A stretch of 64,000 nucleotides of DNA, from positions 1,888,001 through 1,952,000 of the forward strand of contig CBDCKW010000009.1 of assembly GCA_965218435.1 (NCBI GenBank). Reading direction: 5' to 3'. A program made the position numbers and the translations under genes. Numbering within the stretch: position 1 is the first letter of the stretch; each line of letters begins with the position of its first letter. The DNA is from Truepera sp. Its GTDB lineage: Bacteria; Deinococcota; Deinococci; Deinococcales; Trueperaceae. The notes under the pieces are model-generated. The model saw only the letters and a program-made list of their open reading frames with translations. It was not told the DNA's origin and ran no database searches. This document shows positions 1 through 64,000 of the stretch, piece after piece.

Positions 1-56
1 ACCATAATGACGGGTTTCGGGCCGACCATATGGCGGAGATAACGGATATAGTCCAC
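1..56 (-). CDS. N-terminus of a probable NUDIX hydrolase (partial, runs off window start)
   Basis: GTG at 56 gives MDYIRYLRHMVGPKPVIMV, resembling the 'MDYI..LR..VG..P.I' start of MutT/NUDIX proteins. Confidence 0.5.
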   Translation of the reverse strand, partial: MDYIRYLRHMVGPKPVIM

Positions 57-123
57 GCCCTAACCTATCAGACCTGCTTAGGGTGCATAGCGCCTGTATA
101 ATCAGCGTTTAGTGGAGGCCACC

Positions 124-2832
124 GTGCAGAACCAAACGCAACACTCCGTCAACGACTTGAGGCGACTCTACCTCGAGTTTTTCCGCAGCAAAAATCACCT
201 CATCTATCCGTCTGCGTCCCTAAAAAGTGACGACCCCGGTTTGATGTTTAACGTCGCGGGGATGCAGCAGTTTAAGCCGTATTTTCAGGGCACGACGCCC
301 CGGTTTCCCGGCGTCAAAGGCGTGTGGCCCCGCGTCACGACGAGCCAAAAGTGTATGCGGGCGGGTGGCAAGGATTCCGACATCGAAAATGTCGGGCGCA
401 CCCGGCGGCACCATACGTTTTTTGAAATGCTCGGCAACTTCTCGTTTGGCGATTACTTTAAGCGTGAGGCCATTACCTGGGCGTGGGAGTTTCTTACCTC
501 GAAAGAGTGGTTGGGACTCGAGCCCGAACGTTTGTACATCACCGTGTTTACCGACGACGACGAAGCGTATGCGATTTGGTGCGATGAGGTGGGGATTCCC
601 AAAGAACACCTCTCCCGTTTCGGTGAGGATGAAAACTTCTGGCCTGCCAACGCCATCAAGGATGAGCGTACCGGGCCGTGCGGCCCCTGCTCTGAAATCT
701 TTTACGACCGTGGCCCTGAGTTCGGCAGCCCGGATGAAACCGGGCCGAATACGGGTGACGGTGACCGGTACATGGAGTTCTGGAACTTGGTGTTTACCCA
801 GTTCAATCTTCAAGACGGCGTACTGACGCCGCTACCGAGCAAAAACATTGATACGGGTGGGGGGCTCGAGCGTTTCGCCACCATCCTTTCGGACGCACAA
901 GACGCCTACGGCACCGAACTCTTCCAGCCCGTGATCCGGCGTTTGGTCGAGCTGTCGGGCGTCCCTTACGAGGATATTAAGAGCGTGCAGCACCGCATCA
1001 TCGCCGACCACGTGCGCTCAGTCAGCATGTGCATTACCGACGGGATTTTACCCGCGAACGACGGCGCAGGTTACGTCATCAAGATGCTGATTCGGCGGGC
1101 GAGTCGGCAGGCGTACGTGCTGGGTCTCCGCGAGCCCGTGCTTCACAAACTCGTCCCCGGTGTGGTCGAAGCGATGGGCGAGGCGTACCCAGAAGTCAAA
1201 GATGCACAAGCGCGGATTGAAGGCATTTTAGAGGCGGAAGAGACGCAGTTTTTGCGGACACTCGAGTCGGGCATCGTCCGGGTCTCGCAACTGCTCGACA
1301 TGTTAGAAGCTAGCGAAGATCTCAAGGTTATTTCCGGTGATATGGCGTTCGACCTCTGGCAGACCTACGGGTTTCCCCTCAGTTTGACCGAAGAGATGGC
1401 TGAAGAGCGCGGCGTCACCGTAGACCGGGCGGGCTATGAAACGGCTAGGGAAGGCGCACGGGAGACCTCGAGGGCTTCACGCGAAGGTGGTGCGATGTTC
1501 ACCGCACAAGATGTTTTTGGGCGCATTGCCGAAGCGCACGGCCCGACGGTGTTTACGGGCTATACCGACCGGGACGGCGAGGCGACCGTGCTGGCGCTCG
1601 TCCGAGACGGTGCAGAACAGAGCGAAGCACGCGAAGGCGACGCCGTGCAAGTTGTACTGAACACGACACCCTTTTACGCCGAGGGCGGCGGGCAGATTGG
1701 CGACGCGGGCGTTTTAGAGTGGCCGGACGGCAAAGCGATGGTCAGTACCACGACGAAAACCAAGAACGGCGTATTCGTCCATCAGACGAGGATTTTACGG
1801 GGCACGCTCACTGACGGCATGACGGTACGGGCCGTGGTTGACCCCAGCCGCGATGAAACCGAAAAACACCATACGGCGACGCACCTGCTGCACGCGGCCT
1901 TACGAAGTATTCTCGGGACGCATGTGGCGCAAGCCGGGTCACTGGTGGCTCCTGACCGCCTCCGGTTCGACTTTTCGCATCCCAAGTCGCTGACGGGTGA
2001 TGAAACCGCGCAGATTGAAGCGCTCGTGAACCGCTGGGTGCAGCGCGATTTGCGGGTATCGTGGCAGGAGGTCACGCTGGCACAGGCGCGGCAAGCTGGG
2101 GCGATGATGCTCTTCGGTGAAAAGTACGGCGACCGGGTGCGGATGGTGACGGTTGCGCCTGAAGGTGAGGCTGGTTCTGCAAAACCTAGTGGGGTATCGC
2201 TCGAGCTTTGCGGCGGCACCCACGCCCCCCGTACCGGCACCTTAGGTGTCTTTTTGATCACCGCAGAAGAGGCCGTGTCAGCGGGTGTGCGGCGGATTGA
2301 AGCCCTCGTCGGTGAGGCGGCACTTTCATATTTGAAAAACCTACGCGAAAGTGTCACAGCGACCTCGAAAGCTCTAGGCGTCAAACCCGAAGAGGTGACG
2401 AGCCGCGTGGAACGCCTGCAAGGTGACCTCAAAGCGAGGGAGCGCGACAACGCACAGCTCCGCGACAAGCTGGCAGCGGCGCAAACCCAGGGCGGCGCTG
2501 CCAGCGAGATCAAAGAGGCGGGCGGGTTTCGCTACAGCACGGTGCAGTTAGACGGCCTCGACGCGGGCGCACTCAGGAACGCTGCCGACGCACTGTTAGA
2601 CCGCTCGGGTGCGGACATCGTGGTCTTGGCGAGTGGACCGCTGATCGTGACCAAAATCAGCAAAGACGCTGAGTCTCGGGGTGCCCACGCGGGCAAGCTC
2701 GTCGGCGAAATCGCTAAACGTGCGGGCGGCGGCGGCGGCGGACGGCCCAATCTGGCGCAGGCCGGGATCAAAGACCTGAGCCGGTTGGACGCAGCCCTCG
2801 CCGCTGTCCCGGACATCATTGCTGCGTCCTGA
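124..2832 (+). CDS. alaS: Alanine--tRNA ligase
   Basis: Motifs RHHTFFEMLGNFSFGDYFK, HHTATHLLH, ELCGGTH, GGGGGRPNLAQAG. Start moved from 112 to GTG 124 because GGAGG lies at 114-118; TATAAT at 97-102. Confidence 0.98.
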   Translation: MQNQTQHSVNDLRRLYLEFFRSKNHLIYPSASLKSDDPGLMFNVAGMQQFKPYFQGTTPRFPGVKGVWPRVTTSQKCMRAGGKDSDIENVGRTRRHHTFFEMLGNFSFGDYFKREAITWAWEFLTSKEWLGLEPERLYITVFTDDDEAYAIWCDEVGIPKEHLSRFGEDENFWPANAIKDERTGPCGPCSEIFYDRGPEFGSPDETGPNTGDGDRYMEFWNLVFTQFNLQDGVLTPLPSKNIDTGGGLERFATILSDAQDAYGTELFQPVIRRLVELSGVPYEDIKSVQHRIIADHVRSVSMCITDGILPANDGAGYVIKMLIRRASRQAYVLGLREPVLHKLVPGVVEAMGEAYPEVKDAQARIEGILEAEETQFLRTLESGIVRVSQLLDMLEASEDLKVISGDMAFDLWQTYGFPLSLTEEMAEERGVTVDRAGYETAREGARETSRASREGGAMFTAQDVFGRIAEAHGPTVFTGYTDRDGEATVLALVRDGAEQSEAREGDAVQVVLNTTPFYAEGGGQIGDAGVLEWPDGKAMVSTTTKTKNGVFVHQTRILRGTLTDGMTVRAVVDPSRDETEKHHTATHLLHAALRSILGTHVAQAGSLVAPDRLRFDFSHPKSLTGDETAQIEALVNRWVQRDLRVSWQEVTLAQARQAGAMMLFGEKYGDRVRMVTVAPEGEAGSAKPSGVSLELCGGTHAPRTGTLGVFLITAEEAVSAGVRRIEALVGEAALSYLKNLRESVTATSKALGVKPEEVTSRVERLQGDLKARERDNAQLRDKLAAAQTQGGAASEIKEAGGFRYSTVQLDGLDAGALRNAADALLDRSGADIVVLASGPLIVTKISKDAESRGAHAGKLVGEIAKRAGGGGGGRPNLAQAGIKDLSRLDAALAAVPDIIAAS

Positions 2833-3643
2833 GTTGAGACAGCCTGAAGACTTCCGGCCCAAGCTCGTCGCCTTCGACCTCGACGGAACGCTCTTACGCC
2901 GGGATAAGACCATCAGCCCCCGCAACCGGGCGGCGGTCGCCGGACTCGTAGCAAAGGGTGTGAGGGTCGTTCTCTGTACCGGACGACCTCCACGAACCGC
3001 GCAGGTATTTGCCGAACAGTTGGCGCTCGTCGACCTCGGCATCGTCTATAACGGCGGGGCGGTGTACAACTTTGCCGAAGACCGGGCGCTCGTGCGCTTC
3101 GATTTTCCTGGTGAGGTGGCGCGTCAGGCCGTCCAAAAGATGCGCGCTGAACATCCAGGGGTGATGTGTGGGCTCGAGACCTCTTACGGCTGGTTTGTAG
3201 ACGCCGAACGTTACGACCTGACTCGGCGGGGCGCGGTTCCTTATGAGAGTGAACCCGACGGCGTTGGGGATGCGCTCAACTTTATCCGGGATGAGGTGAC
3301 CAAACTTCTGTTTTGGCACGCGGGCGAAACGCCGGAAACGCTCAACGCGACGTTGCACGGCTTACCCGTTCACGGAACCTGGAGTATGCCGGGGCTCTTG
3401 GAGATCGTCGGGCCGGAGGTCAACAAACGCACGGCGCTGAGACGTGTGGCTGCCGACATGGGTTTTGCAGCTGAAGACGTGGCAGCCTTCGGTGACCAAC
3501 ATAACGACCGGGAGATGCTTGTATGGGCCGGATTCGGCGTGGCAATGGGCAACGCCGACAAAGACGTACGAGACCTCGCCGATTGGGTGGCGGGTGACGC
3601 GGATGACGACGGCGTAGCGGAGGTGGTCGAAACGTGGCTCTAG
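2819..3643 (+). CDS. Cof-type HAD-IIB hydrolase
   Basis: FDLDGTLL, CTGRP, AFGDQHND, GVAMGNA motifs. Confidence 0.93.
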   Translation: MLRPELRQPEDFRPKLVAFDLDGTLLRRDKTISPRNRAAVAGLVAKGVRVVLCTGRPPRTAQVFAEQLALVDLGIVYNGGAVYNFAEDRALVRFDFPGEVARQAVQKMRAEHPGVMCGLETSYGWFVDAERYDLTRRGAVPYESEPDGVGDALNFIRDEVTKLLFWHAGETPETLNATLHGLPVHGTWSMPGLLEIVGPEVNKRTALRRVAADMGFAAEDVAAFGDQHNDREMLVWAGFGVAMGNADKDVRDLADWVAGDADDDGVAEVVETWL

Positions 3644-3697
3644 GTTTTGACCCTGTTCGTGTGTCATTCTCTTGGGATGTGAGCCTCGAGCCCACTT

Positions 3698-4132
3698 ATG
3701 GCTGACGTTCTGCTGGCACTCGACGTGGGTGAAGCCCGTATCGGGGTGGCTCGAGGCGAAATCGGCTCGTCATTTGCTTTCGGGCGCGGCTATATCGTAC
3801 GGCAAAAACTCTCTGCAGATGTCGAGGTAGTACGTTTACGCGCTGCAGAAGAGGGCGCAGCGCGGATTGTCGTCGGCTTGCCGAGCCGCTTGCGGGGCGG
3901 CGACTCACCGCAGACGGAGAAGGTCAGGCGGTTTGCCGCTGAGCTTGAAAAGATCGGGCTCGAGGTCGCCTTTGAAGACGAACGTCTGACGACCAAGCTG
4001 GCGTCGCAAGGGCTCCTTAAAAGTGGCATCAAAAAGAGGCGGCGGCAAGAAAAAGGGTTATTAGACGAACGAGCGGCGGTACTGATTTTAGAAAGTTACC
4101 TGGCGAAGCACCCATATAAGACATCGCCGTAA
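3698..4132 (+). CDS. ruvX: Holliday junction resolvase-like / pre-16S rRNA nuclease YqgF (RuvX)
   Basis: LALDVGEARIGVA, VVGLP, DERLTT motifs; conserved alaS-yqgF-mltG context. Confidence 0.93.
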   Translation: MADVLLALDVGEARIGVARGEIGSSFAFGRGYIVRQKLSADVEVVRLRAAEEGAARIVVGLPSRLRGGDSPQTEKVRRFAAELEKIGLEVAFEDERLTTKLASQGLLKSGIKKRRRQEKGLLDERAAVLILESYLAKHPYKTSP

Positions 4133-4175
4133 CCCGTCGCCGTAAAATATCACCGTAAAACACTGCCGTAACCCG
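4124..4175. repeat. Degenerate 13-bp tandem repeat x4 (core CCGTAA)
   Basis: tcgccgtaacccg/tcgccgtaaaata/tcaccgtaaaaca/ctgccgtaacccg. Confidence 0.75.
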
Positions 4176-4251
4176 TCGGCAACATATTCAGCACCATGTT
4201 TTGTACCAATTTGACGAGTTTTTCCCGTGTTTACACGGTAGACTGGGCCGC

Positions 4252-5349
4252 GTGAGCGAAGTCCCGACCAAACCAACTCAGCCCGCACCTGAACCGGTAG
4301 AGCTCGCGCCGAAACGTCCAGGGTTGCGCGGCTGGGTGCGTGGCCTTTTAGTCGGCGTTTTGCTTGTCGTCGGCGTTGTGGCGCTGGGTGTGCGCTGGGT
4401 AGAGCGGCAGCTTCAGCCGGTCGCCGAGACGGGCGCAGTACAAGATAAGGCGCAGACGTTCGAGGTCGCGCCGGGGTGGGGCGCGGCGCAAGTGGCCGGG
4501 GCGTTAGAAGACGCCGGACTCGTCCGCAACGCCCGTGTCTTCAGCGTTTATTTACGGCTCGAGAACCTTGACCGGAGCGTCGGCGAAGGGCTCTACACCC
4601 TCAACCCGAGCTTGAGCGTGCCGGAGCTGGCGCGGCGGCTTGCGCGTGGGGGTCAACCGCGCATCACAGCTGTCGTTATCCCTGAAGGCTTTCGGACGAC
4701 GCAGGTGGTCAGCCGCCTTAAAACCGAGTTGGGCGTAGATATCGGGCCGCTCGTCAAACGACCCGGCGCGTGGCGGCCTGCGTTTGTCCCGGTGGGGGCG
4801 GGGCTCGAGGGCTACCTCTTCCCGGCCCGTTATGACTTTCCGGTAGGGAGCACGCCTAGAGAGGTCGTTGAGCAGATGCTCCGCCGCTTTGAACGTGAGC
4901 TGACGCCAGGCGTTAAGCAAAACTTGAAAAGTTTGGGCTTAAGCGTTCAAGCGTGGGTCACGCTCGCCAGTATGGTGCAGGCCGAAGCGGGCTCGTACGC
5001 TGAAATGCCCGTGATCGCCGGGGTATTCTTAAACCGTTTGGACCGCGATATGCTCCTTCAGTCCGACCCGACCGTCGCCTACGGCCTCGGCAAACGCCTG
5101 CCCGACCTCGACGCGGTAGCTGGCGACCTTAAACAAGACACACCCTGGAACACCTATACACGGGCCGGTCTCCCCCGCACCCCCATCGGTAACCCCGGCG
5201 CACGCGCACTTCAGGTTATCTTTCAGGCGCAGCGGACGAACGCCCAAGGTCAACCTTATCTCTACTTTTTGCACGCACCGGGCGGCGAGTTTCGGCCCAA
5301 TTTGACGCTCGAGGGTCACAACCACGACGTGGCCGCATATCTAAAGTGA
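4252..5349 (+). CDS. mltG: Endolytic transglycosylase MltG
   Basis: IPEG, LEGYLFP, LASMVQAEA, LQSDPTVAY, WNTY..GLP.TPIGNPG. GTG 4252 lies 7 nt after TAGACT (leaderless-like). Confidence 0.95.
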   Translation: MSEVPTKPTQPAPEPVELAPKRPGLRGWVRGLLVGVLLVVGVVALGVRWVERQLQPVAETGAVQDKAQTFEVAPGWGAAQVAGALEDAGLVRNARVFSVYLRLENLDRSVGEGLYTLNPSLSVPELARRLARGGQPRITAVVIPEGFRTTQVVSRLKTELGVDIGPLVKRPGAWRPAFVPVGAGLEGYLFPARYDFPVGSTPREVVEQMLRRFERELTPGVKQNLKSLGLSVQAWVTLASMVQAEAGSYAEMPVIAGVFLNRLDRDMLLQSDPTVAYGLGKRLPDLDAVAGDLKQDTPWNTYTRAGLPRTPIGNPGARALQVIFQAQRTNAQGQPYLYFLHAPGGEFRPNLTLEGHNHDVAAYLK

Positions 5350-5356
5350 GGGCGGC

Positions 5357-6535
5357 ATAATCAAGCACTTTGTCCTTTTTTTAGCCCTGCGTCATATCCG
5401 CCGCCGCGCCCTGCAGAGCAGCCTGACGCTCCTCGGCGTCGCCGTCGGGGTCATGGTTTTAATCACCGCACTTTCTCTAACCAACGGGTTTATTGACGAA
5501 CTCATCAGCAGTACCTTAGAGGCCACGCCGCACGTCTCGCTAGCGGCTTATGACAACACGCCGCTAAAAAACGACCCTGAAACGCTGCAGCGTATCGAGG
5601 CGCTCCCCGGTGTGGTCGCCGCTGCGCCGTACCTCTCGGGCCAGGCCCTGATCGCCCGCCGCGCCGACGCGGCCGCCGGAGTTTCAGGGGCCAGGGGCTA
5701 CACGCAGGTTTTGGGGATTGACCCGGCCCGAGAGCAGCAGGTGCTCGGGCTGAGCGTCTTGAAACAAGAGCAACAAGCGTTGGTTTCAGGTGGCATCATC
5801 TTAGGCAGCAGCCTCGCGCGTAACCTGGGCGTCGTGGCGGGTGACGAGGTGATTTTGGTAGACATCAGCCGCAGCCGCACGACCTTTCCGGTCGCTGGAA
5901 CCTTCCGCGTCGGGAACGAGATTATTGACGGTGCGCTCTCTTACACGTCAATTCCGACGTTGCAAGATTATCTGGACGAAAAAGGTCAGATCAGCGGCTA
6001 CCACGTGCGGCTTACTGACCCCGCTGACGCTGAGGCGTTTTCGCAAACGCTGGCTGATGAAACCGGTTTGTGGGCGACGCCGTGGCAAAACTTGTTCGGC
6101 GGCCTGGTACGGCAGCTCGAGCTACAAAAAACATTGATCGGCGTAGTGGTCTTCCTCATCGTCTTGGTCGCGGCGATGGGAATTGCCAACATTTTAATTT
6201 TGACCGTCGCTGAAAAGACCGAAGAGATCGCCATCTTACGGGCCATCGGCGCGTCGCAGCGGCAGATTTTAGCCGTCTTTACGACTGAGGGCTTGCTGTT
6301 AGGTGGCGGCGGCACCCTGTTAGGCGCACTGCTGGGGCTCGGCCTAAGCTTGTATTTTAAGTTTCAACCCTATCCGCTCCCCGGCGACCTCTACTTCATT
6401 ACGCAATTGCCCGTCGAGCTGCAACCGTGGGACTTTATCTGGGTGTGCGCCCTGTCTCTCGGGACGAGTGTGCTGGCGGCGCTGTTACCGGCGCGGCGGG
6501 CGGGCAGGCTCGACCCGGCGGAGATTTTGCGGTAA
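5357..6535 (+). CDS. FtsX/LolE-like ABC transporter permease (lipoprotein-release type)
   Basis: ALSLTNGF, EIAILRAIGA, LLPARRA...DPAEILR. Homology extends upstream of ATG 5453 (FLALRHIRRRALQSSLTLLGVAVGV) to ATA 5357. Confidence 0.85.
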   Translation: MIKHFVLFLALRHIRRRALQSSLTLLGVAVGVMVLITALSLTNGFIDELISSTLEATPHVSLAAYDNTPLKNDPETLQRIEALPGVVAAAPYLSGQALIARRADAAAGVSGARGYTQVLGIDPAREQQVLGLSVLKQEQQALVSGGIILGSSLARNLGVVAGDEVILVDISRSRTTFPVAGTFRVGNEIIDGALSYTSIPTLQDYLDEKGQISGYHVRLTDPADAEAFSQTLADETGLWATPWQNLFGGLVRQLELQKTLIGVVVFLIVLVAAMGIANILILTVAEKTEEIAILRAIGASQRQILAVFTTEGLLLGGGGTLLGALLGLGLSLYFKFQPYPLPGDLYFITQLPVELQPWDFIWVCALSLGTSVLAALLPARRAGRLDPAEILR

Positions 6536-6608
6536 GGACTGGTAAGGCGGAACTTGTACAGAATTTATACCCCTTGTACGCAGCGCCGCTATAGACGACA
6601 ATAAACGC

Positions 6609-7001
6609 ATGAGAGAAAGACGCATCCTGACGAGTTTGCTCTGCCTCTTGTTAGGCGTACTCTTTACTATCAGCATTTTTGGGACTGCCCCAAACTACTA
6701 GCGAGCGAAACGCTTTAGCGCGGCTGTCGCACAACACCTACCTTTAGGCTCATCTAAAGCTCAAGTTTTGCCGTTTTTGACAAACGAGAAAATCGAGCAT
6801 TCGTATGTTGAGCGTGACTTTGAACTTGGGTCAGCTGTCAAAGAAGGTTTGCAGCCGTCACAACCGGGCGGCGTAGCATTTTCTATAGTTCGGCGTACAG
6901 CTCGAGGGTTACTGACTAGAGGTGACACCCGGTTCGTATTCTTTTTTGATAAAGCAGAAAAACTCATCAAGGTGTCAGAAAAGCTTTACACAGGGTTATA
7001 A
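6609..7001 (+). pseudogene. Exported hypothetical protein interrupted by an in-frame TAG (6699-6701)
   Basis: ATG 6609 encodes signal/TM segment MRERRILTSLLCLLLGVLFTISIF; same frame continues past the stop into the 6768..7001 ORF. Confidence 0.6.
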
Positions 7002-7116
7002 ACCTGGTCACATACTGTCTTAAATCAATCAGGCGCTACGCACTTAGTGCTTAAACATTTTCATCCGTACCGGGTAGAGTAACATGTGTTTATTTTCCTT
7101 TTGAATAGGTCTTGCT

Positions 7117-8337
7117 GTGACCACTGACGCGCCCCTGTCGTCCGCAGGGGTCACGCAACCCACCCGCGAAGCCGCAGTGAACGGCGCTGATTTGACGCTG
7201 CTCGGCACAGCCCACGTCTCGAGAGCGAGCGCCGAAGAGGTCGAACGCCTGCTGCGTACCGGCGACTACGACGCGGTAGCTTTAGAACTCGACCCCGGTC
7301 GCCACGCTGCCTTAACCGACCCCGACCGCTGGGCCAAAACCGACCTGTTTCAGGTCTTGCGCGAGGGCAAAGCCGCGATGATGGCCGCGAACCTTGCGCT
7401 AGGGGCATACCAGCAGCGGTTGGCGGAGCAGTCCGGCACCGAACCGGGCGAAGAGATGCGCCGCGCCCTCCGGGTTGCCGGTGAGCTCGAGCTGCCCGTC
7501 CTCTTAATTGACCGCGACATCGGCGTGACACTTCGGCGCGTGTACGCGAACGTCGGTTTTTGGAAGCGGATGACGCTGTTAGCCGGGCTCATGGGCAGCG
7601 TGGTCAGCCGCGAAGAGGTTACACCCGAAGAGATTGAAAAACTTAAAGAAGGGGACGTGTTGGAGGCGACCTTTTCCGAGTTTTCCAACAAGGAGGGCGA
7701 GCTCTTTACGCCGCTGATTCAGGAGCGTGATCACTATATGGCGGCGCGGCTCCGTGAAGAGACCGCCGCTAAGCCGTACAAAAAAGTCTTGGTGGTCATC
7801 GGGGCGGGGCATCTGAAAGGGCTCGACTTACGTTTAAGTACACCCCCGGCTGTCCCCCCAGCTGAAGAGATTGAGAGTCTCACAACGATTCCCAAAGGCG
7901 CACCGTGGGGTCAAATCCTCTCGTGGGCGCTCGTCGCCTTTTTTATCCTCGGGTTTGCCCTCGCCTTTTTGCAGAGCCCGGAGGTCGGTTGGCAACTCGT
8001 CACGCGCTGGCTGCTCTTAAACGGCGGGCTCGCCGCGCTCGGAGCACTCGTCGCGTTGGCGCATCCGCTGACGATTTTAGCGACGTTTCTAGGTGCGCCT
8101 ATCGGCACGCTGAGTCCGACTTTGGGCGTCGGCATGATCGCCGGAGCCGCCGAACTGTGGCTCCGCAAACCGCAGATGGGCGACTTCGCCCGGTTGCGGC
8201 AAGACATCACCGAAACGCGAGGCTGGTGGCGCAACAAAGTCGCCCGTATCTTTCTGATCTTCTTTTTAACGAGCATCGGTGGGGCGCTGGGCAACTACCT
8301 CACGTTGCCCCGGCTGATCGGGCAATTTTTTAGATAG
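7117..8337 (+). CDS. TraB/GumN (pheromone shutdown) family protein
   Basis: LLGTAHVS, VALELD..R, PGEEM, ERDHYMA, VVIGAGHL plus C-terminal TM helices. Confidence 0.92.
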   Translation: MTTDAPLSSAGVTQPTREAAVNGADLTLLGTAHVSRASAEEVERLLRTGDYDAVALELDPGRHAALTDPDRWAKTDLFQVLREGKAAMMAANLALGAYQQRLAEQSGTEPGEEMRRALRVAGELELPVLLIDRDIGVTLRRVYANVGFWKRMTLLAGLMGSVVSREEVTPEEIEKLKEGDVLEATFSEFSNKEGELFTPLIQERDHYMAARLREETAAKPYKKVLVVIGAGHLKGLDLRLSTPPAVPPAEEIESLTTIPKGAPWGQILSWALVAFFILGFALAFLQSPEVGWQLVTRWLLLNGGLAALGALVALAHPLTILATFLGAPIGTLSPTLGVGMIAGAAELWLRKPQMGDFARLRQDITETRGWWRNKVARIFLIFFLTSIGGALGNYLTLPRLIGQFFR

Positions 8338-8823
8338 ATGAGCAAGCCGCCCGATGAATACCCGTACGAGCGGGCCTGGAACTATGTGCTCTGGCTTTTA
8401 GGGCGACAGGCGTACACGACCTGGCAGCTTAAAGATAAGCTCGCCCGCAAAGGGGCCACGGAAGAAACGATCACACGAGTTTTGGATAAACTCCTCGAGC
8501 TCAAACTGGTGGACGACGCCCTTTACGCCGAGGCGTTTGTCCGCTCGAGGAGCCGCAGCAAAGGGGCCATTCGGCTCCGGCAAGAGCTGTTTCGTAAAGG
8601 TGTCGCCGAGCCGCTCGTAGACAAAGCCGTCGGTGAGCTGGACGAACACACCCAGTTAGAAAGTGCGCTGGCTCTAACTGAGAAAAACCTCTGGCGCTGG
8701 AAGGGCGAGCCGCGTGAACGCTACGCTAAAGCCTATGCATTTTTAGCGCGGCGTGGGTTTCCAGGCGATGTAGTAAGGGGGGCGTTGGGGCAAACCTTTT
8801 CCGCCGAAGACTTAGAGACCTAG
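8338..8823 (+). CDS. recX: Regulatory protein RecX
   Basis: LVDDALYAEAFVRSR, G..RL.QEL..KGV, FLARRGF. Confidence 0.92.
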   Translation: MSKPPDEYPYERAWNYVLWLLGRQAYTTWQLKDKLARKGATEETITRVLDKLLELKLVDDALYAEAFVRSRSRSKGAIRLRQELFRKGVAEPLVDKAVGELDEHTQLESALALTEKNLWRWKGEPRERYAKAYAFLARRGFPGDVVRGALGQTFSAEDLET

Positions 8824-8908
8824 TAGCAAAACCTAGCGTCAGGACAATCGACACTGCTGAAGCCGTACCAAAGCGCGTTATAGTCGTATTTGCCTTCTGG
8901 AGGTCACT

Positions 8909-9268
8909 ATGGCGCTATACAACATCCACAACTACTACGGTCAATTTTTACAGCTCGTTCCAATCGTCGCGCTGATTTGGTTTGCCATTCGGCGGCGCGG
9001 CGCGGTGCAGCGCGTTGCGCCCGTTCTCTTAGACATCAACGTGCTGATTGGACTGATTCTTTACGCCGTCTCAGGGCGGCAGGTATCGGTCTGGCACCCG
9101 GTCTTTATGCTCGCAGCCATCGGACTGGCGCACGGCGTCGCTAGAAACCAAAACCGCCGGGTCGTTCTCGGCGCGTGGATCGGCGTGTTGCTGCTCGTCT
9201 TGGTCGGCGTGCAGATTGCCTCAGGGCGACTGCTCACCACGCCGCTACTGCCCGCCGTTAACTTGTAA
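8909..9268 (+). CDS. Small integral membrane protein
   Basis: Four hydrophobic segments; GGAGG RBS upstream. Confidence 0.75.
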
Positions 9269-9276
9269 GGCGCAGC

Positions 9277-9306
9277 TTGACGCCTGCGTCGCACGTTTTG
9301 TAGACT
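9277..9306 (+). promoter_or_regulatory. Sigma70-type promoter of tRNA-Pro
   Basis: TTGACG-N18-TAGACT. Confidence 0.7.
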
Positions 9307-9318
9307 AAGCTCTTGCGT

Positions 9319-9395
9319 CGGGGCGTAGCGCAGCCTGGTAGCGCACATCGTTCGGGACGATGGGGTCGGAAGTTCAAATCTTCTCGCCCCGACCA
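9319..9395 (+). tRNA. tRNA-Pro(CGG)
   Basis: Cloverleaf; anticodon arm catcg-tt CGG ga-cgatg; T-loop GTTCAAATC; encoded CCA. Confidence 0.97.
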
Positions 9396-9398
9396 ACA

Positions 9399-9428
9399 AA
9401 CCCGGAGCTCGAGCTCCGGGTTCCTTTT
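9399..9428. terminator. Intrinsic terminator (24-bp perfect palindrome centred on CTCGAG)
   Basis: aacccggagctcgagctccgggtt followed by cctttt; lies between convergent tRNA-Pro and cysH. Confidence 0.8.
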
Positions 9429-9463
9429 ATCCAAGCCAAACACGGTCCTGGGACCAAACGCGG

Positions 9464-10132
9464 TTAGACGGCCCGGTCGCCCCACCAGAGCCCACACTCG
9501 GTTTTATCCTGACCTTCCCAGCGCCCAGCGCGGACGCTCTCCCCGGCGCGGACCGGGCGCGTCGTCGGGGCGCAGCCGATACTCAGGTAGCCCTGCCAGT
9601 AGAGCGGGTTGACCGGCAAGTCGTGATCTTTGGCGTAGGTCTCGAGGTCACCTTGACTCCACTCTACGAGCGGATTGACCTTGAGGTAATCGCCCGAGTC
9701 TTCGACAGTGTTCAAAATCGCGCGAGTTTCACTTTGAAAACGGCTCCGCGCACTTAAGAGGGCACTTGGTTTTTTCGCTTCTAAAAACGCCCTGAGCGGT
9801 TCAACTTTGCGTACCGTGCAGCAGTTCGCCTCACCGCACGCAGGTAGGTCTGAAGCCGCCGGGGTCAGCGTCGTCAGGGTAAGTTCAGGGTAACGCGCGG
9901 CGATTTCGTCACGGGTTTGGAGCGTTTCGGGAAAGTGCGAGAACGTGTCAATAAAGACCAGCTCACCGCGAAACCCGGCGCGTACCGCGAGGTCAACGAG
10001 CACCGTCCCGTTTAAGTTAAAGCCGCTCGTCATCAAGAGGTCGGGATAGTCCTCTAAAGCCCAACGGATGGTCTCGAGGGTTTTGGCTTCCAGCACGCGC
10101 TTTTCCAGAACGTCGAGCGCAGGCGGGTTCAC
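9464..10132 (-). CDS. cysH: APS/PAPS reductase
   Basis: FIDT..HFPET, CC.VRKVEPL, KVNPL, GYLSIGC, RAGRW, KTECGL. Confidence 0.92.
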
Positions 10133-11916
10133 GCGGCGACCGTTCCTTCGGCGACTGTTTTCTCAGCGTAGGTGCGGAGATCGTCTAACCCAACACGGTG
10201 GCAAAAGTCGCCGAAGCGTTCGCCATCACGCCTTGCCTCACGCCAGTACCCTAACAGCGGTTTCACGGTCGTGACTAAATCGTCCGCCGAGACCATCTCG
10301 GCGTACTCACTGACCAACCGCGTGCCTTCAAACGCGCCGCCGACGTAGACGTTATATTTGCCCAACGACTTGCCGACAAAGGCCAGCTCTGCGGTGTAGG
10401 GGCGGGCGCACCCGTTCGGGCAGCCGGTCATCCGAACCGAGATTTCTTCCCCTTCCAAGCCGAGGTCGGCGAGTTCAGTTTCTAACACATCTAAAACACC
10501 GGGCAGAAACCGTTCGGATTCGGCCAACGCCAAGCCGCAGGTCGGCAGGGCAGGGCACGCCATCGCAAAGCGCCGCGCCTGTGACAACTCGCCTTCGGCC
10601 CGGACGCCGTGGTCGTGTAAGAGCTCACGAATCGGCGCTTCGTCTTCAGCCTCGAGGTTGGTCAAAAGAATATTATGCTGTGCGGTCACGCGAATTTCAT
10701 TGGGATACCGCGTCAGCAGTTTGCGTAACGCAGTGCGCAGACGAAAGTCGCCCTCGTCTTTGATCCGGCCGTTTTCGATATAGATGCCGTAGTAAAACCG
10801 GCCGTCGCCCTGTGCGTGCCAACCCAGATGATCATTCAGGGTAAAGCGTGCAACCGGTACCCAGTCCTCGAGCTTAAACCCTACGCGGCGCTCCAACTCT
10901 TCCCGAAACCAGGGAATCCCACGCGTTTCGACGAGCCACTTCATCCGGGCAAATTTACGCTCTTCGCGGTTGCCGAAGTCGCGCTGAATGGTGACGACGC
11001 CTTCGACGACGCGCACCAGCTGTTTACGGGTGACAAACCCGAGTTCTTTGGCTAAAAAGGGCCGCGTGTCGGGGTCGGTGTGACTCATGCCGAGGCCGCC
11101 GCCGATCATCAAGTTAAAACCCCGAACAGTTTCACCGTCCATGATGGGCACAATCCCGACATCTTGGGTAAAGACGTCTACACAGTTGTCTTCGGGGTAA
11201 GCGATACCGATTTTGAACTTGCGCGGCAGGTAAGTGCGCCCGTAAATGGGTTCAACGTCGTCGGCTTTGGCAACCGGCGCAGGGACGGGCAGTGGCGTCG
11301 GCGTCGCTTCGGCGGGTAAAGGGAGCCGTTCGCCGTCTAACCAGAGGTCGTAGTACGCCTCGGTCTTCGGTAAAAAGTGCTGGTCGAGCTCGTCGGCAAT
11401 CTTTTCTAAGAGCGCGTGACGGCGCGTCTTTTCGGGTGCGGGGCACGCCATGACGTTACGGTTGACGTCCCCACACGCCGCGAGCGAGGTGACCAGTTCG
11501 CTGTGCAGCGTCTGAATCGTCTTTTTAATATCGCCTTTAATGATGCCGTGCAGCTGGATGCCTTGCCGCGTGGTCAGACGCATGGTGCCGTTGCCTACCT
11601 CGTCGGCTAAGCGGTCGTGAACCAGGTACTGCGCCGCCGACAGCCTGCCGCCGGGAGCGCGAGAGCGGAGCATAAACGAATACGCTTTATCTTTGCCCTC
11701 CTGCCGCCGCGCTTTGCGCTGGTCGCGGTCGTCTTGTTGGTACATCCCGGAAAACTTGAGTAGCTGATAGGTCGCGTCGTCTACGTGGTCGGTCTCCGGG
11801 TCGAAGACGGCTTCGGCGACACCTTCCGAGAGATAATCCGAGCGTTCTTTGATCTCTTCGACACTTAGTTTGGGTGTGCGGGTGGGTTTACGGGCAGGTC
11901 TGGCAGGGCTCGCCAC
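10129..11916 (-). CDS. cysI: Assimilatory sulfite reductase, siroheme hemoprotein subunit
   Basis: [44 protein letters not shown]. Confidence 0.93.
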
Positions 11917-11979
11917 GGCGCGCCTCCTAAGGGATAAGTGGGTGAAGTGAGTGACGTGGGACTCGAGCCGTAGCCGAGC

Positions 11980-12027
11980 AAAAAACCGCGCTTCTTGACA
12001 GGGTTACGGAACCCCTGAGAAAACGCG
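11980..12027 (-). terminator. Terminator-like hairpin with U-tract inside the cysI 5' leader
   Basis: Minus strand CGCGTTTTCTCAGGGGTT-ccgt-AACCCTGTCAAGAAGCGCG-GTTTTTT. Confidence 0.6.
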
Positions 12028-12043
12028 TCTCCAACACCTGGCT

Positions 12044-12075
12044 AGTCTATAGTAGTTGACCAAAGCTATCAAGTA
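12044..12075 (-). promoter_or_regulatory. cysI promoter (TTGATA-N17-TAGACT) overlapped by palindromic operator TACTTGA-N9-TCAACTA (12053-12075)
   Basis: Read directly; the same arms recur at 13659-13681. Confidence 0.75.
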
Positions 12076-12272
12076 ATGTGGCGAACATAGCCGGCTTAGA
12101 GCTTACGCGTTACGTCTTGCAGTCGTGCCCAACTACAAATTACCTTGGAAGCTGTACCGATTGCAAAGCGTGCAGCATTAACTTAGCAACCACTCAATTT
12201 TTTAGAACAGTTCGCAGGTTTTGGAGTGAGGCGTCAGCTTATTGATCTGCGCAGCAGAAATCTTTGCACCTT

Positions 12273-12371
12273 CAGCCGGACGAGCGGTTTAGCGCGTTTG
12301 AAGACGCCGACACCCAAAGAAACGCTGACGCGGCGCAGTTCACCACCGTACGCGGTCAACCCCAACCGTGA
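12273..12371 (+). pseudogene. Remnant of the C-terminus of nitrite reductase large subunit NirB
   Basis: QPDERFSAFEDADTQRNADAAQFTTVRGQPQP* resembles the NirB tail (RF..F.N.D..D..VQF...R.Q..P); directly precedes nirD-like sequence. Confidence 0.5.
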
Positions 12372-12420
12372 TGCTAGTGGGTCGCGCTCTACGCTGCAAA
12401 CCCTACAAAAAGGTGAGAGT

Positions 12421-12816
12421 ATAAAGACATGTCAGGTTACCAACACAAACGATGTGACGCCGAACGGGAACGGCGGCGTGTTGCTCCGCGGGGTTCAAAT
12501 CGCGCTGTTCAAACTCGTCAGTGGGACAAAAACGCAGGGGTACGCAGTGCAAAACTTGTGCCCGCACGACCGGCGGCAGGTGCTCTCCTGTGGGCACACC
12601 GGCGACGTACAGGGCGAGCTGGAAGTCGCATGTCCGCAGCACAAAAACGCCTTTCCGCTCTGCACCGGCGACCATTTGGGCGGTGGCGCGAAACTCGAGT
12701 GGACACTGACGACCTTTCCCGTCCAAGAGGGCGAGGGATTGATTCTCGAGTTCGCTATGGAGCACGTACCCATACCTACCGGGGTCGCCCATGAATACGC
12801 CCAAAAACCGAATTGA
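12421..12816 (+). pseudogene. nirD: Nitrite reductase small subunit NirD (Rieske-type), probably decaying
   Basis: QIALF, YAVQNLCPH...VLS.G..GD..G...VACPQHK..F.L.TG; ATA at the expected start position after AAGGTG. Confidence 0.7.
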
Positions 12817-13645
12817 CAAAGCAGCAAAACCGCTCTCAGGCCGCCGCATCGCCATTGCGGGCGACCGCCGCTTTGACGATATTGACAAGCTCGTCACCAA
12901 ACAGGGCGGTGAGGCCGTGTCGCGCCCGATGATGCGGAGCGCCCCGCTGGACGATCCAGAGACGACCGCCGCCGTCCTCAAACTCTGCGACGAGGACTGT
13001 GACTGGCTCGTCCTCGTTACGGGGATGGGCACGCGGGCGATGGTCGGCGTAGCCGAAACGCTCGGGCGCAAAGCTGACCTGTTAGCGCAGATGCAGGCGG
13101 CGAAGATCGCGGCGAGAGGTTACAAAACCGTCAAAGCTCTAAGAGAACTAGGTCTCAAGCCGGTTGTGCAAGACGACGACGGAACGACCGAAGGGCTGCG
13201 GCGACAGCTCGAGCCCTACGATTTTAGCGGTGCGAAAGTTGCCTTTAAGCTGCACGGCGAACGTGTACCAGAATTGACCGAATGGTTAGAGTTGCGGGGC
13301 GCGTCAGTTTATGAAATCCCCTTGTACCGTTATCGGCCTCCTGCTGACACCGAAGTTCAGACGCTGCTGGGTGAAATCTTCTCCGGTGAACTCGACGCGG
13401 TGGCCTTTACCTCGAACACACAGGTCAACTACCTTTTCGCCGTCGCTGAGCGTTTCAGTCAGGGTGCGGCGTTGCGAGACGCCTTTGCAAACGACGTACA
13501 GGCCGTATCGGTTGGTCACATGACGAGTGCAGCACTGCGGGAGGTGGGTGTGACCGACATCGTGCAACCTGAACACGAGCGGATGGGCGCGATGATCGTC
13601 GCCCTCGCCGAGCATTACCGTACTCGAACCTCCCTTTCTGGCTGA
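12791..13645 (+). CDS. Uroporphyrinogen-III synthase HemD-like
   Basis: PLSGRRIAI, VTGMG, ARGYK, LHG, YRY, DAVAFTS..QV, VG..T..AL, MGAMI. Confidence 0.85.
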   Translation: MNTPKNRIDKAAKPLSGRRIAIAGDRRFDDIDKLVTKQGGEAVSRPMMRSAPLDDPETTAAVLKLCDEDCDWLVLVTGMGTRAMVGVAETLGRKADLLAQMQAAKIAARGYKTVKALRELGLKPVVQDDDGTTEGLRRQLEPYDFSGAKVAFKLHGERVPELTEWLELRGASVYEIPLYRYRPPADTEVQTLLGEIFSGELDAVAFTSNTQVNYLFAVAERFSQGAALRDAFANDVQAVSVGHMTSAALREVGVTDIVQPEHERMGAMIVALAEHYRTRTSLSG

Positions 13646-13658
13646 GGTGTAAGGGAAG

Positions 13659-13691
13659 TACTTGACGTATTTTATCAACTAAACGTACCGT
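13659..13691 (+). promoter_or_regulatory. Operator TACTTGA-N9-TCAACTA (13659-13681) overlapping a probable -35 of cobA
   Basis: tacttgacgtattttatcaacta; TTGACG-N18-TACCGT. Confidence 0.7.
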
Positions 13692-13733
13692 AGAGTAAAT
13701 GTGAGGTGCTGATCTCACGCCCTGAGGAGTTTC

Positions 13734-14546
13734 ATGCCCATCCCCCCAACTGGTTTCGTCTCGCTCGTCGGCGCAGGTCCCGGCGATCCCGACCTGCTCA
13801 CCGTCAAGGGCTTGCGGCGCTTACGTGAGGCTGACGTGGTGGCCTACGACCGCCTCGCCAATCCGGTTTTGCTTAAAGAATGTCGTACGGACGCCGAGCT
13901 GATCTTTGTCGGAAAACACGGCGAAGGCTTACACGTTTCCGTGCCCCAGGAACACATCAATGCTTTACTGATCCACAGAGCCTTAGCGGGCAAACAGGTC
14001 GTGCGGCTTAAGGGCGGCGATCCGTTTATCTTTGGGCGCGGGGGTGAAGAGGCGCTGGGGCTTCGTCAGGCTGGTGTGGCCTTTGAAATTGTCCCCGGTA
14101 TCTCGTCGGCTGTGGCTGCGCCCGCCTACGCCGGGATTCCGGTGACGCACCGGCACGTCTCGGCGTCGGTGGCCATCGTCGCCGGGCACGAAGACCCACA
14201 GAAGGGTGTGTCGTCGCACGATTGGGACGCCCTTTCTAAGATAGATACACTTGTCGTTTTGATGGGCATCGGACGGATAGAAGCCATTACCGAAACCTTG
14301 CTGGCGTGTGGCCGAAACGCCGATACGCCTGCTGCGGTGGTGCGGTGGGGAACGACCTCGGAGCAAGAAACAGTCGCGGGGACGCTCGAAACCATTGCCG
14401 CCGCCGTCCGTCAAGCCGGACTTAAAGCCCCGGCCACCCTTATCGTCGGCGACGTCGTGCGGCTCCGAGACAACCTGAGATGGTTCGACCAAGAGGCGCT
14501 GCCACCCGAAACCCTAGCAGTTCAGGCCGTTCACGACACCCTTTAA
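13734..14546 (+). CDS. cobA: Uroporphyrinogen-III C-methyltransferase
   Basis: VSLVGAGPGDPDLLT, VVRLKGGDPFIFGRGGEE, VPGISS, AGIPVTHR. Confidence 0.95.
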   Translation: MPIPPTGFVSLVGAGPGDPDLLTVKGLRRLREADVVAYDRLANPVLLKECRTDAELIFVGKHGEGLHVSVPQEHINALLIHRALAGKQVVRLKGGDPFIFGRGGEEALGLRQAGVAFEIVPGISSAVAAPAYAGIPVTHRHVSASVAIVAGHEDPQKGVSSHDWDALSKIDTLVVLMGIGRIEAITETLLACGRNADTPAAVVRWGTTSEQETVAGTLETIAAAVRQAGLKAPATLIVGDVVRLRDNLRWFDQEALPPETLAVQAVHDTL

Positions 14547-14547
14547 G

Positions 14548-15294
14548 ATGAACGCTGCGATTTTGGTCGGTCACGGAAGTTTGCGCAAAGCCTCAGGCGC
14601 GGCGATGATTCGCCTCGCGGCGCTCCTGCGTCAAGAGGGCGCTTTCCCTATCGCCACCGCCGGATTTCTCAACTTCAGCCAACCGACCTTTATAGACGCC
14701 GTAACGCGCTGCGTTCGTAAGGGTGCAACCGAGATTTTTGTACAACCGTATTTTTTAGTCTCCGGGTATTACGTCACCGCCTCGTTACCCAAACTGATTG
14801 CGGAAGCGAAAGACACTTATCCTGATGTGACGTTTCGCCTTGCCGAAGCGTTTGACGACCATCCGGCACTGGTTGAACTGACCTATCAACGCGCCTTAGC
14901 CGTCGACCCGGACGCCGACGCGCTCCTGCTGATGGCGCACGGCAGCCCGCATGAAGCGGCGAACGCACCGATTTTTCGTGTAGCCGAAGCGTTAAAAGCG
15001 CACTACGGCGCTACGCAGTTCGGCTTTATGGAACTCAATACGCCTACAATCGCTGAAGCGGCAACGCTGCTGCGTGAACAGGGTGCCAAACGCATCGTCG
15101 CCGCACCGTATTTTTTACAGCTCGGGGGTCACGTCGCCGAAGATTTGCCTGAAGCCGTCGCCTCGGCGCAAGCTCAGCATCCGGAGATGACCTTCACGCT
15201 CTCCGATTATCTGTCGTATGACCCGTTGCTGCTCGAGGTTATCAAAACTCGCCTAGCGGCTGTCCAACCCGCTTTAACGTCAGCTGCTCTTTAA
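14548..15294 (+). CDS. Sirohydrochlorin chelatase (SirB/CbiX, two-domain)
   Basis: ILVGHGS, PYFL..G, AHGS, FMELN.P, PYFL..GGHV..DLP. Confidence 0.9.
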   Translation: MNAAILVGHGSLRKASGAAMIRLAALLRQEGAFPIATAGFLNFSQPTFIDAVTRCVRKGATEIFVQPYFLVSGYYVTASLPKLIAEAKDTYPDVTFRLAEAFDDHPALVELTYQRALAVDPDADALLLMAHGSPHEAANAPIFRVAEALKAHYGATQFGFMELNTPTIAEAATLLREQGAKRIVAAPYFLQLGGHVAEDLPEAVASAQAQHPEMTFTLSDYLSYDPLLLEVIKTRLAAVQPALTSAAL

Positions 15295-15317
15295 GGTAAA
15301 CGGTATAAGCTAAACAG

Positions 15318-16118
15318 ATGGACGTCATTAAAACCTTGTGGTCACGCCTCTCGTGGCGGCTGTTACTCTACTGGGGCGTGCTCGTCGGCGGGCTCTGGGC
15401 CTTTGCCGAACTCGCCGACCAGATTTACGACAAGCAGGGCTTTTTTTTCGACGAACCCATCCTAGCGTGGTTTTACACCCTCGTCTCCCCTACGCTGACG
15501 CAAATCGCGCTCGTCTTGAGCACCGTAGGCGGCCTTCAGGTGATGATTGCGCTCTCTGTCTTACTCATTATCTTTTTATGGTTTAAGAGCCACCGGGAGG
15601 CCGTTTTTTTTGCCGTAAGCATGATCGGCGCGTCGGTTATTATGGGCCTGACCAAAGTTATTCTGGCCCGCCCGCGCCCTGAACTTTTCCCCGACGTAAA
15701 CTACTGGAAAACGGCCTCACCGTCATTCCCGAGTGGTCACGCGACCGGTAGCACGGTTTTTGCCCTCACGCTTTTTTTTGTGGTGCGGCGGCTCGCCCCA
15801 AAATGGCAGGGGCTCGTAAGCGTGCTCGGGGTGCTCTTTTGCTTGTCAGTGAGCGCCTCGAGACTCTACTTACAAGTTCACTACCCGTCCGACATCTTGG
15901 CCGGTCTCGCGCTCGGGTCGGGCTGGGTTTTAGGCGTCAATACGCTTTACAACTACCGGGTACGGGATACGAGTACCCGTAGTGAACTCTTGAAGCTACC
16001 CGAAGCAGTTATTTTTGCCTATCGGGAAGAGGCTAAGGCCAAAGGGCTTACAGAAGACGAGGTCGTCGGAAAGATTTTAACGGAGCATTACCGGGTGTTA
16101 AAAACGCCACATAAGTAG
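15318..16118 (+). CDS. PAP2-family membrane phosphatase with C-terminal RHH-like extension
   Basis: K...RPRP, SFPSGHA, SRLYLQVHYPSD. Confidence 0.9.
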   Translation: MDVIKTLWSRLSWRLLLYWGVLVGGLWAFAELADQIYDKQGFFFDEPILAWFYTLVSPTLTQIALVLSTVGGLQVMIALSVLLIIFLWFKSHREAVFFAVSMIGASVIMGLTKVILARPRPELFPDVNYWKTASPSFPSGHATGSTVFALTLFFVVRRLAPKWQGLVSVLGVLFCLSVSASRLYLQVHYPSDILAGLALGSGWVLGVNTLYNYRVRDTSTRSELLKLPEAVIFAYREEAKAKGLTEDEVVGKILTEHYRVLKTPHK

Positions 16119-16253
16119 TCCAGCGGTCAGCCAATACAGCTTTATTTTGCCAAAACCCTAAACTGAACTAGAGAAAAACCGGTTAAAAATTGCTGAATGT
16201 GCTCATTTTGAGCATGTTTTAGGCCGTTTACTCTCTTACAGCGAAGGGTGACT

Positions 16254-17294
16254 ATGTTTAATACTTATGGGTTTAATACTTATGGGTTTAATACTTATGG
16301 CTTAGATGACTTAAAGCGGCGCAGCCAACACGTTCTAGGTGCGCTGCTGCCGCAGCGTATGCGCCGCAAACCGGCTACGCCTATCTATCTCTTTTGCCAC
16401 CACAAAGTCGCCACGGTTCTCTTAACTAAAGTGTTTCGTGAGGTCAGTTTAGCGAACGGTTGGACCTTTCACGTGCTTAGAGGTCGGCAGACCCAGGCAC
16501 CGCGTAACCCCGGCGTGACCCTTTTCAGCCACGCCGGACGTGCTGAGACCTTGACCCAACCTTTTGTCGGCGTTCACGTCGTTCGGGACCCCCGCGACGT
16601 TATCGTCTCCGGTTACCTTTACCACCGCAGAACAGCGGAAGCGTGGTGTGTCAATCAAGACTTTAGTACCGCGCCTGCTATCACCTTCCCGCAGGTACCT
16701 TACTCTCAAGAGCACCGTTCGGAAGCTTGGAAACGCGACTACTTGGGGTCGCTAAACGGCAAGTCGTATCAAGAGCACCTGCTGAGCCTGTCGCCCGAAG
16801 AGGGCCTGATGTTTGAGATGAAGCATTACGGAGCGTGGACTATAGAAAGTATGCTCGAGTGGAACTACGCGCAAGCGGGCGTGCTCGAGCTTAAGTTTGA
16901 AGCTTTGCTGGGCAACTACGACGCCACGTTCTGCAGCGTTTTTAAGCACCTGGGGTTTTCCGGGAAGCAGCTCGCGGCAGGAATGCGCGCGGCCGCTAGG
17001 CATGACCTGAGCAAAAAGTCAGCCGCTGAAGTGGCCGCCATCCAACACGTTTCGGCCAAAGAGCCCAGCAAGTGGCGGCACTACTTTACCGAAGAGCACC
17101 ACGCCGTTTTTCGTGAGCTGTTTGGGGACGCGCTGGTCAAACTAGGGTATGAGACGAACCCGGCAGCGCCCAAGCCGGTTGGAATTAGGCCGGTCTCCGC
17201 CACGCCCCTAGCGCGTCACGCAGCCCCTGGATTGCCAAAGCTGCATAATCAGCGTTCCCCTGCCTCAGATCATGAGCTAAAAAGCCCATCATGA
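16254..17294 (+). CDS. Sulfotransferase-domain protein
   Basis: HHKVAT (5'-PSB-like), VRDPRDVIVSGY (3'-PB-like), KWRHYFT...LGY. Confidence 0.75.
   Translation: MFNTYGFNTYGFNTYGLDDLKRRSQHVLGALLPQRMRRKPATPIYLFCHHKVATVLLTKVFREVSLANGWTFHVLRGRQTQAPRNPGVTLFSHAGRAETLTQPFVGVHVVRDPRDVIVSGYLYHRRTAEAWCVNQDFSTAPAITFPQVPYSQEHRSEAWKRDYLGSLNGKSYQEHLLSLSPEEGLMFEMKHYGAWTIESMLEWNYAQAGVLELKFEALLGNYDATFCSVFKHLGFSGKQLAAGMRAAARHDLSKKSAAEVAAIQHVSAKEPSKWRHYFTEEHHAVFRELFGDALVKLGYETNPAAPKPVGIRPVSATPLARHAAPGLPKLHNQRSPASDHELKSPS
16256..16300. repeat. Exact 15-bp tandem repeat x3 (gtttaatacttatgg), encoding FNTYG x3
   Basis: Read directly. Confidence 0.95.
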
Positions 17295-17590
17295 CGGAGA
17301 CCTGTTCAACTAAAACGCACCGGTCAAACTCTCGGTCAAAGGGGACGGCGTAGGTCGGCTCGAGCCACGCCAGCCGCACATCCGGGTGGTACATGCTCAA
17401 GACGGCAAAAGCCAGCTCATGCGGGCCGCCTTGCCACATGCCGAAGTCAATGATTCCGGTTACGGTCAGGGCGTCGTCTACAAAAATATGGTCCATCCCC
17501 AAATCACCGTGACAGAGTACCGGGCGTGGCGCAGAGAGTGTAGGTAGCACCCGCACAACCTCCAGCAGCGCGTCCGGCGCAGCAAATCTA
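17185..17590 (-). pseudogene. 3' fragment of an aminoglycoside-phosphotransferase-like kinase
   Basis: Only LCHGDL...IFVD...GIIDFG and the C-terminus remain; N-lobe absent; overlaps the sulfotransferase 3' end. Confidence 0.75.
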
Positions 17591-17645
17591 TAAATCAGCT
17601 CTGCACAACTGACTTCGGTTGTAAGCTGACCCTATGTGGTAACCC

Positions 17646-17677
17646 AAAAAAAGGCAAGACTCTGCGTAGAGCCTTGC
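17646..17677 (-). terminator. Intrinsic terminator of lpdA
   Basis: Minus strand gcaaggctct-acgc-agagtcttgc-cttttttt. Confidence 0.85.
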
Positions 17678-17708
17678 TCAGTCTCAATTCACCGTTACGA
17701 CGAAAACC

Positions 17709-19094
17709 TCAGATGTGAATCGCCCGCTCATCGACCGCCATCGCCGCTTCCTTAAACGCCTCGGCTAAGGTCGGATGCGCGTGCGAGGTTCGGGCTACGT
17801 CTTCGGCTGACGCCCCGAACTCGAGCGCAGCCACGGCCTCGGCAATCAGGTCACCGGCCCTCGAGCCCAAGATATGCACCCCTAGCAAGCGGTCGGTTTT
17901 CGCGTCGGCTAACACCTTGACCTTGCCGTCGGTGTGACCCAGCGCCCGCGCCCGCCCGTTAGCGACAAAGGGAAATGTTCCCTTTTTGTACTCGACGCCT
18001 TCTTCCTTGAGCTGCTCTTCGGTCTTGCCGACCGAGGCAATTTCGGGCTCGGTATAGGCGACGCCCGGAATCGCACCGTAGTTGACGTGTCCGACACCCG
18101 TAGCGATGCCTTCAACACAGGCAATACCCTCTTCTTCGGCTTTGTGCGCGAGCATCGCGCCACCGATCACGTCACCGATGGCGTAAACGCCCGAGACTTT
18201 GGTTTTGAAGTGCTCGTCTACCGGGACAAAACCGCGTTTATCAAGTTCTAAACCAATCGCTTCGACGTTGAGCCCGTCCGTATTCGGTTTGCGCCCGACG
18301 GCAACCAAAACGCGGTCAGCTTCGAGCGGTTCCTGCCCTTCGATTTCGACCACGGCTTTGTCACCCTGCGCCTTGGCCGAGGTGACCTTCGCGCCAAGCT
18401 TGAACTCTAAGCCCTGTTTCTTAAACAGTTTGAGCGCGTCCGCCGCAATTTCGGCGTCCATCCCCGGCAAAATGCGGTCTAAAAACTCGACGACGGTGAC
18501 CTTGGCTCCCAAACGGCTCCAGACCGACCCAAGCTCGAGGCCGATATACCCTGCCCCGATGACTACCAGATGCTCCGGTACCTGGTCATAAGCAATCGCG
18601 TCGGTTGAAGTACCGACCACTTTGCCGTCAATCTCAATACCGGGTAGGACGACGCTAGACGAGCCCGTCGCAATGATGATACGTTCGGCTTCTAGTTCGG
18701 TATCGCCGTCTTGACCGGAAACCGTCAACTTACCCGGCGCGGAGAAGCTCGCCGTACCTTCGTAACGCGTCACGCCGTTCTTTTTGAACAGCCCCGCCAC
18801 GCCGCCGGTCAACATCTTGACCACTTTGTCTTTGCGTTTATGCATATTGGCCAGGTTCAAGGACGCTCCCGACACGTCAATGCCGTACTCTTTCAGTGCG
18901 CCTTGCGTCTCGAGATATTTTTCTGAGGACTCGAGCAGCGCCTTGCTCGGGATACAGCCAACGCGCAAGCACGTTCCGCCTAAAGCCGGTTCTTGTTCAA
19001 CGCACGCTGTATCAAAGCCAAGTTGCGCGGCGCGAATCGCTGCGACGTAGCCGCCAGGCCCCGCACCGACGATGATAAGATCATGTTTAGCCAC
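17709..19094 (-). CDS. lpdA: Dihydrolipoyl dehydrogenase
   Basis: GAGPGGY, GGTCLRVGCIPSK, HAHPTLAE. Confidence 0.97.
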   Translation of the reverse strand: MAKHDLIIVGAGPGGYVAAIRAAQLGFDTACVEQEPALGGTCLRVGCIPSKALLESSEKYLETQGALKEYGIDVSGASLNLANMHKRKDKVVKMLTGGVAGLFKKNGVTRYEGTASFSAPGKLTVSGQDGDTELEAERIIIATGSSSVVLPGIEIDGKVVGTSTDAIAYDQVPEHLVVIGAGYIGLELGSVWSRLGAKVTVVEFLDRILPGMDAEIAADALKLFKKQGLEFKLGAKVTSAKAQGDKAVVEIEGQEPLEADRVLVAVGRKPNTDGLNVEAIGLELDKRGFVPVDEHFKTKVSGVYAIGDVIGGAMLAHKAEEEGIACVEGIATGVGHVNYGAIPGVAYTEPEIASVGKTEEQLKEEGVEYKKGTFPFVANGRARALGHTDGKVKVLADAKTDRLLGVHILGSRAGDLIAEAVAALEFGASAEDVARTSHAHPTLAEAFKEAAMAVDERAIHI

Positions 19095-19227
19095 CTAAAA
19101 CCTCCATACCAATAAGTTTACCTGTCTTGCTACGACAAATTAGTTGGCGACACGTAAACTTTCATGCATCACAACTCAAGAGCGGTTTTCGTTTATAGTT
19201 TAGCTAGAACAGCTTTTGAGAGGCTTT

Positions 19228-19422
19228 GTGGGAGAAAACAAGCGCCTGAAGAAACAGTTGGAAGGATTGCAACTTCAGGTGGACAAACACAACCTCAAGA
19301 TTGCTGACGAGTTGCGAAGAGAGCATCCTGATCGCGGCCTTATAGAGCACTGGCAGAGAGAAGTAGATACATGGCGAACACAAGTTCAAAAGAAAAGAGA
19401 CCGGCTCGAGCGGAAACGCTAG
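19228..19422 (+). CDS. Small basic hypothetical protein
   Basis: GAGAGG RBS then GTG; MGENKRLKKQLEGL...HPDRGLIEHWQREV; overlaps the next ORF. Confidence 0.65.
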   Translation: MGENKRLKKQLEGLQLQVDKHNLKIADELRREHPDRGLIEHWQREVDTWRTQVQKKRDRLERKR

Positions 19423-19733
19423 ATAGAATTCTAAACATTCCCGGTGTGGTCGGTGAACCCGTCTGGAAAGAGTTAGCCGACGAAGCCGAGGTGTATCTCG
19501 AGCTGTACAAACACCTGTCTAAAGAACCGCTGGATTCACCTGAACGTGAAGCGTTAGAAGACAAGATGGTTATGTCGCTAGCACACCTTTCTACGCACAG
19601 TAAAATTCTCTACGCTTCAGTTGACGAAGCTATAGAGACAAACTTAATTGAAGAAGTAAAGTTTGAGAATGACTTGCAGGAAAGTTTTGTTGAAACTCTA
19701 AGTACGGGACAAAAGCCGAATACAGAAGTGTAG
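19371..19733 (+). CDS. Small acidic hypothetical protein; C-terminus replaced by the IS4 insertion
   Basis: ORF reads into the IS end at 19698; the pre-insertion frame resumes after the TSD at 20836. Confidence 0.55.
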   Translation: MANTSSKEKRPARAETLDRILNIPGVVGEPVWKELADEAEVYLELYKHLSKEPLDSPEREALEDKMVMSLAHLSTHSKILYASVDEAIETNLIEEVKFENDLQESFVETLSTGQKPNTEV

Positions 19734-20774
19734 ATCGTGATGTTTAAGGGGTAGATTCTTAAGCAGATGCCTGAGATGATCGAGACCATGCCTAAAGAAT
19801 GATTTTTCTCTGCGGAGGTGTGACTTAAGGCGCAAAGGCTTTTGCTTAGTGTCGTGGAGCCATTCTCCTATATGATGCGCCCAGGTAAAGGCAAGAGCTA
19901 GCAGCGTAAAAAGGGTGTCAAGCCGAGCGAGTTGAGTGAGATGGGTTGACTCCATATCAAAGCCTGTTTTCTTTAGAGCAGCAAAAAGCATTTCTATCTC
20001 CCAACGACGCTTGTAGGTGAGAAAGGCTTGAGCGGGCTTACGGTTGGTAGCAATGATGGCGTAGTCGTCGTGGGCGAGCTTCATACCGACAAGGCGTAAG
20101 CGGCAACCATGGAGGTTGCAAGTGTTGCTGACTATCTTGAGTTCACCTATAGGCAAAGATGCAAAAAGCGCATAGGCTGAACACCAGGGGTTGCATAAGC
20201 TATCCTTGCGAATACGAATAGCAAAAGGAACGTGGCGCTTATCCAGGTAGTTAAACCAAGTTACCCCGATAAACTCTCTATCTGCCAAGAAAAAGTCGAT
20301 ATCTCGGGGCTTGACAAGCTCGAAAAGGCGTTGTAGCAGGTCAATGCGCTCATCGTCTGACGAGTTGCCTCGCTTCTCCAGAAAACTCCAAACTATAGGA
20401 AAGGCAACGCCTCTATGGGCAATGGCGATTACCAGGATGTTGATATCGCACCTGCCGAACTGCCAGTTCGTCCGGTCAACGCAAACGGTATAAGGCGGCG
20501 GCGGTAAAAAGCTCAAAATCAGTTGGGCCACCTTGAGCTTATCCAGACGCACCTCTGCAAAAAAACGCTTGAGGCGGCGATAAGATGATTCCGGTTGAGC
20601 TGCGCCTTGAAACGCTAAGCTTAAACTGACCAGGTTGATGCTCTTCTCTTGCACAAGTACCAGCAACAAGGTACTCAGACATTTCAGCCTGGCTCCATTC
20701 ATAGGCAACTTCGCTGCTAGCGTTTCTTTCAGTCTTGTCTTATGCTGATAGTGGCTTCCTTGAGATTCTTTCAC
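19698..20774 (-). CDS. IS4-family DDE transposase
   Basis: DRTNW, LADREF, Y..RW.IE..F..LK (YREK) signature; stop codon lies in the IR. Confidence 0.93.
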   Translation of the reverse strand: MKESQGSHYQHKTRLKETLAAKLPMNGARLKCLSTLLLVLVQEKSINLVSLSLAFQGAAQPESSYRRLKRFFAEVRLDKLKVAQLILSFLPPPPYTVCVDRTNWQFGRCDINILVIAIAHRGVAFPIVWSFLEKRGNSSDDERIDLLQRLFELVKPRDIDFFLADREFIGVTWFNYLDKRHVPFAIRIRKDSLCNPWCSAYALFASLPIGELKIVSNTCNLHGCRLRLVGMKLAHDDYAIIATNRKPAQAFLTYKRRWEIEMLFAALKKTGFDMESTHLTQLARLDTLFTLLALAFTWAHHIGEWLHDTKQKPLRLKSHLRREKSFFRHGLDHLRHLLKNLPLKHHDLHFCIRLLSRT

Positions 20775-20826
20775 ACAGCTATTCTCGCTTAGGAAGCCGC
20801 TTCTTGTCTTTTTGTCCCGTACTTAG
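19698..20826 (-). mobile_element. IS4-family insertion sequence, 1129 bp, apparently intact
   Basis: Perfect 17-bp IRs CTAAGTACGGGACAAAA; 9-bp TSD GTTGAAACT at 19689-19697 and 20827-20835. Confidence 0.95.
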
Positions 20827-20873
20827 GTTGAAACTATAGAGGTAGAAACACATAAATCACTGGGGATGGGTAC

Positions 20874-21486
20874 ATGGGTACGTCTGCACAAGAAGCTATA
20901 GTAGACTTCTGGAATTACCTTAACAGGTTGACAGTAGAGCATGGGCAGGAGCTTGAAAGAGAAAGGTTGGAGCTACAAAAGATTACCAGTTCAAAAAGTG
21001 GTAGAGCAAAGAAAAACAAAGAAGTTAATCGACTTCTTGATAGCACTACAAACCTTGTCAATCAATATACAGATAGAATCAGGCTGTGCTACTTGCCGGA
21101 TGCGTCCCCACCACCCGCCTACAAACCTTGTCAATCAATATACAGATAGAATCAGCACAAGATTACCCGAATACAGATACAACGTAGGAAAGTATGTTGA
21201 AGCTTATCCAAAATTCGCCTTTTGGTTTGCCAGCACAGATAAGAGCGAAGAGGCGCAAAGGCAAGAGTTATACAGAGCTTTGAGAGACTTCAAAGAGACC
21301 TCAGAAAGCCTTGTTGGTAGCATGTCTGAATTTATAGACAATGTACAAGGGCTTGGACGTACTGCTTTAGAAGACTTAGGTCATACAGGACTTAATAATG
21401 CTTGTATGAAGTTGGTCGGAAAATTGGTAGGTACGCTAGATACAGTGAGAGAATTAAACGACCACCGCCAGAGGCGGTGGATTTGA
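20874..21486 (+). pseudogene. AT-rich helical protein gene disrupted by a 73-bp duplication plus insert and truncated by IS200
   Basis: Deleting 73 bp fuses ORFs 20874..21149 and 20941..21486 into one frame (...TTNLVNQYTDRISTRLPEY...). Confidence 0.8.
21046..21155. repeat. Exact 37-bp direct repeat flanking a 36-bp unrelated insert (repeat-spacer-repeat)
   Basis: CTACAAACCTTGTCAATCAATATACAGATAGAATCAG at 21046-21082 and 21119-21155; insert at 21083-21118. Confidence 0.95.
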
Positions 21487-22028
21487 AAATGACTCTAGAA
21501 GAGAAAGTCCTGCTGATTGCGTTCTTCCTCTTTTTCGCGCTTCTCTTGGTACTTCACATAACGACGGATCAGGTCTTCGTTTATACCTACAGTGTTGACA
21601 AAGTAACCGCGTGTCCAAAAGTGATTCCCCCAGTATGGTTTCTTCCGTAAGCCTGGCTAGCTTTTGAACAACTTGATGGCAAGCTTCCCTTTGAGAAATC
21701 CCATGAAATCCGATACTGACAACTTGGGAGGAATTGAACAAACCAAGTGGATGTGATCGGCTTGAACACTCAGCTCTATTACTTCTACAGAGCGCCACTC
21801 ACAAAGCGTATGGACGTCCTTCTCAACCAACTCTTTGACCATACCCGTCAGCACTCGGTAACGGTATTTAGGCACCCACACAATGTGGTAATTACACTGA
21901 TAGACAACGTGCGCAAGCTTTCTATACTTCCCCACGCCTTAGGGTACGACCTATGTGTCCCAGGCGAAACAGTAAGGCATAGCCGACGTTACATCACCAC
22001 CGCCAAAGACGGTGGGTTTTCACGCTAA
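21455..22028 (-). mobile_element. IS200-like element (tnpA only); ends approximate
   Basis: Subterminal hairpins CCACCGCC-aga-GGCGGTGG (21462-21480) and CCACCGCC-aaa-GACGGTGG (21997-22015) flank tnpA. Confidence 0.85.
21495..21935 (-). pseudogene. tnpA: IS200/IS605 Y1 transposase TnpA with nonsense codon at 21657-21659
   Basis: YHIVWVPKYR, DHIHL (HuH); the frame continues after TAG as PGLRKKPYWGNHFWTRGYFVNTVG...IRRYVKYQ. Confidence 0.9.
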
Positions 22029-22029
22029 A

Positions 22030-23421
22030 CTAAACTTCGAGCAGCATCCTCGCCGGGTTTTCTACCGCGTCTTTGACGCGTTTTAAGAACGTCACCGCTT
22101 CACGTCCGTCTACAATCCGGTGGTCGTAGGTCAGCGCGATGTACATCATGGGGCGGATGACCACTTCGCCGTTTAGGGCAATGGGCCGCTCGAAGATGCC
22201 GTGCATCCCCAAAACGCCCGACTGCGGCGGATTGACAATCGGTGTAGACATCAGGGAGCCGAACACGCCACCGTTTGAGATGGTAAAGGTGCCGCCTTGC
22301 AGCTCTTCAGGCGTAATCTTATTGGTCTGCGCCCGTTTGCCGAACTCGGAGATGGTGCGCTCGAGTTCCGCGAAACTCAGCCGCTCAGCACTGCGAATCA
22401 CCGGCACGAGCAAGCCCTTTTTCGAGCTGACCGCGACGCCGATGTCGTAGTAATTTTTGTAAACGATCTGCTGCTCACGAATTTCGGCGTTAAGCTGCGG
22501 AATCTGTTTAAGTCCGTCGATCACGGCTTTGACAAAAAACGACATAAAACCCAAACGCGTGCCCTCGTAGCGTTTTTGGAACTCCTCTTTGAACTCGCTC
22601 CGAAGGTCCATTACGGCGCTCATATCAACTTCGTTAAAGGTGGTGAGTAGGGCAGCGTTCGCCTGCGCTTCGACGAGCCGCTCGGCGATGCGGCGGCGCA
22701 GTGGACTCATCGGCACAGCTTCTTCTTGCCGGTCACCGGTTGAAGTTTGCGGCGCTGAAGTCGGTGCGGGGGTTTCTTTCGGCGCGGGTTTTTGCTGGAC
22801 TTCTTGCTGTGATTTTTTCTGTGGTGCAGGCTCCCTGCTCTGCTCATCTACGGTGCGCTGCACGTCTTCTTTAAGGACGCGGCCCCCCGGACCGGTCGCG
22901 CGTACATCCCTTGCAGACAAACCGTGCTCGTCTAACAGGCGCTGCGCGGCAGGCATGATGCGCACGTCCTCCGCGCCGCTTTCAGAAACATTGTCGGAGA
23001 GTTTTTGAGCTTGCGCGTCCGTAGCTTCGCCGGGTTCCGGGTCGAAGGCCATCTCCGGCGCTTCGTCTTTTTCACGTTCTGCAGAGGCTGATTCATCGGA
23101 CGCACCCGCTTCGGTTTCGCTACGCTCGGCGTTATCGTCGGTACCGGCGTCTTCAGTACCGGTATCACCAGCACTCGAGTCACCTGCTGCGTCGCCGACT
23201 TGCGCGATAACTTCGCCGACGGTAGCCGAGTCGCCCTGCTGTTTGGTCACGCCGCTTAAAATCCCGGAAACTGGGGCGGGAACCTCGAGCGTCGCCTTGT
23301 CGGTTTCAATCTCAACTAGCGGCTCGTCTTTTTCGACCGTTTCCCCATCCTGTTTAAGCCACGAGCCGATAAAGACTTCCGTAATGGACTCGCCGACTTC
23401 AGGAACTTTTACTTCAGCCAT
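22030..23421 (-). CDS. sucB: 2-oxoglutarate dehydrogenase E2 (dihydrolipoyl succinyltransferase)
   Basis: Lipoyl domain IETDK, E3-binding domain, [17 protein letters not shown]. Confidence 0.97.
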
Positions 23422-23482
23422 ACTTCTCCCATATCTCTCCTCGTCGTTCTTTTATGTCTGTTAAACGCACCTTAACACCGTA

Positions 23483-26335
23483 TCAGCGTTGTAGTTCGGG
23501 CGTACCCGCCTCTTTTTTTAGACTGACACTAAACGCCGCGTGTAAAAGGTCACGCTGCTCGAGCTTGTGGGCGCTGCTCGAGCCCGTCGCCGGACTTGCC
23601 GAGGCGGGACGACAGACACCCAAAAAGGGGTGGCTGAACAACCGGTCACCAAAGGCTACCCGCAGATAGCGCCACGCCCCCATGTTTTCAGGCTCTTCTT
23701 GCACCCACGCAATCGGCACGTCTGCCGGATAAGGGGCGAGGGCCGCGTTCAGTTCCCGCTCAGAGAGCGGATAAAGCTGCTCTAAACGGACAAGCGCCGT
23801 GTCACGGTCGTCGCCGCGCTCGGCCAAGAGGTCGTAGTAGACCTTGCCCGAGCAGAGCAACACGCGTTTAACATGCTTAGCGTCAGCGTCGGGAATGACG
23901 CGCTGGAAGGTGCCGGTGGCGAGGTCTCCCAGGCTCGAGACCGCCTGCGGATGCCGTAGCAGACTCTTGGGCGTCATAATCACAAGCGGTTTACGCCACG
24001 GGCGCAGGACCTGACGGCGCAGCAGGTGAAACATCTGCGCGGGCGTCGTCGGGTACGCGACCTGCATATTATCCTCGGCGCAGAGCTGCAAAAAGCGCTC
24101 GAGCCGTGCCGACGAGTGCTCCGGCCCTGAACCCTCAAAGCCGTGCGGCAGGAGCATCGTAATCCCTGAAAGCCGCCGCCACTTCTCCTCGCCTGAGGCG
24201 ATAAACTGGTCAATAATCACCTGACCGGCGTTGACAAAATCGCCGAACTGCGCTTCCCAGATGACCAGGCCGTCGGGCACATCGAGCGAGTAACCGTATT
24301 CAAAGCCGAGCACACCCGTTTCGGAGAGCGGCGAGTTGTAGATTTCGACCGGGGCTTGTTCCGGCTCGAGGTGTTGGAGCGGGATGTAAGGCTCGCCGGT
24401 TTCCACGTCGAAAAGCGCCGCGTGTCGGTGGACGAAGGTGCCGCGGAGCGCGTCTTGGCCCGAAAGCCGGACCCGCACGCCCGACGTTGCCAGCGTCGCG
24501 TAGGCGAGCATTTCACCGGCCGCCCAATCTAAGGGGCGGTTACCCTCAGCCATCTCGAGCTTGTTGCCCAGTAGCCGCTTGAGTTTGGGATGTGTCTGAA
24601 ACCCTTCAGGAAACTCGTTTTGAGCGCGAATCAGTTCTGCAAGACGCTCCGGGGCAACCCCCGTGTCAACCTCGGGCATGTCTTCGTCTAACCCGCCGCT
24701 GTAACCTTCCCACAACCCTTCAAACGCCTGATACTGCGCCGTGTAGTCGTCGCTGCGGGCGGCTGACAGCTCTTGCTCTAAGACCTCGCGCCGCTCGACT
24801 AAAAGCCGGTCGGCGTCTTGTTGCGTGACCTCACCGAGTTTTAACAGCCGTTTGACGTAGCCCTGCCGCACCCCTTGGCGTTGCCGGATAGCCGCGTACA
24901 AGAGCGGCTGAGTAAAGGCCGGTTCGTCGCCTTCGTTGTGCCCGTAACGACGGTAGCAGTACATATCAATCACGACGTCTTGCTTAAACTCGCGCCGAAA
25001 GTCAAGCGCCAAGTTGACCACCTGCGCCACCGCTTCGGGGTCTTCGCCGTTCACGTGAAAGATAGGAATTTGCAACATCTTGGCGATGTCCGAGGCGTAG
25101 GTGCTGCTCCGGGCGTCACTAGGGCCGGTGGTAAAGCCGATCTGGTTATTCACGATCACGTGGAGCGTCCCACCGACGCGGTAACCGGGCAGCTCACTCA
25201 AGTTGAGGCTCTCTTGCACCACGCCTTCACCAATAAACGACGCGTCGCCGTGAATCAAAATGCCCATGCCAGTCTCGCGTTCGGCGTCGCCGGCGCGGTC
25301 TTGTTTGGCGCGCAAACGGCCCATCGCCACCGGGTTGACAAACTCCAAATGCGACGGGTTAAAGCAGAGCGAGAGGTGGACCTTATCGTCTTGCGCCGTG
25401 ACCCAATCGTTTGAGTAACCCAGGTGATATTTGACGTCGCCGCGGCCCCGGTTCAGCTCAGCGTCTTTGTCGTCAAACTCTCTAAAAATCTGCTTGGGGC
25501 TTTTGCCCATGATGTTGGCTAACACGTTCAGGCGGCCCCGGTGCGCCATCCCTAAGATAATTTCGCCCACCCCCTGCGCCCCGGCTTTTTCGATGGCTAA
25601 ATCTAACAGGGGGATGAGGCTTTCGCCGCCCTCGAGCGAAAAACTTTTGACGCCCACGTATTTTTTCTGAATAAACGCTTCAAAACTCACGGCGTCGGTC
25701 AGTTTGCTTAAAATCCGCAACTGCTCGTCACGGGAAAGCTCGAGCCGGTTCTCGGTCGTTTCCATCCGGCGCTGAAGCCACTTGCGCACCTGCAGGTCGT
25801 CAATATGCATAAACTGTGCGCCGATACTTCTACAGTAGGTATTTTTCAGCCGGGTGATAATCTCACCGACCGTAAGCGCCCCCATCCCCGGAATCGTATC
25901 GGGGGCGAGGGTGCGGCCCATGTCCTCTTCGGAAATGTCGTAATAAGCCGGCTCGAGTTCGGGCGGGGGTTCTTCGGCTGAAGGCATCTTTAAGGGGTCT
26001 AACTTGGCGATGATGTGGCCACGGACGCGGTAGTTGCGGACCATCCGCCCGACTTTTTGCTGCAGCGCGATATTACCTTCGCCCGCGTTGCTTTCACCGG
26101 CAGCGGTTTCACCTGCGCTCGCTTGCGCTGCCGAACCTGGGACCGAATTAAAGCTACCCGGGTTAAAGATACTTTTCGGCGTAAAACTCGGACCCGCGTG
26201 CCGAAAACCGTTACGCCCCGCTTCGTGTTCAAAAAAGCTGCGCCAGGGCGCGTCAACTGATGCCGGGTCCTCTAAGTAGCTCTCGTACAACTCTTCGATA
26301 AAAGCCAGACTCGAGGGATTTAGCTGCTCGCTCAT
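23483..26335 (-). CDS. sucA: 2-oxoglutarate dehydrogenase E1
   Basis: [40 protein letters not shown]. Confidence 0.98.
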
Positions 26336-26672
26336 AAACTCCTAGGTACCTTTCTCTGCGCCTTACACCTTAACTCATACATAGGCCCGACTCGAGCGTC
26401 GCAGATCGCCCTAAGCACCAGGCTCTGACAAGCCCTACTTTGCCCTACTGTACCGCGCTCATCCGAGGGGAGCGGTGTAGTCCTTACCATAAAATCACCA
26501 TAAAACATCCGTGCAAAGCTGCACTTACCCTAACGCCTGGCAAGATGTGGAAAGCGCGTAAAACCAGCCGAACCTGCTACTGAACTGCGTGTTTAGCTTT
26601 AGCAGAGCGCATCTATGCAACGGTTTAGGTGACTCAACCTAGAATTGCCTCAATTTCAAGTAGACTTGGCTT

Positions 26673-27661
26673 ATGCAGACGGTGACCCTCCAAGACATCG
26701 AAGCGGCAGCAGAGCGAATTAGGGGCACGGCGCGGCGTACGCCTCTGCTCGCGCTGGGGCCGGGACTTTACGCGAAGGCCGAAAACCTGCAGCTGACCGG
26801 CTCGTTTAAGCTGCGCGGGGCGTACAACTTTTTGGCGAGCTTGCCCCCGGAGGTTCGGGCCAAAGGTGTGGTTGCGGACTCGAGCGGCAATCACGCGCAG
26901 GGCGTCGCGTGCGCCGCACACCTTTTCGGTGTGCCAGCGACGATTGTCATTCCTAAAAATGCACCGCCCATCAAAGTCGCCCGGACACGGGCTTGGGGCG
27001 CGGAGGTCGTCCGGTGCGAAAACTCGAGCACCGACCGCGAGCGGGTTTGTGCAGAGCTGGTCGAATCGCACGGGTATACGCGCGTCCCTCCTTTTGACCA
27101 TCCGTGGATCGTCGCGGGACAAGGGACAACCGGCTTAGAAATCGCGCACGATTTGCCGGAGGTGGCGAATGTGTTGGTCTGTGTCGGCGGGGGCGGGCTC
27201 TTGTCGGGGATCACGGCGGCGCTCCGCGCCCTCTGCCCGGACGCACAGCTTATCGGCGTCGAACCCGAACTCGCGGCGGACGCGAAGGCGTCGCTTTCTG
27301 CGGGCAGCGTGCAGCGGTGGGACGCGGCGCTGACCACCCGCACCGTCGCCGACGGCGTGCGGACCCAGAACTTGGGTGAACTGCCCTTTTCGCTGATTCA
27401 GGTCAGATTGCAGGTATCGTCACGGTCTCAGAACAGGACATTTTAGAGGCGACCCGCTGGTACTTAACCGAGGCCAAACTCGTCGCCGAACCGACCGGGG
27501 CGTTGACGCTCGCGGCGTACCGGAAGCTGGGGCACAGCACCTATCAGGGCGTCACTCTACGACCCGGGCCTACGGTGCTGCTCGTCAGCGGGGGCAACGT
27601 CGAACCGACGTGGCTCGCTTCGCTCCTGAACGGTGCGCTGACCGCTGAGGGTACCGTATAA
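26673..27661 (+). pseudogene. Threonine/serine dehydratase with a frameshift near 27400 (or a sequencing error)
   Basis: KAENLQLTGSFKLRGA, SSGNHAQ, GQGT; after 'attcagg' homology continues in another frame (IVTVSE..I..A..LVAEPTGA...LVSGGNV) to TAA 27659-27661. Confidence 0.85.
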
Positions 27662-27691
27662 CGCACATGTTGTGTAAGATACAGCTAAGCC

Positions 27692-28057
27692 ATGCGTTTT
27701 AGCCCCTCTCTCCCCCCCATCGTCGTCCTGCTACTATTGGCTTTTTTGTGGCTTATCTTGCTCGTCTTGCTCGTCTGGTTCGCCTTCGGCAGGCAGCGTG
27801 ACCCGGACGAGCTGACGGAGACTAGAGACGAACTCCGGGGCAAAAGACCGCGCGAAACCAGGCGTACCGAAAGGGACAGCCTCGAGACACCCCTCAAACC
27901 CGACACGTCCAGCACACGCACACCGCAAGCAGCTAACCCCAGGCCACCGACCGTACGCGTCGTTACGCCAGTAGAACCTAAAGCCAAGCCCGACTTGCAA
28001 GACGCTTTTGATGACTTTAACCAACCCGACCATCGGCGCGACGATTTAGATTTTTAA
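27692..28057 (+). CDS. Membrane-anchored hypothetical protein
   Basis: N-terminal TM helix, charged low-complexity tail. Confidence 0.65.
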   Translation: MRFSPSLPPIVVLLLLAFLWLILLVLLVWFAFGRQRDPDELTETRDELRGKRPRETRRTERDSLETPLKPDTSSTRTPQAANPRPPTVRVVTPVEPKAKPDLQDAFDDFNQPDHRRDDLDF

Positions 28058-28113
28058 GCAGCTTTGGCGTTCGGGTTTAGCATTTCAAGCTCAAGGCTCG
28101 TTACACTTGAGCT

Positions 28114-29154
28114 ATGAACCCTCTCTCGCGCCCTTTTCGCGCCGCCCGGTTGCTCTCGCTGGTACGCGAGATTGACTTGGGGGCCATCAAAGACGAAGCC
28201 GAGCGCCGCTTTAGCCTCGAGCTGACCGGTGACGCTGACCTCACCACCAAACTCGCCGACCTGCTGAGCGCCACACCGGGACGAAGCGGTATCCATCCCT
28301 ACCTAACTGTCACGCCGCAGCCAGCAGGTGCAGCGGTTGACTTACGGCTCTATATTCAGCGGGGCTACGAGTCGCCCTCAGAGCTGCAAACACGCGTGCC
28401 GACGCTGAGCGTGTGTGTTGTAGAAGATAAGGAGACAACCAAACAAGTCGGCGCAGAGCTGCCGCATCCCGGCGAAACGGGCCGCGTCATCTTGGACGGG
28501 CTGAGCGCCCAAACCGTGCAAAACATGCTCATTCCCAAGATTTTGCGCACGCTTTCCCCGACGCTGCACCTCGCCGTGGGCCGACAACTTCCGGCGTTTC
28601 GTCCGGCGGTCATACGAGGGCTCGTTGAAGAAGCCTCGAGAGCCAACGCGCTTTACGCCGCGAGTACCGGCGTCGCTGAAATCGTCCCGGTGCTCAACCT
28701 GCCGCTCAACGTCGCCGATACCGTCGTCTTGAGCAAAAATCAGCTGGTCATGGCCTATAAGGTCGCACTCGCCGCAGGTAAAACAGGTCGCCCCCAAGAA
28801 CTTATCGGTGAGATCGTCGGGGTGCTCGGCGGCGGGCTCCTCTTTCGGCAAGTGGCGCGGGGGCTCGTTAGCCTGATTCCGGTGTGGGGCATCGTCCCGA
28901 AAGTCGCGGTAGCCTACGCCGGGACGCAGGTCGTCGGCACGGCGACGTCACTCTGGGCCACAGAAGGTAGGACGGCCTCAGCCGTAGAGGTACGTGAGCT
29001 TTATGCGGGCGCACTTACAAAGGGCCGTCAGGTGGCTGAGCGGCTGCTCCCTGGGCGGCGCAAACAGGGCGAGGCAAAGGTTTTGGAGGACACAAGCGTA
29101 GACAACAAGATTTTAGGGGAACTAGGGCCCCCCGACTCGTCCCAACCCGACTAA
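28114..29154 (+). CDS. Conserved hypothetical protein (DUF697/YcjF-like C-terminal half)
   Basis: AD..VL.KNQ..M, GGLLFRQVAR...IPV.G..PKVAVAYAGT. Confidence 0.7.
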   Translation: MNPLSRPFRAARLLSLVREIDLGAIKDEAERRFSLELTGDADLTTKLADLLSATPGRSGIHPYLTVTPQPAGAAVDLRLYIQRGYESPSELQTRVPTLSVCVVEDKETTKQVGAELPHPGETGRVILDGLSAQTVQNMLIPKILRTLSPTLHLAVGRQLPAFRPAVIRGLVEEASRANALYAASTGVAEIVPVLNLPLNVADTVVLSKNQLVMAYKVALAAGKTGRPQELIGEIVGVLGGGLLFRQVARGLVSLIPVWGIVPKVAVAYAGTQVVGTATSLWATEGRTASAVEVRELYAGALTKGRQVAERLLPGRRKQGEAKVLEDTSVDNKILGELGPPDSSQPD

Positions 29155-29173
29155 CAGGTCAGCCTTACGCGTT

Positions 29174-29203
29174 AAGCTGAGAGTCTAAAAGCTGAGAGTC
29201 TAA
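29174..29203. repeat. Exact 15-bp tandem duplication (aagctgagagtctaa x2)
   Basis: Read directly; intergenic. Confidence 0.9.
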
Positions 29204-29314
29204 GTAAAACTTCATCTCCAGGTCATGACGCGTCCGGGCCAACTCCTTTAGAGTAGAGCATTGCCAGGCGTAGAGACGTACTAACTTACCAGACCACGCC
29301 GGAAGAGGTGCCCG

Positions 29315-29839
29315 ATGAACCGTTTTTCGTTCGTTTTACCCGTTTTACTTGCTGGACTACTCGCAGGTTGTAACGTCGTTGTGCAACCCAATCCCATTAC
29401 GCCGCCCCCACCGCTAGAGGTGCTGCAGGCCAGCTACAGCACCAACTTTTCGGCACCCGACGGTCAGCCCGCCATCTGCGACAACAAAGCCACGACGATC
29501 ACCTACACTTTTCGCTATCAGGGTCAGCTCGAGAGTTGGACTTCGTACCTAAGAGGACAAGAATTAGGCAAAGAGAGTGGCAGACGAACCTTTACCCCGA
29601 CGAGCGCCAACGTCAGTGCTTACGAAACCTCAGGTTACGAAGTTACCTATACGCTTGACCCTAACACTGCGCCCTACGCAGTAGACCCGAGCGAGCTGTC
29701 ACCCCAAGGCATTATCGTGACGCCCAAACCCACTCAGCCTATCGGTGCGACGCAACTCTACCTTGTGCTCAAGGGGACCAACGGCGAATCCAAACCCTTT
29801 GTATCTAATCCTCTGCCGGTCTACATCAACTGTTCTTAG
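29315..29839 (+). CDS. Hypothetical lipoprotein
   Basis: Lipobox LLAGC; GAGGTG RBS. Confidence 0.75.
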   Translation: MNRFSFVLPVLLAGLLAGCNVVVQPNPITPPPPLEVLQASYSTNFSAPDGQPAICDNKATTITYTFRYQGQLESWTSYLRGQELGKESGRRTFTPTSANVSAYETSGYEVTYTLDPNTAPYAVDPSELSPQGIIVTPKPTQPIGATQLYLVLKGTNGESKPFVSNPLPVYINCS

Positions 29840-29871
29840 TTGTTAAGTAGTAGCTAGCTAAACTTTACGCT

Positions 29872-29901
29872 TATGCCCCTTATTTTGAACCGAGGGGCAT
29901 A
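29872..29901. terminator. Hairpin between convergent genes (probable bidirectional terminator)
   Basis: tatgcccct-N12-aggggcata. Confidence 0.6.
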
Positions 29902-29913
29902 TATCTGTTCAAT

Positions 29914-31035
29914 CTACCGTTCGACTTTGCGCTTGCCGAAAAGCCCCCGCAAACGGTGACCGAGTGTTTCGTGCGCCTCTAACGTCTCGCCGGTCTCTTC
30001 GGCATAGGCTTCAATCAGCTCTCGTGCTTTAGGCGAGAGGTTTTTAGGAATCTCAACCTGTGTGGTGACGATCAAATCCCCCATACCGACGCTTTGCAGG
30101 CGCGGCATCCCTTTGCCGCGTAAGCGGAACTCAGTGCCCGGTTGCGTTCCCGGCGGAACATTGACTGCCTCAGGTTCGTCCAGGGTGGGGACTTCAAAAG
30201 CGCTACCGAGAGCTGCCTGGGCGATACCGACCGGCAGGGCGTAGCGGAGGTCGTCGCCGTCACGGGTCAGGTGCTCGTGGGGCTCGAGATCAATATAGAC
30301 ATACAGGTCGCCTGCCTGTGCCCCGTCGAGGCCGACGTTACCCGCACGCGGAATCCGCAGCCGGTAGCCCGCGTCAATCCCGCGCGGCAGCTTGACAGTG
30401 ACAGTGTCTTCGACTTTCATCCGGCCCGCGCCCATACATTTGCCGCACGGCGTCGTGACGATCTCGCCTAAGCCGCGGCACTGCGGGCATACTTGATTGG
30501 TCACGACGGTACCAAAAAACGACTGTGCCTGCGCCCTTACCTGTCCGGCTCCGTGACACGTCGGGCAGGTTTTACGCCCCTCGCTCCCCGGTTCGGCGCG
30601 TGAGCCGTCGCAGCGGTCACAGAGACCTAGACGCCCCAGTTCAAGCGGTACCCCCGCACCGTCGCGGGCCTGCTCGAGCGTGACAGACAGGCTGGCCTCG
30701 AGGTCTTCGCCCGGTTGCCCCCGCTGCACGCGGCTCCCGGCACTACTAAAGCCACCGCCGAAACCGCCGCCAAAGACTGAGGAGAAGATGTCGAAGATAT
30801 CGCCGGAAAACTGCGCTTGTGGGTCAGCCGAGCCGAAACGGTCGTAACGTGACCGTTTCTCCGGGTCGGAGAGCACCGCGTAAGCTTCGTTCAGCTGCTT
30901 AAAGGTCTCTTCGGCTTCGTGGTCGCCGGGGTTGCGGTCGGGGTGATACTTGAGCGCGAGTTTGCGGTAGGCGGTTTTGATGCCGCCCGCGTCAATCTCG
31001 CGTGAAACGCCTAGAAGCTCGTAGTAATCTGCCAT
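29914..31035 (-). CDS. dnaJ: Chaperone DnaJ
   Basis: J domain with HPD, G/F region, four CxxCxGxG repeats. Confidence 0.96.
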
Positions 31036-31468
31036 TAAGGGAGTATAACGAACCTTTTAGATTTTTCGGCGTAAAGCTTATACATAAGCGCCAAAGGTTG
31101 GCGTAGCCAGCTTCGCCGCATCAACCGAACAAGCTAAAGACCTCGAGCCTTCTCAGCGCGTCTCCTAAAAGTAAAAAGCCAACTATTCCGACAAGCCGCA
31201 GCATCGTTTCTCGAGCTTCGTAGTTGCGGCGTTTTTCGTAACGTGTAAACCACGCTTCGTAACGGTTGCCAAACGGTAGGTTTCAAACGGCAATAAGGGA
31301 GGTGAGACAAAGATAAAAAGCTACAACGCCGCCCGCTTATACAAGCGTAAAACAACCCGTAAAAGGCTACAGTCTGAAGCACTTGTTATGTAAGACACTA
31401 ACCGTAACGATAGGTACTCCTACGGTGAAACTTGATGTGTACCAGGTAGCAAAACGAAAGGCGGTCCG

Positions 31469-31891
31469 ATGAAAAAGTTGTTGGTAGCAACAATAGTTTT
31501 GGGATTAGGGGTGTCTGCTTTCGCGCAACAAGGATCACAACTCTACCAGCAGAACTGTGCCCAGTGCCACGGTGACAACGGGGGCGGAGGCATTGGGCCA
31601 GCTCTAGCGGGCGACCAAAAGCTCAAAAGCGCGAGCTATCACATCACCCGTATCCTTAATGGCGGCGGCGGAATGCCCGCTTACGCCGGTCAGCTCTCCG
31701 ACCAGCAGATTGCCATTATTGCCACCTATGAGCGGACCTCATGGGGTAACAAGTTCAGCAAGATCACGCCCAAGCAGGTCACCCAGGTGCGGCAAGGTCA
31801 GGGTGCAAGCGGAGGAAAAACGGGGAGCGGTTCGCAAAGCGGTAAGTCGCAGAGTGGAGGTTCAGGGGGCAGCTACTTACGCAAGCGGTAG
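31469..31891 (+). CDS. Exported monoheme cytochrome c with Gly/Ser tail
   Basis: Signal peptide, CAQCH, GPAL, GGMPAY, TYER.SWGN. Confidence 0.88.
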   Translation: MKKLLVATIVLGLGVSAFAQQGSQLYQQNCAQCHGDNGGGGIGPALAGDQKLKSASYHITRILNGGGGMPAYAGQLSDQQIAIIATYERTSWGNKFSKITPKQVTQVRQGQGASGGKTGSGSQSGKSQSGGSGGSYLRKR

Positions 31892-32244
31892 GTCAAAGCA
31901 TAAACATAACTGCTCTCGAGGGGTAGAGCTGAGTTGTAAGCGGCGAGGCAGGACTTGCGCCAGTGCCCCTGTACCGACTCAGTTTTTCAATATTCTGGGC
32001 TTAGTTGGGGACAGTTGCAGCGTGGCGCACGAGAGAAATCGGGGGTTGTAGTTCAGCTGCAGAGAAGCGTAACTCTCAAAGCGCCGAAACCATAACAGTA
32101 AAAACCTGTATGAGACAATGCTCTCACGGCTTGAGGTGAAGCTCCTACTAAGAACTTTGTACATTGGCCCGCACCAGCCAAAGCTGCAAGCTTCAGACTC
32201 GGCACCTACGAAAACCGCTCTGAGCGTTTGTTCGCCACCAATTG

Positions 32245-32631
32245 TCAGCCGCCAAAAATAGCCGCCAAAGACCAACGCGCCGGACCCAATACCGTAAAAA
32301 CTTGCTCGCCGTGCTCTCCGATACCGTACGCGACTTTGACGCGCTCACCTACGCTAAGGTGCTCAGTGGGTACTGCGGTGAGCGCCTTGACGACAGCGCC
32401 GTCTTTAAGCTGCGCGACGATGATTTTGTTGGTTCCGTCTATATAGCCGATCTTCCCAGTCGTTTCACCCGTTTTCTGAACTTTATGGGTATGTGGCAAC
32501 GCTTCAGCGACCCTTTGAACCACAGTTGTTGGCACGATGCCGAAACTGTGTGCAGGACGCAACTGCGCAAAACCTAACCAGACCAAGCCTGCTATACACA
32601 GGACGAGCGCGGCAACGAGACTAAAGCGCAT
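32245..32631 (-). CDS. Hypothetical exported/membrane-anchored protein
   Basis: N-terminal hydrophobic segment; last gene of the oxidase/dehydrogenase operon, overlapping the upstream stop. Confidence 0.6.
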   Translation of the reverse strand: MRFSLVAALVLCIAGLVWLGFAQLRPAHSFGIVPTTVVQRVAEALPHTHKVQKTGETTGKIGYIDGTNKIIVAQLKDGAVVKALTAVPTEHLSVGERVKVAYGIGEHGEQVFTVLGPARWSLAAIFGG

Positions 32632-33038
32632 TATGGCGTAGCAGCGGTAACCTGAACAACGCCGATAGGCGTGTTGGTCTGCCGGTTGCTCGGGGCATTT
32701 GACGTGTCGTAGCGGTCTTTGACAAAACGGCTGAGGTAAACGTAAGTTCCAGGAACTTCAAAGGTGTAGCTGTATGTTTCACCGGGGTAAAGGAGGCCGG
32801 ACTCGAGCGCCGCCGCCCCGTCCGGCAGTTTGACGAGCGTCCCTTCATTTTTTGACTGTGGGTCCGCCGTTACGGTCTGCGGCGTCGTGCTGGTATTTTT
32901 GAAGACCACAGTGGTTCCTGCGGTAATACTCAGGTTACCCGGCGTAAAGGGACGCTCGTCGCTGATTTCGACGCCGTAGCTCGTTCGTCCGGCACAGCCC
33001 GCCAGCAGCGCCAGTAACAGAAACAAGGTCGCTTTCAT
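32631..33038 (-). CDS. Cupredoxin-fold lipoprotein lacking canonical copper ligands
   Basis: LAGC lipobox; FTPGNLSITAGTTVVFKN, PGETYSYTFEVPGTY. Confidence 0.75.
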   Translation of the reverse strand: MKATLFLLLALLAGCAGRTSYGVEISDERPFTPGNLSITAGTTVVFKNTSTTPQTVTADPQSKNEGTLVKLPDGAAALESGLLYPGETYSYTFEVPGTYVYLSRFVKDRYDTSNAPSNRQTNTPIGVVQVTAATP

Positions 33039-33046
33039 CCTTCCCC

Positions 33047-34909
33047 CTAGTCCAGCAGCTCGTTCGGACGGTTGAAATACTCGTCGCGCACTTTGTCACC
33101 GGCCATATACGCCAGCGCCAACAGCGTAGCAGTCGGGTTGGCACCGGGATTCTGCGGGTAGAGGGCCGCGCCTGTCACAAAGACGTTGGGCGTATCCCAC
33201 ACCTGCCCGTACTTGTTCGTCACTGAATTACCGGGGTCGGTCCCCATAATCGCGCCGCCCGTACAGTGCGTGGACTGATACTGATGCACGTTGTAAGGAT
33301 CGAGCGAGCCGGTAAAGTCGATGCGGTCAGGGTTCATCTCTTTGGCAATCTCATTGCAACGCTGAGCCAAAAACTTGTAGAGGTTCTTCTCATTTTCGTG
33401 AAAGTCGAAGGTCAGCCGCAGGAGCGGTTGGCCCCACGCGTCTTTATAGTTGGGGTCTAAGTCGAGATAGTTCTGTTTGTAGGCTTGCACTTCGCCCTGA
33501 ATTCCGACCCCGACGATGCCGTCCCAGTTGCGGCGCATGTTTTCTTTCCAGGCTTGGCCCCACTCGCTCCCCTGGTGGGCCAAACTGCCGACTTCGCTGC
33601 TGATCGTCGCGCCGCCCTGAACATCTTCGGCTTGTCCGCTGGGGCTTTCCGTTGCTGCCGGCGTCCCGGCCTTAAGAGACGGCATACTGATCACCGAAGT
33701 GAGCGGATCGTTCTGACCGCCGCCCGCGTAGATGGACGCCCCACCGATAAAGTTTTGCGCGGAATGGTCGAAGTTATCGGCGTTAAACTCATAGATCAGG
33801 TTTTGAATCACACCGTTGCCCATAAAGGTGTTGAAGCGCCGCCCTTCAAAAATGGCGTTGGCAGGCGTTTTAAGAATCTGGTAGGTATAGTTTTTCCCGA
33901 CCTTGCCTCGGTCGTTGCCGATCCCGTTAGGGTGGGCCTTACTTTTGGACAAGAGCAGCATCCGCACGTTGGTCAGCGTATAACCGGTGACCATCACCAC
34001 ATCGGCGGGTTGGACGTGCTCTTCGCCCGCCTCATCTATATAGGTGACGCCAGTCGCAAGGCCGTCCGCGCCGATGTTGATATGCAAGACCTTGCTGTTG
34101 GGGCGCACGTCCCAATTGCCGGTTTGCAAGGCGACCGGCACGTGCGAGGTCACGGCGCTCGTTTTGGCGTCTACTTCGCAGCCGAAACGGGTACAAAAGC
34201 CGCAGTAGATACAGCCCGAGCGGACGCGTCCCGAAAGGTCTTTATACGCTTCGGACAAAATGCCTGCAGGTTGCGGAAAGGGGTGGTAGCCCAGGTTGCG
34301 GCAGGCGTCGGCGAAGATTTGGGCGTGAACGCTGACCGGGTTGGGGGGTAACGGATAAGGACGTGAGCGCGGCGCTTCAAAGGGATTCCCGCCCGGAACC
34401 TTTTGCCCCGCCAGATTGCCCACCTGCCCGGCGGTACCGATATCGTAGTCTACGGTATCGTAGTAGGGCTCGAGCTCGTCATAGGTCAGCGGCCAATCTT
34501 GAACGGTCATGTTCGCTGGAATCTTATTTTTGCCGTAACGCGCTACGTTATGGCTGTAGTGCTGAAAGTCGGCGGGCAAAAAGCGCCAGAACTGCGCCGT
34601 CCAGTGAACGCTCGCCCCACCGAGGCCGTTTCCCGGCATAAACGACCCGAACTGCCGAATGGGTAACGCGGGCAAGCTGTCGTTGGGTCGCCAGCTCCAG
34701 GTTTCTTTCGCGAGGTCGAACATCATCGCTTTGCGGACGCGGTATCTGAGACCGTCGTGGTTATGGTTGTAGTCCGGGTTGGCCCAGCGCAAGGGGCCTT
34801 GTTCGATCGACACGACTTTGCGCCCCGCCGCCCCGAGTTTCCAGCCCATAATCGCCGCCGTCCATCCTGCGCCAATCGTTACCACGTCAACTTTTTTGTG
34901 TACTGCCAT
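33047..34909 (-). CDS. GMC oxidoreductase, gluconate 2-dehydrogenase flavoprotein-like
   Basis: IGAGW, GLGGASVHW, CIYCGFC.RFGC, YQSTH..GGAIMG, NPT.TL.AL. Confidence 0.9.
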   Translation of the reverse strand: MAVHKKVDVVTIGAGWTAAIMGWKLGAAGRKVVSIEQGPLRWANPDYNHNHDGLRYRVRKAMMFDLAKETWSWRPNDSLPALPIRQFGSFMPGNGLGGASVHWTAQFWRFLPADFQHYSHNVARYGKNKIPANMTVQDWPLTYDELEPYYDTVDYDIGTAGQVGNLAGQKVPGGNPFEAPRSRPYPLPPNPVSVHAQIFADACRNLGYHPFPQPAGILSEAYKDLSGRVRSGCIYCGFCTRFGCEVDAKTSAVTSHVPVALQTGNWDVRPNSKVLHINIGADGLATGVTYIDEAGEEHVQPADVVMVTGYTLTNVRMLLLSKSKAHPNGIGNDRGKVGKNYTYQILKTPANAIFEGRRFNTFMGNGVIQNLIYEFNADNFDHSAQNFIGGASIYAGGGQNDPLTSVISMPSLKAGTPAATESPSGQAEDVQGGATISSEVGSLAHQGSEWGQAWKENMRRNWDGIVGVGIQGEVQAYKQNYLDLDPNYKDAWGQPLLRLTFDFHENEKNLYKFLAQRCNEIAKEMNPDRIDFTGSLDPYNVHQYQSTHCTGGAIMGTDPGNSVTNKYGQVWDTPNVFVTGAALYPQNPGANPTATLLALAYMAGDKVRDEYFNRPNELLD

Positions 34910-34929
34910 CTTTCCCCCTTGGTTCGGAA

Positions 34930-34969
34930 AGAATACAGAATAAATGGGTAATTCTCTATTCTGTATTCT
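34930..34969. repeat. 13-bp inverted repeat (AGAATACAGAATA), intergenic hairpin
   Basis: agaatacagaata...tattctgtattct. Confidence 0.8.
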
Positions 34970-34990
34970 CTAGTCCTGCTAAATCTTTCT

Positions 34991-36034
34991 TTAGTTCGAA
35001 TGCTGCTGATCACGCCCCGACACCGGTAAGATAACCTCGCCGCTAGCCGGTTGCCCCGGATTAAAGTAGTTCAGGTCGGCGATCGCCTGCGGTTTTCGCG
35101 TCGTGCCTTCGGTCTGAATTTCACTCGGCAAATACGCGCGCTGTGCGCCGGGGTAACCCACCAATTTCCAACCGACCAGATCGCGGTTGCCGCCGTAAGC
35201 CGGGTCGGAAAACATCCCTTCGGTGGTGTGACGCCGGAGCGTGTGAAAAAAGCTTTCGGCGCTGAGTTCTTTGTCAAAGGTGGCGATTTTACCGCCCGCC
35301 ATGTCCCCGACGACGCCGTCTTGCTGCGCTTCGCTCAGGTTTGCGAAGTCTTTGCCGAACTGCGCGTTCGCGTAACGGTCGGTTGCCGCGACGCCGATAC
35401 GGTACACGTCTCGAGGGGTCAACATGGACTGGTAACCGTAGCGTTCAATCTGGTCGTGGGGCACCCACATCACTTTGTAGGGACCGTCCGTGTCGGCGGG
35501 TGGTTTATTCCCCGTATAGGTCCTGGCAAAGGGCGGTTCGCGGTAGGTCGGCTCGGGCAGCCCATCTTTGACATTTAAGAAGTTGTCAATGTAGGTGACG
35601 ACCCCCGCCTCCCTCGCGCCGGGGTCATCCGGGGTACCGGGCAAAATGCGAGCGGTCAGCGCCTCGACGGTGCGCGCCTCGTGTGGGGTAAAGACGCGCA
35701 GGATGTTCCGGGGCGGCGGCTCGGTCGGGGTATAGGGTACATCGGGGTACTGCTTGGCCGTCGGCACCTCAGCTGCGGGTAGCTCCCCAGACACGGCGAG
35801 TGGCTCGGCGGTGTCAACGCGCTCACACGCCTCGAGGCTGGCGGCCACCAAGGTTACCCCGGTTAATTTAAGGAAGTCGCGGCGTGAAGGCCCCTTCCGG
35901 CTTAGCTCAAGTTGGGTAGCCACCGGTTTAGCGGCCTTGTCGTTTTGTAGGCTATTTTTTTGTCTATCTTCGGGCACAGTGTCTTGGACGGTGTCTGGAA
36001 TGGCGTGCGCCGCTTTATGAGTACGTCTAAACAT
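34991..36034 (-). CDS. Gluconate 2-dehydrogenase subunit 3 family protein (Tat signal)
   Basis: SRRDFLK, PGA.EAGV..YID, EGMFSDP.YGGN...GWKLVGYPG; AGGAG RBS before ATG 36034. Confidence 0.9.
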   Translation of the reverse strand: MFRRTHKAAHAIPDTVQDTVPEDRQKNSLQNDKAAKPVATQLELSRKGPSRRDFLKLTGVTLVAASLEACERVDTAEPLAVSGELPAAEVPTAKQYPDVPYTPTEPPPRNILRVFTPHEARTVEALTARILPGTPDDPGAREAGVVTYIDNFLNVKDGLPEPTYREPPFARTYTGNKPPADTDGPYKVMWVPHDQIERYGYQSMLTPRDVYRIGVAATDRYANAQFGKDFANLSEAQQDGVVGDMAGGKIATFDKELSAESFFHTLRRHTTEGMFSDPAYGGNRDLVGWKLVGYPGAQRAYLPSEIQTEGTTRKPQAIADLNYFNPGQPASGEVILPVSGRDQQHSN

Positions 36035-36072
36035 CTTTTCTCCTGACTGGCGTAACCAGATCATTTCTGGGG

Positions 36073-36483
36073 CTACTGCAACGAATAGAAATAGGCGGCC
36101 ATATTCGCCGCGTCACTTCTGGTGACGCCCAGGTTCGGCATCGCGTTCCCAGGGTCAACCGCTTGGGGTACCTGAAGCCAGCGGATAAGATTGTCCGGGG
36201 TATTTGAAAGCCTACCGGCAATATACGCACGTTCAGCAAATTGCCCGTCGAGTTCGGGGCCGACCTGTCCTTTGACGTTGTCTATTCCCTGAATCGTGTG
36301 GCACGCGACGCAGCCGTAAGAGGCGAAAGCCGCTGACGCTTGCTCCGGGTCGCCCCCGACGACGGTGTGCGGCGGCGCTTTGGGAATATCGGTTCGCCCT
36401 GAAAGCTTCATGATGGCAATGAGGCCGACTAGCGCGACGATACCCACCAGCACGGTTGACAAAATGCGGTTTTCCCGTCTCAA
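36073..36483 (-). CDS. Membrane-anchored monoheme cytochrome c
   Basis: YGCVACH, VGP.L, PQAVDPGNAMPNLG; TTG start overlaps the ctaG stop. Confidence 0.88.
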   Translation of the reverse strand: MRRENRILSTVLVGIVALVGLIAIMKLSGRTDIPKAPPHTVVGGDPEQASAAFASYGCVACHTIQGIDNVKGQVGPELDGQFAERAYIAGRLSNTPDNLIRWLQVPQAVDPGNAMPNLGVTRSDAANMAAYFYSLQ

Positions 36484-37376
36484 GGTCTCACCTCTTGAAC
36501 AGTTTGGGGCTGCGCGACTTGGGGCTGAGCTCTTGGTGCAAAAGCGTGTTGGCGTACCTGCATTCGCGCTTCGACGTCGCGCAGCCAAAGGAGAAAAAAT
36601 ATCCCGGCCAGCACTGTAAACAGAGTCCCCAGCGGCAACCACATCAGCAGGCCGGCGAGCTGTTGGTCACCTAACGCCGACCGGCCCAGCGCCTCGGTGG
36701 TTCTTGCATACGCGCCGTACCAGGGCGTCGGCGAAAAGGTGATCAGCGCCCCCAATGCGCCGCCCTGCAACGACGCGGCGAAGAGGTACAAAATCGCTGC
36801 GCCGCGCCCCAAACGCCGGTGACCGACAGGTTGGAGCAGCGTCCACCAAAAGAGCAATGAGGTGGCTAAAAAGGTGAGGTGCTCGAGCCCGTGCACCACG
36901 TTTGACCGCAGCGCGGCTTCGTAGAGTCCCGGTGTGTGCCAGACCCAAAACGTAGCCACGAACAGCGTCCAGGCGAGTACCGGGTTGGTCAGGGTATGAA
37001 CAACGTTTCTCAGAGCTTTTGCCCGTAACCAACCCTGCGCGACGGCTTTTCTCGCACTGGTAGGTAAAGCCCATAATCCGGCCACGACCGGCAAACTCAG
37101 CACCAGCAGCGGAGCCGCGACGATCATGATGAGCAGGTGCTGCACCATATGCGCGGAAAATAAGAGGCCGCTCAGCGCCTCGAGCGGCGAAATGAGCGCC
37201 ACCCCGAGAACTAAAAACGCACCGACACCGAGCAGCGCCCGCCACCGCTGAATGCCGCGCCCCACCCCGGCACGCCCCCAAAGCCTGAGCACGCCGCAGG
37301 TATAGAGCGCGAGCCCGAACAGCAAGCCGACGACGACAGCAGGCTCGAGCGTCCATAAACTCGTGACTCCTTTCAT
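36480..37376 (-). CDS. ctaG: Cytochrome c oxidase assembly factor CtaG (caa3 type)
   Basis: FSAHMVQHLL, WVWH.P.LY, H.LEH, DQQLAGLLMW. Confidence 0.9.
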   Translation of the reverse strand: MKGVTSLWTLEPAVVVGLLFGLALYTCGVLRLWGRAGVGRGIQRWRALLGVGAFLVLGVALISPLEALSGLLFSAHMVQHLLIMIVAAPLLVLSLPVVAGLWALPTSARKAVAQGWLRAKALRNVVHTLTNPVLAWTLFVATFWVWHTPGLYEAALRSNVVHGLEHLTFLATSLLFWWTLLQPVGHRRLGRGAAILYLFAASLQGGALGALITFSPTPWYGAYARTTEALGRSALGDQQLAGLLMWLPLGTLFTVLAGIFFLLWLRDVEARMQVRQHAFAPRAQPQVAQPQTVQEVRP

Positions 37377-37388
37377 TTCTCCCTCACC

Positions 37389-37814
37389 TCAGCGTATCCG
37401 GCACGGGTCTAAGAGCAGCATCGCTGCGCCCGTCGTCAAAATCAGAGCGAAGAAGGCGATACTCGTGACAAAACCGGCGTAGGTCATAAACGGGGTGACG
37501 CCTTCGTCGTGCCGACCGACCACCGCCGGGTCATCGCCCCGAGCCCTGCGCCAGTGCGTAAAACTGTTTACTCCGGCCCAGAGCGTCAATACAGTAGCGG
37601 CGAGTGAGATGATATAGAAGGGCAACCGTGAGCCGCCACAGACCGACGGCACGAACGCGTACCCGAGCAGCAGCTGCACCGCCCACGCCAAAGGACCGGC
37701 GAAAAAGCCGAACCAGAAGACGAAATAGTCTTTGGCCTCGTGGTAGCTGCCGCGGTAGTTAGCTTCACCGGCAGTGGCGGTTTGCCCGGTCTGTTTTTGT
37801 GTAGCCTGTTTCAC
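37389..37814 (-). CDS. Small membrane protein of the oxidase operon
   Basis: GP.AW..QL...Y.....C; three TM segments; ends LDPC. Confidence 0.7.
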   Translation of the reverse strand: MKQATQKQTGQTATAGEANYRGSYHEAKDYFVFWFGFFAGPLAWAVQLLLGYAFVPSVCGGSRLPFYIISLAATVLTLWAGVNSFTHWRRARGDDPAVVGRHDEGVTPFMTYAGFVTSIAFFALILTTGAAMLLLDPCRIR

Positions 37815-38476
37815 TACCGGGTCCCCAAAAAATGCGGCGACAAGTAGAGCGACGTCCAGACGAACAGCCACACGCCGTCTACAAAGTGCCAGTAGAGCGA
37901 GACATTTGAAAAACTCAGGTGGCGCTTGGGCGTAAAGTAGCCGAGCATAGCCCATAAGAGCATCACGCTCAGCAAGAGCACCCCGACCAACACGTGTAGC
38001 CCGTGCAACCCGGTAATGGTATAGAAGAGCGCCCCGTACGCGCCGTCTTGCGGCCTAAAATCAAGCTTGGTGTATTCATAAACTTGAATCCCTAAAAAGA
38101 CGACGCCGAGCAGGACGGTCAGCAGCAGACCCAGCTTGAAGTTACCCAGATGACCGCTTTTTAAGCGGCGCTCAGCCCAGATAAGAGCGGCGCTGCTCGA
38201 GACTAGGACGATCGTCGCCACCACCGGCAAGACAACCTCGGGCAGGTCTATCTCGTTAGGCGGCCAGACCGGGTTGTTCGAGCGCAAGTAAAAGTAACCG
38301 GACAAGAGGCAGGCGAAAAACACGGCTTCGGTCAGGATGAGAAGGGCGATCCCCCAACGGCTCGTTACCCGGCTACCCGACACCTGCGGCAGATCGAGGA
38401 GCGACTCACGGGAGATGTCGGCAAACGGGTTGGGTACCTGACCCAGTTGCCCTGCTTGATGATCCGTACCGCTCAC
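37814..38476 (-). CDS. ctaE: Heme-copper oxidase subunit III
   Basis: ILTE..FF, FY.ITGLHGLHV, LYWHFVD.VW. Confidence 0.93.
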   Translation of the reverse strand: MSGTDHQAGQLGQVPNPFADISRESLLDLPQVSGSRVTSRWGIALLILTEAVFFACLLSGYFYLRSNNPVWPPNEIDLPEVVLPVVATIVLVSSSAALIWAERRLKSGHLGNFKLGLLLTVLLGVVFLGIQVYEYTKLDFRPQDGAYGALFYTITGLHGLHVLVGVLLLSVMLLWAMLGYFTPKRHLSFSNVSLYWHFVDGVWLFVWTSLYLSPHFLGTR

Positions 38477-40416
38477 CTTTGCGCCTCCGCCCCTTCAAAC
38501 CTGTCCTGACGGCTGTTTTGCCGCGCGGCCTGCTGTTCACTGCGGTGCGGCCACAGCCACCACAGCGAAAAGACGAATACACCTGCCGCGCCGACACCGG
38601 TAAGCCACCACAGATGTAACAGCGTTCCCGCAAAAAAGACGAACATCGCGCCCGCGACGAAAAAGGGTGACGCGGATTCAGGTGGGATACGGATAATCTC
38701 TTCGGGCCGGGCTTCTAACAGGGTCGTGCCGATAGTTTCTCGTAAAAAGGGGTCGGTCGGGTCAACCTGGGCGGTGTCGGCACGCTGCGCTTCGGCCTCG
38801 ACATTACGGCGCTCCCAGAGCGGAGCCATGCTCGTGACCGGCGGGATGGTACGGAAGTTGTACGGCGGCGGCGGTGATGAAGTGGCCCACTCGAGCGTCG
38901 CCCCGTTCCAAGGGTTGTCCTCCGCGTCACCGCGTTTAGTCAGGCTCCAGTACACGTTGACGATAAAAAGAATCACGCCCGCCGCGATGGTGTACGCCCC
39001 AAGCGTCGAGATCAAATTGAGGTTACCCCAGCCCATTTCGGGCAGGTAGGTATAGATGCGGCGCGGCATCCCGAGCAGTCCCAACAGGTGCTGCACAAAA
39101 AAAGCGACGTTAAAGCCGACGAACATCAGCCAAAAGTTCCATTTGCCCAAGGTGTCGTTTAACATTTTGCCGGTTATTTTAGGAAACCAGTAGTAAAACG
39201 CGCCGAAGAGCGGAAACACCATCCCACCGACTAAGGTATAGTGAAAGTGCGCCACGATAAAGTAAGTGTCGGTCACCTGCCGGTCAAACGAGATCACCGG
39301 AAACATCACGCCCGTGACCCCGCCGATCACGAATAAGACGATAAACCCGGCGGCGAAGAGCAGCGGCGTTTTGAAGTTGGGATTCCCGCTTAAGATCGTC
39401 GCGATCCAGGCGAATACCTGAATGCCTGCAGGCAGCGCGATAATGACGCTCGCCGCTGCGAAAAATGAACCGGACAAGGGCGAGATGCCGGTCGCAAACA
39501 TGTGGTGCGCCCACACGCCGAAGCCGATCATGCCGGTTAAGACCGTCGACATAGCGACGAGGTTATAGGCGACCAGAGGACGACGTGAAAAGGTTTGGAT
39601 AATTTCCGATACGAAGCCGAACGCCGGTAAGACGATGATGTATACGTCCGGGTGACCGAACACCCAAAAGAGGTGCTGCCACAAGAGCGGCGAGCCGCCC
39701 CCGGCAGGGTCAAAAAACTTCAGGTCGAAGGTGCGCTCGAGCCACAAAAACACGTTGGCGGTGTTGAGCGCCGGAATCGCAAACAGCACCGCAAACGAGG
39801 TGACTAAAATAGACCAGCAGAAGATCGGGATGCGGTTGATGGACATCCCCGGCGCACGCATCCGGAAGATCGTCACGATGAAGTTGATCGCGCCCGCCGT
39901 GGTTGCAAAGCCTAAAAAGAGGAGCCCTAAGACGTAGTAGTCGATCCCGAGTCCCGGCGTGTACTTGCTGGTGGTGTAGGGCACGTAAGCAAACCAGCCG
40001 CCGTTCGGTACGCGGCCGACTAAGAGGCTCGAGTAGATAAACCCGGCAGAAAACAGATAGACCCAGTAGCCAAAGGCGTTCAGCCGCGGAAACGCCATAT
40101 CGCGCGCACCGATTAAAAGCGGGACCAAAAAGTTGCCGAAACCGAACAAGATCGGCGTGGCGAAGAAAAAAATCATCATGGTGCCGTGCATGGTAAAGTA
40201 CTCGTTATATGACGCCGGGCTTAAAAAGCTGTTGCCGGGTCTGATAAGCTGCGTACGGATCATCATGGCGTCGGTACCGGCGAGCAAAAAGACCGCGAAC
40301 GCCGTAACGATGTAACGAATCCCGATGGTTTTATGGTCAACGGTTGTCAACCAGCCGAAGAGCCCGCCGCCCTCCCAGATACTTTTTAATTCCCGACTCG
40401 GCAGTGACTGAGCCAT
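38473..40416 (-). CDS. ctaD: Cytochrome c oxidase subunit I
   Basis: DHK.IG, TMHG, WVFGHPDVY, WAHHM, VAHFHY, GMPRR. Confidence 0.96.
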   Translation of the reverse strand: MAQSLPSRELKSIWEGGGLFGWLTTVDHKTIGIRYIVTAFAVFLLAGTDAMMIRTQLIRPGNSFLSPASYNEYFTMHGTMMIFFFATPILFGFGNFLVPLLIGARDMAFPRLNAFGYWVYLFSAGFIYSSLLVGRVPNGGWFAYVPYTTSKYTPGLGIDYYVLGLLFLGFATTAGAINFIVTIFRMRAPGMSINRIPIFCWSILVTSFAVLFAIPALNTANVFLWLERTFDLKFFDPAGGGSPLLWQHLFWVFGHPDVYIIVLPAFGFVSEIIQTFSRRPLVAYNLVAMSTVLTGMIGFGVWAHHMFATGISPLSGSFFAAASVIIALPAGIQVFAWIATILSGNPNFKTPLLFAAGFIVLFVIGGVTGVMFPVISFDRQVTDTYFIVAHFHYTLVGGMVFPLFGAFYYWFPKITGKMLNDTLGKWNFWLMFVGFNVAFFVQHLLGLLGMPRRIYTYLPEMGWGNLNLISTLGAYTIAAGVILFIVNVYWSLTKRGDAEDNPWNGATLEWATSSPPPPYNFRTIPPVTSMAPLWERRNVEAEAQRADTAQVDPTDPFLRETIGTTLLEARPEEIIRIPPESASPFFVAGAMFVFFAGTLLHLWWLTGVGAAGVFVFSLWWLWPHRSEQQAARQNSRQDRFEGAEAQR

Positions 40417-40426
40417 CTTATCCCCT

Positions 40427-41431
40427 TTACTCGAGCGTCTTTAGGTACGCTAAAAGCGCCTGTAAATCGTGTGATTCTAAATACATAGGCGGCATCTTGT
40501 TCCCTGGTTTGACCGTCTGCGGATTGACGATCCACCCGGCTAAATTGCCTTCAGTATTCGGGAGCGCCCCCGCGCCGATGGTGCGGCGGCTCGCGAGGTG
40601 CGTCAAGTCAGGACCCAGACGGCTCGAGGCGTTCGTACCTTTAATCGCGTGGCAGTACACGCACGCCGACCCTAAAAAGACCTGTTGCCCCCGCAACGCT
40701 TCGCCGCCTTTGGGAACAGGCGCGGCGAGTTGCTGCTGTGAGACCCACGCCTGATACTTTTGGGGCGCGTCGGCCACTACCCAAAACGCCATCTTCGCGT
40801 GCTGTAAGCCGCAGTATTCACCGCACTGCCCGCGAAACGCACCCGGCTGGTCGGCCTCTATAGAGATGGTATTGGTCTGCCCCGGGATCGTATCGATTTT
40901 GCCGTTCAGCTCCGGTACCCAAAACGAGTGAATCACATCGGCCGAAGTCACTTTGATCTGCACAGGTTCCCCCGCCGGGATATGCAGTTCGTTGGCCGTG
41001 GTAATGCCCTCTTGCGGATAGATGACCTCCCACCACCAGCGGTGACCGATCACCTGGATGACGCGCGTCGGAGCCTGAGCGCGAGCGGTGATCACGTTTT
41101 CCGTATAGATGTTAAAACCCATCAGCGTGCCTAACACGGCAATGGGAAAGGCGGCCCCCAAAAGCCCCACAAACCACAGCAGCCCCCGCTCTCGGTCCGA
41201 ATGCAGTTGTGGGTCAGTTGATGCGTCTCGGCGTTTTCTAAAAAGTGCGACGAGGAGCAGCACTGTAACTAACACCACGACAAAACTGGCGACCGAAAAA
41301 AGGACCCACCACCAGGTATCTATATACCTGCTGATCGGTCCCTGAGGATTAAGGGCGGACTGCGTGCGGGCAGCGCAGGTGCTGGCCAAAGCGCCGACAC
41401 TAACAGCTAAGCCGACGTTTAGGCGCTTCAC
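40427..41431 (-). CDS. coxB: Cytochrome c oxidase subunit II with fused cytochrome c (caa3 type)
   Basis: DVIHSFW, CGEYCGLQHAKM (CuA), CVYCH heme motif. Confidence 0.95.
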   Translation of the reverse strand: MKRLNVGLAVSVGALASTCAARTQSALNPQGPISRYIDTWWWVLFSVASFVVVLVTVLLLVALFRKRRDASTDPQLHSDRERGLLWFVGLLGAAFPIAVLGTLMGFNIYTENVITARAQAPTRVIQVIGHRWWWEVIYPQEGITTANELHIPAGEPVQIKVTSADVIHSFWVPELNGKIDTIPGQTNTISIEADQPGAFRGQCGEYCGLQHAKMAFWVVADAPQKYQAWVSQQQLAAPVPKGGEALRGQQVFLGSACVYCHAIKGTNASSRLGPDLTHLASRRTIGAGALPNTEGNLAGWIVNPQTVKPGNKMPPMYLESHDLQALLAYLKTLE

Positions 41432-41801
41432 CGCCCGTCCTGTCTAGGTAACCCTCGAGCCGGTGGGCTCACAGCTCCGTCCCGGAAAATAGACCCGGTT
41501 TTACGGGCAGCCAACTTTTAGAACGGATCTTGCTAAGACAATCAGCACAACTTTTACTTATTATGTGTACTGCAGCTACTTGGTTGATCACTTTACACCT
41601 CAGCGGCGTCATTAAATGCCGTACAGCTATGTAGTTCGTCGCACCTCGAGACGAGCGGCTGACTGGGTCAGTTGGCAGCGTAGCAAGACAGACAAAAGTG
41701 CTCACAACGCAAAAGCAAGCACCGCGTTGTCGGCACCTTGACGATATTCATTTGCCACCCCCAAATAAAGTGTTGCAAATTCAGCGTGTGCTGAAGCTCC
41801 T

Positions 41802-41831
41802 ATTATGCGAACGCTTTGGCCGGGATGTCAA
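41802..41831 (-). promoter_or_regulatory. Sigma70-type promoter ~370 nt upstream of coxB
   Basis: Minus strand TTGACA-N18-CATAAT; spacer contains AAGCGTT (LacI-operator-like core). Confidence 0.6.
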
Positions 41832-41993
41832 CACCGTAGTTGTTGGATGAGGAGGGTAAAGCTGTCCCTAGACACGACCTTAGTGCGCGTGCTAAAGCGG
41901 AGATACGCGGACAAAAATCCAGCTATCTGGCAGATAGCGGCAGAGCGAAAAAGGCTAGAAGTCCGAAGATGAGTTGTTAAGTTACCAGTTCGT

Positions 41994-43163
41994 TCAGCGG
42001 CGCGCGAGCACTCGCCTCAAAAACCCTGTAACACGCCCGAACTCGTCGTCACTTAAGCTGCTCCCCGACGGCAAACAGAGCCCTTGCTCAAAAAGCCTTT
42101 CCGAAAGCCGGTCGCCGTAGTAAGGGTAGTGCGCGAAAACGGGTTGGAGATGGAGCGGTTTCCAGAGGGGCCGCGCTTCGATATCGTTGGCGTCTAAGGC
42201 GAGGCGCAGGTCTTCACGGGTCACGCCGCCGGTCTCTAAAGGGTCAACCAAAATGGTGGTGAGCCAGCGGTTACTGAACATGCCTTCGGGTTCAGGTTGC
42301 AGCGTGACGCCGAGATAGTCGGCAAAAAAGGCCGCGTAACGCTCCGTATTGGCGCGTCTGGCAGCGACTCGCTCGTCTAAAACTTGCATCTGACCACGCC
42401 CGATACCCGCCGAAACGTTGCTCAAACGGTAGTTGTAGCCGATCTGTGAGTGCTGATAGTGCGGCGCGGGGTCCCGAGCCTGCGTCGCTAAAAATCTGGC
42501 CTGCTCGATCCACGCGGCGTTATCGGATAGGAGTGCGCCGCCACCTGACGTGGTAATAATCTTGTTGCCGTTAAACGACAACACCCCGAACGCGCCAAAC
42601 GTGCCCATCGCTTTGCCGTCATACGTTGAGCCGAGCGCCTCGGCCGCGTCTTCAATTAGGGGCACGCCGTAACGCGCGCAGGTTTGCGCGATCTCGGTCA
42701 TCTTCGCGGGCATCCCGTAAAGATGGACGGCGATCACGGCTTTGGGCACCTTACCAAGACGCTGACGGTCTCTTAGCGCCGCCTCGAGCGCCGCCGGGTC
42801 CATATTCCAAGTATCAGCTTCGCTGTCTACAAAGATCGGCACCGCACCCTGATAGACAATCGGATTGGCCGACGCTGAAAAGGTAAAGCTCGAGCACACC
42901 ACCTCGTCACCGGGGCCGACGCCGAGCAAAATCAGCGCGAGGTGCAAGGCTGCCGTCCCGGACGAGAGCGCCGCCGCGTGCGCCGCGCCGGTATAGGCTG
43001 CTAAATCCCCCTCGAAGCCGTTGACATTTGGACCTAACGGCGCAACCCAGTTGCTGTCGAAAGCTTCAGTGACAAAGGTGCGTTCAGCGCCGCTTAGATG
43101 CGGGGGCGAAAGGTAGATGCGCGTCGCGGTTTGCGTTAGATCAGCCACAGTTTGTTGTACCAC
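41994..43163 (-). CDS. DegT/DnrJ/EryC1/StrS sugar aminotransferase
   Basis: SSGTAALHL, IEDAAEALG, SFNGNKIITTSGGG, GYNYRLSN. Confidence 0.93.
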   Translation of the reverse strand: MVQQTVADLTQTATRIYLSPPHLSGAERTFVTEAFDSNWVAPLGPNVNGFEGDLAAYTGAAHAAALSSGTAALHLALILLGVGPGDEVVCSSFTFSASANPIVYQGAVPIFVDSEADTWNMDPAALEAALRDRQRLGKVPKAVIAVHLYGMPAKMTEIAQTCARYGVPLIEDAAEALGSTYDGKAMGTFGAFGVLSFNGNKIITTSGGGALLSDNAAWIEQARFLATQARDPAPHYQHSQIGYNYRLSNVSAGIGRGQMQVLDERVAARRANTERYAAFFADYLGVTLQPEPEGMFSNRWLTTILVDPLETGGVTREDLRLALDANDIEARPLWKPLHLQPVFAHYPYYGDRLSERLFEQGLCLPSGSSLSDDEFGRVTGFLRRVLARR

Positions 43164-43279
43164 GCGGCTCTACTTGTGCGCAGTAGCAAAGGTCGCAACG
43201 CCTGAGCTTATTTGTTCGGCACTTTTTAAGAGCCCGAATATTGTGTACTTATCGACAACCGACTCAAGCGTTCAGTGAA

Positions 43280-43308
43280 TTGATTTTCAGGTCTATAAAC
43301 GCTATAAT
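43280..43308 (+). promoter_or_regulatory. Promoter of the cold-shock gene
   Basis: TTGATT-N17-TATAAT; implies a ~90-nt 5' UTR. Confidence 0.7.
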
Positions 43309-43402
43309 CAGGCCACTTACGCAATCTTAAAGAGCGCGAAAGGGTGGGCGCGAGCTCACAATTACACGGCACGGGTTTCGGCGTGCGGCTAAGGGTTAGA
43401 AC

Positions 43403-43648
43403 ATGGCAACAGGCAGAGTCAAGTGGTTTAGCAACGAAAAAGGGTTTGGGTTTATCGAGCAAGACGGCGGCGGAGCCGATGTATTTTGTCACTTTTCCGC
43501 GATCAGCGCGAGCGGCTTTCGCAGCCTTAACGAAGGCGACGAAGTTGAGTTCGAGGTTGAGCAAGGTCAAAAAGGGTTACAAGCCAAAGATGTCGTAGTC
43601 ACCAACGCCGCGCCCGCTCCGGCACGTTCACAGCGCGAGCGTTACTAG
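43403..43648 (+). CDS. Cold-shock protein
   Basis: G.VKWF..EKGFGFI, DVF.HFSAI. Confidence 0.96.
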
Positions 43649-43742
43649 GCCCACCCAACAACCGTTCATAACAATAGGTTTACCTATAGCCTCGGTGTCG
43701 GTAGACCTAAAGTAGATAGACATAAAGTAGATAATCTAGTGC

Positions 43743-43767
43743 AAACCCGGCTCGAGCCGGGTTTTTT
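43743..43767. terminator. Intrinsic terminator (22-bp perfect palindrome centred on CTCGAG)
   Basis: aaacccggctcgagccgggtttttt. Confidence 0.88.
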
Positions 43768-43781
43768 GCTTTTCAGTTGTC

Positions 43782-44573
43782 TTAGTTGCGCCCAAGCACG
43801 TACCCATTTTCAACCAACCGGGTCACTCGGTAACCCGACGTGAGCAGCGGCACCATCACCTCGCGGAGCGCCAGACGCCAGCGCAGCGCGTGTTCAGGGT
43901 CGGTCTCGGGGGAGATTTGGCGGGGCAGCTCGAGCCATACCTGCCGCGCCGCCACTGCTTCCCCGGTAATCTGCGGTTCGTCGTCCTCACCGCGTACCAA
44001 ACCGGACACAAAAGGTTTTTTTACCGCCGGTCTTTTCTCCCCTGCCGCCAGCATCCTGACAGGTTCCGCCGTCAAGGGCCACTCAGCAACCAAACGGTCA
44101 CTCGGCAAGTCCCCATTTAAGCCGCCGCCTAGAGCGCCGTAAAAGTCCACCTCGTAGTGCTTGGCCACTGCGCCGAGATGTTCCAAATTGAGTTTGGCGT
44201 TTTTGGCGCGAACCGGGTCAAAGGTCCAGGTAACGTGCGTGATACCGCGTCCTAGACACCAGTCCCGTTGAAACCATTTGAGCGCCTGACCGAGACCGCG
44301 GCCTCTCGCTTCAGGCAAGACCGCGAGCAAATGTGAGTGCTGCCCGACGCGGCCCTCGACATACGACGGAAAGCCGTAGACGAAGCCGAGCAGCGTCTCC
44401 CCTGCAAAGGCCCCGGCTATGAGTGCCCCGGCGTGTTGGGCAGCTCGGAACGATGTGGCGCTCACCTCGGGCACCGGTTCGCCCCAAACCGCGCACTGCA
44501 CTGCCTCACAGTGACGCAGCTCGGCGACGCCCTGCAGTTCACGGATTGTCCAGTCATCGACCGGCTTAGTCAC
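43782..44573 (-). CDS. GNAT-family acyltransferase
   Basis: HSHLLAV..EARGRGLG.ALK..QR, WTFDP...NA.LN...LGA, SDRL..EW. Confidence 0.88.
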   Translation of the reverse strand: MTKPVDDWTIRELQGVAELRHCEAVQCAVWGEPVPEVSATSFRAAQHAGALIAGAFAGETLLGFVYGFPSYVEGRVGQHSHLLAVLPEARGRGLGQALKWFQRDWCLGRGITHVTWTFDPVRAKNAKLNLEHLGAVAKHYEVDFYGALGGGLNGDLPSDRLVAEWPLTAEPVRMLAAGEKRPAVKKPFVSGLVRGEDDEPQITGEAVAARQVWLELPRQISPETDPEHALRWRLALREVMVPLLTSGYRVTRLVENGYVLGRN

Positions 44574-44590
44574 GTACTGACAGTCCCGCG

Positions 44591-46144
44591 CTAGCCCGCT
44601 CGAGCCCTAAAGCGGCGGTTAAAGGGGGGGTGCGCGGCTACAGCTTGCGGCAACTGCTGAAACGCCAAGCCCGCCGAAAAAACCCACCACGTCAAGTGAC
44701 TGAACTGCGCCGACTCAAACCAGGTCAGCGTATAGATCAGGTAGACGACCCCGACAGCCTCGAGGCCCCACCCCTCGCCCCGCGCGGTCACCCATAAAAA
44801 GATGCCCAACAGCAGCACATAGGTGATGAGTCCGCCCAACCCCACCGATACCCAAAGGTCAAAGATGAGGTCATGTGCCTTACTGGACAACACCTTGCCG
44901 AGGTGAACTTTCCCGTCAGTACTGATATAGCGAAAATAGTAGTGATCGGTTCCTCGGAGCGTATCCACCTCATAAACTTTCGACTCACCGGAATTGAGTT
45001 TTCCCTCTTTACGGGGAAGCACAGTCTTCCACTTCTTATCGAAATCATTAACATAAGGGAAAGCTAAGCCAAAACCGTTGTACCCCCAACCTAAAAGTGG
45101 TCGCTCACGGATACCGTCTGCGGCAATCCTCCAATAATCGAGCCGGAACGAAAAGAACGCATCGGGGTTAGTAACTAACAGTTTAAGAGAGGGTAAAGAC
45201 CGAGTTGCACTTGGCGTGCCTAGTGTAGCTGCACCCAGCAGGGCTGCCCCACCTATAACGAGCGGTACGAACGCCAGTAAAACAATTCGCCGCGCTCTTT
45301 CGGCACGCCAAAAACGAATGAGCAAGTAGATAAGTCCTCCGATAAAGGCCGCCTGCGCCCCCCGCGTCGAGGTCAGATAAACACCTATCAGCATCAGCAG
45401 ATAAAGCGGCCAACCGTAACGTTTTCCTACCCAGCCGCGCAACATACTAACGAGTGCAAGAACTCCAATCGCTGCGACGATAAACCCGGCGTGCCCCCGG
45501 TGCGAGGTCAAGCCAATCGGCATCTGTCCCTTATAGATATTGCTGTAAAGAAGCTTGAAGGCGTCGGTACTATAGGCAACTTTGCCCATCGTCGCGGTAA
45601 AATCGAGCCGCCAGTCAACCGTTTGGACGATGACCGCGAGACCCGTTAAGAGTCCGGCAGCCAAAAAGCCGTAAAGCTGCGCCTTAAAGAGCTGCGGGAA
45701 CCGCTTGAGTAATAGCGCGTTACCCAGGACAAACGCCGCGACGTAGGCCCAGTAAACCCAGCCGTCGCCCATCTCGTTGTTGGGCATCAGGGCGTTACTC
45801 GTTTTGACCGGGCTGTAGTAGACGCTTAGCAGGCCAAAGCCTAAATACACGGCCCATAAGAGGGCGGCCCAACCCCAAGCGGGTGGCGGGTAAAAGCGCG
45901 AACGCCCGTGACCCAGGCGTTGCAGCACAAAACGTACCAGCAGCACCAAGAGAATGCTCCAGGTCAATAGAGCGAGCGCGATGACCGCGTAGACTTTAGG
46001 GTCGGTCCAAATTTCGCCGCGCGGCCGTCCCCAAGGATTGATGAGCACGAGTGAGAGAGCACAGAGTACGCCGTAAACGAAACCTAAATCTGAGAAGTCG
46101 AGAAAGCGCCGCTTTGCTTTGGGTACAACTGTTACGGGCTTCAC
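44591..46144 (-). CDS. O-antigen ligase / O-oligosaccharyltransferase family membrane protein
   Basis: Multiple TMs; TSTRGA, W..A..GI.ERP.LGWG..GF, KAH..I.D...G..G. Confidence 0.8.
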   Translation of the reverse strand: MKPVTVVPKAKRRFLDFSDLGFVYGVLCALSLVLINPWGRPRGEIWTDPKVYAVIALALLTWSILLVLLVRFVLQRLGHGRSRFYPPPAWGWAALLWAVYLGFGLLSVYYSPVKTSNALMPNNEMGDGWVYWAYVAAFVLGNALLLKRFPQLFKAQLYGFLAAGLLTGLAVIVQTVDWRLDFTATMGKVAYSTDAFKLLYSNIYKGQMPIGLTSHRGHAGFIVAAIGVLALVSMLRGWVGKRYGWPLYLLMLIGVYLTSTRGAQAAFIGGLIYLLIRFWRAERARRIVLLAFVPLVIGGAALLGAATLGTPSATRSLPSLKLLVTNPDAFFSFRLDYWRIAADGIRERPLLGWGYNGFGLAFPYVNDFDKKWKTVLPRKEGKLNSGESKVYEVDTLRGTDHYYFRYISTDGKVHLGKVLSSKAHDLIFDLWVSVGLGGLITYVLLLGIFLWVTARGEGWGLEAVGVVYLIYTLTWFESAQFSHLTWWVFSAGLAFQQLPQAVAAHPPFNRRFRARAG

Positions 46145-46303
46145 GGTAAAACCTGTGTGACAAAAGCGGCTAAAGACGAGCTATAAAAATCCGCAGCGGC
46201 AACGTGCCGCTGTGGTAGCTTTTTAAGGGGTGCTGAGAACATGCTGCAAAGTCTAGCACCTCCGCTTAGGTTTTACGACGTGAGTTTAGGCTAACCAGAA
46301 GGG

Positions 46304-46945
46304 TTAGGAAAGTGTCTTGAGTTGCTCCAGAGCTGCCGCTGCCCGCTGCCGTACCAGGCTGCTGTCGCTGCGGCCACCCATCATCATGTGCATCTCCATG
46401 TGCCGGTCCACGTCACCAAAGATGCTACCCAAGACTTCGACCTCTTCACGGCTGCGCAAAGAGGCGTCGTCGCGGAAGGTGGTGGTGTAGGCGAACTCGA
46501 ACTCGCGGTCGTCAAGTTCCCCGTTTAAGTAACGCTCGAGGAGCCCTACATAGGGCGTCAGATCGCTGGTCGAGGTGTTGGTATTCGCCGCCGCCGCGCC
46601 GCTGTAGGGCGCTTTGGCAAGGCCCGCGTCCAAGACTTCGGGCGTAATGTCCCAGTTGTCCGCGTCGAAAACGGCCTCACCGTCGCGGTAGAGAATGACC
46701 TGCGGCGACTGGTGGGTGATGCCGGTCTGCTCGGCGATAAAGTTGCTGGCTGGCCGCGCCTGCACCACACGGACGAGCCCGACCGAGAGGTCGTCACGGG
46801 TTTCTAGCTGCTCTTGTAAAAAGCCGAAGCCTTGCATCGTCTTGTGGCAGGTACCGGCCTTAAAGATGACACTGGTCGGGTTTTCTTTTAGAAAGCCTTG
46901 CACGTCTTCGGGTGTCTCGAGGTTGTAAATGCGGTCTCTTAGCAT
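46304..46945 (-). CDS. Monothiol bacilliredoxin BrxC/YtxJ family protein with extra C-terminal helical domain
   Basis: IFK..TC, V...RP.SN.IAE..GI.HQSPQVI; ATG 46945 lies 6 nt after TACAAT. Confidence 0.8.
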   Translation of the reverse strand: MLRDRIYNLETPEDVQGFLKENPTSVIFKAGTCHKTMQGFGFLQEQLETRDDLSVGLVRVVQARPASNFIAEQTGITHQSPQVILYRDGEAVFDADNWDITPEVLDAGLAKAPYSGAAAANTNTSTSDLTPYVGLLERYLNGELDDREFEFAYTTTFRDDASLRSREEVEVLGSIFGDVDRHMEMHMMMGGRSDSSLVRQRAAAALEQLKTLS

Positions 46946-47056
46946 AGCGTCATTGTAGCCACGCACGCCTCCCCCACCATGTCGCGGGCATTGCGAACAC
47001 ACCTACAAACTTGCTAGACTCTGGGGCCGGACGGTTGACGCCCGGCTCAAAAATCT

Positions 47057-47148
47057 GGAGAGGTGTCCGAGCGGTTTAAGGAGCACGCCTGGAAAGCGTG
47101 TGTACGGGGCAACCTGTACCGAGGGTTCGAATCCCTCTCTCTCCGCCA
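47057..47148 (+). tRNA. tRNA-Ser(GGA)
   Basis: Anticodon arm cacgc-ct GGA aa-gcgtg; long variable arm; GTTCGAATCC; CCA. Confidence 0.97.
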
Positions 47149-47154
47149 AAGGTT

Positions 47155-47187
47155 AAGCGCCGCTCGAGTTGCAAGCGGCGCTTCTTT
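47155..47187 (+). terminator. Terminator after tRNA-Ser
   Basis: aagcgccgct-cgagttgca-agcggcgctt-cttt. Confidence 0.75.
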
Positions 47188-47346
47188 ATAAAACTCAGGG
47201 AGTATTGACCTCTGCTGTTGTTATTACGCCTTGAACGGGTAAGCGGTGCTGTTTTGGCTAGTACCCGAAGCTAGACGCTCCCTTTAGCACTTTGACTTCG
47301 CAAAGCTCAGTAACCACTGCGAGGAGGCTTTAGAAGTCAGCAAAAC

Positions 47347-47997
47347 CTAGAACGCTACCGAATAGGCGAACTCGAGCAGCGCCCGCTGCTCAAAGCTGTA
47401 ACGCCCCCGTGTCCCGCTCAGCACCCCTTGTGCACGCATTTCACCGATTAAGGCCGTGGTCGTTTCGCGGGCTGCGCCGACAAGGGCGGCCAGCGTGTCG
47501 TGGGTGAGCGGCAGGGTGAGGTGAACGCGGCCTGTTTCGGTGGTGTGACCAAAGCGTTGTCCAAGCCGTGAAAGCGTCCGGGCAAGGCGGGCGGCGACGG
47601 GTAGGTCGGTGTCCTCGAGGCCGTCTCTTACGCGCTGAAGCTGCTCACCGGTCGCCCCCAACAGCGCCGGATAAAGTGCGCCGGCGTTTTCTTTGGCGAT
47701 CTCGCTGACGCCCACCTTAGCTGAGAGCGCCTCGGCACGTTCGCCGTAAAAAGGGGCGTTGGCGAGTGCGCCGATATAGTCGCCGGGGCCGACGAGTTGC
47801 GTGATACGTTCGCGGCCGCTGGGAAGCTCGAGGCTCAGTTTTAGGAGCCCTTCATCAATTTGGTAGAGGCTTACAGCCTCGTCTTGAGCGTGATAGAGAA
47901 CCTCACCTTTGCGGAGCTCGCAGCGCAGAGCGTCGGGTAAAACAGAGGGTACGGGCCTGGGTGCAACAACGGTAAAGCCATTCAAGCCTGGAGTCAT
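47347..47997 (-). CDS. Crp/Fnr family transcriptional regulator
   Basis: cNMP-binding-like domain (G.E......GPGD..G); HTH LTH..LA.LVGA.RET.T. Confidence 0.92.
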   Translation of the reverse strand: MTPGLNGFTVVAPRPVPSVLPDALRCELRKGEVLYHAQDEAVSLYQIDEGLLKLSLELPSGRERITQLVGPGDYIGALANAPFYGERAEALSAKVGVSEIAKENAGALYPALLGATGEQLQRVRDGLEDTDLPVAARLARTLSRLGQRFGHTTETGRVHLTLPLTHDTLAALVGAARETTTALIGEMRAQGVLSGTRGRYSFEQRALLEFAYSVAF

Positions 47998-48016
47998 AGG
48001 CTACTTTACAGTGCGC

Positions 48017-48034
48017 TGACACAAAAGGGTGTCA
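48017..48034. promoter_or_regulatory. Palindrome TGACAC-N6-GTGTCA in the promoter of the Crp/Fnr gene
   Basis: Read directly; centred ~28 nt upstream of the probable leaderless start. Confidence 0.5.
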
Positions 48035-48299
48035 TTTATAACCTCGAGGTGTCGGCTATAATTTTTGAGTAGATTAGAAGCGGCCGAACCGGATAGACCA
48101 AATTAGCGGATCAGCCCACACGCAAACTAAGCCAAACGCCAGGTTGCATTGACGTTTGACCTTGTTATCCCTCTTTAAGCAACTGAGAGACGCCGGTTTC
48201 GTCGTTTAGCCCTTACTTTCCTACTTCTTGCCGCTTCATTCTTACTTCTTTCGTACTCCACACTGCTTACAACTCTTGCTGAGCTTATGTCAACCGAGC

Positions 48300-49268
48300 C
48301 TAGCCCGCTAAAATTTTATTGATGTCGTAGAGGTGCCACTCGAGCTCTTTTTGCTTTTCCCAGGTGTCTCGCAGCGGGACAAACACGGTGTCGCGTTTGT
48401 CCACCCCGACCATCACGTCGGTTCGGCCTTCTAACAGAGCCAGCACCGCGTGGTAGCCCAGCCGCGCTGCGAGCACCCGGTCACGGGTACTCGGCGCACC
48501 GCCGCGCTGCACATGACCTAAAATACTGGTGCGCACTTCGTAGCCACTCGCCGCCTCGATCCGTTTTTCGATATCGGCTGCGCCGCCCTTCGCCGCGCCC
48601 TCAGCCACCACGATAATAGACGAACTGCGTCCCCGTTTGCGCCCCGCCGCAATCGACGCGACCATCTGATCGATGTCGTAGTCGCGCTCGGGAACCAAAA
48701 TCTCCTCCGCGCCGCCCGCAATGCCGACGTTGAGCGCGATATGGCCCGAGTGCCGCCCCATCACCTCGACTAAAAAGAGCCGGTCGTGCGAGTGGCCGGT
48801 GTCGCGGAGCCGGTCAATGGCGCTCAGCGCGATATTCATCGCGGTGTGAAACCCGATGGTCACGTCGGTGCCGTAGATGTCGTTGTCAATCGTACCGGGA
48901 ACGCCGATAACCTTGACGCCGTGCTCTTCGGCCAAGAGGTGCGCCCCCTGAAACGAGCCGTTGCCGCCGATCACCACGAGCCCTTCGATACCGTGGTTGC
49001 GCAGAGATTCGGCGGCCTGAGCACGGCCCTGGGGTTCTAAAAACTCGGGGCAGCGGGCGCTGTAGAGGATGGTGCCGCCGCGCTGGGTGATGTTATCGAC
49101 GCTGCGGGCGTTCATCTGGATCATGTCGCCGCCGATCAGCCCTCGGTAGCCGCGGGTTACGCCGAAGATTTCAAGGTTTTCATAGATGGCGGTGCGGACA
49201 ACAGCACGGATGGCTGCGTTCATGCCGGGGGCGTCGCCCCCACTGGTAAGGACTGCAATACGCTTCAT
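48300..49268 (-). CDS. pfkA: 6-phosphofructokinase
   Basis: LTSGGDAPGMNAAIR, PGTIDND, EVMGR, LGHVQRGG. Confidence 0.97.
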   Translation of the reverse strand: MKRIAVLTSGGDAPGMNAAIRAVVRTAIYENLEIFGVTRGYRGLIGGDMIQMNARSVDNITQRGGTILYSARCPEFLEPQGRAQAAESLRNHGIEGLVVIGGNGSFQGAHLLAEEHGVKVIGVPGTIDNDIYGTDVTIGFHTAMNIALSAIDRLRDTGHSHDRLFLVEVMGRHSGHIALNVGIAGGAEEILVPERDYDIDQMVASIAAGRKRGRSSSIIVVAEGAAKGGAADIEKRIEAASGYEVRTSILGHVQRGGAPSTRDRVLAARLGYHAVLALLEGRTDVMVGVDKRDTVFVPLRDTWEKQKELEWHLYDINKILAG

Positions 49269-49510
49269 AGGCGCAGTATAACGCCCTTTATGGTGAGTAG
49301 AAATGTCGTGCTAGACGGTTGCAAACAGCTCCGAGCCGACACGACTCGAGCACGCAGCAGCGCCCCCACAATCTTCTCGTCGTCTTTCTCACCCTTTACC
49401 TAATTATTTAAGGTATACTGCACTTAGTTGAGCTGGAACTGCCGACAAACAGGCACAGGCTCGCAAGCGAAAAAACTATAAGCGGAAAGAGTAAGTCGAA
49501 AGGATGCCAG

Positions 49511-49846
49511 ATGAGCCCAGAAGTTGCCCTCCTCGTTCGCGCTGCCCTCCTCGGTCTAGTCGTGCTCGCCGCCGAGCGTTTCGGCAAACGCCGACAGGCA
49601 AAACGAGCTGAAGCCGAGCGCATCATCATCCGGCTGCCGGCAACCCGTCGTCCGAATGAACCCCTCGCCGGTCGGCCGCTGCAGGTCATTCGCCCCCATA
49701 CCAATGCACCTACCGCTTCAGCCCAAGCTAAGCCAGGGCAAGCTAACTCAGAACCAGCCACAATTGTGCAGCTCGAGCCCGCCGCAACTATGACTGCGAC
49801 GCCCAAACTCTACGACGGACACGTCACCGAAAAACGCGCAGCCTAA
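49511..49846 (+). CDS. Hypothetical protein with N-terminal TM segment
   Basis: Hydrophobic N-terminus; AAGGA RBS. Confidence 0.55.
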   Translation: MSPEVALLVRAALLGLVVLAAERFGKRRQAKRAEAERIIIRLPATRRPNEPLAGRPLQVIRPHTNAPTASAQAKPGQANSEPATIVQLEPAATMTATPKLYDGHVTEKRAA

Positions 49847-49887
49847 TACTCTTTATGTCGTAGGTACATCAGAGTGAAAGGGATAAT

Positions 49888-50220
49888 ATGACCGAGTATC
49901 TAGCTCCTATTCTTCGGGTTGCCGACGGGCAGAAGGCATCAGAATGGTATGCGAGACTAGGATTTGAGGTCGAGGGGGAACACCGTTTTGCTCCAAACCT
50001 TCCCCTCTACCTTTTCTTAAAACGAGGCAATACTCGTCTGCACCTCTCAGAGCATAAAGGTGATGCGACGCCGGACACACTTGTCTATCTTTACGTTAAT
50101 GATGTAGATGCTGTTGCTTCGGAATTTGGAGTGGTTGTAAAAGAAGAACCGTGGGCTAGGGAGATTTCTCTAACTGACTTAGACGGCAACCGATTGCGTA
50201 TTGGCACGCTTTACGAATAA
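49888..50220 (+). CDS. VOC/glyoxalase (bleomycin-resistance-like) protein
   Basis: PILRV.D, WY.RLGF, LHLSEH.GD, PW.RE....D.DGNRLR. Confidence 0.88.
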   Translation: MTEYLAPILRVADGQKASEWYARLGFEVEGEHRFAPNLPLYLFLKRGNTRLHLSEHKGDATPDTLVYLYVNDVDAVASEFGVVVKEEPWAREISLTDLDGNRLRIGTLYE

Positions 50221-50377
50221 GCGTAGCGCACCGTTAGTCACGTACTATAACGAGGCGCCGCAAGAGTTACGAAACCATTCTCTTCAAAATGCGAGAAAGA
50301 GCTAGGGCATGTCAACTCGCACTGTCGAGGTTTTCAAACCCCTGAGCTGTAACCGGTAAGTCGGGGTACGATAGAGC

Positions 50378-53300
50378 ATGGCGGACGCTTCTAAAATTCT
50401 CAAGCCGGACTCAGCAAGTACGTCTCAACCGCTCAAGTTCGCACACCTTCACCAGCACACGGCGTACAGCCTCTTGGACGGGGCCGCGCGGATCAAAGAC
50501 CTGATGCGGTGGGTGAAAGAGGTCTCACCGGAAAACCCGACGGTGGCGATGACCGACCACGGCAACATGCACGGCGCGGTCGAGTTTTATAAGGCGGCAG
50601 AAAAGGAGGGCGTCAAACCGATCATCGGTTTTGAAGCGTACGTCACCGCCGGATCACGTTTTGAAAAAAAACGCCCCTCAAATAAATTAGACGGCGGCTA
50701 CTTTCACCTGACGCTCTTAGCGAAAAACTTTAAGGGCTACCAAAATCTCTGCAAACTGAATTCTCGGGGGTGGCTCGAGGGCTTTTACATGAAACCGCGC
50801 GTAGACCACGAACTCCTGCGTGAATACAGTGAGGGCGTGATTGCGCTGTCGGGTTGCCTGGGCGCACAACTCCCGCGCAATCTGCTCGATGTCGGGCTCG
50901 AGGCGGGTGAAGAGGTTTTACGGCAATATTTAGACATCTACGGCGACAACTTTTTTATCGAACTGCAAAACCACGTCCCGACCGAAGCGTCGGAGATGAC
51001 GGACTCTTTACAGGACCTGACCGAGCAGCAAACCCGGCTCAACCCCATGCTCCGTGAACTAGCCGATAAACACGGCCTCGGGATGATCGCCACCAACGAC
51101 GGGCACTACGTCAAAAAGGACGACGCCAAAGCGCACGAGGCGCTGTTAGCGATTCAGACCAAAACGACACTGTCTGATCCCAAACGCTTCAGATTCCCGT
51201 GCGACGAGTTTTACGTCAAAACGCCCGAAGAGATGGCGCAGGCGATTCCTGAAAGTGACTTTCCAAGTGCGTTAGCAAACAGCGTCACGGTAGCCGACAT
51301 GTGCGACGTCACCTTGCCCATCGGTTCAAACCGTGTATACCAGATGCCTGAACTGCCGATTCCGGCGGGGCGTACGCTGGCTGAACAGCTCCGAGTGCAG
51401 ACGTATGAGGGCTTGATCGAACGCTACGAGGTCATCACTGAAGACTTGTACCGGCAGTACCTGAGCATGACTGAAAGTGAAAAACTAGATGATTCGGGAA
51501 CCCTCGAGGACGTGCTCGACAAGCTCGCCACCGCGGGCGAACTGTGTCAGCGGCAAGCTAAAGACGCCGGGACGAAATACGTTTCTTACGCGCACCTAGA
51601 AAAGCTCAAAACCGAGGGCAGTATCAGCGAAGAAGCCATGATCATTCTAGAAAGAGCCGAATACGAACTCGGCGTGATTATGGCGATGGGTTTCCCCGAC
51701 TATCTCCTCATCGTGGCAGACTTTATCAACTGGGCCAAAGATCAGGGAATTGCGGTCGGGCCGGGGCGCGGCTCGGGCGCAGGCTCGATTGTCTGCTACG
51801 CTACCCGCATTACCAATATAGAGCCATTACGGTACGGCCTCCTTTTCGAACGTTTTTTGAATCCTGACCGGGTGAGTATGCCTGACATCGACGTAGACTT
51901 TTCCGACTCGAGGCGTATGGAAGTCGTCGAGTACGTCCGGCAAAAATACGGTGAGGAAAAAGTTGCGCAAATTGCGACTTTTGGAACGATGGCGTCAAAA
52001 GCAGCCGTGCGTGACGCGGCAAGGGTGTTAGAAATCCCCTACGCCGACGCCGACGCCGTATCGAAACTCATCCCGGTTGTGTTTGGTCGTTCAACACCCA
52101 TCAAACGGGCGATGGACGAAGTTTCGGAAATCAAAACCTTGTACGACAATGGGGCCAAAGAGTTTATGGACGTCGCCATCAATTTGGAGGGCTTGACGCG
52201 GCACGCTTCGGTGCACGCGGCAGGCGTGATTATCTCCCGTGAACCGGTACAAGAACTCGCGCCGGTCTTTCGCAGCGGTGACGGCCCGATTGTCTGTCAG
52301 TACGATATGGGCTCGGTTGAAGAGATGGGCTTTATCAAGATGGATTTCTTGGGACTTAGAACCCTAACATTCATCGAGACGGCGCTGCGGATTATCAAAG
52401 AGTCGCAGGGAAAAGAGCTTATTCCCGACGATTTTCCTTTAGAAGACGACAAAACCTTCGAGTTGCTGGCGCGTGGCGAGGCCGTAGGTGTCTTTCAATT
52501 TGAAGGTCCTGGAATGATTGACACGCTAAAAAAGCTCAAACCGACCCGCATTCAAGACCTGATTGCAGTTTCGGCCCTGTACCGCCCCGGCCCGATGGAA
52601 AATATCCCGACCTATATCCGGCGGCACCATAAGCTTGAAGCGGTGGACTACACCGAGCAGTTTCCTAAAGCGGGAGCATACCTCGAGCCCATCTTGGAGG
52701 AAACCTACGGCATCCCGGTCTATCAAGAGCAAATTCTAAAAATAGCCCAGGCGGTAGCGGGCTACAGCTTAGGTGAAGCAGACCTTTTACGCAAAGCGAT
52801 GGGCAAAAAAATTCTCGAGGCGATGGTCAAACACCGCGCGATTTTCGAGAAAGGTGCAGCACAGAAGAGTATCCCGGCAGGCGAGGCGAACGCGATTTTC
52901 GACCTACTCGAGAAGTTTGCCAATTATGGCTTTAACAAAGCACATTCAACAGCTTACGGGATGCTCTCTTACCAAACCGCGTACCTCAAAGCCCACTACC
53001 CCGTCGAGTTCGCCGCTGCGCTTTTAACCGTTGAACGCGGCGATTCGGACAAGGTGGCGCAGTACGCCGCCGACGCACGGCGCTTGGGCACCGAGGTCTT
53101 GCCACCCGACATCAACGATTCACGGAGCGACTTTACGCCCGTCGGTGAGGTGGTGCGTTTCGGGCTTTACGGCATTAAAAACGTCGGGGACGGCGCAGTC
53201 GAGCATATCCTCAAGGTACGCGAGCAGGGCAAGTTCAAAGACCTGTACGACTTTTGCAAACGGGTTGACGCGTCTTTGGTCAACAAACGGGCGCTCGAGC

Positions 53301-54220
53301 ACCTGGTCAAGGCGGGGGCGTTTGACAAGGTGGGTGACCGGAGTACGATTTTGGCCAACTTGGAAGCGGCGATTAAATGGGGTGCGGCAGAGCGCGAGAG
53401 TGCTTCAGCGGGGCAGTTCGGACTCTTTGGCGCGGAAGAAACCAAACCGCCCGAGGTCAAGGTCACGCCGTACACGCAGCTCGAGCTGCTCAAATTTGAA
53501 AAAGACGCGCTCGGCCTGTACATTTCCGACCACCCGATGAACGCGTATCCGGGTCTGGCGGAAGCCGCGAGCTGTACGGCGGCAGGGCTCGAGCGGTGCT
53601 ATCAAACCCTGGTCAACGCAAGCCGGGGCGACCCACGGCAACACATCGTTTTAGCCGGACTCATCCAAAAGGTACAGAAAAAAGCAACCCGCTCGGGCGG
53701 GATGATGGCGTTTTTTGAGTTGGCCGACGAGACCGGCAGCCAAGAGGTGGTGGCTTTTGGCCGGACGTATGAAGACATCGCCGACAAGTTGGCGGAAGAC
53801 GTACCGGCGGTGCTCGTCGCTGAAGCGTCGGACAAAGACGGCAGCGTCCGGTTGGTCGTAGACCGGCTGATCCGCTGGGATGAGCGTGCGGTTTTACCCG
53901 AAGTGGCGATTGCCGAGTTTCGGCTCGAGGAGGTCAACGAGACGATGCTCACAGATTTTCGCTCGCACGTAGACGAGTACGCTGGCACGACTAGCCTACA
54001 CCTCAAGGTACGCTCGGAACAGGGTACCGCAACTTATCAGACCGACGCACTCCGGGTTGCTAAAGAACATTTGGACGATTTGCAGCGGAGTTGTCCGTGG
54101 CTCAAAGTGTCGGTCACGCTCGACCGGAGCAACCTTTTGCGCGCCGCGGCGAGCCGAGGTAACCGCTTCGGCAGGCCAGCGCAAGAGACGAATACCCGTC
54201 CAGCGGAAGTTCCTTTTTAG
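50378..54220 (+). CDS. dnaE: DNA polymerase III alpha subunit
   Basis: PHP domain HLHQHT.YSLLDG, GRGSGAGS, MPDIDVDF, YGFNKAH, OB fold; no intein motifs. Confidence 0.98.
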   Translation: MADASKILKPDSASTSQPLKFAHLHQHTAYSLLDGAARIKDLMRWVKEVSPENPTVAMTDHGNMHGAVEFYKAAEKEGVKPIIGFEAYVTAGSRFEKKRPSNKLDGGYFHLTLLAKNFKGYQNLCKLNSRGWLEGFYMKPRVDHELLREYSEGVIALSGCLGAQLPRNLLDVGLEAGEEVLRQYLDIYGDNFFIELQNHVPTEASEMTDSLQDLTEQQTRLNPMLRELADKHGLGMIATNDGHYVKKDDAKAHEALLAIQTKTTLSDPKRFRFPCDEFYVKTPEEMAQAIPESDFPSALANSVTVADMCDVTLPIGSNRVYQMPELPIPAGRTLAEQLRVQTYEGLIERYEVITEDLYRQYLSMTESEKLDDSGTLEDVLDKLATAGELCQRQAKDAGTKYVSYAHLEKLKTEGSISEEAMIILERAEYELGVIMAMGFPDYLLIVADFINWAKDQGIAVGPGRGSGAGSIVCYATRITNIEPLRYGLLFERFLNPDRVSMPDIDVDFSDSRRMEVVEYVRQKYGEEKVAQIATFGTMASKAAVRDAARVLEIPYADADAVSKLIPVVFGRSTPIKRAMDEVSEIKTLYDNGAKEFMDVAINLEGLTRHASVHAAGVIISREPVQELAPVFRSGDGPIVCQYDMGSVEEMGFIKMDFLGLRTLTFIETALRIIKESQGKELIPDDFPLEDDKTFELLARGEAVGVFQFEGPGMIDTLKKLKPTRIQDLIAVSALYRPGPMENIPTYIRRHHKLEAVDYTEQFPKAGAYLEPILEETYGIPVYQEQILKIAQAVAGYSLGEADLLRKAMGKKILEAMVKHRAIFEKGAAQKSIPAGEANAIFDLLEKFANYGFNKAHSTAYGMLSYQTAYLKAHYPVEFAAALLTVERGDSDKVAQYAADARRLGTEVLPPDINDSRSDFTPVGEVVRFGLYGIKNVGDGAVEHILKVREQGKFKDLYDFCKRVDASLVNKRALEHLVKAGAFDKVGDRSTILANLEAAIKWGAAERESASAGQFGLFGAEETKPPEVKVTPYTQLELLKFEKDALGLYISDHPMNAYPGLAEAASCTAAGLERCYQTLVNASRGDPRQHIVLAGLIQKVQKKATRSGGMMAFFELADETGSQEVVAFGRTYEDIADKLAEDVPAVLVAEASDKDGSVRLVVDRLIRWDERAVLPEVAIAEFRLEEVNETMLTDFRSHVDEYAGTTSLHLKVRSEQGTATYQTDALRVAKEHLDDLQRSCPWLKVSVTLDRSNLLRAAASRGNRFGRPAQETNTRPAEVPF

Positions 54221-54241
54221 CCCTGTCTCGACATGTTCTGA

Positions 54242-54285
54242 GCGAAGTTCCTGTATAAGACGTGACGGGAACTTCGCCTATTTTT
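54242..54285 (+). terminator. Terminator after dnaE
   Basis: gcgaagttcc-N16-ggaacttcgc-ctattttt. Confidence 0.6.
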
Positions 54286-54299
54286 GCGTAGGGTGGACT

Positions 54300-54600
54300 G
54301 TGAAACCAACCTACACGTCAGTTCAGCGTCTCGTCTCTCGCCGCAATCTCCTCAGGGGTTTGGGTATCGGTGCGCTCGGCGCGAGCGTCAACCTCGCCTC
54401 AGCGCAAGAAGCGCCGCCGCAAGGAATTTTGGGCCTCGAGCACACCTCGGTCGGTGACGTTCAGATTGCGGTTATCAAGGACGTAAGCCTCCTCCCACCC
54501 GGCGCGTTTGGTGGCAGCGCACCTGAGGGCGCAGTTGGTAAGCTTTTAGGTTAGTACAACTTGCCAACAGACAGCACCGCAGCGAGTGCAAGCGGAACTC
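54300..54600 (+). pseudogene. 5' fragment of a Tat-exported (MBL-hydrolase-like) protein
   Basis: SRRNLL Tat motif, VGD..I.V..D, in-frame TAG 54552-54554; remainder missing before the TA module. Confidence 0.55.
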
Positions 54601-54631
54601 AAGCAGAAACTGAAACGAATACGATGCTTTA

Positions 54632-54653
54632 ATGTCTCAGAACTCTGATACAT
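54632..54653. promoter_or_regulatory. Imperfect palindrome over the TA promoter (probable antitoxin operator)
   Basis: ATGTCTCAGA-AC-TCTGATACAT overlaps -10 TACATT, which lies 6 nt before ATG 54661. Confidence 0.6.
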
Positions 54654-54660
54654 TTGCACG

Positions 54661-55143
54661 ATGCCTACTCACTTTAAGCTCGAGCCCCTTTTGCGCCGTC
54701 ACAACAAAAGCGTGCTGACGCTGGCTAAAGCTAGCGGACTTGCCAAAACTACGGTCTACAACCTCGTCAATAATAAAGCGAAAGCAGTTGAGCTCGAGAC
54801 CTTGAGTAAACTTGTAGACGGGCTCGAGCGCCTGACGGGTAAAACCATCACTTTTGATGACGTTTTGGAGAAGGAGCCGCAAGAGCGCAACACGCTCCTA
54901 GACGCCCTGCTCAAAGACGCCAAGCCGCTCGATTGGGACAAGATGATAACGGGTATTCCCGATTGGACACAAGAAGAACGTGAGGAAAACTCGCGGGTTT
55001 TTGAAATAGAGCGGGAGAGAAAAAATGCCAAACGCCCGTCTAAACGGCTAGAGCAAATGCTCGAGATTTTCAGCTCTAGTAAAGCGTCTACAGAAACGTC
55101 TACAGAAAAACCTATAGAAAACCCTCCAGTGACCAAGCCGTGA
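54661..55143 (+). CDS. XRE/Cro HTH protein, probable antitoxin
   Basis: LAKASGLAKTTVYNLVN...LETLSKL; stop overlaps the toxin start (GTGA). Confidence 0.82.
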   Translation: MPTHFKLEPLLRRHNKSVLTLAKASGLAKTTVYNLVNNKAKAVELETLSKLVDGLERLTGKTITFDDVLEKEPQERNTLLDALLKDAKPLDWDKMITGIPDWTQEEREENSRVFEIERERKNAKRPSKRLEQMLEIFSSSKASTETSTEKPIENPPVTKP

Positions 55144-55548
55144 GCGGCGTCTTAACTGGTAGATACCAACATCATCAGCTATATCTTTAATGGTCATTCG
55201 CTTGCAGGCGGCTACGAAAAGCATCTGCGCGGACAGACTATCCTGATAGCCGCGCAGACCGTCGCAGAGATGCGCTTTAGGGCGTACAGGGCCAGCTGGG
55301 GTGAGCGCCGCCGGAGAAGTTTAGAAGAGACGCTGGCAAATTGCACTGTTGTCTACCCGAACGATGCTATCTGCACGTTTTGGGCACGCAGCCTGTACCG
55401 CGGGTACGAACTGGGCCGCCCCCTAGACGAGTCTGACGCCTGGATAGCCGCGACTGCCCTGACATTTGGCGTTCCCCTGGTCACACATAACCGGAGAGCC
55501 TTCGACTTTATCCCTGAGCTTGACCTCATCTCAGAGAATCACACCTGA
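55140..55548 (+). pseudogene. PIN-domain (VapC-like) toxin with a +1 frameshift after codon 5
   Basis: LVDTNIISY, AQTVAE, D.WIAATAL....LVTHN...F; GTG 55140 is out of frame by one extra A at 55154-55155. Confidence 0.85.
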
Positions 55549-55644
55549 GCAAGCAGAACCTCGAGCTTACTCGGGTCAGCCAAGCGAGGTTACTTTAGAA
55601 CAGACCTACAGTGCCGTCCCCGTCGACGCGGTAAAGTCACCTTG

Positions 55645-56706
55645 ATGCCTATGCTCTCTCCCGCTGACCTCTACTCGGTCGGCGCAGGTCGCCCCGCGTA
55701 CACCCTGCTCGACGTGCGTGCGCCTGTCGAGGTCGCAGCGGGTGCCTTACCCGGTGCCGTGCCCCTGCCAATTTTGTCCGACGAAGAGCGGCACTTGGTC
55801 GGTTTGCGGTACAAAGAGACGGGGCAAGAGGCCGCGATAACTTTGGGTTACGCGCTCACCGAGTCGCACCTACCGGGGCGTATCGAGGCGTGGCGGGCCG
55901 TAGTAGCACAGGGGCCGACGGCGGTCACCTGCTGGCGCGGCGGACTCCGCAGCAAGCTCGCCGCAGAGTTTATTGGAGACGACCGCGTTCCCCGCGTTGA
56001 GGGTGGGTATAAGGCGATTCGCGCCCATCTAATACGCGAACTAGCGCCGTCGCTGGCGCGGTATGAGAGCATCGTTGTCGGTGGGCTGACGGGTTCAGGT
56101 AAAACAGCGTTGTTAGAGAAGTTGCGAGGAACCCCAAACTTGCGGGTGCTCGATCTGGAGCATGAAGCCCGCCATAGGGGGAGCGCGTTCGGGCGGCTCG
56201 CCGAACCGCAGCCTGCACAAGCGACGTTTGAAAACAGCGTTGCGACGCAACTTTTGCTAGGTAATGAACAGAGATTGGTGCTCGAGGACGAATCTCGCAC
56301 TATCGGCCGGATTGAGCTACCTGACCCGCTATATGAGGTGGTGCAAGCCTCGCCCGTGGTTTTGGTCGAAGAGCCTTTAGAAAACCGCGTCGCACGGATT
56401 CACCGGGATTATGTGCTTTCTTTGAGCCGCACACTCGGCGTTTCCGAAACGCGGCGCTATTTGAGCGGGAGCTTGTTACGCCTGAAAAAACGGCTCTCCG
56501 GCGCGGTGACTGACGCGGCACTCGGGAGCTTAGCGGACGCCGAACACTCCGGTCAGTGGACGCAAGTAGACGCGCACCGAGGTTGGATTACGCCACTGCT
56601 CGAGCTTTACTACGACCCGCTCTACCGCAAAGGACTCAAAAATTTAGGACGCCCGGTGCGCTTTGCGGGCGATTTGGAGGCGTGTTACACATGGTTGACA
56701 CAGTAA
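55645..56706 (+). CDS. mnmH: tRNA 2-selenouridine synthase
   Basis: Rhodanese LDVRAP.E, CWRGGLRS, GGYK; P-loop GLTGSGKT; HRGSAFG; EDESR.IG. Confidence 0.93.
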   Translation: MPMLSPADLYSVGAGRPAYTLLDVRAPVEVAAGALPGAVPLPILSDEERHLVGLRYKETGQEAAITLGYALTESHLPGRIEAWRAVVAQGPTAVTCWRGGLRSKLAAEFIGDDRVPRVEGGYKAIRAHLIRELAPSLARYESIVVGGLTGSGKTALLEKLRGTPNLRVLDLEHEARHRGSAFGRLAEPQPAQATFENSVATQLLLGNEQRLVLEDESRTIGRIELPDPLYEVVQASPVVLVEEPLENRVARIHRDYVLSLSRTLGVSETRRYLSGSLLRLKKRLSGAVTDAALGSLADAEHSGQWTQVDAHRGWITPLLELYYDPLYRKGLKNLGRPVRFAGDLEACYTWLTQ

Positions 56707-57776
56707 ACAAAAAAGCAGATAGAACTGTAGACAAAACGGTAAATACTCCTATCAAACTTACGCAAACCGTTAAAAAAGGTGGCTGCGCTGCGAAAATCGC
56801 CGCTGGGACGCTTTCCGAGTTGCTGCAAACACTCCCTCGTCAGAGTCACCCCGACCTGCTCGTCGGTACGGACTTTTTAGATGACGCCGCCGTCTGGCGC
56901 GTCAACGACCAGCAGGTGATGGTGCAGACCCTCGACTTTTTTACACCCATTTTGGACGACGCTTATGACTTCGGCGCGGTGGCTGCCGCGAACGCTCTAT
57001 CCGACGTGTTTGCGATGGGCGCGGCTCCGGTTACGGCGTTGACGATTCTGGCGTATCCCCTAGACACCTTGCCGCCCGACATACTGCGCGAGCTGATGGC
57101 CGGCGCAGTTGAAAAGGTCAATGAAGCCGGGGCGTGTCTCGTTGGCGGTCACTCGATTGACGACGACACCCTCAAACTCGGGTTTAGCGTGACGGGATTG
57201 GCGCACCCGGACCAGCTCTGGAGCAACCGGGGCGCACGTGAAGGCGACACACTCATCTTGACCAAAGCCGTCGGCACCGGCACACTGACGGGCGCACTTA
57301 AAAACGGTGAGCTGGGCTATGACGATATTGCCGAAGCGATTTCTTCGATGAAGACGTTGAATAACTTGGCGTTGCCAAACGAGCTGCACAGCGCCGTTCG
57401 CGCGGCGACCGACGTGACAGGCTTCGGCATTTTGGGACACGCACTGCATCTGGCGCAGGGCGGGGGCGTTACCCTCAACTTGTCAGCACAGGCCGTCCCC
57501 CTCTTAGAACACGCCGCCGACACCTTAGCCAAAATCCTGACCAAAGCCCACCGGAGCAACACCGGCTACGTGCAGGCCCACACAAGTGGACGTGAGCGCA
57601 TCTCGGAAAGTACGTGGTGGGCGCTGACCGACCCGCAAACGTCAGGTGGATTGCTGCTCGCCGTTTCACCTGAACAAGCTGACGAGTTGTTGAACTTTAT
57701 CCAGCCTAAGTTTCCCAGGGCTACTGTGATTGGCCGAGTTGAGAAGCGAGGAGAAAGGGCGCTCGAGGTCGCCTAG
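56691..57776 (+). CDS. selD: Selenide, water dikinase (Cys form)
   Basis: GGCAAKI, DDAAV, DFFTP, ANALSDVFAMG, TDVTGFG, DPQTSGGLL. Confidence 0.95.
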   Translation: MVDTVNKKADRTVDKTVNTPIKLTQTVKKGGCAAKIAAGTLSELLQTLPRQSHPDLLVGTDFLDDAAVWRVNDQQVMVQTLDFFTPILDDAYDFGAVAAANALSDVFAMGAAPVTALTILAYPLDTLPPDILRELMAGAVEKVNEAGACLVGGHSIDDDTLKLGFSVTGLAHPDQLWSNRGAREGDTLILTKAVGTGTLTGALKNGELGYDDIAEAISSMKTLNNLALPNELHSAVRAATDVTGFGILGHALHLAQGGGVTLNLSAQAVPLLEHAADTLAKILTKAHRSNTGYVQAHTSGRERISESTWWALTDPQTSGGLLLAVSPEQADELLNFIQPKFPRATVIGRVEKRGERALEVA

Positions 57777-57936
57777 AGCCACCTTTTAAGATCGGCCGGA
57801 AGCATTACAGCAGGCCGAGAGTCAGAAGTAAGCACACAAAAGTCAGTCGGTAACATCCGGCGGCTAACTTGATTAAGACCCTCGCGTCTCGTGCATTCAA
57901 AACGTAGAGACGTTATAAAAATAGCGTAAAAACACG

Positions 57937-59028
57937 TTATACCGCCTGCTTTTGTTTAGCCCGCAGGTCAATCTGCGTCGCCGCCATCTTAAAGCTCTGC
58001 GAACTCGTCGCCGCGTGAAAGCCGGTGTCAAAGTCAATCTTGCCCTCGGCGTAGAGTTCGGCAAGAGCGTCGTCGAAAAGCTGCATCCCGTCGAGCTTCG
58101 AGTCGCGGAGCGCGTCGTAGAGTTCGCCGTAGCGGTCTTCGTCGCGGAGTAAGTCTTTAATCCGCAACGTCCCTTTCATAATTTCAGACGCGGCAATACG
58201 GCCGCCGCCCGCCCGCGGCAACAGCCGCTGTGACACGATGCCGACGAGCGAATCGGCAAAAAGAACTCTGGCCGACGCCCGTTCATGAGGGGGAAAGAGT
58301 TCCATCACGCGGTTCACCGTGCGCACCGTATCGAGCGTATGCAGCGTACTAAAAACCAGGTGACCCGTCTGCGCGGCGCTGATGGCCGCGGCCGCCGTCG
58401 CGTAGTCACGGATTTCGCCGATCATAATGACTTCGGGGTCTTGCCGCATCGCCGCGACGAGCGCCTCGGAGAAGGTCAACGCGTCTACCCCGATTTCACG
58501 CTGGACGATGATCGAGCGTTTGGTGCGGTGCAGGTATTCGATCGGGTCTTCGACGGTAATAATCATCTTGTCGTGTGTCTGGTTGATCTCGTCAATGATC
58601 CGCGTCAAGGTCGTAGATTTACCCGAACCCGTCGGGCCGGTGACTAAAATCAGGCCCTTTTCTTGGTCTCGAAAATATTTGAGCAGGTCAGGCGGTAAGT
58701 TCACCACGCGGAGTTGTGACTCATCCGAATTGATCACACGCAAAACGGCGCTGACCGACGACCGCTGATGAAACAAGTTCACCCGGAAACGCGCCACCCC
58801 GCTGACACTGTAGGCGAGGTCAACTTGGTGCCGGTCGGCAAAAATGGCCTTTTGCCGTTCGTCACACATGATCTCTAAAAGCGATGCGGTCGCAGCGGGC
58901 GAGAGTTTAGTCTCGCCGACCGGGACGAGCCGCCCGCTCAGGCGGGCCATCGGATACATCCCGGCGTGGAGGTGAATGTCCGACGCACCTTTGGCGACGA
59001 ACGAGGTAAGCATATCGTTAAAGGTCAT
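57937..59028 (-). CDS. pilT: PilT/PilU type IV pilus retraction ATPase
   Basis: ASDIHL, GPTGSGKSTT, EDPIEY, RQDPEVI.IGEIRD, TGHLV.STLHT; ATG lies 6 nt after TACACT. Confidence 0.9.
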   Translation of the reverse strand: MTFNDMLTSFVAKGASDIHLHAGMYPMARLSGRLVPVGETKLSPAATASLLEIMCDERQKAIFADRHQVDLAYSVSGVARFRVNLFHQRSSVSAVLRVINSDESQLRVVNLPPDLLKYFRDQEKGLILVTGPTGSGKSTTLTRIIDEINQTHDKMIITVEDPIEYLHRTKRSIIVQREIGVDALTFSEALVAAMRQDPEVIMIGEIRDYATAAAAISAAQTGHLVFSTLHTLDTVRTVNRVMELFPPHERASARVLFADSLVGIVSQRLLPRAGGGRIAASEIMKGTLRIKDLLRDEDRYGELYDALRDSKLDGMQLFDDALAELYAEGKIDFDTGFHAATSSQSFKMAATQIDLRAKQKQAV

Positions 59029-59094
59029 GGCGTCAGTGTAAAAAGTTGGAGCGGGGTATGGGGCTAAAAAAGCCATAGTTGTAAGAAAGAATTG

Positions 59095-59122
59095 AGAATA
59101 CAGAAGTCAGAATGCAGAACTC
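59095..59122. repeat. Heptamer tandem repeat AGAAnnC x4
   Basis: agaatac agaagtc agaatgc agaactc. Confidence 0.7.
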
Positions 59123-59245
59123 ATACGCCGGAGAAACGTCCCTCAAGAGTCCCAAATCCGTTACCTAGAGCAAATTTTACGTTTTGACCCTCAGCTAAAC
59201 TTAAGAGATGGTTAGTCAGCACAAACTATTACAAAAGATAACGTT

Positions 59246-60349
59246 ATGAGCGCGACCGCCACCGAAACCGTCACCCCACCCACGGCTGAACTTGAAGGGG
59301 CCGTCAGACAGGCGCAGCTCCGCTACGTTTCTGATCACGAACCAGGACTAGGCCGTAAACGCGCGGGTAAGGGCTTTTCTTACGTCGGCTTAGACGGTAA
59401 ACGCATTACCGACAAGGCGGTGCGTAAGCGGCTCGAGTCTCTCGTTATCCCCCCGGCTTGGGAAAACGTGTGGATTTGTTCCGATGAGCACGGCCATATT
59501 CAGGCGACGGGCCGCGACGAGCGCGGTCGTAAACAGTACCTCTATCACGAGGAGTGGCACCGCGTCAGGGACACCGCCAAGTTCGACCGGATGTTGGGCT
59601 TCGGCAAGCTCTTGCCGGGGATACGTGAGCGGGTCAAGCAGGATTTGGCGCTGCGGGGACTGCCTAAAAACAAAGTGCTCGCCGCCGTCGTGCAGCTCTT
59701 AGAAACAACCCTGATCCGCGTCGGCAACGCCACCTACGCCAAAGAAAACGGCTCTTACGGCCTCACTACCATCCGCAAAAAACACGCCCACGTCTCCGGC
59801 AACACCGTCGAGTTCGAGTTTACGGGCAAAAGCGGCAAGGAATGGGACATTGAGCTTCGTGACAAAAAAATCGCGCAGATCGTCAAAAAATGCGCGGAAC
59901 TGCCGGGCTACGAGTTATTCAAGTATTACGACGATGACGGCAAGTTGCAAGACTTGGACTCCGGCGACGTGAACGCGTACCTTAAGGAAATCACCGGCGA
60001 AGATATCAGTGCCAAAGATTTTCGCACCTGGGCCGGAACGGTGCTAGCGACCTTTACGCTGACCGGCTTGGAGCAGTTCCAAACGAAGACGCAGGCGACG
60101 AAAAATGTCACGGCGGCGATTAAAGAGGTGTCTAAAAAGCTCGGCAATACCCCGGCCGTGTGCCGTAAAAGCTACGTGCATCCGGGCGTCATTGACTGCT
60201 ATCTGGACGGCTCGCTGACCAAACTGGCCGAGGTTCGTCAGACGGTCTCGAGTTCACTTCCCGAAGGGCTCCGGGTCGAAGAGGTCGCGGTGCTGGAGTT
60301 TCTCGAGGCGCGTGAGGCGTTGGAAAAGCGTTCTGCCGCTAAAAAGTAA
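59246..60349 (+). CDS. Bacterial DNA topoisomerase IB
   Basis: IPPAW, GRKQYLYH, IRVGN..Y, KDFRTW, LGNTPAVCRKSYVHP. Confidence 0.93.
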   Translation: MSATATETVTPPTAELEGAVRQAQLRYVSDHEPGLGRKRAGKGFSYVGLDGKRITDKAVRKRLESLVIPPAWENVWICSDEHGHIQATGRDERGRKQYLYHEEWHRVRDTAKFDRMLGFGKLLPGIRERVKQDLALRGLPKNKVLAAVVQLLETTLIRVGNATYAKENGSYGLTTIRKKHAHVSGNTVEFEFTGKSGKEWDIELRDKKIAQIVKKCAELPGYELFKYYDDDGKLQDLDSGDVNAYLKEITGEDISAKDFRTWAGTVLATFTLTGLEQFQTKTQATKNVTAAIKEVSKKLGNTPAVCRKSYVHPGVIDCYLDGSLTKLAEVRQTVSSSLPEGLRVEEVAVLEFLEAREALEKRSAAKK

Positions 60350-60368
60350 AAAGTGCCATAAATCCGGC

Positions 60369-60431
60369 TTTTACGGCGAGAAATTACGGCAAAAAAATCA
60401 TAACGAGAAAAGGGGCAGGCTCGCCGTAAAA
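60369..60431. repeat. 12-bp inverted repeat TTTTACGGCGAG ... CTCGCCGTAAAA
   Basis: Read directly; downstream of the topoisomerase IB gene. Confidence 0.65.
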
Positions 60432-60480
60432 AGCTCGGCAGCTCTCTTTATCACTACAAAGCTAGCTCTATACTCCGGCT

Positions 60481-60708
60481 ATGACCAGCAACCTACACCC
60501 TTCAGATCAGAGTGAGCTTGTGCTTAGAGCTATCTCGCTTCTCCTCACTGACCTCTGCGTCACCCGTTTCGACCTGCTGCTACTTTCACGCGACCCTTTA
60601 GAAGCGGCGCAAGAGGTGATTGACAGCCTTGACCGCTACGATTTTTTAGGCGGCTTAGCGTCAGAAGCCGGTTATCAAGACCTCAAAAAGCAGGTTGAGA
60701 GCAGTTAG
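60481..60708 (+). CDS. Small hypothetical protein
   Basis: 75-aa ORF; TATACT lies 6 nt before the ATG. Confidence 0.5.
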   Translation: MTSNLHPSDQSELVLRAISLLLTDLCVTRFDLLLLSRDPLEAAQEVIDSLDRYDFLGGLASEAGYQDLKKQVESS

Positions 60709-60775
60709 TGATAGAGCGGACGCGGTCATCCGGGAGCAAAATCCTCGGTAGAATCCACTTAACTCAGTTCATCCC

Positions 60776-61240
60776 TCAAACTTTTAAGGGTGGGCCTACC
60801 AGCTCCATCCCATGAGCGTGCCATAACGCTGGGTCTTGCGGCGGCATGGCGTCGTCTTTAGTCACTTCACGAAAAAACGCTTCCATCTTGCCTGCGGGAC
60901 TAAACGTGATTAGAATGCGCCCTTGACTGTTCCCAACAAACGCCCAGACGTGTGGTACCTGGCGCGGTGCAAAAAGCGAATCACCCGGACGGAGCCGGAA
61001 ACTTTTACTACCGACCTCGAGCCAAAATTCGCCTTCGAGCGCGTAGAAATACTCGTCTTGTTCCGTGTGCAGGTGCCGCGCCGGGCCGCCTTTGGCGTGA
61101 AAGATGTTTTCTAAAACTAGCAGACCGCTACTGTCTTTTGGAAGCACCTTGAAGTCGATATGGCTGACCCCGAGCCCACGGTATTCACTAAAGCAGTCTT
61201 GACCTGCTGAGATGTAAGAGGCCGCAGATAAATCGTTCAT
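60776..61240 (-). CDS. Cupin domain protein
   Basis: GP..H.H..QDE.FY.LEG, GD.LF.PR.VPH.W. Confidence 0.9.
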   Translation of the reverse strand: MNDLSAASYISAGQDCFSEYRGLGVSHIDFKVLPKDSSGLLVLENIFHAKGGPARHLHTEQDEYFYALEGEFWLEVGSKSFRLRPGDSLFAPRQVPHVWAFVGNSQGRILITFSPAGKMEAFFREVTKDDAMPPQDPALWHAHGMELVGPPLKV

Positions 61241-61302
61241 AGAGTCCTCCCCTAAAGTTATGCACCAACCGAGTAACGTTTGGATGGCTTGAGCATAGTC
61301 TT

Positions 61303-62280
61303 TTAGCGGCGTGTGGCGCTGCTTACGATTTTATCTCTGGACGTAGCACGCTCTGCACGCTCAGCGAGGGTTTGAAAAGCTTGAACGAGTTCAGGCGGGG
61401 TTTTAACCTCGAGCCCACATCCTAGATAGAGCAGCGTCACCGCAAACTCGTCTAAGTTTGTGACGCCGCAGCGTAGCCGCGTCCCGCCCCGCTCGGGTTC
61501 CAAAATCGCCCGCGCCCCTATGCGCCGCCGCACCGTTTCCGGTGGTGCGCCGAGCCACACCGAAACCTCCCACGGCGCAGGCGCAAAGGCGATACTCTCA
61601 CGGAGAAACGCGGCCATCTCAAATTCTTCAGGACGTACAAACGTTTCTTTTAGTACCGTCACAGCTTTTATGCGGTCAACCCGAAAGAGCCGCAAGTCTT
61701 GGCGTAAAAGGCAGTGACCACCTAAAAACCAGCGCCCGCTGTGCTGCATCAGGCCGTAGGGCTCTAGCTCGCGTTCACTTGCCGCTCGGCCCTGCGCCCG
61801 GTAACTCAGCCGAATCCGTTTACGAGAATGTACCGCGCTCGCCAACCGTGTCAATAAAGCGATGTCTGCTGCTGCGACCCAACCCGGACGCTCGAGCTCG
61901 AGCACCGCCCGGAGCGCCTCGACTTGTTCGCTTACCGCTTCGGGCAAGACCCGCGCTAGCTTCGCCTTGACGCTCGCCGCAGCCGGGGCCGTCTCACTGA
62001 GGCCCAAAAAAACGAGCGCGTCGAGCCCAAGGGCAACCGCGAACGCCTCTTCCGTGCCGAACATCAGCGGGGGTAAGCGAAATCCCGGTTTGAGCCGGTA
62101 ACAGCCACCCGGCCCCCGGCTGCTTGCCACCGGAATCCCCAAGTCTTGCAGCCGCGCCACATAACGCTGCACCGTCCGCACACTGACCTCCATGTGCGCT
62201 GCCAGCTCACCGCCCGACAACCGCCCGTGTGTTTGGAGCAGCTCGAGCACCGTCAGGACGCGCATTGATGGGTCATACAT
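61303..62280 (-). CDS. YafY-family HTH-WYL transcriptional regulator
   Basis: EVSVRTV.RY..RL..LG.PV...G..G.Y; WYL domain PYGL....RWFL..HC..R...R.FR.DRI. Confidence 0.92.
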   Translation of the reverse strand: MYDPSMRVLTVLELLQTHGRLSGGELAAHMEVSVRTVQRYVARLQDLGIPVASSRGPGGCYRLKPGFRLPPLMFGTEEAFAVALGLDALVFLGLSETAPAAASVKAKLARVLPEAVSEQVEALRAVLELERPGWVAAADIALLTRLASAVHSRKRIRLSYRAQGRAASERELEPYGLMQHSGRWFLGGHCLLRQDLRLFRVDRIKAVTVLKETFVRPEEFEMAAFLRESIAFAPAPWEVSVWLGAPPETVRRRIGARAILEPERGGTRLRCGVTNLDEFAVTLLYLGCGLEVKTPPELVQAFQTLAERAERATSRDKIVSSATRR

Positions 62281-62300
62281 AGAACTAGTGTGCCACAAAA

Positions 62301-62321
62301 TCCCGACAAGCTCTGACGGGA
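62301..62321. promoter_or_regulatory. Palindrome between the divergent WYL regulator and dinB-family gene
   Basis: TCCCGACA-agctc-TGACGGGA. Confidence 0.6.
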
Positions 62322-62379
62322 ACTCGCGCTAGACTTGCCTTAGAGCCGGATATAGCAAAGAAGGCTCGCGGAGGCAACC

Positions 62380-62877
62380 ATGACTAGTCAAACCGAAGCA
62401 GAAACTTTTATTACGGCAGATGCACTTTTAGCACATTGGGAAGGCCACCGCCGGTTGACACGGCGCGTTATCGAAGCCTACCCGGAAGACCAGCTCTTTT
62501 CGTTTCAACCCGCGCCGCCGATGCGGAGTTTTGGTGTCTTAGTGCTCGAGATAGACGGCATGGTCGCGCCGACGCTAAACGGCCTGGCCACCGGAACCTG
62601 GGAAGCACCCGATTGGGCCGCGCTGAAAGCACAAGCAGAGCCGACCAAAACCGAGCTGTTAAAGCTTTGGGACGATACAAGCGAGGTGCTTCGCAGCCAC
62701 TGGTCAGAGATTCCGACGAGCACCTTTCAGGAGACGCATAACGCTTTTGGGTACATGACGATGCCGGGGAATGAGCTGATTTTCTACCTTATAGATAATG
62801 AGATTCATCACCGGGGACAGGGGTACGTGTATCTGCGGCTGTTGGGGATAGAGCCGCCTGCGTTTTACGAACGGTAA
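62380..62877 (+). CDS. DinB/YfiT family protein
   Basis: HW.GHRRLT, MRSFG, IDNEIHHRGQ.YVYLR.LG.EPP. Confidence 0.9.
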   Translation: MTSQTEAETFITADALLAHWEGHRRLTRRVIEAYPEDQLFSFQPAPPMRSFGVLVLEIDGMVAPTLNGLATGTWEAPDWAALKAQAEPTKTELLKLWDDTSEVLRSHWSEIPTSTFQETHNAFGYMTMPGNELIFYLIDNEIHHRGQGYVYLRLLGIEPPAFYER

Positions 62878-62901
62878 GGCAGAAGCCGGTATCAAGCAGT
62901 A

Positions 62902-62942
62902 AGAATGCAGGAGGGTTTAGGTTATTCCGCCTTCTGTATTCT
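62902..62942. terminator. Hairpin between convergent genes (AGAATRCAGRAG family)
   Basis: agaatgcaggag...cttctgtattct pairs using G-U. Confidence 0.5.
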
Positions 62943-62953
62943 CCCTTCTCAGC

Positions 62954-64000
62954 TTATTGCCCTCCCCCGAACGGCCCCCGAAACGGCTTCAACTTCGTAT
63001 TTTTGTCCGTCTTGCCGTAAGGGTAGCGGTCGTAGTTGGTCAGCTCAACGTAACCGACGCCCGGTCTCGAGCCCTCGACCTCAACCGAGCCCTCCCAATA
63101 GACGATGCCGGTTGACGCCCGCGTATCCATCTCTTGTGCGGGAAAGTCGGGCGTTACGGTGACGTCAACGCCGTTTTTAGGTACCTGGACGCGCCACTGC
63201 ATAGGGTAAACCCCACCCGTCGCCGGACTCGTCCAAGTTTTGCCGGTCGGTATCAAGGTGATATCTTTGGCCGCTAAATGGAGCGTCTGTCCGTCACGGT
63301 TGACGAAGCTCCCGGCCTGCGTCAGATAGGTGCCGTCAGCGGCGCGGATGAAGTAGAGCATCAGCTCGGTCTGGTCGGCAAACTGCACGCTGAACCAGTC
63401 CCATCCCGCGTAGCTCGAGACGTTAAAGTTACCCCACTGGTGGTCGTGCCACATCTCTCCTGTAACCTTGAGCGTTTGGCAACCCAAGTCCAAAAAGCCG
63501 CAGTTTTTAGAGAGTGTCCCCGTGACCTTCATCCGCGTGTACGACACGTAATAGCTCGTCCCACCCGGTCCCATAGACTGAATTCCCGGCGGGTTGCCGT
63601 GCAAAGCGGCGGGTTTTTCCGGCGTCAGGGTGAGGTCAACTTTGTACCCGTCTTGTGACGCTTGGAGGTGATGGCTCACGCCGTCGTCGGCACGCTCGGC
63701 GGACCAGTTGGCGACGCGCACGCCGAGGTCATCTTTGGACGATTCGCCGGTATACGCCCAAAAATCGGTACGCTCCCCCATCGTAAAGGTTTTGGTGTCA
63801 AGATCGCTGATGGCGAAGTGGCCGACGTAGCCGCGGTCTACGGTATCAGACACCGGATAGACGCCGAAAAGTTTAATCGAAGGCGGGATAAACGCTTTGA
63901 AAAAGGTCAGCTCGAGCCCCAGCTTCTCCCCTGTTTCGGTCCGCAGATGCCCGGTGTAGTACCACCATTCGATGGGCGCGTCGTGCGCCGCGTCGTCTTT
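62954..64000 (-). CDS. Lipocalin-like / AttH (CrtC-like) secreted hydrolase, 5' end outside window
   Basis: EWWYYTGHL, W.DHQWG, GWDWFS.Q, YP..W, QE......YWEG, GYVELT; frame open to the window edge. Confidence 0.85.
   Translation of the reverse strand, partial: KDDAAHDAPIEWWYYTGHLRTETGEKLGLELTFFKAFIPPSIKLFGVYPVSDTVDRGYVGHFAISDLDTKTFTMGERTDFWAYTGESSKDDLGVRVANWSAERADDGVSHHLQASQDGYKVDLTLTPEKPAALHGNPPGIQSMGPGGTSYYVSYTRMKVTGTLSKNCGFLDLGCQTLKVTGEMWHDHQWGNFNVSSYAGWDWFSVQFADQTELMLYFIRAADGTYLTQAGSFVNRDGQTLHLAAKDITLIPTGKTWTSPATGGVYPMQWRVQVPKNGVDVTVTPDFPAQEMDTRASTGIVYWEGSVEVEGSRPGVGYVELTNYDRYPYGKTDKNTKLKPFRGPFGGGQ

Follow-up and report, generated by a model that had tools for sequence, protein, structure and literature searches.

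A 37-bp duplication around a 36-bp insert in a Truepera gene remnant: a probable scar of off-target spacer integration by a type I-C CRISPR system

A broken gene in a low-GC stretch

The window that we analysed is a 64,000-nt stretch (G000:C9:1888001-1952000) of the genome of a Truepera species, which is 4.8 Mb long and assembled in nine contigs; positions are those of the window unless a contig is named. Between lpdA (17709-19094, minus strand) and sucB (22030-23421, minus strand) lies a low-GC stretch that is found at the same place in a sister species of the same genus, G005 (19100-22035 in the window; 700-1950 of locus L007). The stretch contains two small genes, one for a basic, coiled-coil-like protein of 68 aa and the other for a protein of 260-304 aa, which is the gene that received the insertion described here. 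Both were sought without success in the other four genomes of the genus, and neither has a Pfam match above cut-off or a PHROG family.

In the window, the larger gene lies in pieces. Its proximal remnant (19371..19697, plus strand) can be aligned to G005 and its start matches that of 304-aa homologues, up to the point where it is cut off by an IS4-family element of 1129 bp that encodes a DDE transposase (19698..20826, minus strand; PF01609, 44.5 bits). This element ends in perfect inverted repeats of 17 bp, and a target duplication of 9 bp, GTTGAAACT, lies on either side of it (19689-19697 and 20827-20835); the genome holds one more identical copy of it and six copies at about 75% identity. 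The distal remnant (20874..21486, plus strand) begins inside an 8-bp tandem duplication, ATGGGTAC twice (20866..20881, plus strand), which appears as an 8-nt gap in G005 and frameshifts the gene relative to that species; in fact, the second copy supplies the ATG of the open reading frame that starts at 20874. The 3' end of the gene is truncated by an IS200-like element of 584 bp with a Y1 transposase (21452..22035, minus strand; PF01797, 84.5 bits; six identical copies in the genome), which provides the last eight codons (DHRQRRWI) and the stop. The transposase frame of the IS200-like element is only 92 aa long and covers positions 2-82 of the 121-position Y1_Tnp profile; the end of the element carries a GC-rich hairpin, and the element reaches up to, or into, the last 6 nt of the sucB frame.

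A single 37/36 unit

The feature that concerns us sits inside the distal remnant. A left 37-bp copy (21046..21082), which is coding sequence of the host gene and encodes ..TNLVNQYTDRI, is followed by a spacer-like insert of 36 bp (21083..21118) and by a right 37-bp copy (21119..21155), at which the reading frame of the gene resumes; none of the three features is assigned to a strand. This exact duplication around a 36-bp insert had been pointed out in a preliminary description of the locus, and the repeat search of the window returned it with the same limits: two copies of 37 nt, 100% identical and 73 nt apart from start to start, with no inverted repeats reported in the region of the unit. 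The duplication cannot be extended, the preceding bases being A and C and the following bases G and C. The two parts of the unit differ widely in composition, with 12/37 GC in the repeat and 25/36 (69%) in the insert, against 42-44% in the surrounding 200-500 bp and 57% in the genome. The 73 bp that were added split the distal remnant into two frames, such that the open reading frames 20874..21149 and 20941..21486 belong to two different frames of one gene. Removal of 73 bp joins them again, as had been claimed, and this restored frame is the one actually read in the homologues P0003 and G005 described below.

The unit is alone of its kind in this genome. The 36-mer is single-copy, with all but one of its 14-mers unique, and the 37-mer is found nowhere else. 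A genome-wide scan for further duplications of about 37 bp, as proposed in the preliminary description, was made in two ways: exact 20-mers that recur at a spacing of 45-110 formed five clusters, and a more relaxed scan, in which 22 or more of 24 positions had to match at offsets of 50-94, yielded nine loci. The other loci of these scans are two CRISPR arrays, tandem repeats of short period, two tRNA genes in tandem and, on contig C6, a pair of iteron-like copies. Neither scan of the 4.8 Mb found a second unit of 37+36 geometry outside the two arrays, and the relaxed scan found no unit with a 30-bp duplication. Thus, the 37+36 geometry exceeds chance and the genomic background. The unit has not grown either: it consists of two copies and one insert, and no further spacers have been added. 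The iteron-like pair (G000:C6:9296-9431) lies on a contig of 21 kb; its two copies are imperfect, about 66 nt long and spaced 78 nt apart.

The empty site and the order of events

We searched for the gene in 40 relatives and in the genome itself. Among the relatives it was found in G005 only, and there the site is empty: the match falls into two pieces whose overlap is exactly the 37-mer, and nothing corresponds to the 36 bp. The alignment contains one gap of 73 nt and a single 37-mer, 33/37 identical, within an uninterrupted open reading frame of 260 aa. A protein search, which returned seven proteins, led to the same picture much closer to home. One of these proteins, P0003 (179 aa), comes from another, near-identical assembly and is uninterrupted at the site; it matches the window in a left piece at 69/69 residues and in a right piece at 120/121, the 11 residues encoded by the 37-mer being counted in both pieces. 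All six homologues that could be aligned, P0003 included, read through the site without insertion. The insert, which the preliminary description took to be foreign to this gene, is therefore absent from G005, P0003 and five other homologues, and an uninterrupted allele exists both in the sister species and in the near-identical assembly that encodes P0003. No match in metagenome_contigs was found for 25 nt of flanking sequence that are conserved in G005.

P0003 also allows the lesions of the gene to be placed in order. Like the distal remnant, it begins with MGT and ends with the residues encoded by the IS, but it lacks the 73 bp, so that the IS200-like insertion and the 8-bp duplication came first. 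The gene was thus truncated before the 73-bp unit entered it, and the insertion inactivated nothing. The event had initially been described as a fixed ectopic adaptation event acting as a mutagen; ectopic integration remains the preferred reading, the word 'fixed' is not one that we retain, and the mutagenic role falls away because the gene was already broken by IS elements.

Support from reads

The stretch is present, as k=31 unitigs, in two sequencing runs of one sample (X1 and X2), which may be the source of the assembly. In each run, one 96-nt unitig covers 21053-21148, that is, 30 nt of the first copy, the whole insert and 30 nt of the second copy. Of the unitigs that flank it, one ends 30 nt into the first copy and the other starts 30 nt before the end of the second, again in each run. 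Thirty nucleotides into each copy is the maximum that a k=31 unitig can reach, and is one short of a 31-letter bridging rule. The insert and the words at both of its junctions are genuine read content and no invention of the assembler. Loose ends of the read unitigs were also seen at 21452-21454, at the edge of the IS200-like element.

The depth of the insert unitig was 321 in X1, with flanks at 427 and 417, and 54.6 in X2, with flanks at 82.6 and 80.3, and so amounted to 75-77% of the flanks in X1 and to 66-68% in X2. A population in which only part of the cells carry the 73 bp could account for this lower depth, as could uneven coverage or biased errors in an insert so rich in GC; since the k=31 graph is the same for pure and for mixed alleles, it does not discriminate between them. 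The two runs are not identical around the unit. X1 matches the window, while X2 differs from it by a C-to-T change at 21208, supported at full depth, and by the loss of 4 nt at 20669. The T at 21208 is the allele encoded by P0003 and by G005 (Ser for Pro), yet the insert is present in X2. This leaves two explanations: both states of the unit coexist in the population, or the repeat was collapsed in the assembly that encodes P0003.

The resident CRISPR-Cas systems

The genome encodes two cas1 and two cas2 genes, all matched without stops. One pair belongs to a chromosomal type I-C operon with cas3, cas5c, cas8c, cas7c, cas4, cas1c and cas2, all of them open frames, in which Cas1c reaches 503 bits (cut-off 385) and Cas8c, at 192.9, falls short of the curated cut-off of 218.65. 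The adaptation module, Cas4-Cas1-Cas2, lies at G000:C9:2952372-2954388, about 1.04 Mb from the unit, and the array directly after the operon (C9:2954576-2955912) has 18 full repeats of 37 nt and a degenerate last one. Its 18 spacers are 34 nt (three), 35 nt (nine), 36 nt (five) and 37 nt (one) long, and its repeat folds into a hairpin with a 9-bp stem (-17.7 kcal/mol, z -4.5). The second system, of type I-B, is on contig C3; its repeats are 30 nt long, with 55 exact copies, its spacers are mostly 35-38 nt (18 of 36 nt and 20 of 37 nt), and its Cas4, Cas1b and Cas2 are open frames. The unit, with 37 bp duplicated and 36 bp inserted, agrees with the I-C system in both dimensions, and with the I-B system only in the length of the insert. 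The comparison of repeat and spacer lengths, which the preliminary description had proposed as a check, thus points to one of the two systems. The I-B system (G000:C3:1130-4914) stands at the start of its 49.8-kb contig, which may be a plasmid, and with about 58 repeats of 30 nt its array is three times larger than the chromosomal I-C array.

The 37-nt repeat class extends beyond this genome. At up to 3 mismatches, 6 of the 128 genomes of the family contain the I-C repeat family when the unpublished genome G115 is included (5 of 127 when it is left out), and it does not occur in G005, which holds the empty site. The closest relatives of Cas1c were examined at 80 loci, 41 of which had an array in the flank examined and 39 of which did not. 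Repeats of 37 nt with spacers of 33-37 nt were the commonest class in these arrays (21/41); the remainder had repeats of 31-33 nt (11/41), 38-39 nt (2/41) or 17-29 nt (7/41), the seven calls of the last class probably being too short as a result of a crude extension step. The best matches of Cas1c in genome_contigs came from many phyla and did not exceed 64% identity. By repeat length, the type I-C arrays of the Cas1c relatives (L021-L100) form two classes, with repeats of 37 nt that end in GAGGATTGAAAC and repeats of 31-33 nt that end in GTGGATTGAAAC. Arrays of the 37-nt class also have a common motif in the leader, immediately before the first repeat, and this motif singles out the leader of the present genome.

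The target site

Does the site that was duplicated look like a place where an adaptation complex would normally act? The preliminary description had remarked that the duplicated segment does not resemble a canonical repeat, and its identities to the native repeat are indeed at chance level (6/37 and 11/37; random mean 9.5, sd 2.7). The same is true of the leader, to which the site has 14/60 and 12/60 identities (random mean 14.9, sd 3.4). For a leader matrix we took 30 leaders of 37-nt-class arrays, not including that of this genome, and reduced them to 27 by removing near-duplicates. Over 4 million scored positions the matrix placed the own leader in the top 0.04% and the flanks of the unit at 11% and 82%. 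No IHF-like or leader-like context was detected at the unit.

Nor does the segment fold like a repeat. The duplicated 37-mer has folding energies of -1.0 and -1.8 kcal/mol on its two strands, no better than shuffled sequences, compared with -17.7 for the native repeat, and it carries nothing of the conserved 3' handle. Rfam returned no match over the unit or over the cas1 locus. The label of a nascent CRISPR unit, under which the locus was first described, is thus not one that we would keep, since the unit has neither a repeat hairpin nor a leader-like flank. AT-richness is the only visible feature of the site. Because the site is neither repeat-like nor leader-like and has no structure, the choice of site looks promiscuous as judged from these comparisons.

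The source of the insert

One frame of the insert reads AVLLAGCVPTTR, which resembles a lipobox. A strict lipobox, L[AS][GA]C, occurs in any frame in 0.37% of 50,000 random 36-mers from the genome. An origin from a lipoprotein signal sequence is plausible, although the argument is a post hoc one. The preliminary description proposed to look for the 36-mer in the genome and the virome. The genome contains no second copy of it. In blastn the insert hit 35 phage records and 4 plasmid records, all at no more than 67% query coverage and with E values of at least 0.3, that is, at chance level; at up to 3 mismatches it was present in none of the 127 other genomes of the family. A codon-degenerate pattern, in which every third base of the lipobox frame was left free, had no match in genome_contigs, viral_contigs or metagenome_contigs. 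Likewise, when the spacers of the I-C (18) and I-B (55) arrays were compared with the genome itself in search of a PAM, only chance matches of 20-23 nt were obtained. The PAM of type I-C systems is 5'-TTC. As no protospacer was found, neither the PAM nor the orientation of the insert can be derived.

Discussion

We propose, with a probability that we would put at about 85%, that a single off-target spacer integration by the type I-C Cas4-Cas1-Cas2 of this genome left the unit behind as a scar. Off-target integration by Cas1-Cas2 was also the reading of the preliminary description, and it is now supported by the match of the 37/36 dimensions to the I-C array, by the empty site, by the reads and by the single-copy nature of the insert. 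To explain the anatomy of the unit, we envision that Cas1-Cas2 bound a processed, GC-rich prespacer of 36 bp from a foreign source, which may have been the part of a lipoprotein gene that encodes the signal peptide. The two 3'-OH ends of this prespacer would then have attacked opposite strands of ordinary chromosomal DNA at points 37 bp apart, a spacing that would correspond to the usual span of the integrase across its own 37-bp repeat, and repair of the gaps would have duplicated the 37-bp target. The gene that was hit is AT-rich and was already inactive, so the event was probably neutral and could persist. Moreover, a duplicated segment that lacks the repeat hairpin is not expected to support crRNA processing, which is why we speak of a scar and not of a working array. 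Several points speak against the proposal. The searches returned no protospacer, the site resembles neither the native repeat nor the leader, and the read unitigs, from a single sample that may also have given the assembly, stop one letter short of the bridging rule in each copy. Moreover, there is only one such unit in the genome, and hence no replication of the event within it.

Could the same structure have arisen without Cas proteins? A Cas-independent process would combine foreign or filler DNA with a target duplication, for instance when a fragment is captured in the repair of a break whose ends are staggered by 37 nt. In favour of this reading, the site resembles neither repeat nor leader, and neither a protospacer nor a PAM was found. 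Yet nothing in such a process predicts a duplication of precisely the length of the resident repeat, together with an insert within the resident spacer range, and we consider it very unlikely. A transposon or MITE was rejected: the insert is single-copy and without inverted repeats, and its duplication is 37 bp long compared with 9 bp for the IS4-family neighbour, an element in the very same gene which bears out the earlier statement that target duplications of IS elements are far shorter. Slippage or tandem duplication was rejected as well, the 36 bp between the copies matching nothing local or elsewhere in the genome. If Cas proteins were responsible, the integrase might have been that of the type I-B module on contig C3, whose Cas4, Cas1b and Cas2 are open frames and whose spacers of 35-38 nt would accommodate a 36-bp insert. 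This alternative is highly improbable in our view, as repeats of 30 nt lead one to expect a duplication of about 30 bp and not of 37 bp.

Two further readings concern the nature of the unit itself, and we give almost no credence to either. The unit has the minimal repeat-spacer-repeat layout with I-C dimensions and could, on that basis, be a mini-CRISPR array in use (a working neo-CRISPR) that yields crRNA. The feeble fold of its repeat (-1.0 and -1.8, versus -17.7 kcal/mol for the native one), the missing conserved 3' handle, a flank that is not leader-like, its one spacer and the lack of an Rfam match over it all speak against such a function. The unit could also be a chimera of assembly or sequencing, a suspicion fed by the fact that both runs come from one sample, maybe the one from which the assembly was made, and that a second, near-identical assembly encodes the uninterrupted protein. 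However, both runs contain the insert and its two junction k-mers in their unitigs, with depths of 321 and 54.6 that are similar to those of the flanks, and a chimera would not give a duplication of exact repeat length. We are thus led back to integration by the I-C machinery.

How does this proposal relate to systems already described? Repeats of the E. coli type I-E system are 28-29 nt long; the system considered here differs in being of type I-C, with Cas4 and with repeats of 37 nt. Off-target integration with duplication of a repeat-length target is established for over-produced E. coli I-E Cas1-Cas2 by Nivala et al. 2018, as reported in PMC7054753, PMC11788318 and bioRxiv 10.1101/148544, and the resulting loci were named 'neo-CRISPR' (Nivala, Shipman and Church 2018, Nat Microbiol; also as reported in PMC9456107 and PMC6698737). 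As far as these accounts describe the E. coli loci, the unit resembles them in having a spacer-sized insert outside arrays and a repeat-length duplication of ordinary DNA. It is unlike them in that the E. coli events followed from over-produced proteins and supplied oligonucleotides, according to the same accounts, whereas the present event is natural, and in that an empty ancestral site is available here from a sister species. For natural off-target integration, bioRxiv 10.1101/148544 speaks, where it addresses the matter, only of 'circumstantial evidence' from two other species. The Cas1-Cas2 proteins of P. furiosus and T. profunda are described as integrating promiscuously on their own in vitro (PMC6698737, PMC13769266), and the off-target sites of P. 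furiosus are said to have features in common with repeats (PMC6698737). Similarity of the site to repeat or leader is thus a reported tendency and no strict requirement; we did not find it here.

Closer to home, the event looks like canonical I-C adaptation at the resident array (C9:2954576-2955912), with a duplication of 37 bp and a spacer length within 34-37 bp; unlike canonical adaptation, it took place at a target with no repeat and no leader, and its product is devoid of hairpin and 3' handle. Ectopic acquisition in the CRISPR1 and CRISPR3 arrays of Streptococcus thermophilus, as outlined in PMC7999890 and PMC5338259, also puts a spacer away from the leader-proximal repeat; it does so at a genuine internal repeat, whereas the present event lies in non-CRISPR DNA about 1 Mb from the array. 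Finally, a parallel exists with the target duplication of transposable elements, represented here by the IS4-family element in the broken gene, in which a staggered attack on two strands and fill-in likewise produce flanking direct repeats. There the products are a 9-bp duplication and a multi-copy element of 1129 bp with inverted ends, compared with 37 bp around a single-copy insert of 36 bp that has no inverted ends. Taken on the evidence of sequence, the unit is best classed as a natural, type I-C case of the known kind of off-target integration: it displays every feature of that kind which sequence can test except a PAM, repeat or leader similarity not being required.

On its own, the unit is a single event, of value as one data point in a wider survey. 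As a natural example it is unusually well controlled: the genome contains two systems with different repeat lengths, only one of which fits, the ancestral empty site is available, and the order of the event relative to an IS insertion can be read. The target has nothing in common with either repeat or leader, which suggests that the 37-bp spacing is set by the integrase and not by the repeat sequence. The case also suggests that errors of off-target integration survive where they are harmless, and that CRISPR adaptation is a low-level source of small insertions.

A tentative extension, which we regard as doubtful, is that the insertion is very recent and still polymorphic in the population that was sequenced. 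The hint comes from the insert depth of 66-77% of the flanks, from run X2, which combines the T allele of P0003 with the insert, and from the near-identity of the assembly in which P0003 lacks it. If the unit is polymorphic, a wild-type, non-induced I-C system may be making off-target integrations on a timescale visible among near-identical strains or, alternatively, the unit may be in the course of being lost by recombination between its 37-bp copies. Were the insertion indeed recent, the strain would allow the natural rate and the site choice of off-target adaptation to be measured.
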